A stretch of 29,059 nt of DNA from Macrostomum lignano. Its lineage: Eukaryota. Both the position numbers and the translations under genes were made by a program. Below the pieces are notes generated by a model. That model was given only the letters and a program-made list of their open reading frames with translations. It was not told the DNA's origin and made no database searches. The stretch is taken from assembly GCA_002269645.1 (NCBI GenBank), contig NIVC01004995.1, positions 1 to 29,059 of the forward strand. The letters run 5' to 3'. Positions 1 through 29,059 of this stretch are shown here, piece after piece; positions within the stretch are counted from its first letter, which is position 1, and each line of letters opens with the position of its first letter.

Positions 1-338
1 AATAAACCTTACTGGCCTCGGGCAGACAGCCTTGAAAAGCCCAGCAAAAATGCGGGATAGCGCTTTGCAATAAATGACCGCACGCTGAGTTGTACGCTTG
101 CCCAACTATCTAGAGATGAAAACTACATGTATCTAGAGGAAAATGTGTTTCAGTGAACACAGAAAACTGAACGAGTGGGTGGGCCAAAAGATTGCGATGC
201 AATTACATGTATCATTTACATGTACATGCAGTCTTAGTGAGCGCTGCATGATGAATGGGGAAGAAATTTCTAGCAAGATAAGGACGGAGAGGTACAAGTA
301 CGAGCGTACATGTACGGAGAGTGGAAATAGAGAAGAGT

Positions 339-890
339 GGAGAGGGAGAAGGGTGGAGAGGGAGAAGGGTGGAGAGGGAAAAGGGTGGAGAGGGAGAAGG
401 GTGGAGAGGGAGATGGGTGGGAGGGAGATGGGTGGAGAGGGAGAAGGGTGGAGAGGGAGAAGGGTGGGAGGGAGATGGGTGGAGAGGGAGAAGGTTGGAG
501 AGGGAGAAGGGTGGAGAAGGAGAAGGGTGGAGAGGGAGAAGGGTGGAGAGGGAGATGGGTGGAGAGGGAGAAGGGTGGAGAGGGAGATGGGTGGAGAGGG
601 AGAAGGGTGGAGAGGGAGATGGGTGGAGAGGGAGAAGGGTGGAGAGGGAGAAGGGTGGAGAGGAAGAAGGGTGGAGAGGAAGATGGGTGGAGAGGGAGAA
701 GGGTGGAGAGGGAGAAGGGTGGAGAGGGAGAAGGGTGGAGAGGGAGATGGGTGGGAGGAGAAGGGTGGAGAGGAAGAAGGTTGGAGAGGGAGAAGGGTAG
801 AGAAGGAGAAGGGTTGAGAGGGAGATGGGTTGAGAGGGAGAAGGGTGAAGAGGGAGATGGGTGGGAGGATGATGGGAAGGTGGAAAAGGG
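339..890 (+). repeat. Purine/G-rich 16-bp minisatellite (GGAGAGGGAGAAGGGT / GGAGAGGGAGATGGGT)
   Basis: About 30 tandem, partly degenerate copies are visible directly. The overlapping ORFs on both strands (133-976) are translations of this repeat. Confidence 0.95.
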
Positions 891-1460
891 TGGGAAGGAG
901 GTGGATGGTAGTACATGTAAACATACTCGTACTGTTTAGTGGAAGCAATCAATATATTGTTTAGAAATGCCAGCAATTGAATCGAAATACAATCCGGCTA
1001 ATCCGCGGGCTATTGAGGTAATCGGTGGGGATGTTCTGAACTTGCTTCTTGTGTTTCCTTGACAACAGTAAGTCAGTTTTGAGTTTCAATCAATCACTTG
1101 GCCAATGCCAAGAAATCTTGTTGTAATTGTGTCGCAGGCTGCATGTCTGGCATCTGAGTTCAGTGCACACATTTGCCTGGCAACGAGTGCCTTGAGGTGC
1201 TCAAAGATTTTCTTTTAGCTCGTACCCAAAATGCAGTCTGCTTGGAAAGGCGCTCGCCTTAGCAACTAATTGGCAGGCTAGAAAGGCAGACGGTCCCTAA
1301 TTGCTTCTTTTGTTCGTAAAAAATTACCGCGATTGGGAAGCTGTCAATTCTTCAAGTGGAGATCAGACAGCGGCACTGGGGAGTGAAAGGGGTCGACGTG
1401 TGAGGCAGTGAGACAGTGAAATTGCTAGGTAGAGAATGCATGTAGGAGAGAACCGTTATG

Positions 1461-2573
1461 GACTGAGTAGGGACTCGGGAGAGACTGAGCAGAGACTCAG
1501 GACAGACTGAGTAGAGACTCAGGAGAGATTGAGTAGACTCAGGAGAGATTGATTAGACTCAGGAGAAACTGATTAGACTCAGGAGAGATTGAGTAGACTC
1601 AGGAGAGACTGAGCAGAGACTCAGGAGAGATTGAGTAGACTCAGGAGAGATTGAGTAGACTCAGGAGAGACTGAGCAGAGACCCAGGAGACACTGAGCAG
1701 AGACTCAGGAGAGATTGAGTAGACTCAGGAGAGACTGAACAGAGACCCAGGAGACACAGAGCAGAGACTCAGGAGAGACTGAGTAGAGACTCAGGAGAGA
1801 TTGAGTAGACTCAGGAGAGACTGAGCAGAGACTCAGGAGAGATTGAGTAGACTCAGGAGAGACTGAGCAGAGACTCAGGAGAGATTGAGTAGACTCAGGA
1901 GAGATTGATTAGACTCAGGAGAGACTGAGCAGAGACTCAGGAGAGATTGAGTAGACTCAGGAGAGATTGAGTAGACTCAGGAGAGATTGAGTAGACTCAG
2001 GAGAGACTGAGCAGAGACCCAGGAGACACTGAGCAGAGACTCAGGAGAGATTGAGTAGACTCAGGAGAGACTGAACAGAGACCCAGGAGACACAGAGCAG
2101 AGACTCAGGAGAGACTGAGTAGAGACTCAGGAGAGATTGAGTAGACTCAGGAGAGACTGAGCAGAGACTCAGGAGAGATTGAGTAGACTCAGGAGAGACT
2201 GAGCAGAGACTCAGGAGAGATTGAGTAGACTCAGGAGAGATTGATTAGACTCAGGAGAGACTGAGCAGAGACTCAGGAGAGATTGAGTAGACTCAGGAGA
2301 GATTGAGTAGACTCAGGAGAGATTGATTAGACTCAGGAGAGATTGAGTAGACTCAGGAGAGATTGAGTAGACTCAGGAGAGATTGAGTAGACTCAGGAGA
2401 GATTGAGTAGACTCAGGAGAGACTGAGCAGAGACTCAGGAGACACTGAGCAGACTCAGGAGAGATTGATTAGACTCAGGAGAGACTGAGCAGAGACTCAG
2501 GAGAGATTGAGTAGACTCAGGAGAGATTGAGTAGACTCAGGAGAGACTGAGCAGAGACCCAGGAGAGACTGAG
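1461..2573 (+). repeat. Minisatellite of mixed 20-bp (GAGTAGACTCAGGAGAGATT) and 22-bp (GAGCAGAGACTCAGGAGAGACT) units
   Basis: About 50 tandem units. Diagnostic variants (ACCCAGGAGACAC at 1681/2017; GAACAGAG at 1737/2073) recur with a 336-bp period. Confidence 0.95.
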
Positions 2574-4604
2574 ACGAAATCCAAGAGAAACTTAGGAGAA
2601 GCTCAAAGAGACTCAGCAGATATGAATGAATGATAAAATTGAAGCTCGTTAAAGAGAAGCTTAACTAATCCCTGTGGATTGGCGCCAAAGCCAGTTGAGC
2701 TGCAAGTGACAAACTCCCGTTTAACGGGAAGCAGAATCCAGCTAATGCCGAGGGGATGCAGTGAAATGGTGTGGTAAAAATCGGATTAAAGGATTACTCT
2801 GAAGTATTTTTTGACGAGCCGGACTCGAGCTCAATAAAAATTCACTTTTATAATCTCGGAAGAAAAGGGAAATCGATTGAAGATATCAATTGGCAAGCAA
2901 TGTGTAATGAGGTGGCCCATGAACTGATGCTCACTCTCACCTTGCCATCTGCCGGTGGTTAACAATGTCATTTATTTGCATCTTCAGAGCAGGCTTATCT
3001 GAAATTTCTTTGGCAGAAAGGAACTGCCCGCATGGTGCGCTGTTGTGATGCATTATGATTAAGCGGCAGTGGGACATGCATAATTCATGCCAAATAATGC
3101 ACACATTACAGCAAACTGGGGAGGTCTATGGGAGCTCCCCATCTCCATCGGCTCTCCTGGGGGAGGCAGAAGATGGCTATGAAGTCTAAAAGCCTTCATG
3201 AATTAGTGCATGCGTACAGACACTCAACCAGACACTCAAGCGACGGGGAGACCCCAATAGAACTGAGTCAAAGTCACCGGGTTGCGATTGAAATTTTCAG
3301 CATTTTCAAATACATCGGATGACCAGACAGTGGCTGGTTCCATGTAATCCGCCTTGCTGAACTTCAATTCCAGGGAGCAACATAGCTAGCTGCTGGTGAC
3401 ACAAGCACCAGAAGACCTTCCTAGAGGCTCTCCTAGAGCCTGTCGTCCAGGGCCTAGCGTAATGATTTCATTGGAGCAAACTCTGAGATTTTGTTCGTAA
3501 ATTATACCATACTTATTATTACATGTACATGCAGTTTTTCAGATTCCTTTGAAAGACAAAGGCGACAAGGGCACATCTCGACAGTGCAGCTGTATTATTT
3601 TCTCAAGGCACTCAGATGCTTACAGTGTTGATCTGTCCCTTCAACTTGAGCGATACAAGAGTTGACAAAGAAGCTACAACATACCGTGTAGTCTTTTTGG
3701 CTGAGCAGAGAGGAAAGAATAAACATGAAATTAGACACTGCGCATCTCAGCTAGGAATAGCACAGAATTCAGTCAATTCCTTGGCCAACTGATATGCTGT
3801 TTATGTTTCCATCTCCGGTATCTGGCTTCTACGTGCATCAGGCATGGGTATCAAGGTCCCAACTGATGAGAAAGTATTGCAGATAATGAGGCATGCTCAA
3901 TACAGGTAGCATATCATACATACCCTGCGGCGACAAAACTTTTATTGACTTTCTGAAAACAGTCGATCTGCTGAGCTCAGACAGGCTGGAAACGTTTTTT
4001 TGACTCGCTTTTGAATGCTCGAACTGACTGACACCTGGGGATAAAAGGCCACAAAGGGCTGACTCAAAGGGGTGAGTCAAAGCAGGTGTTTTCAGGTATA
4101 GGGGGATAAGAAGGACTTTGCAGCCTCACCAATCTGCAACATCGAATGCACAGAGAGGAGGACAAAGGATGCTGGAGAAGCTGGAGGTGAGTCGGGGGAA
4201 ATTCTCCCCTTGGCTAGCGGTAAACACACGGGAATTCGATGAGTGCACGCAGGCCGCCTTTCCTCGGCTTTGAGAGCGGCAGGCTCTGCCCTCCCCGAGC
4301 ATAGGCTCCAGTCGCAATCGATCTGAAAATGTCCCTAAAGACTGACAGGGAGAAGAAGGGACGCTTCTTCTAGTGGAAATCCCATCTACGCCTCTCTGTT
4401 TCTCTGACGAGGACAAAAGACGGTTTGGCACAATCAAGCCTTGCAGCGTTAGGGAGCTTACGTGCGCTTTGACTCCGCCACAGCCTTCGCCATGATTAGA
4501 AAGACAGGATAATCTCGCCATTATCAAAATTAGTTCCCTCTGCTTCTCCTTCGTTTGATAAGGACGTTTTGTTAGGCTTGTTTAGCTAATTTTTCGTCTA
4601 AATT

Positions 4605-4922
<318 letters not shown>

Positions 4923-5473
4923 CATGCATACATAAATACATACATACATACATACATACATGCATACATACATACATGCATACATACATACATACATACA
5001 TATATACATACATACATACATACATACATGCATACATACATACATACATGCATACATACATACATACATACATACATACATACATACATACATACATACA
5101 TACATGCATACATACATACATGCATACATACATACATACATACATGCATACGCTCGTACATACATGCATACATACATACATGCATACATACATACATACG
5201 AGTACATACATACATACGTACATACATACATACATACATGCATACATACATACATACATACATACATACATGCATACATACATACATACATACGAGTACA
5301 TACATACATACGTACATACATACATACATACATGCATACATACATACATACATACATACATACATACATACATGCATACATACATACATACATACGAGTA
5401 CATACATACATACGTACATACATACATACATACATGCATACATACATGCATACATATGTAGGTAGGTAGGTAC
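4923..5473 (+). repeat. (CATA)n microsatellite with CATG/CGAGTA variants, ending in a short (GTAG)n
   Basis: Directly abuts the GATA array. The variant block CATACGAGTACATACATACATACGTA recurs three times (~5195, ~5290, ~5390). Confidence 0.97.
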
Positions 5474-6425
5474 GAGTAGTAAGTGGAAGTCTGGAGTCTG
5501 TTAACCCCGAAATCCCACAGTCAGAAAGTGAGAGAGCGTGGAGTTTCTTCTCTCCGCTTCTCACTGTCGAAGCGGTGGCTTTTGATCTGTGCCTCAGAAA
5601 AAGTGTCCCATTCAGCGCTAAATTTAGCAGCTCTGCAATCCACCCGGGCGGTCATCAGGGTGATGAATAGCGGAAATGAGTTCACACTGCTTCTGCGATT
5701 CCTGCCAGAATTGCTGGCGGCAGCATTGATAAAGAGAAGCTCACAGAGACCATCTCTTTCTTTCCGTTCTGTTCCAGCCACGTGCTATTGTATTCTCGAT
5801 CAAGCACTTGCTGGAAATTAGGCGAGTAAACTGAATATTTAGGAGTCGCTGTTGACGGGACAATCCCAATCTATTCTCCGACAGGCTCAGAACAATTTTG
5901 AAAACTCATTCAAGAGACCCAACGGGATCTCTTAGTAAACAAGCGCATACCGGCCTCACCTCAATGTCTACTCGCACAAGCTCTGCTTTGAAGCATTGAA
6001 ATGTCAGTCTTAAGTCAGCTGTAGATCCATCAAAGGGAACAGGGGCCTTTGTGTTTGTTCCTTTCTATTCTTCGTTGGCTCGTATTACTTGCGTAATAAT
6101 TACCAAACCTGATTTATGTCTAAACTCGTTTATACTTCTCTGAGTTGGACTCAGCGACAGGTATGTTTACTGTGATTCCTCTATACATGTAGGCTTTTCT
6201 GCTATTGAGCGCAAGATTTTTTTGTAGGCTTCACATTCCTGAGTGCGTGAGGTTCAAGGCACAAAAATAATTCCTCTATTCAGTTCAGCTACGCTTCTGC
6301 AAGTTTGAAACGGAATACAATTACCAGCGCATCTCCTGGACAAATCGATCTTGTGTACTCAGCTCCCTGCAGTCATTGTCGCTAACCCCACGGATTGATT
6401 GGCCAGCCCCATTTCACCCTATTGA

Positions 6426-9400
6426 ACTCGGCCTTTAGCCAGTGCACCAAGCTCAAGCATAGTAAGAGGGAGCGAGACAGAGAGTAGACAAGCGGAGATC
6501 GCCAGGACCCTCCCTTCTCCCAGCTGGCTCTCAGTGAGTCGCCAGGTCGCAGCCATTCTGAGCGTACCTTTGCTAAGGGGCCACGACGAGAGCGGTCCCC
6601 AGGCGCCGGGCCTGCAAACCGGCTCAGCTATTTTCAGAGACCGCACCCGCGGCTCCTCCGTCTCCGGATTGCCATCTGCGTCCTCGCCGGGGTCTGCAGC
6701 GCTCGGCGGACGGCCCGGTCGGTCGTGGTCGGCCGCAGTCGGCGGAAGCAGCGGAATCGGTGGCGGTGGAGTCGGCGAAGAGGACTGGGAGGTGCGGATC
6801 GGTCGACCAAAGGATCAGTCGGTGGGATTCTTTGCCGCCAACGAGAGCAGCCTCGGGGGCGCCGGTGGTGGAGGCGGTGGCTTTGATGACAGCGACGAAG
6901 AAGAACGCTTGGTGAAGGCAAGTGCTTGTACATGTACTGCTTTACTATTCCTTGGAGTCGATTTAGTGCATGCGAGTTAAACGACTATTCCAAATGCTCA
7001 TATGTAAGTGTGGATTTTCCAAACCATTTCCTGGGATATCATTATTATGCTGTACATAGATGTTGATACTTCCTATAGCTTACATTGCATACATGAGTCT
7101 TAAGTATTGTAACAGTTTATGTAAATTGACGTCATTTGCTGTACAGTCAGCACTCCGATGCAAAAAATACGCTACATATGTGCTTTTTAAAGAAGCTTTC
7201 TGTATTAGTCTTGGAATACACACACAAGGAGCACTGTAGTGCATTACAGGATGTAAAACTCAATGATCGAGTAATTTTTTGAAGGCCACTTTCTTGGAAA
7301 AATACACTGTGGAGATAGGAAAAAATTATCTTCACATAATCTCTTATTGAGTTATACCACAGTGGTCTTTGTCAGTTGTCGCAAGACCAGGTTTCTTCGG
7401 GTAGGTACAGTAGTATAGCTTGTCATGTTCCTCGCAACTGGCTCACTACTTCATCCGCCCTTACGTTCTTCAGCGCCAGGTGTACATCTGCGTAGTATTC
7501 ATGAAGATCGGCGAGATAGACACCATCAAGGAGCAGTTCGCAGCGGATGTTCTAATCAAGGCCAAGTGGCGGGAGCCCGACCTGGACCACAAAAACATCC
7601 AACAGGGCAGGCTGGTGAGAAGCGAGCCTTTCTTCGAAAATCTTAGTACAGAACACAGTAAAGTTGAAGCGCAAGAGGTGCAAAAGTAGTCTTCAAAATG
7701 AAACGCTTCCCAGTTGAACTTTCCTAAAAATACTATTTTATTTGAGTCAAAACGATTTTTACTCAGTTCAACCTGCGGATGCCTTCTAGCCTAGCTAGAC
7801 GCTTTTTTTCCCAATCCCAATCCTAATCTCGAAATCCGAAAAATCTACAGAGCTACACACCAAATTAGGCCATGATTAGTCAGGATGGAATATGCTATGA
7901 AATGGCATAAATCGATCAGATTTCCATTTCTGACACACAAGTCGCTGGGATCGCCTCGACTAAAATCGCAAATCACGCAATCTAATTTGGCTTTGCGTGC
8001 AGCAAAGCCAATTTTCAGAGCTGCCGTGGGTGAGGCGAAATTATAACAAAAAATTCGCGTAAACAGTTTCTAATCGATAAACTCTCGCTGGTTGCATAGC
8101 TTATAAGCTTTAAATGAATTTATTCAATCAGACAGTGGTAAAAAATTTTTACTTTGAATTTCAACATCATATACTGTTCTCAACATTCTAGGACTACGAC
8201 TGGTCAAAAAGTTGGACCCCGAAGCTGTACATTGAGAACACTATCGGAGAAGGCAAGGAGCAGGTCTACCAGATGATTTCATTCAATGAAGTTGGTCACG
8301 CCTTCCTATTTGAAAAGCGGCGCGTCTCGGGTGTTTTCCTGGAAAATCTGGAGCTCAACCACTTCCCGTTTGATGTTCAGGTAAATGCATGAAGCCAGCA
8401 CGATGGCTTGTTGGCCGAATAAGAGCTTTTGCATGAAATCGACGGGATCGTTATCTCTCTGAAAGGCTGTGCGACTTTTTAAAATCTGCTCACACGCCTA
8501 CTCGGGGAGTATCCTAATATTTGCGAGGCAAACGCACGAGTCCGTGTGTTCTTAAGACGTTCTGTGCCCTGTTTCTGTGAAGGTGGATATAAAAGATGCG
8601 ATGAATCCGTGTACCCATTACCCTCCCATTGGCATGATATCCGGGCTGGATGCTGCCTAGATGGAATGCTAGCTGAGTGAGCAGCAGAGTACTCCAACCC
8701 TCAAGTAAAAGAGCAGATGAGAAGTGGCATTAGCAACCTTACATGTATTTCTGGCAAGAACAACTAGAGATGGATAGTGGACAGTGGAAATGCATTTCTT
8801 AGGTTCATTGTATGCATTTAAATTCAATGTGACACAAAATTTGCGCAAATAGAATAGAAAATGAGCTTTCACTACAGTTATAGACAAAAATCATGCTGAC
8901 CTACTTAAAGTATAATCAGTAGTTTTTTATATCTTCAAGGACCTGACAATAACGGTGGCATCAAATCTGTCCTCAGCCGAGATTCGCCTGGTCAACGATC
9001 CCGACGAGCCCCACCGGATTAACAAACAGTCGTTTGTTGGTGAGGAATTAAAACTCAATGAATTAATTCTTCGTTGACTTCCGCTATAAAAAGCCGCTGA
9101 AATTGAATAGTTAGCATTATAATTTCTGTTTGAAATTTACAACTAAGGATATAAACCAGATAAACCCGGAAATTTTTTTGACTACGAACGAAATATTCAT
9201 CAGTCTTTTAAAAATTCCACTAAGGTCTAACAAAGCTAAAAAACACTGAACTTCTCTAATCAACGCCTTAGACGAACAGGAGTGGTTTTTGTACAAGCAC
9301 ATCGACACGGAGCAGCGAGAGCTGGCCTGCGAGTACGCGGACCAGAGCTCCACCCGGCCTGCGCTGTCCGTGAAGTGTCGCGCCGCTCGAAGACCAGCTT

Positions 9401-11433
9401 ATTTTATCTGGAATATTTTCCTCGTCACGGTGAGTAGAAGTGCTCCTTCTACTTTTGCTTCAAGTGCTTACCCTCTGACACTACATACAAATTCCATATT
9501 TGTATGAAGTTCAACCACTATTGAGTTCAGACTGAAGAAAATATTGAGTTATTTTACAGGTCCATTTTGTTGCGCAAAAAGTGTAAGCCCACAACTGTTC
9601 GATATGTTTTTATTTAATTATATTGCTTGATACTTTTCAATCCATTAACTTCGTTAAAATTCAGTGATGAAAATGAAAAGTTTCGTGTCGCTTATTCATT
9701 TGCAACTGAAACGTACCTGTCATCATTAAATTTTGCTTGATTCGGAGTAGGACTCACATGTTAATTGGCAAGCTCGTATACCACAATACAACTACTACAA
9801 TTGTTGCCAAACTTACCTTACCAATGCCTTCTATCAACGCCAACAGTTCCTCATCTGCTCCTTGTCGTTGGTAACCTTCGCAGTGAAGAGGGACCTGCCG
9901 CAGAACCGATTGCAGCTGACGTTCACATTGGTGCTCACGCTGGTAGCATTCAAGTTTGTGGTGAACCAATGCTTGCCAAAGATTTCTTATCTCACGTATC
10001 TGGTAAGTTTTTTCGTGCACAGATAGCTCATAGCATCTAACAAGCTTTGAGATACGTGTTACATTATTGTGTGAAGCTTGGTGCAATTGTATTGTTGTAT
10101 AATATAATAATAATTGATTATACCTGCCCTAATGGGCACATGTGCAACCGACAACTCAGCCGCAGCTATTGCGCGGCGCATCTAAGGCTACACACGGCTG
10201 TTCAGTGCAAGTACTGGGGGGTCGCCACACACCCTCAATTACCCCAGCTAATGCTGGCACCCATTTTATAACTGGGTGAACTGAAGCAATGCATGCAGAG
10301 TTACAGGTAAGTGTCTTGCTTGAGGGCACAAATTGTTTCGAGGGGATCGAGAATCGAACCCCCGACCTTTTAGTCGTGAGCCCGATGCTCTAAAACCCCT
10401 CATGTTGCATAAAATGTGAATGTTGTGCTACGATTATTGCAAGTACAAGCCTTATAGGAAATGTCAATAGCAACAGAAAGCAATTTAAAACTGCAGGACA
10501 AGTACGTGATCAGCAGCCTGTTCATTCTGACGCTAATCTGTCTGTGGCACGGCCTAATTGTGGTCATTGACAAGATCATCCTCGAACAGTTTGGCATGGT
10601 GTGGGACAGTCTGGAAACTTACGTAATCATTGGCATGGCATTCAGCTATGTGGCCTACAACGTTGGCTTTGTCATCATGATTTTTTGCGTGGTAAGCTCG
10701 CACGGTGGAGCGGTCTTGTCACTGGAATGTACTAAGTAAAATAGAATAATGTGCTCAAAGCTGGAAGCCTAAAAATACTACCTAAATAAAGTCGTTCGTT
10801 TAAATTCGATGAAAAACAATATAACACTTTACAGGCCTGCAAGAGGCGACGAATAATGAAGCAGAAGGACAAGGAATACACGGTGAGCAAGCCTCAATAC
10901 GATATTGCACCTACCAGCGCCTAAAGTGCTAAGTTGGGCAGCTTTTACGAGCGTAACTTTTTAAAAGACAAACTCTGTCAATTTTACAATTTTACAGTCG
11001 TCCTCTTTTACAATCTAAATTTGCCCTCATAGTTTAGCACAAACAATACAATAGTTTTGCATAAAAATGTTTAATGATTTAACTTTGTACTCGTAATTAA
11101 TGTCTACTTCCTCCATATCCGGTTTGATCGCAAGAGGCTCCAATGCAGAAGTTCCGATTAAACGGTCCCCAGCTTGCTAACTCGTAGCTTGCTGGTTATA
11201 ATGCAGAGAAGATATTCTCCCTTTTTATATCGCTTTAAGCACCAGGTGAAGACTTTTCAGCGCTATCAAAAAGTAATGTAGACTCGCAATAGCTAACAAA
11301 ACTATATTTTCAGGAGCGAGTGAAAATGCAGGTGCGGTCCAAGGGAATGCGAACTAAACGGATGCTACAACAGACTCAGCTGCTACACGAGGACAAGGAG
11401 AATGGGCAGTCCACGGCGGTTGCGTTCATTTGA
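6426..11433 (+). CDS. Pentameric ligand-gated ion channel subunit, Cys-less (Pro-loop) type; multi-exon; 5' end unresolved
   Basis: Phase-consistent exons: [open frame from 6426, true start unknown]-6917 (or 6911), 7474-7614, 8192-8380, 8940-9039, 9272-9429, 9847-10002, 10497-10691, 10835-10882, 11314-11433 (TGA). Motifs: EIDTIKEQFAADVLIKAKWREP (beta1-2), WTPKLYIEN (loop A), ELNHFPFDVQDL (Pro-loop), pre-M1 ARRPAY, four hydrophobic helices, M2-M3 LPKISYLTYLDKY. Exons 7474-11433 give 368 aa. Confidence 0.9.
10100..10400 (-). mobile_element. tRNA-derived CORE-type SINE in an intron of the channel gene
   Basis: The minus strand reads a degenerate A-box (TTTTAGAGCATCGG), then B-box GGTTCGATTC (10360-10351), then a CORE-like segment GTGCCCTCAAGCAAGACACTTACC...CAGTTCACCCAGTTATAAAATGGGTGCC, and ends in an (ATT)n-like tail near 10105-10115. 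Confidence 0.7.
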
Positions 11434-11599
11434 GTTCGACGAAATGACTGCTGTGGTATTCATGTCTGACTTGAGAAATTGTGACAAGAGCTGCGCGATC
11501 ATGCAATGTACGAGGAACAATTACCCATAGTTCAATCAGTTTCGGCAAATGGGTGTCTTAACAGCGGGAAGGATTTCTCCATAGCTACAAACCGCAAAA

Positions 11600-12050
11600 A
11601 ATCGCAGATATTGTACCCTCAGGGAGCTTGAAATCTTGGCGCGACTGGGATCATAATCAGCCCCTGAACTCAACCAGCAGTCTGTTGCTCAAGATGTTGC
11701 TCAAGAACATCAGAAGGACTACATCAGCACGCTTTCTGATGCTAGCAAAAATGCAGAAGGTTTAACTTCCTGCTTGAACAGATCAGTCTCGCAGTGAAGG
11801 AGAAGCATATTAGTCGAATTTATTCATCAGAAGCGACTGTTTTCTCGGTTTTACTTCAGCTCTGCGACCCACAGAGTGTCGTTGAAAGAGAATATTCTCT
11901 GTTTTCCGTCGGTTAAAACCCTGCAAAACGTTACACGGCGGGTTCAGTGAGAAACTGGGCTTGACAACACCGCCTTTCTGAGTCTCCGTATATCGAAGCT
12001 GAATGCCTTGAAGAAAGCAACCTCTGGTGACCATCGACTTATTACTATTG
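11600..12050 (+). pseudogene. Decayed P-element/THAP9-superfamily transposase fragment
   Basis: From 11761 the frame reads FNFLLEQISLAVKEKHISRIYSSEATVFSVLLQLCDP. After a frameshift, 11882 reads LKENILCFPSVKTLQNVTRRVQ*ETGLDNTAFLSLRISKLN. This matches the recalled family pattern FLxEQ...RxYS...LxLPSxxTL...G. One frameshift and one stop (TGA 11948-11950). Confidence 0.65.
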
Positions 12051-13080
12051 CAGAAGGTCCAAGATTCAACTTATTATCCAAGATTCTATAAATATTATAC
12101 GAGTACAATGAGACTATAAAATTGAATATTTAGTCAGAATTAGACAGGAAAACTGGAATTGTTCCACGGGAAAGATTACAGGGCCATTACGCTCGTACAT
12201 GTATAGGTAGGCTAGGCCCCTATATATGTAGGTACGCCCCACAGAGGTTTCTCATCCAGGCTCTACGAGCTAGTTACAAGGACCACTGTAGTAGGTCCTT
12301 GGCTAGTTATAGAGAAATCTTTGCCAGGAGGTGAGTCAATGTGTATTTAACTTTAAAATAACTTCAAAATTGCTCATTTAAACATTTTTTGCTTTTTCCT
12401 CATAACAAATAAATTAATTTTCGGCCTGGTTGTCTCGCTCTAAGCTAGCTATTGACTCAATACACAAGCTGCTATAAAGCTTATTGGGTTATCGTAGTTT
12501 TAGCTAACTTTAATTGTAACTGTACTCTCACGAATAGATCCTGTCGCTTCGGAAACAAGCTTATACAATTGACTTACATGCAGGATGCAGCTCAAATGCG
12601 AGCTTTTGTCGAAACGTTGACAATCTCCAATGCCAACCGTTTGTCTGCGTCAGTTATTTTCTTTTTTGTCCGGTCCTACAGCTAGCAGAACCGTTCTTAT
12701 ATGTTTAGCCGTACCTACAGCTGAGACTCCGCTTGCAACTTTAGTCACTGCGAATTGCCCTCATTTGACTTTTTCCGAGGCACCTGCTATACACCAATTG
12801 GCTTTGAACCCGAATCTCTACTGATTAAACTTCAAACAACAACGCAGCTCTTTACTGTCCATAAACAGTAAGCTCACATATGCCGCGCGCCTGTCAGTGC
12901 AAACTAAATTTCAGGCACCAGCAACTGCATCACACGACACACGCAATATTCATTTTACAAATAAAAGATAATTAAATCGATTAAATTTTCAAATGTTTTT
13001 TTGAAGTTCAATGTATTTCCGATAACTTCATTGCAGACTTCAAGCGACACTCAGTCAATTGCAGAGCGTACTTGCAGATC

Positions 13081-16000
13081 TTACTGTGAACCAGAGTTTC
13101 CCTTAGTAGCCAGGTAAGGCCTCTGTTCCGTTGGACAGTTCACCCGGTCGTTCAAGACCCAGTCGGTTCGCTTCTTACCAACGGGTTCCAGCTGAAAGCG
13201 TGTAGATGAAGTTGAATGACGCTTGATGCTTCGACTGACATACTTAGTAGGAAGCTAATAGTTGATTTTGGAGACTCATTAATGAATGAAATTCAAACAA
13301 TTGATGAATATAAATATCTCGATGCGACGACTCGACTCATGGAGATAACTTGAATCTCACCATGGTATTCCAAAGAGCCAGTCCGCCAAGCGCATGTCCT
13401 TTGTCGCTCAGGTGGAAGCAGTCGGGCGCAAAGTAGGCCATGTCCGGCTCTCCCTGCCGTGGATTTTTAGGGTAGAAAGAAGTTTCATTCATGAACGAAT
13501 GGTTTACAACAATACCTATTGGACTTATTGGAGCAAATACGCTCATATTGGATTTGTTATTCTTTGTATCTGACGATGATGCATCTGCTTGTGCTTGATT
13601 GAGAAATTATTTTACGCTTTTACGAGTACTCCTGCTGTAACAAACCTTTCATGTATTAAGAAAAATATCGTTGCTTCACTCGAAGTAATCATCTCAAATC
13701 TTTAAAAAACATCAAACTTATGTTTGGTTAAATCCTTTAAATCTGTACCAAGGATGTCTGCCTTAGCCAATTGTTTGTACCACACATTCAAACTAAAAAA
13801 CATGCCCTGACGCACATTCGGTAGAGTAGGTGGGGTAATTTCGCGAAGGAAGGGCTGCAGAACAACAGTGAAGTCGGACTTTCGAGTCCATTTGGGATCT
13901 TCAGCAATCCTCCTGGCACGCCGCTGAAGCTCCATCGAGTACTCATAGACCTCCTCTTTGGACAATGTGGAACCGCATTTGCACCAGAAAGTCCTGCGCG
14001 TTTGTTTGCGAGTGTAATGTACATAGATTAGTTGCCATTATACATCAATTAAAGCTTAGTGCTTTAGTGCTAAGCTACAGATATTAAAAAAACTGCATGA
14101 GTTGTGCATTACTGGAAATTTCATTCCCAATGCCCTGCCCAAATACAAACTGAAAACAGTGCAATTTACTCACTGAAGCAAAGCTTTGCAGACAAGACTC
14201 TGATCCTTCAGATCATTAACTGCTGCCACATCCATCATCTCAATGAGATTGACAAACGCTCGAGGCACATTGTCGTACAGGTAATCCAAAGCAGTTCTAA
14301 TGTGCTTCTCATAATTTTCTACAGAGAATCTGCTGGGATCCTTGCAGTGGTCGCAGACGTCGTTGCCTCCGATGAAGAGGTTAATTAGCTTCCAATCGGT
14401 CTCGAATGCCACCTTTTTGTCCTTTTTCATCTTTTCCACCAGTTGTCTGGCTTGGCGAGGCATATCTCTGGAGTACAGAAATTAAAACAAAGTTAAAACA
14501 GTTAAAACAATTGGAACTGCTGATCCTAATAACTATACGAAGTCGATTTAATTAAGTCGATTCCGATCCTTGCCAATGAAGTCATGCACATTCACAGTTT
14601 ATCTAACACGATCTAAAAATTTCTATAAGGCCCATCAAAATCGACTCAGTCGGGATTTTAAACACATAGTCGATAGCAACAGGCTTACTCAGCTCTGTTG
14701 CCCACCACAGCCTCGTTGAAGCCGGCGAAGACGCCGTCCGGGCCACTAATGCCAGTCGAGAAACCGGTGAGTTTTGGGTTGAACTTCTTCAGCACGGCTG
14801 AAATGGTGCGGAACGATTTCTTAATTGGTAACAGCAAAGCATAGACATGTGTATTTTTTGCTTGTTAGATGCCAGAAATTACATGTAAACTTTACTTCGA
14901 CTGATGTCCTCTTAATAGGGGATCACTAGAAATTATGAGTACTCATACTAGCATCAGGATCGATTTTTATCTCTAATTTTCGAGTTTGCGTTCATTTTCA
15001 TAATTTTACATTGATTTTCCGACTTAACTTGGCATAGTAGTGTGCTGAGACAAGTCTTCTTTGCCGCCCATGGTAAAACTGTGGCCCCGGTATTGCGTAA
15101 AGATGGTGAGCAGATTCTTGGAGTAAATGCCCATGCCAGCGGTGAGAGAGTCGCCGATGGCTCCAACAACATCGATATCAGCTGGCCGCAGTTTGTCAAC
15201 GTTAGTCGGCGGACTGTGGCTGCGAACGACATCGCAGTTAAAAGCGGATCCAGTCTGAATTTTTTACCTTTCATAGTTTTAGCTTTTCTTCGACATTAAA
15301 ATCAACCTGAGCTAGATACATGAGTACGAGTATTTTATCCACTATTATTCATTCAAATTATACGTATCATTTAAAGTACATATAGTTGTCAGCATGCAAC
15401 CGATTCTTTTTAAAAATTAATAAACAGTTAACTGGCAAATATTCAACTTTAGTAAAAAGCCAACTTTCAGTTACTTAGAGCTAAATGAACACTCAATGTT
15501 TTACCGTTGGAACAGCGGCAGTTGCGTGCTTCTCACGGGCGGCGTTCCACTTGCGCTCGTGCTCAATTCTGTGCCGCTTCAGCTTGTCAGAGGCATACAG
15601 TGCGGTCACAGCGCTCTGCAGCACACGCAGATAAGTTTCACCTGTAGTAATGTTGGATTAGCATGTTGAAAATATATGGCTGCTTTTTATGCCATGTTTT
15701 TCGGTTCTAAGACATTTTAGGTGAGAATAGTCATTCAAAAAACTACAATGAATTGTCTTCAGACAGTTATAGCAACTGCGTGACAGTGACTGGATACAAC
15801 TAAGACCGTAATTTTTTAAATTGAATGTGCAGGTAGAAGAACGTAATTTAATCGTTTAATTAAATTTGCTTTGATGCATAATGTCAAAAACGACCCGACA
15901 GAATGCTTGAAGGTCAAAAATCCAGCGCTAGCATCAAGACACCATGGTTTTAGTTCCGGATTTAGGTCCGGATTTTGTACATGGTCACCTGGTGGCATCA

Positions 16001-16387
16001 ACTGTTGGGAGCAACATAGAGCCATATAAGTTGCAGTTCACGTACCATCCATTATACGACAGAAATAGTATGAAAATCGGTGCCCAGATTCACTTACCTG
16101 CAGGGATGACTTCGTTGTCAAACGGTACCGCTTGTCTCAGAGTATCCACAATTTCCGCAAGATCTTCCTCGGACCGATCCCGTGATTTTGCTGATTCTGA
16201 AGATATGCAATTGAATTACGAAATACAGCATTATTCTAAATCTACAAACTACTATTTGATAAATAAGGTTCTTAAAAGTACATGCAGTCCTAGCTGTTTC
16301 CTTTAGCTTACCCTGAGCTTGAGTCAGTGTCGGCAGCCAACAAGCCAATAAAAGACAAGTAGTCGCAACTAAAATATTCAGCTGCAT
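13081..16387 (-). CDS. PLB1: Phospholipase B1-like secreted GDSL/SGNH lipase, single catalytic repeat, 440 aa
   Basis: Nine GT-AG, phase-consistent exons: 16387-16312, 16196-16098, 15641-15505, 15254-15029, 14797-14689, 14467-14174, 13993-13816, 13453-13361, 13191-13081 (total 1323 nt). Signal-peptide-like start MQLNILVATTCLLLACWLPTLTQA. Motifs: LRPADIDVVGAIGDSLTAG (block I Ser), FNEAVVG (block II), IGGNDVC (block III), FAPDCFHLS (DxxH). Confidence 0.92.
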
Positions 16388-16992
16388 CACGACGACTTAA
16401 TGGTACCTGCTTTTTTGTGGAAAAAACCTTCAAACTTGAAATAAAAGCTGGACTACGCTTATAGGAACCGTCCTTTACTTTTTATACCCTCATAGCGATG
16501 ACCTTTGTACTATCAGGAATTGCATATATGATAAGTTTTATCGGTTTACAAACTGCCGCAACAGTTGCACCACCAATAGCTACTACAGTGGCGCCACCAC
16601 ACTCAGAAAGAGCAACGCAAATGGGAAAACAAATTTGTGACATTTCCTCGTACTGATTATTAATGTGCATGTCTTGAGCCGTTTTTCTAACTTTTTTTCC
16701 GAAAAGCAACTGGTTGTTTCACATTTATCCTGTCTCACTTAAAACTGCAGGAGCATTCTAGAGTATATAGCTATATGTACGAGCTAGATTAGCTAAAACA
16801 CGTAATAGTTGAAAGGCTTGTATCATACTATTATCATAGATGTACAGTGTACATCCAGGCGTTTTCATAAAAACAAAGACATGTAGCATAAGATATGCAA
16901 GACCATGCAAATAGACTTCAGATACCAATGCTTGCAACTACGAGCCGGTTCTCATTAAGTTCTCGGAAAGATGTACTTCGCATTAATTGGGT

Positions 16993-17955
16993 TCAGTTGA
17001 AATTTGATTCCAAGTATTTTTGCATTCGCTGGAACGACGAGTTAAAGCCCCTCCTTAAATCAGCTTTTTGGAACGAGTCCAACTCAGCTCGCAGGGCATC
17101 CACAAGCTCCTCCCTTGAGTAAAATCGCCTTCCCTTCAAGTTCTTCTTCATTTTGTGCAAGAGGAACAGTTCGCAAGGCGAGTAAGCCGTGCTGAAACTG
17201 TGTTGTCTGCAAGAATTGCTGGGCCAACCCTCCGGTGCGCTGTTGTGGTTAAGGAAGATGCCCTTTTACTCGGTTTTGGCCGCTCTTGAGTAGACGGTGC
17301 TGTATCATTAAATATTCATTGTAGCTCTGCGCTCGAGCAACACCAACCGCAAGATGCCACAGCGACGGAAAAAGATGACGGAAGTACTTCCCAACGCTTC
17401 GCTCGCGGCGAACTTTCAGCGGTGCATCCTCGTCACTGGTGACCCACTGACGGCTGTCTAGTCTCCGGGTCGCAGAATTAGACCCAGGTTTCTTAACCTG
17501 TGCGAATATTGTTCAGTAATTTTGAGGCAAAGCCATCAAATTTGTCGAGCATGAGACGCGCGATCTCCATGCGGGCCTGCTTCTGAGCGACACTGAGGGG
17601 CACCCAGAGCGCGGACGCAGCATCCCGACGAGGTGATCGTTTAGGCAGGATCTTAAACAATGGTTGAATCCGACACCCCGACAAGATTCTCTAACCGTCG
17701 AATCGTCACTCACCGATCTTCGTATAGGTGTCACTACACGATAGCAACGACTTTATCTGTAACGACGAAACTTCGACGGACTTCGCGGGGTTCTCCATAC
17801 AGACTGGCCGAGTCGCAGCGGAAGCGGCTGAACTAAGCCGTAGACTATCGCCATAGACGGCCGCTTTGTCACCGAAGGCTGAACAGAGCGTATGATGGCA
17901 AGCAGCCGCCGTACTGTGCCCAGTCGAAACGGGACGAGGATAGCGTTGCGCCTGT
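16993..17955 (-). mobile_element. Decayed mariner (Tc1/mariner) transposase; possible element limits 16939-18129
   Basis: Joined across frameshifts and stops: RNAIL..FRLG, AFGDKA, FSRFRCDSASLYGEPR, STVRE..VG...LNDHLVGM, LWVPLSVAQKQARMEIA (WVPxxL), LNNIRTG*ETWV*FCDPET (GDETW), KGIFLNHNSAP (HDNA), AYSPCELFLLHKMKKNLKGRRFYSREEL. TACGAG at 16939 and CTCGTA ending 18129 are candidate termini, but only 6 bp match. Confidence 0.85.
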
Positions 17956-18814
17956 CTCGATCAGCCAGGGTGGGCACAGTGCAGGGAAAACTAGAACCTT
18001 TTCTATAGTTGTCCCTGGGTGGGCAGTGGTGGCAGCAATTCAGCAGAACTTTGGCCACTTCGGCACATCATGATGGCCGATGAAGCGGAAATTTTGCATT
18101 GCCTTGCCCCATTTGCATTGCCCCTCGTATCAATGGTCATAGCTTGTGCAGAGTGCATAGGGAGAATTTCGTGGTGCTGTACGTCTTTAAATCTCTTATT
18201 TCTGAAATTCATGAAGGTTTATTCAACTAATAAATCGATTCATTCATATATAAAAATAGGGAAAATTTGTCTTCTGTGTCTCATTTAGTAGTATGTGTAG
18301 AGTACGGAGGGAAAAATAAAGTTTGCAGATATCTTTTGGAACTCTCATCGGACACACTACTAAAATGAGTTCGTCCCGAATCGGGAAATACCGGCTGAGT
18401 CCGGGTTCCTCTTGCTCCTTGTGCCCCTCACCAACCCCTTGGCTTGGGAGCTTTTAGAGCTGGATAGCGAAAAAGCGTTGAGGCTTGCAGCCCTATAGGA
18501 GGATTATGCAGTTGCCTACCTGATAGGAGACTCGCCCATCGCAATAAGCTTCCAGACTCGCTCCAATCTAAAGCATTCTTTCCGTAGACTTCGGGCTTTC
18601 CCGCTCTCGGACCGCTTTCCAAAATTTTTCCAAAATTTTTCGCGCACTCGGGACTTGTCGCTAGGGCTTGCTTGGGTGGACTCGGTCCTAGCACCGTCCC
18701 TGATTCCATTATGGGTTGGCGGTGTCTTAGTCCATAGGCTTGGGTTAGTAGCGTCCAATAAGGCTCCACCAGGCCTTGAGTCCTGGTCCCAATCTAGGCT
18801 GCTCGGGCTTGCTC

Positions 18815-18886
18815 GGGCTTATCTACCAGGGGCAGATAAGCCCTAAACATCTACCAGGGGCTTATCTGCCCCTGGTAGATAAGCCC
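18815..18886. repeat. Perfect 29-bp inverted repeat (14-bp spacer); each arm is itself a 10-bp-stem palindrome
   Basis: 18815-18843 GGGCTTATCTACCAGGGGCAGATAAGCCC is the exact reverse complement of 18858-18886. Confidence 0.95.
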
Positions 18887-19758
18887 CCTACAAGATCCAG
18901 CGGCAGAGCCAGAGCCCTCCTCCGGGCTGATCCGCGGGTAGCACTGCTTCCCACCCCCCGTTTTAACAACAATAGATTGGGACTAATTTCAATTTCGAGT
19001 ACCAGCCAACCGAAAGGAATACGAGCTAGCTAAGACGAGTTATCTAATACATACCCTCCACTGATGTATCTTAATGCATCCTAAGGTATTCTGGCTGGGA
19101 ATCCCATTCTGTTCAAAAACAGCTTTAATTGTCCGAGACCGAATACGCAGAATTCTGTTACCGTTTCCGTGGTTGTAATGTTAAGTCTCTACAGCCTCTG
19201 TCGTTTAGGGGGAGGGGGCTTGCTCTAGCTGTAGGACCAGTTGGAGAGTGAACCCCGTCATTCTGTAAGAGCTAATACTGTAACACTACTCAAATGAACT
19301 TATATTTTTTACATGTAGAAAACCAACCCTGTATAAGATCAATCAATAACTTGGCGACAAGCGGTGCCGATTAAGGGGATGATGAAGCAGTGGGGCAAAG
19401 AAATTTGATTCTGTACGTGTACTGAGAAGATCGAAGCAAGTCTCTCTCAAAGGTGCAAAACTTTTAATTTTCCACTTGGAGATAATGAGACTAGCTGTAA
19501 CGGCTTAGCTTCATGGGGCAAGCAGCCTACTCGTAGACTCCTAGACGCAACTCTAGTGAACAAGAATGTTTTTCTGAAACACTTACTTGCGTACTACATG
19601 TATAGGTATGAATGAACCAGAATCCTATATAATTGAAAACAGACTATACATGTATGCGGCACTGCATGTATAAATCGTTAGTTGTGGCTTCCTCTTACTC
19701 CATGATCAGTGTGACCAATTTTTTAGCGACATTAACTACTGAATACTACGAGCGTAGC

Positions 19759-19828
19759 TGTTAACTGCATGCTATTGTAGTTATAGCTCGTATATGTTAA
19801 CTGCATGCTATTGTAGTTATAGCTCGTA
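19759..19828 (+). repeat. 34-bp direct duplication (period 36)
   Basis: TGTTAACTGCATGCTATTGTAGTTATAGCTCGTA at 19759-19792 and 19795-19828. Confidence 0.95.
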
Positions 19829-20518
19829 GATAACAACGCATTCTAAGAAATTTGGTGAGAGGGGATTCTGGGGTCAAGACCCAAAAGGTGGCAGGTGGGC
19901 GGGCCTGTATTTTAACGAAAATTCGCTTGGTTCCCTTTGTAGTTTTTGGAGTCTCCGCCGAAAGAGGGCCCTCCTTAACTTGTTGTACCCCTTGCTCAGA
20001 GTTTTTTCGTACCTACATCTGTACTATGTAACATATACTGCTGTGTACTGGGCCCACATTAGCTATGCTTTCTGTTCATAAAAATAAACGCAGCATACTA
20101 CTAGAAGTAGATGTAACCACATGACGTCCAAAAAATAGTGTTTTCATTTTAGTCAACTCTAAGAGATATATAGCCGAGAGTTTTCCTCCCATGTAAGAAT
20201 AACGACCTTGAATGGTAAAAAAGTTAAGCTTGTTTTTTGCGCTATTTTATCCTTGATTAGCAGTTTTTATAAATTTTTCAGCGAAAAGCTAAACCCATTT
20301 ACACAAAAACTAAGCAATTAACGTCAAATATTGAATGCACTATAGTGTAAGCTTTTTAGGATCTACTTTGCGCAACTTCAATGAATGCAAATCGTTCCAA
20401 GAAACATGCAATATTTAAGCTTACCCGCAATAATACTTTCGGTATCACACTCGAGTCTAATTACAAAACAGTTTCTATTTACTCACTAAATTTGACCGAC
20501 TAACGATCAAAGATCAAA

Positions 20519-22621
20519 ATGTCTGACTGGCTTGCTTCATCTGGTGTGTCGAACCGTGATGATTTGGTCTACATGGCAAAACTTGCCGAGCAGGCAGAAC
20601 GATATGATGACATGGCAGCTGCTATGAAGTCTGTAACAGAGAAGGGACAAGAGCTTGGAAACGAAGAAAGGAACTTGCTTTCTGTGGCCTACAAGAACGT
20701 CGTTGGTGCCAGGCGTTCTTCATGGAGGGTGATTTCCAGCATTGAGAGCAAGACCGAAGGCCATGAAAGGAAACAGTCCACTGCAAAAGAATATCGTCAG
20801 AAGATTGAAGCTGAACTTCAAAAAGTATGCAAGGAAGTATTGGTAAGTAGGCCCATAGAAACGGCATTATGACTATATTCTCTACTTTACTTTTTGCTCA
20901 CATTTAGACCATAAAGTATTAGTTAATGTAATTTTAATTTCTCTTAAAATTAACCATTGCATTGATAATGCTTATGGCATTTTATTAATTTAATAAGTTA
21001 TAAATTATAAAGTAATACATAGTAGATAATTATATTTAATTATGGCTATTATATAAATACTATATATAGTATAGTAATTTTGTATTTATATATAACTAGC
21101 AACTTACTTAGAAAACTGTCAACTATTTTTAGCTTAGTTAGTTCAACCTAGACAGCATCTCATCTTGAAAAAACAAATATCTATTTGAAAGGTATGTTTT
21201 GTTGTATCATTATGATTAATATATTTTTACAAAAGTTTGGCTATTTTGGCGTACCACTTTGGTGTACCACTTTGAGCTTGAGAAATTTTTTGGCATACCA
21301 ATTTTGGAGGAATAAATTCATGCTGTGTATAAAAATTGTAATGTAAATTAACCCTTTTTAGTTTTTATGTAAAATGAAGGAAAATTTGTATAGTCTAAAA
21401 AGTCAGTGATAAACTTTTTGCTTTTTTTATATTAACATTGAATAAAACTTGTGTAAATTATTGCTAAGAATGTAAATATTTGCTTTCTTTTTTCTGTAGG
21501 GTTAAATTAAATTTGTTTAAAATGAAAATATTCGTTATATTTAAAAGAATTTTCATACAAAAGCCTTTAGAAAACTCTACTTGTGAAAACCAAATGACCT
21601 TTTTAGAAGGAATTTTTGGCATACATTTTAGGGATTTTTTTGTTTTTGGCGTACACTGGCATACATTTAGCTGAGATAGGATTTTTGTTCCGGCATACAC
21701 TACTACACAATCCGAACTGTGGTCAGAATCTTGATCATATGTCTGATAATTTCTATTCTATTTAATATTATATCATTATCAAGTAAAATATATATTATAT
21801 ATTAGCCAAAAATAAACCTTTCTCTAGCTAATAAATGTTGTTGTAACTTATATGCTTTATACAAAGAAAATAGACTATATCAAAATCATTTTCCTATCTT
21901 TAAAGACTGAAAAAATAGCCTTTTATAATAAAACAAGTATTATCATTACTATGCATTATATTTAACATTTGTATAACTTATCTATCATTTTCTTTCATTT
22001 TGTAGAATCTGCTTGATGACTTTCTGATCAAGCAAGCTTCTACCCCAGAGTCGAAGGTCTTTTACTACAAGATGAAAGGTGATTATTACCGTTATCTGGC
22101 TGAAGTTGCCACTGGTGATGAGCGCAAGGATGTCATTGACCAGTCTGAGGGTGCCTACAAGGCTGCCACTGAGCATGCTGAGTCTGAGCTGCCAACCACT
22201 CATCCAATTCGGCTTGGCCTGGCCCTCAACTACTCTGTTTTCTTCTATGAAATCAAGAGTGAATCTGACAAGGCCTGCCAGCTGGCAAAGAAGGTAAATG
22301 AGGCTAATATATTAGCAATTTGATTGTCTCCTCAACTAGCTGGCAAGTAGCTAAGCTATTAATCAAACCACTCGTCTGATTTCCAGGCCTTTGACAATGC
22401 AATCGCCGACTTGGATGAAATTGGCGAGGATTCCTACAAGGATTCGACACTCATTATGCAGCTCCTGCGAGACAACCTGACTGTAGGTTTACTCCATCTA
22501 TTATATGGTGTTTTGCTGTACACTTCAGTGTTTTAAATAACCTTATTTGTATTTGAAAACTACTCCATTTTAGCTGTGGACATCTGAGCAAGGCGGAGAA
22601 GACGGAGAGCAGGATCAGTAA
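20519..22621 (+). CDS. 14-3-3zeta: 14-3-3 protein, zeta/beta-type, 251 aa
   Basis: Exons 20519-20842, 22006-22293, 22387-22482, 22574-22621, all phase 0 and GT-AG. Signatures [72 protein letters not shown]. Confidence 0.97.
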
Positions 22622-24774
22622 AGTCTACACACCCAGCTCTGGCCACCAGCAGTACCGACTTATTTACTGTACTAATGACTTGATTAGATTGCATCAGTTG
22701 TCATTCTCAAATTTGTCCTACTCGGTATTAGTATTAATAAAAATTCCTTACTTATCTTACTAATATTATTATTATCGTTTATTCATGCTTTCATGCTTTA
22801 TACGATTCCTTAAATTCATCAACACAAACTAAAATTTAGGTGTTGATTTGTGTTGTGTTTTCGGACAGCACAGATACTATTAGCTATTCATTTTTTATTA
22901 TCTAATCGTTTCTTCTCTGATGAAAAACGAAAACTATAAAATTTAGGATTTATTCGTTATTAGTCAACTATTCGTGTCTGTTGGTAAGGCTTACAATTAG
23001 ACTAACTTTGAATTAATGTATTGATCCGAGAGCGATTTATTGTACATGTCAGCTGGCCAGTTTTTGCGCAAGTGCAGGATTCAAAAGCAGTCATTTTTTG
23101 TTAACTATTGGCTAAAAGCTGCTATTAGGCTTCGAATCTGTAGTTCATCTGATTGATTAGTTTCACGAAATTATGCTTAATTAATCAGTACTATAATACT
23201 GATCTATTTGTCCGTCTCAGCAACTCTGCCATGAAACTTAGTCAAGCTAACAGCGTTGTAATCTGCTGTGATTTTATTAATTTTATTGTGTATTTATTAG
23301 TATGGCACTATTCTGTCAGTATATATAAACGTATACTATATATTATAATGCTATTTCTCAGCAGCAGGGCGCAGGTAACAAAACTGACAAATTGCATAAG
23401 CTCTACATTTTCCACAGTTTGCAAGTTTGCAACTTAAAAAATTAAACTACGAGTGTATGAATACGTGTAGAACTTTCGATAATTTTTGTCTCAATAAAAC
23501 TGCTTTTGGTAATTATTTTTGATTCCTTAAGACTTTGTCCTTTTTATTGCTTTTCTACGAGCATAAAGTGAATTTAAGATCAACGGAAATTATTATAGGC
23601 TGCATGCAAGATAACCCTTTGAAATTGGAGTCTTGGTGAATGTTGTACTTTGAAACCGAGTATTCAGCTCTATTCTTGTTAAAGCTTTCAGTTGAATACT
23701 GTAATGTAGCAGAGGCTCATCACAGAATCTACAAGCAAAGGCGTCGCCATGGATTTCATGGTGGAGAGGGGGCAAAGCCAAGAATTCTACATGTACATGT
23801 ATGACCATTTAAATTTCTACATGTACATTATTTATGGAATCTGTGTCAGCGACCATTTTAGCGACGCAGGTATACTCCCTTTGGCGCCGCAGGTACATGT
23901 ACCAGCTCATTGTGGTGGCGCGCAGGCGCTATGTTTTGTATAGCTGAAGCAAAACTATTGATTTCCATAACGGGTCACAAAGTGGGGTGGGGACAACGCG
24001 GTAGCAGGCCACATCATCTGTGCTTAGCCGTGGCTAACCGCAGACCGTTCTACTGGAGGCTGTTCATTCTGATGTTTCAATTGTACCCTCACCGGCATGC
24101 ACGTGCACTGTGTTTCATGCCAAATGCGTACGTGCACAGACATGAAGTCCTATAATTAAGGAGGATAACTTTCTTATACGAGCGTATTATTGGGTCAGAA
24201 GAGATTGGTAAAAATAGCTCGGAAAATGAAAGAAAATTGCTACAAGTCATGAGTGAATTGCTACTTTATTACTCCATAAATTTAATCACTTATTATCACA
24301 GGAGGAATGTAAGACCGGTTTTGTTGAGCCTAATTTTGTAGCCTTCAACAATTAGAATGTTTCGCAGCTTCGATATGCGCTACTTGCAGTAGAAACTATA
24401 GGACGTATAATGTTTTTTCGTACGAACACAACGCATCCGTTTTCGTATGAGGCTGTGGCGAAAATGTCAGATTAACTCATTTATACGTCAATTTCGCTAA
24501 TCCCTGTTCCATCTTTGCTTTCGTTTTCCGCTAATAACTATTTGAAGAATGATTTCGATTTATACATTACGAGTATATGCTTCGTGTATTGGCTTCTAAG
24601 AACAAAACATCTGAGTGTTACTCATAAATCAGATCCAGAGTCAGATGAATCTGACCTCCAACCCCTCGTTCAATTAAAACGGTTTTTTATTATTTACCTA
24701 AACCACGGGTCGGTAAGCTTTTTTACCTCAAAGCCCAGATAAAGAACCTATAGCGCATAACTGCGAGCCAGAGA

Positions 24775-24975
24775 GTAGGGAGAGAGAAGGGAGAGAATAA
24801 AGAAGAGAGACAGGAGAAAAGAAGTGAGGGAATAAAGGAGAAGAGAGGAGACAAGAGGAGGGGTTAAATCGAAGAGGGGAGAGAGAAGGGAGAGGAGAGG
24901 AGTGAAGAGTAGAGGAGATGTCGAGAGGCCAGATAAGAGAAGGATATGAGAGAGGAGATTCGAGAGGAGGGAGCT
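24775..24975 (+). repeat. AG-rich low-complexity polypurine tract
   Basis: Almost entirely A/G on the + strand. It produces the spurious Leu/Ser ORF 24748..24987. Confidence 0.9.
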
Positions 24976-25968
24976 GAGAAAAGACACAAACCTTGAGCGG
25001 GCTGGATTGCTTTTGTGTTAAGTTTCAAAGGGCCGGATAGAGACAGATTTCGCAGGCCGCATGTGGCTCTTTTCTTCTTTTGTCGGAACCCCATTCCTTC
25101 TCACTTTTTACCTCTACAGTGTATGTAATTGGAGCTTTGCTCACATCGCACCTCATTCTTTAATAGCAGTTTTGTATTTTGAATAGCAATTTTTATTATC
25201 CTACGGCATAGGTTCTGTTCTGATGCAGTGCTGATCGCCACGGCCTATAGAAATTTCTAGATACGGTCGAGCCCGTAGCTCTATAAAACTTTCGTTATTG
25301 TTTGTTACACTTGTTTCAATGCGTCTAAATGGGATCGCTGAGTTATATTTATATCATACAGCTTAAAGTACATCCGAAATGCATCTGAGTGGGTAGATAT
25401 TAATATGCTTTCTAAAATGCATACTAAATGGTCATGGTGTTAATAATTTCATTTCTGCATTTGCGCCTCAAAGCCAATTATTTAAATGCGCTTCCTTTAT
25501 TCATGCAGCGGGCCCTAAATCCCGCAGCCCTTTTTTGCGTGACTGTTGAAAATTTATGAATTAATATTTGGATTGAAATTAGGGGGGGATTTCACTGCAT
25601 GACTTGCTTTTGCAGCACTGCAGTTTCGAGTCAGGTCAGGAGTTGAAGGGTTTCAGAGAAGAGCGATTTTTCATTGAATATTTAGGCGACGAGCCTGGAG
25701 TATATCCAGGTGCTCGAGTCCCTTTGTATTTGAAACAATACCATATATGCAGTTTGATACAGGTAAGTTGAATGCAATCATATTTCATACGTAAGAACCC
25801 TTTCGAATTTTAGAAGACGCAATCGTATCAAGCTTAAGGAAAACGTCGTTACGAAGACAAAGACGTCATGTTAGTTTTTTTCACGAGTATCATTAGTATA
25901 GCGGACAAATAGATGTCGACAACTATAGTACATGAACTTCGATCTACTTTGGTCAACCTACCAAGGAC

Positions 25969-26557
25969 CAGGGGCGTAGCCAGGAATTTTGATTGGGGGG
26001 GGCCCGTGAGTTAGGGTGCGCCAGCTTCTTATAGGGGGGGGCGCCAGTTTCTTTTAGGGGGGGGGCGCCAGTTTCTTTTAGGGGGGAGCGCCAGTTTCTT
26101 TTAGGGAGAGCGCCAGTTTCTTTTAGGGAAGGCGCCAGTTTCTTTTAGGGGGGCGCCAGTTTCTTTTAGGAGGGGGGGGCGCCAGTTTCTTTTAGGGGGG
26201 GCGCCAGTTTTTTTTAGGGGGCGCCAGTTTCTTATAGGGGGCGCCAGTTTCTTTTAGGAGGGGGGGCGCCAGTTTCTTTTACCGGGGGGGGCGCTAGTTT
26301 CTTTTAGGGGGGCGCCAGTTTCTTTTAGGAGGGGGGGCGCCAGTTTCTTTTAGGGGGGCGCCAGTTTTTTTTAGGGGGCGCCAGTTTCTTATAGGGGGCG
26401 CCAGTTTCTTTTAGGAGGGGGGCGCCAGTTTCTTTTACCGGGGGGGCGCTAGTTTCTTTTAGGGGGGGCGCCAGTTTCTTTTAGGGGGGGCGCCAAGGCC
26501 AGAGTTGGTGATTATGGGGGGCCACGGACCCCCTTGCCCCCTCTGGCTACGCCCCTG
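25969..26557. mobile_element. Non-autonomous hAT-type element (MITE), 589 bp, with internal minisatellite
   Basis: Perfect 15-bp TIRs CAGGGGCGTAGCCAG (25969-25983) and CTGGCTACGCCCCTG (26543-26557). Perfect 8-bp TSD CCAAGGAC (25961-25968 and 26558-26565). An 8-bp TSD is characteristic of hAT. Confidence 0.9.
26013..26495 (+). repeat. G(n)CGCCAGTTTCTTTTA minisatellite, about 22 copies of 20-27 bp
   Basis: Counted directly. Variant order in units 7-13 is repeated in units 14-20. Confidence 0.95.
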
Positions 26558-26645
26558 CCAAGGACGACTAATATATAAGTATGTCTTTTAAAATTTAGTT
26601 ATGATAGCCAGGGTGTGGGCTATGTGGGTTAACACGAATGTATAC

Positions 26646-28052
26646 CAGGGGCCAATTTCATAAAGAAGCTACAAATGACACGTGACGAGCGTCAACGATT
26701 TTGGTCTCATAAATATGGGATCTTTATACGAGTATTAACGGCGCCCTCTGAATTTCCCATTAACGCCCTTGAAGCAGGGTATTACTATTATTGTGCCATA
26801 GACATTTGTGTCCTTGACAAAGTGGGACAAAATTAGCGGGCAGTTAATGATATTAACTGCCCGCTAATTTGCATTAGAGTAAGTTTGAAATAGACAATCT
26901 GGCGTTAAACGTCATTAACTGCCCGCTAATTTGCATTAAAGTAAGTGTGACTCCTGCAAGCGGGCTTAAATGTAGTCTATTGCATTAAAAGGCAAGAATA
27001 AGTGGCCAGCGGGCACAAAGGTCATGGTACAATGATATTAACTGCCCGCTAATTTGCATTAGAGTAAGTTTGAAATAGACAATCGGGCGTTAAATGTCAA
27101 AACGGCGTGTTAAACGGCGCCCTCTGATTTTCCCATTAACGCCCTTAAAGCATGGGTATTAATGTACTATTAACTGCCCGCTAATTTGCATTAAAGAAGT
27201 GTGACTCCTGCAAGCGGGCTTAAATGTAGTTTATGGCATTAAAAGGCAAGATTAAGTGCCCAGCGGGCACAAAGGTCATGGTACAATATTATTGTGCCAT
27301 AGACATTTGTGTCCTTGACAAAGTGGGACAGAATAATCGGGCGTTAAATGTCATTAACTGCCCGCTAATTTGCATTAAAGTAATACATGTACGTGGCATT
27401 ATATTTTAAACCACTTTAAAGCTCACTTTCAGGGAGGTTATTGACATAGATTTTATTTTGCAGGATTTAATCGATCACTTTCCTGGACATATTGCAAGGA
27501 TTATTGTATGTATCTAAATAAGCGAGCTTCTCTCTTCTCTTCCTTCGTGACTCGAGAAATTTCTTAATGAAATTTTGTCTATGTTAAGAATGTGGGGGCT
27601 TCGCCTCCACACCCCCATCCCCAACTTCAACCATAGACATACAAGTATGGCTCCGGGATTTATCTGAATGCATCCCGCAAAATTAAAGTAGTTTAAATAA
27701 GATATTCTATGTGATTAAATACTGGTAGAAGTTAAATGAAATACCGACCTCAAACCCATAGAATATCTTATACATATTAGGAAGGCAATACTGAAAGCTA
27801 CAAGTGTGGCCAGCCGCGACTTGTCAAAGCACATGACAAGAGGAAGTATTTTAACACAAAGGCGTCCATTTTAGTGCATGTCTATGGAACAAACCCCTGA
27901 AAAAGCGCTTATAATTTGTTAAATTTCGCTTGCCACCTGTCACTTGTCGAATTGTCAAGTTGGACCCGTTTTTTATGAAACGCATTATTTTGCAGAATTG
28001 CCACTTTTCACTTGTAATTCGTCCGACAAGTGCTTTATGAAATGGGCCCCTG
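26646..28052. mobile_element. Putative non-autonomous DNA transposon, PIF/Harbinger-like ends
   Basis: CAGGGGCCAATTTCATAAAG (26646-26665) matches the reverse complement of CTTTATGAAATGGGCCCCTG (28033-28052) at 19/20 positions, with weaker subterminal similarity beyond. No clean identical TSD, so the two ends could belong to different copies. Confidence 0.55.
26738..27385 (+). repeat. Mosaic of shuffled 50-120 bp modules anchored on TTAACTGCCCGCTAATTTGCATTA (5 copies), plus a 19-bp hairpin
   Basis: Core copies with ATTTGCAT at 26867, 26929, 27052, 27184 and 27368. Inverted arms 26830-26848 and 26852-26870. Confidence 0.9.
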
Positions 28053-28786
28053 AAGTCTAATAAATAAATTGCTATAGAACTCCAGCATTCGAGTGCAAAT
28101 TCATATGGACTTTATGAGATCATGTGATTCGGCAGTTGTACCAATATATCATTGCATTAATATATCATACCGGAGAACAGTGATTGACAGTTGAGCAAGC
28201 CTTAGAGAGGGGATTAATGCTTCTCAGTGATGCATACATCTTTCGTAATATCTGAAAGTTGCTGGTACACTATGTGCGCTGAATGGCGAAAAAAATTCAA
28301 AGACAATTCAATTGTCTGTCAAAATTTTGCTGCGAGCATTTTCTAGATGAATTTATCGTTCCAATAGGTTGAATAGCTAGACTGTTGAAAATGTATTCAG
28401 CGACAGTGAATCTCTTCAATAGCTTCTCGGGCACCGAGTGGCACGCTATTATGCACTGCATGCTTCTCGGCTAGAAGGCCTGAAGCCAGTACGAACCACG
28501 GTCCAATCAGGCGTCTCCAACCAAGTCAGGCGCCCAAAATTCACCGTTACAAGTGGCCCAGCATCTCTGCTCCCGCTCACCCCCTGCGCCTGACTCTGTC
28601 ACTGTTCTCCAGGCAAACTGTTGCTGACGGAATCTTGCCCTTCAAGTTCGGTACTTTCTGACAGCACGACGGTAAGTTTTGGCTTGATTTCATTCGAGTG
28701 ACCTGATCATATTTCTTTGCGTCGGATCCATTCCTTCCGAAGTTAGAACTTGTGCTCTTATTGCACTGCCAGAAATGATAAGATAG

Positions 28787-29059
28787 AATTGGTCTGACAG
28801 AATTGGTTTGACAGAATTTGTCTCACAGAATTGGTCCGACAGAATTGGTCTGACAGAATTGGTCTGACAGAATTGGTCTGACAGAATTGGTCCGACAGAA
28901 TCAGTTTGACAAAACCGGTCTGACAGAATCGGTCAGACAGAACCGGTCTGACAGAATCGGTCTGACAGAATCAGTTTGACAAAACCGGTCTGACAGAATC
29001 GGTCAGACAGACCGGTCTGACAGACGAAGGTCAGAACTGACAGAATCGGTCAGACAGAA
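28787..29059 (+). repeat. 14-bp minisatellite GACAGAATTGGTCT running off the window end
   Basis: About 19 degenerate tandem copies are visible. Confidence 0.93.

What the first reader, a model, noticed from the sequence alone, without database searches (positions are those of the whole stretch)
7474..11433. Intact Cys-less pentameric ligand-gated channel gene
Seen: eight downstream exons splice in frame with no stops. The Cys-loop position reads E-N-L-E-L-N-H-F-P-F-D-V-Q-D-L (across the 8380/8940 junction), so the C-x13-C cysteines are replaced by E and L while FPFD-Q is retained. The M3-M4 loop is very short (about DKIILEQFGMVWDSLET). Established: animal nicotinic, GABA-A, glycine and 5-HT3 subunits have the disulfide, while prokaryotic GLIC/ELIC and some protist and invertebrate members lack it. 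Inference: this is an orphan metazoan Pro-loop receptor with an unknown gating ligand. The ORF track shows only fragments of it.
Basis: partly seen in the sequence, partly recalled or inferred. Interest (0 to 1): 0.72.

Follow-up and report, generated by a model that had tools for sequence, protein, structure and literature searches.

The report
Flatworm Cys-less pentameric channel gene
This is a real, conserved gene for a member of the already published "Cys-less" branch of the nicotinic/GABA-receptor channel superfamily; what is unusual is that the whole branch carries sequence signals suggesting its ligand-binding domain may face the inside of the cell.

Summary
Eight + strand exons (7474-11433), all with AG/GT borders, splice into a 368-codon frame that ends at a stop. 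Every exon is matched by orthologues, and all seven intron positions are shared with a tapeworm orthologue. Amino acids are conserved although synonymous sites are saturated.

The product passes Pfam Neur_chan_LBD and folds (AlphaFold2 pLDDT 90) as a complete pentameric-channel subunit. The two Cys-loop cysteines are Glu and Leu, as in all 121 relatives aligned, and FPFD-Q is kept. M3 and M4 form a tight hairpin.

The gene belongs to the spiralian "Cys-less" clade described in 2016 and 2023, whose function is still unknown. "Intact" is not fully shown, because no start codon or first exon could be assigned.

New here is a family-wide pattern:
- About 97% of models have no signal-peptide-like segment.
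- The Lys/Arg bias is reversed: 12.5 on the ligand-domain side against 3.3, in 113 of 113 members.
- A conserved polybasic helix follows M4.
- Glycosylation sequons are enriched only in long M3-M4 loops.

Together these predict a cytoplasmic ligand-binding domain. That is untested; I give it about 45%.

The parts
7474..7614 (+). Coding exon, residues 1-47: strands beta1 and beta2, including the conserved K-I-G-E-I-D-T-I-K-E beta1-beta2 loop (7504-7533). It starts at an acceptor (ttcttcag|CGC), phase 0, and is not the first coding exon.
8192..8380 (+). Coding exon, residues 48-110: the W-x-P...N motif, the core of the beta-sandwich, and the Pro loop up to F-P-F-D-V-Q. It is 189 nt, the same size as the Sparganum exon.
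8342..8945 (+). The Pro loop (the position of the Cys loop), E98...L112, split by the 8381-8939 intron. Cys1 is replaced by Glu and Cys2 by Leu.
8940..9039 (+). Coding exon, residues 111-143 (ends in phase 1): the loop B region, which has no conserved aromatic residue, and the start of the conserved F-V-D-E-Q-E-W motif.
9272..9429 (+). Coding exon, residues 144-196: beta9, the variable loop C, beta10, the pre-M1 segment C-R-A-A-R-R-P (9376-9396) and the start of M1.
9847..10002 (+). Coding exon, residues 197-248: the end of M1, the M1-M2 loop (KRDLPQN), the pore helix M2 (R0' to Q20' at 9907-9969, with Q2', T6', L9', A13', F16') and most of the M2-M3 loop.
10497..10691 (+). Coding exon, residues 249-313: M3 (10503-10568), the short acidic M3-M4 hairpin (10569-10619) and M4.
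10835..10882 (+). Coding exon, residues 314-329: the end of M4 and the conserved post-M4 polybasic motif C-K-R-R-R-I-M-K-Q-K-D-K-E-Y (10838-10879).
11314..11433 (+). Last coding exon, residues 330-368 plus TGA: the rest of the basic C-terminal helix (predicted helix 316-358).
6426..6911 (+). Uncertain. This GC-rich stretch is open in the frame that would join exon 7474, using the donor TTG|GTGAAG at 6911 or AAG|GCAAGT at 6917. It has no ATG in that frame, and no ATG in any frame from 6426 to 6885. It may be an upstream exon or 5'UTR.
6116..6160 (+). Uncertain. The only ATG-started mini-exon upstream with a good phase-0 donor (MSKLVYTSLSWTQRQ, CAG|GTATGT). It is a candidate initiator exon with no supporting evidence.

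Best explanation
Window 7474-11433 holds the eight 3' coding exons of a functional gene, kept by selection, for a subunit of the spiralian (flatworm, mollusc, annelid, nemertean, brachiopod, rotifer) "Cys-less" pentameric ligand-gated ion channel family.

**Shown.**
- The protein has the complete pLGIC subunit fold: an N-terminal beta-sandwich, then M1 to M4.
- The coupling elements that define the superfamily are conserved: the beta1-beta2 loop (GEIDT), the Pro loop (FPFD-Q), the pre-M1 Arg-Arg-Pro and the M2-M3 loop (P-K-I-S-Y-L-T-Y-L-D-K).
- M2 is ELIC-like, with R0', Q2', T6', the L9' gate and F16'.

**Inferred.**
- Five subunits form a channel, and a conformational change in the beta-sandwich domain opens it through that interface.
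- The activating ligand and the ion selectivity cannot be read from the sequence. The -2'/-1' positions are Q-N, neither the cationic G-E-K nor the anionic P-A-R signature.
- The classical pocket loops B and C are not conserved. The conserved residues are acidic clusters at the domain interface, so an ion (H+ or a divalent cation) or another non-classical agonist is as likely as a transmitter.

**Family-specific additions.**
- A 4-residue M3-M4 turn.
- A conserved polybasic helix that continues M4.

**Orientation.** Which side of the membrane the beta-sandwich faces is unresolved. Every sequence signal I could compute favours the cytoplasmic side (see the novel case).
For: **Gene and selection.**
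- In-frame exon chain with canonical splice sites; per-exon orthologue support.
- Seven intron positions shared with the Sparganum locus.
- dN 0.178 with dS saturated, and 157 of 261 identical-residue codons differ.

**Fold and family.**
- Pfam Neur_chan_LBD above its cut-off.
- 246 homologues, best 75-77% identical in cestodes and a monogenean.
- ELIC is the best PDB sequence match and M2 aligns residue by residue.
- AlphaFold2 pLDDT 90.4, pTM 0.82, with beta-sandwich 1-183, helices at 185-208, 214-238, 247-276 and 281-314, and an extra helix 316-358.
- Foldseek TM-score 0.60-0.72 to GABA-A, glycine-receptor and sTeLIC chains.

**Conservation.**
- Invariant and near-invariant positions.
- M2 column frequencies: R0' 99%, L9' 99%, N-1' 65%, Q-2' 59%.

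**Clade membership.**
- The profile search finds 803 representatives at E<1e-30, including S. mansoni A0A5K4EMP5.
- The clade is described in PMC4795631 and PMC9874803.
Against: - There is no transcript evidence, and no start codon or first exon was identified in the window.
- Pfam Neur_chan_memb is below its cut-off (22.5 against 28.1 bits), so the membrane part rests on the structure prediction and on homology.
- Pentamer formation, conduction and gating were not and could not be tested here.
- No member of the clade has a published ligand or current.
Confidence: 0.9

Rival explanations
1. **Canonical orientation.** The beta-sandwich is extracellular, as in every characterised pLGIC. The channel is a plasma-membrane receptor for an external transmitter, ion or pH. 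The basic post-M4 helix lies outside the cell, for example as a "latch" beside the very acidic Pro loop.
For: - All solved and characterised relatives have this orientation (established knowledge; the hits are all such receptors).
- RNAi of planarian relatives gives seizure-like movements and sensory defects, which fits a neuronal receptor (as cited in PMC9874803).
- Some flatworm paralogues have long M3-M4 loops that end in a charged helix just before M4, like the cytoplasmic MA helix of nicotinic and 5-HT3 receptors.
- The Pro loop has up to six acidic residues that could pair with the basic tail.
Against: - 215 of 222 Met-started models have no signal-peptide-like hydrophobic segment, and 24 have fewer than 15 residues before beta1. 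Hydrophilic N-terminal extensions reach 913 residues.
- Lys+Arg counts are 12.5 on the beta-sandwich side against 3.3 on the other, in 113/113 members.
- The N-flank of M1 is more positive in 240/249 and the C-flank of M4 in 208/225.
- No disulfide pair is conserved in the domain: there is one conserved Cys.
- There is no sequon enrichment in the domain.
- The tail helix keeps pLDDT 93-95 without the beta-sandwich, so packing on that domain is not what makes it confident.
Confidence: 0.5
2. **Inverted orientation.** After loss of the signal peptide, M1 inserts as a type II signal anchor. The beta-sandwich, the N-terminal extension and the post-M4 helix are then cytoplasmic, and the M1-M2 and M3-M4 loops are external or luminal. 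The channel would be gated from the cytoplasmic side.
For: The evidence is, summarised under the novel case.
Against: - There is no precedent in the superfamily.
- The evidence is statistical and rests partly on automatic gene models.
- No dedicated signal-peptide or topology predictor was available.
- The window's own N-terminus is unknown.
Confidence: 0.45
3. **Secondary loss.** The gene is a canonical anionic or cationic Cys-loop receptor that lost its cysteines recently, like nematode lgc-34 or the Dirofilaria subunit.
For: Such "secondary Cys-less" genes exist (PMC4795631, PMC9874803).
Against: - E and L at the two positions are fixed across about 260 relatives from six phyla.
- The best PDB match is ELIC, not a Cys-loop receptor.
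- No second (loop C) cysteine pair is conserved.
- The family profile retrieves the published primary Cys-less schistosome gene.
Confidence: 0.03
4. **Pseudogene or prediction artefact.** The frame is open by chance, or the gene is dead.
For: No initiator exon was found.
Against: - 368 codons are open across eight exons.
- Residues are conserved although synonymous sites are saturated.
- Intron positions are shared with the orthologue.
- All functional motifs are intact.
Confidence: 0.03

Closest known systems
Metazoan "Cys-less Pro-loop receptors" (Jaiteh, Taly and Henin 2016, PMC4795631), including the Schistosoma Cys-less LGICs (Johnson et al. 2023, PMC9874803; e.g. UniProt A0A5K4EMP5)
   Same: - No cysteines flank the F/YPxD loop, and there is no second Cys loop.
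- The pLGIC fold is retained.
- The taxa are spiralian.
- A0A5K4EMP5 is retrieved by the profile built around the window protein at E = 3e-155.
   Different: - The window gene is a different orthogroup: about 47% identical to the Paragonimus and Echinococcus paralogues, against 80-86% to cestode and monogenean orthologues.
- It has Q at M2 -2', where the schistosome genes have the Glu stressed by Johnson et al..
- It has a 17-residue rather than a 100-170-residue M3-M4 segment.
ELIC (Erwinia/Dickeya chrysanthemi pLGIC; PDB 2VL0, 2YN6 and others)
   Same: - It is the best solved-structure sequence match (E = 2e-17 over residues 4-261).
- It lacks the disulfide, with a polar and a hydrophobic residue at the two positions.
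- M2 is nearly superimposable (R-L-Q-x-x-F-T-L-x-L-T-x-V-A-x-x-F).
- The M3-M4 link is short.
   Different: - ELIC is bacterial and has Glu at -1'; from established knowledge, it carries a signal sequence and has an aromatic amine-binding pocket.
- The window gene is an eight-intron animal gene with no conserved loop B or loop C aromatic residues, N at -1' and a 54-residue basic post-M4 tail that ELIC lacks.
Canonical metazoan Cys-loop receptors (glycine, GABA-A, nicotinic, 5-HT3)
   Same: The overall subunit fold (Foldseek TM-score 0.60-0.72 over about 320-340 columns), the 9' Leu gate, the pre-M1 Arg and the FPxD-Q motif.
   Different: - There is no C-x13-C disulfide.
- Relatives have no signal peptide.
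- There is no long cytoplasmic M3-M4 loop.
- The Lys/Arg sidedness is opposite.
Nematode "secondary" Cys-less subunits (Dirofilaria immitis Q70GM3, C. elegans lgc-34)
   Same: They lack the first Cys-loop cysteines.
   Different: According to PMC4795631 and PMC9874803, these sit inside the anionic Cys-loop clade and keep the second Cys loop. The window protein does neither.
Post-M4 "latch" helix of the alpha-7 nicotinic receptor (recalled from memory, not tested)
   Same: A helix follows M4 on the ligand-domain side.
   Different: Here the helix is about 43 residues long and strongly basic, with a conserved [KR][KR]RR-x-M-x-x-K-D-[KR]-E-Y motif. It is predicted with equal confidence without the ligand domain.

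Membership tests
pLGIC / Pro-loop receptor superfamily | N-terminal beta-sandwich ligand-binding domain (Pfam Neur_chan_LBD) | tested here: met
   39.1 bits against a cut-off of 26. The AlphaFold2 model has strands over residues 2-183, and Foldseek matches pLGIC chains.
pLGIC / Pro-loop receptor superfamily | Four transmembrane helices M1-M4 after the domain | tested here: met
   Helices at 185-208, 214-238, 247-276 and 281-314 with pLDDT of about 85-97, and structural alignment over 320-340 columns. Pfam Neur_chan_memb alone is below its cut-off, 22.5 against 28.1.
pLGIC / Pro-loop receptor superfamily | Invariant proline in the beta6-beta7 loop (F/Y-P-x-D) | tested here: met
   F105-P106-F107-D108; P, D and Q are invariant in 121/121 and P in 129/129 aligned representatives.
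pLGIC / Pro-loop receptor superfamily | M2 pore helix with a hydrophobic 9' gate | tested here: met
   L9' 99%, R0' 99%, T6' 77%.
pLGIC / Pro-loop receptor superfamily | Pentameric assembly and ligand-gated conduction | not testable with these tools
   Only monomer prediction was available, and there is no electrophysiology.
Canonical metazoan Cys-loop receptors | C-x13-C disulfide flanking the loop | tested here: not met
   E98 and L112; E in 121/121 and L/I in 121/121.
Canonical metazoan Cys-loop receptors | Cleavable N-terminal signal peptide | tested here: inconclusive
   The window's first exon is unknown. In relatives, 215/222 Met-started models lack an h-region like those of four canonical yardsticks. 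The criterion is crude; SignalP was not available.
Canonical metazoan Cys-loop receptors | Long Lys/Arg-rich cytoplasmic M3-M4 loop | tested here: not met
   A 17-residue acidic segment with a 4-residue turn in the model. The family mean is 12.6 residues with 1.5 Lys+Arg.
Metazoan Cys-less clade (Jaiteh 2016; Johnson 2023) | No flanking cysteines, with F/YPxD retained | tested here: met
Metazoan Cys-less clade (Jaiteh 2016; Johnson 2023) | No second (loop C) Cys loop | tested here: met
   The only Cys conserved in the domain is C179 (114/121). C164 of the window is not conserved.
Metazoan Cys-less clade (Jaiteh 2016; Johnson 2023) | Groups with published members rather than with Cys-loop subfamilies | tested here: met
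   The profile retrieves S. mansoni A0A5K4EMP5 at 3e-155. ELIC outranks the glycine receptor in the PDB search. No formal tree was built.
Metazoan Cys-less clade (Jaiteh 2016; Johnson 2023) | Acidic residue at M2 -1'/-2' (described as frequent, not defining) | tested here: not met
   The window has Q-2' and N-1'. In the family, E-2' is 17% and D-1' 7%.

The most novel reading that the evidence does not exclude
The spiralian Cys-less pLGICs, this gene included, may sit in the membrane upside-down relative to every known pLGIC. The beta-sandwich "extracellular" domain, the N-terminal extension and the basic post-M4 helix would be cytoplasmic. The tiny M3-M4 turn, or the long glycosylated loop of some paralogues, would face outside or into a lumen. 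The channel would then be opened by an intracellular ligand or ion. The missing disulfide would simply reflect a reducing compartment.

1. 215/222 Met-started relatives have no signal-peptide-like segment. 24 start fewer than 15 residues before beta1, and others carry hydrophilic extensions of up to 913 residues with no Pfam domain.
2. Lys+Arg is 12.5 on the domain side against 3.3, in 113/113 members, whereas a canonical subunit gives 3 against 16.
3. Charge differences across M1 (N-flank more positive in 240/249) and M4 (C-flank more positive in 208/225) both predict N-in and C-in.
4. N-x-S/T sequons are enriched only in long M3-M4 loops (44 observed against 24.8 expected, z = 4.45). They are not enriched in the beta-sandwich domain (0.89 times expectation). 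Three of those loops, from related flatworm paralogues, also carry a Cys pair just before M4.
5. Only one Cys is conserved in the domain.
6. A juxtamembrane Cys plus a polybasic helix after M4 is the usual look of a cytoplasmic membrane-proximal segment.

I found no paper that raises this.
Probability: 0.45. Interest if true: 0.88.

Novelty: new member of a known kind. Interest (0 to 1): 0.58.

Why it matters
**As a gene.** It adds one more orthologue to a clade that has been catalogued since 2016, but for which no ligand, ion selectivity, localisation or current has been published. Papers up to 2026 still call its function unknown. The clade is absent from vertebrates and from the common model organisms, and it has been proposed as an anthelmintic target.

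**The topology signals.** These would matter well beyond this gene. If the ligand-binding domain is cytoplasmic, this would be the first pLGIC gated from inside the cell. It would give a simple reason for the missing disulfide. It would also explain any failure of bath-applied ligand screens, because the agonist would have to be applied to the cytoplasmic face. The open question of what these channels do then becomes directly testable.

Tried and rejected
1. **Start codon.** The frame-compatible ORF 6426-6911 has no ATG. The ATG at 6886 is out of phase with both possible donors. The only ATG mini-exon with a strong phase-0 donor is 6116-6160, and nothing supports it. The Sparganum model has a single 88-residue first exon 36 kb upstream, so the true first exon may lie outside the window.
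2. **Second pLGIC gene downstream.** Two paralogues hit 23961-24077 weakly (E = 5e-4 and 5e-3), but 118 other family members do not. I treat this as chance.
3. **tRNA-derived element in intron 5** (about 10340-10370). ARAGORN and Rfam find nothing, even at E up to 1, and there is no second copy in the window.
4. **Domains in the long N-terminal extensions.** I looked for cytoplasmic-type domains that would settle the orientation and found none.
5. **Does the tail helix pack on the ligand domain?** A second AlphaFold2 run on M1-M4 plus the tail alone kept tail pLDDT at 93-95, and M4 plus tail became one continuous helix. The "latch on the domain" idea therefore gets no support from confidence values.
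6. **PDB search with M3-M4-tail alone.** It gave only non-significant matches (E from 0.14), to cytoplasmic juxtamembrane segments of GPCRs. This is a resemblance, not evidence.
7. **Literature.** Searches for any statement on topology, signal peptide or ligand of the clade found none.
8. **Source species.** It was not determined. The protein is closest to a monogenean (86% in the domain), then to cestodes (80-82%).

Full report
**Observation.** The eight + strand exons are 7474-7614, 8192-8380, 8940-9039, 9272-9429, 9847-10002, 10497-10691, 10835-10882 and 11314-11433. All have AG acceptors and GT donors. They join into 1107 nt, 368 codons and a TGA, with no internal stop, while both other frames are full of stops. 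The segment DKIILEQFGMVWDSLET lies between M3 and M4. The bacterial-style ORF list shows only fragments, such as 10461-10739.

**Is it a real gene?**
- Each exon is matched separately by orthologous proteins in tblastn, with E from 1e-30 to 1e-2 and 80-84% identity for the large exons.
- In the Sparganum proliferum locus that encodes the closest full-length relative (L001, gene span 61 kb), the exon ends fall at the same alignment positions as all seven window exon ends. One exon has the identical 189-nt size.
- Over 340 aligned codons, dN is 0.178 while dS is saturated. 157 of the 261 codons that encode the same residue differ in sequence. That indicates strong purifying selection.
- The 5' end is not resolved. 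7474 is an acceptor in phase 0, and the conserved beta1 strand begins there, so at least one upstream coding exon is required.
- The stretch 6426-6911 is open in the right frame with two usable donors, but it has no ATG. There is in fact no ATG in any frame between 6426 and 6885. The only ATG mini-exon with a strong phase-0 donor is 6116-6160. "Intact" is therefore shown for the 368-residue core only.

**What it is.**
- Pfam Neur_chan_LBD is above its curated cut-off (39.1 against 26 bits). Neur_chan_memb is just below (22.5 against 28.1).
- AlphaFold2, run with a 69-sequence alignment, gives pLDDT 90.4 and pTM 0.82. It predicts a beta-sandwich over 1-183, helices at 185-208, 214-238, 247-276 and 281-314, and an extra helix 316-358.
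- Foldseek aligns 320-340 columns to GABA-A, glycine-receptor, sTeLIC and DeCLIC chains at TM-score 0.60-0.72.
- By sequence, the best solved structure is bacterial ELIC (2e-17), ahead of glycine and GABA-A receptors (about 1e-11). M2 aligns almost residue for residue.
- The database search gives 246 homologues. The best are 75-77% identical, in cestodes and a monogenean. [quoted passage not shown]
- A profile search of 1.84 billion cluster representatives finds 803 at E<1e-30.
- The two cysteine positions are E (121/121) and L/I (121/121). F, P, D and Q of the loop are invariant, and the pattern holds in 139 more divergent representatives.

**Known or new?** It is known as a kind.
- Jaiteh, Taly and Henin (PMC4795631) described a metazoan Cys-less clade dominated by Lophotrochozoa and including Platyhelminthes.
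- Johnson et al. (PMC9874803) described the schistosome members. One of the proteins they name, A0A5K4EMP5, is hit by my profile at 3e-155.
- Papers from 2025-2026 use the clade as an outgroup and state that its function is unknown.
- The only functional hint is planarian RNAi, which gave seizure-like movement and sensory defects (cited in PMC9874803).
- The window gene is a distinct orthogroup within the clade. Over the ligand domain and M1 (window residues 1-200) it is 86% identical to a monogenean, 80-82% to cestodes and about 47% to the Paragonimus and Echinococcus paralogues. This also suggests that the window comes from a neodermatan-like flatworm. The species was not determined.

**Anatomy and likely mechanism.**
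- Invariant and near-invariant positions cluster in the beta-sandwich core and at the interface with the membrane domain. These are K11-G13-E14-I15-T17-K19-E20 (beta1-beta2), E98/E101/F105/P106/D108/Q110/D111 (Pro loop), F142-D144-Q146-E147-W148, C179-A181-R183-R184-P185 (pre-M1) and P240-I242-S243-Y244-L245-T246-D249-K250 (M2-M3).
- No position is at least 90% conserved in the loop B region (116-123) or the loop C region (151-178). The classical aromatic agonist pocket is therefore not a conserved feature. This is inference from conservation only.
- M2 has R0' (99%), Q2', T6', L9' (99%), A/T13' and F16'. The -2'/-1' positions are Q/N in most members, neither G-E-K nor P-A-R, so selectivity cannot be assigned.
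- I infer a pentameric channel that is gated through the usual domain interface by an unknown stimulus. An ion (H+ or a divalent cation) acting on the conserved acidic clusters is as plausible as a transmitter.

**The unexpected part: every topogenic signal points the wrong way.**
24 have fewer than 15 residues before beta1, for example rotifer MVT|VELRVVFLKIGEIDT. Others have hydrophilic extensions of up to 913 residues without any Pfam domain or transmembrane-like segment.
2. *Reversed charge bias.* Lys+Arg counts are 3.9 (pre-M1), 1.8 (M1-M2), 2.0 (M2-M3), 1.5 (M3-M4) and 6.6 (first 15 residues after M4). That is 12.5 on the ligand-domain side against 3.3 on the other, in 113 of 113 members. 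The same count on a canonical muscle alpha-1 subunit gives 3 against 16.
3. *Flank charges.* The N-flank of M1 is more positive than its C-flank in 240/249 members. The C-flank of M4 is more positive in 208/225.
4. *Conserved tail.* The post-M4 motif x-[KR]-[KR]-R-R-x-M-x-x-K-D-[KR]-E-Y is conserved (R318 97%, M321 86%, D325 88%) and is often preceded by a juxtamembrane Cys.
5. *No disulfide pair.* Only one Cys (C179) is conserved in the domain.
6. *Sequons.* N-x-S/T sequons are at or below shuffled expectation in the domain (0.89x), the N-terminal extension (1.06x) and the tail (0.86x). They are 1.78-fold enriched (44 against 24.8, z = 4.45) in the 21 long M3-M4 loops of paralogues. Three of those loops, from related flatworm paralogues, also carry a Cys pair just before M4.

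By the standard rules (positive-inside, charge difference across the first signal anchor, no translocation of large folded N-domains without a leader), these signals predict N-in and C-in, that is, a cytoplasmic ligand-binding domain.

**Arguments against inversion.**
- There is no precedent in the superfamily.
- Many N-termini come from automatic gene models.
- The loops in the sequon test are few and related to each other.
- The charged helix before M4 in some paralogues resembles the cytoplasmic MA helix of nicotinic and 5-HT3 receptors.

I found no paper that discusses the point. I rate inversion at about 0.45 and the canonical orientation at about 0.5.

**The tail helix.** In the full-length model, residues 316-358 are helical with pLDDT 89-97. 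In a model of M1-M4 plus the tail alone, the tail keeps pLDDT 93-95 and is continuous with M4. Its confidence therefore does not depend on the ligand domain.

**Rejected alternatives.**
- Secondary loss of the cysteines within a canonical subfamily is contradicted.
- A pseudogene is contradicted.
- Bacterial contamination or recent horizontal transfer is contradicted by the seven spliceosomal introns shared with a tapeworm.

**Verdict.** The gene is a new member of a known kind. The added value of this re-examination is the family-wide prediction of reversed membrane orientation. It is testable with routine tagging and glycosylation-scanning experiments and with inside-out patches.

Noticed in passing
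window 6426-6885: A GC-rich stretch (about 53% GC) just upstream of the first confirmed exon. It has no ATG in any of the three + strand frames over 460 nt, where about 6 would be expected (my rough estimate from base composition). It is open in the frame that would splice into 7474. It could be a 5'UTR or upstream exon of the channel gene.
   Followed up: partly
window 20519-20869 (+): An ATG-started ORF that encodes the N-terminal 117 residues of a 14-3-3 protein (Pfam 14-3-3, 119.9 bits). This is probably the first exon of a neighbouring gene.
   Followed up: partly
window 14173-14463 (-): An ORF fragment with a GDSL-like lipase/acylhydrolase match (Pfam PF00657, 39.5 bits). This is an exon of a minus-strand neighbour between the channel gene and the 14-3-3 gene.
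   Followed up: partly
window 330-868, 1472-2573, 4606-5456, 26014-26495, 28785-29024: Five tandem arrays: a G-rich 16-mer x34 with strong GC skew; a 20/42/336-nt nested array of about 1.1 kb; (ATAC)n of about 850 nt; a 22-mer x21; and a 14-mer x17 at the window end.
   Followed up: no
window 21001-22000: A sharply AT-rich kilobase (GC 0.24, against about 0.40-0.45 elsewhere), just downstream of the 14-3-3 exon.
   Followed up: no
window 26786-27033 vs 27169-27383: Two segments of about 100-120 nt are each repeated within about 500 nt, on the same strand, at 92-96% identity: 26914-27033 with 27169-27287, and 26786-26882 with 27287-27383. They are not part of the tandem arrays.
   Followed up: no
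window 23961-24077 (+): A weak tblastn match (E = 5e-4 and 5e-3) of two flatworm paralogues' pre-M1/M1 region. 118 other family members do not hit it, so it is probably chance rather than a second channel gene.
   Followed up: yes
window 10340-10370 (intron 5): A motif that looks like a tRNA T-arm (GGGGATCGAGAATCGAACCCCCGACC). ARAGORN and Rfam find no tRNA or related family, and there is no other copy in the window.
   Followed up: yes
related proteins P0125, P0126, P0227 (flatworm paralogues; P0126 is S. mansoni A0A5K4EMP5): Their M3-M4 loops of 100-170 residues are rich in Ser, Thr and Asn, carry 5-8 N-x-S/T sequons, and end in a Cys pair 7-8 residues apart just before M4. This looks like an extracellular, glycosylated segment rather than a cytoplasmic loop.
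   Followed up: partly
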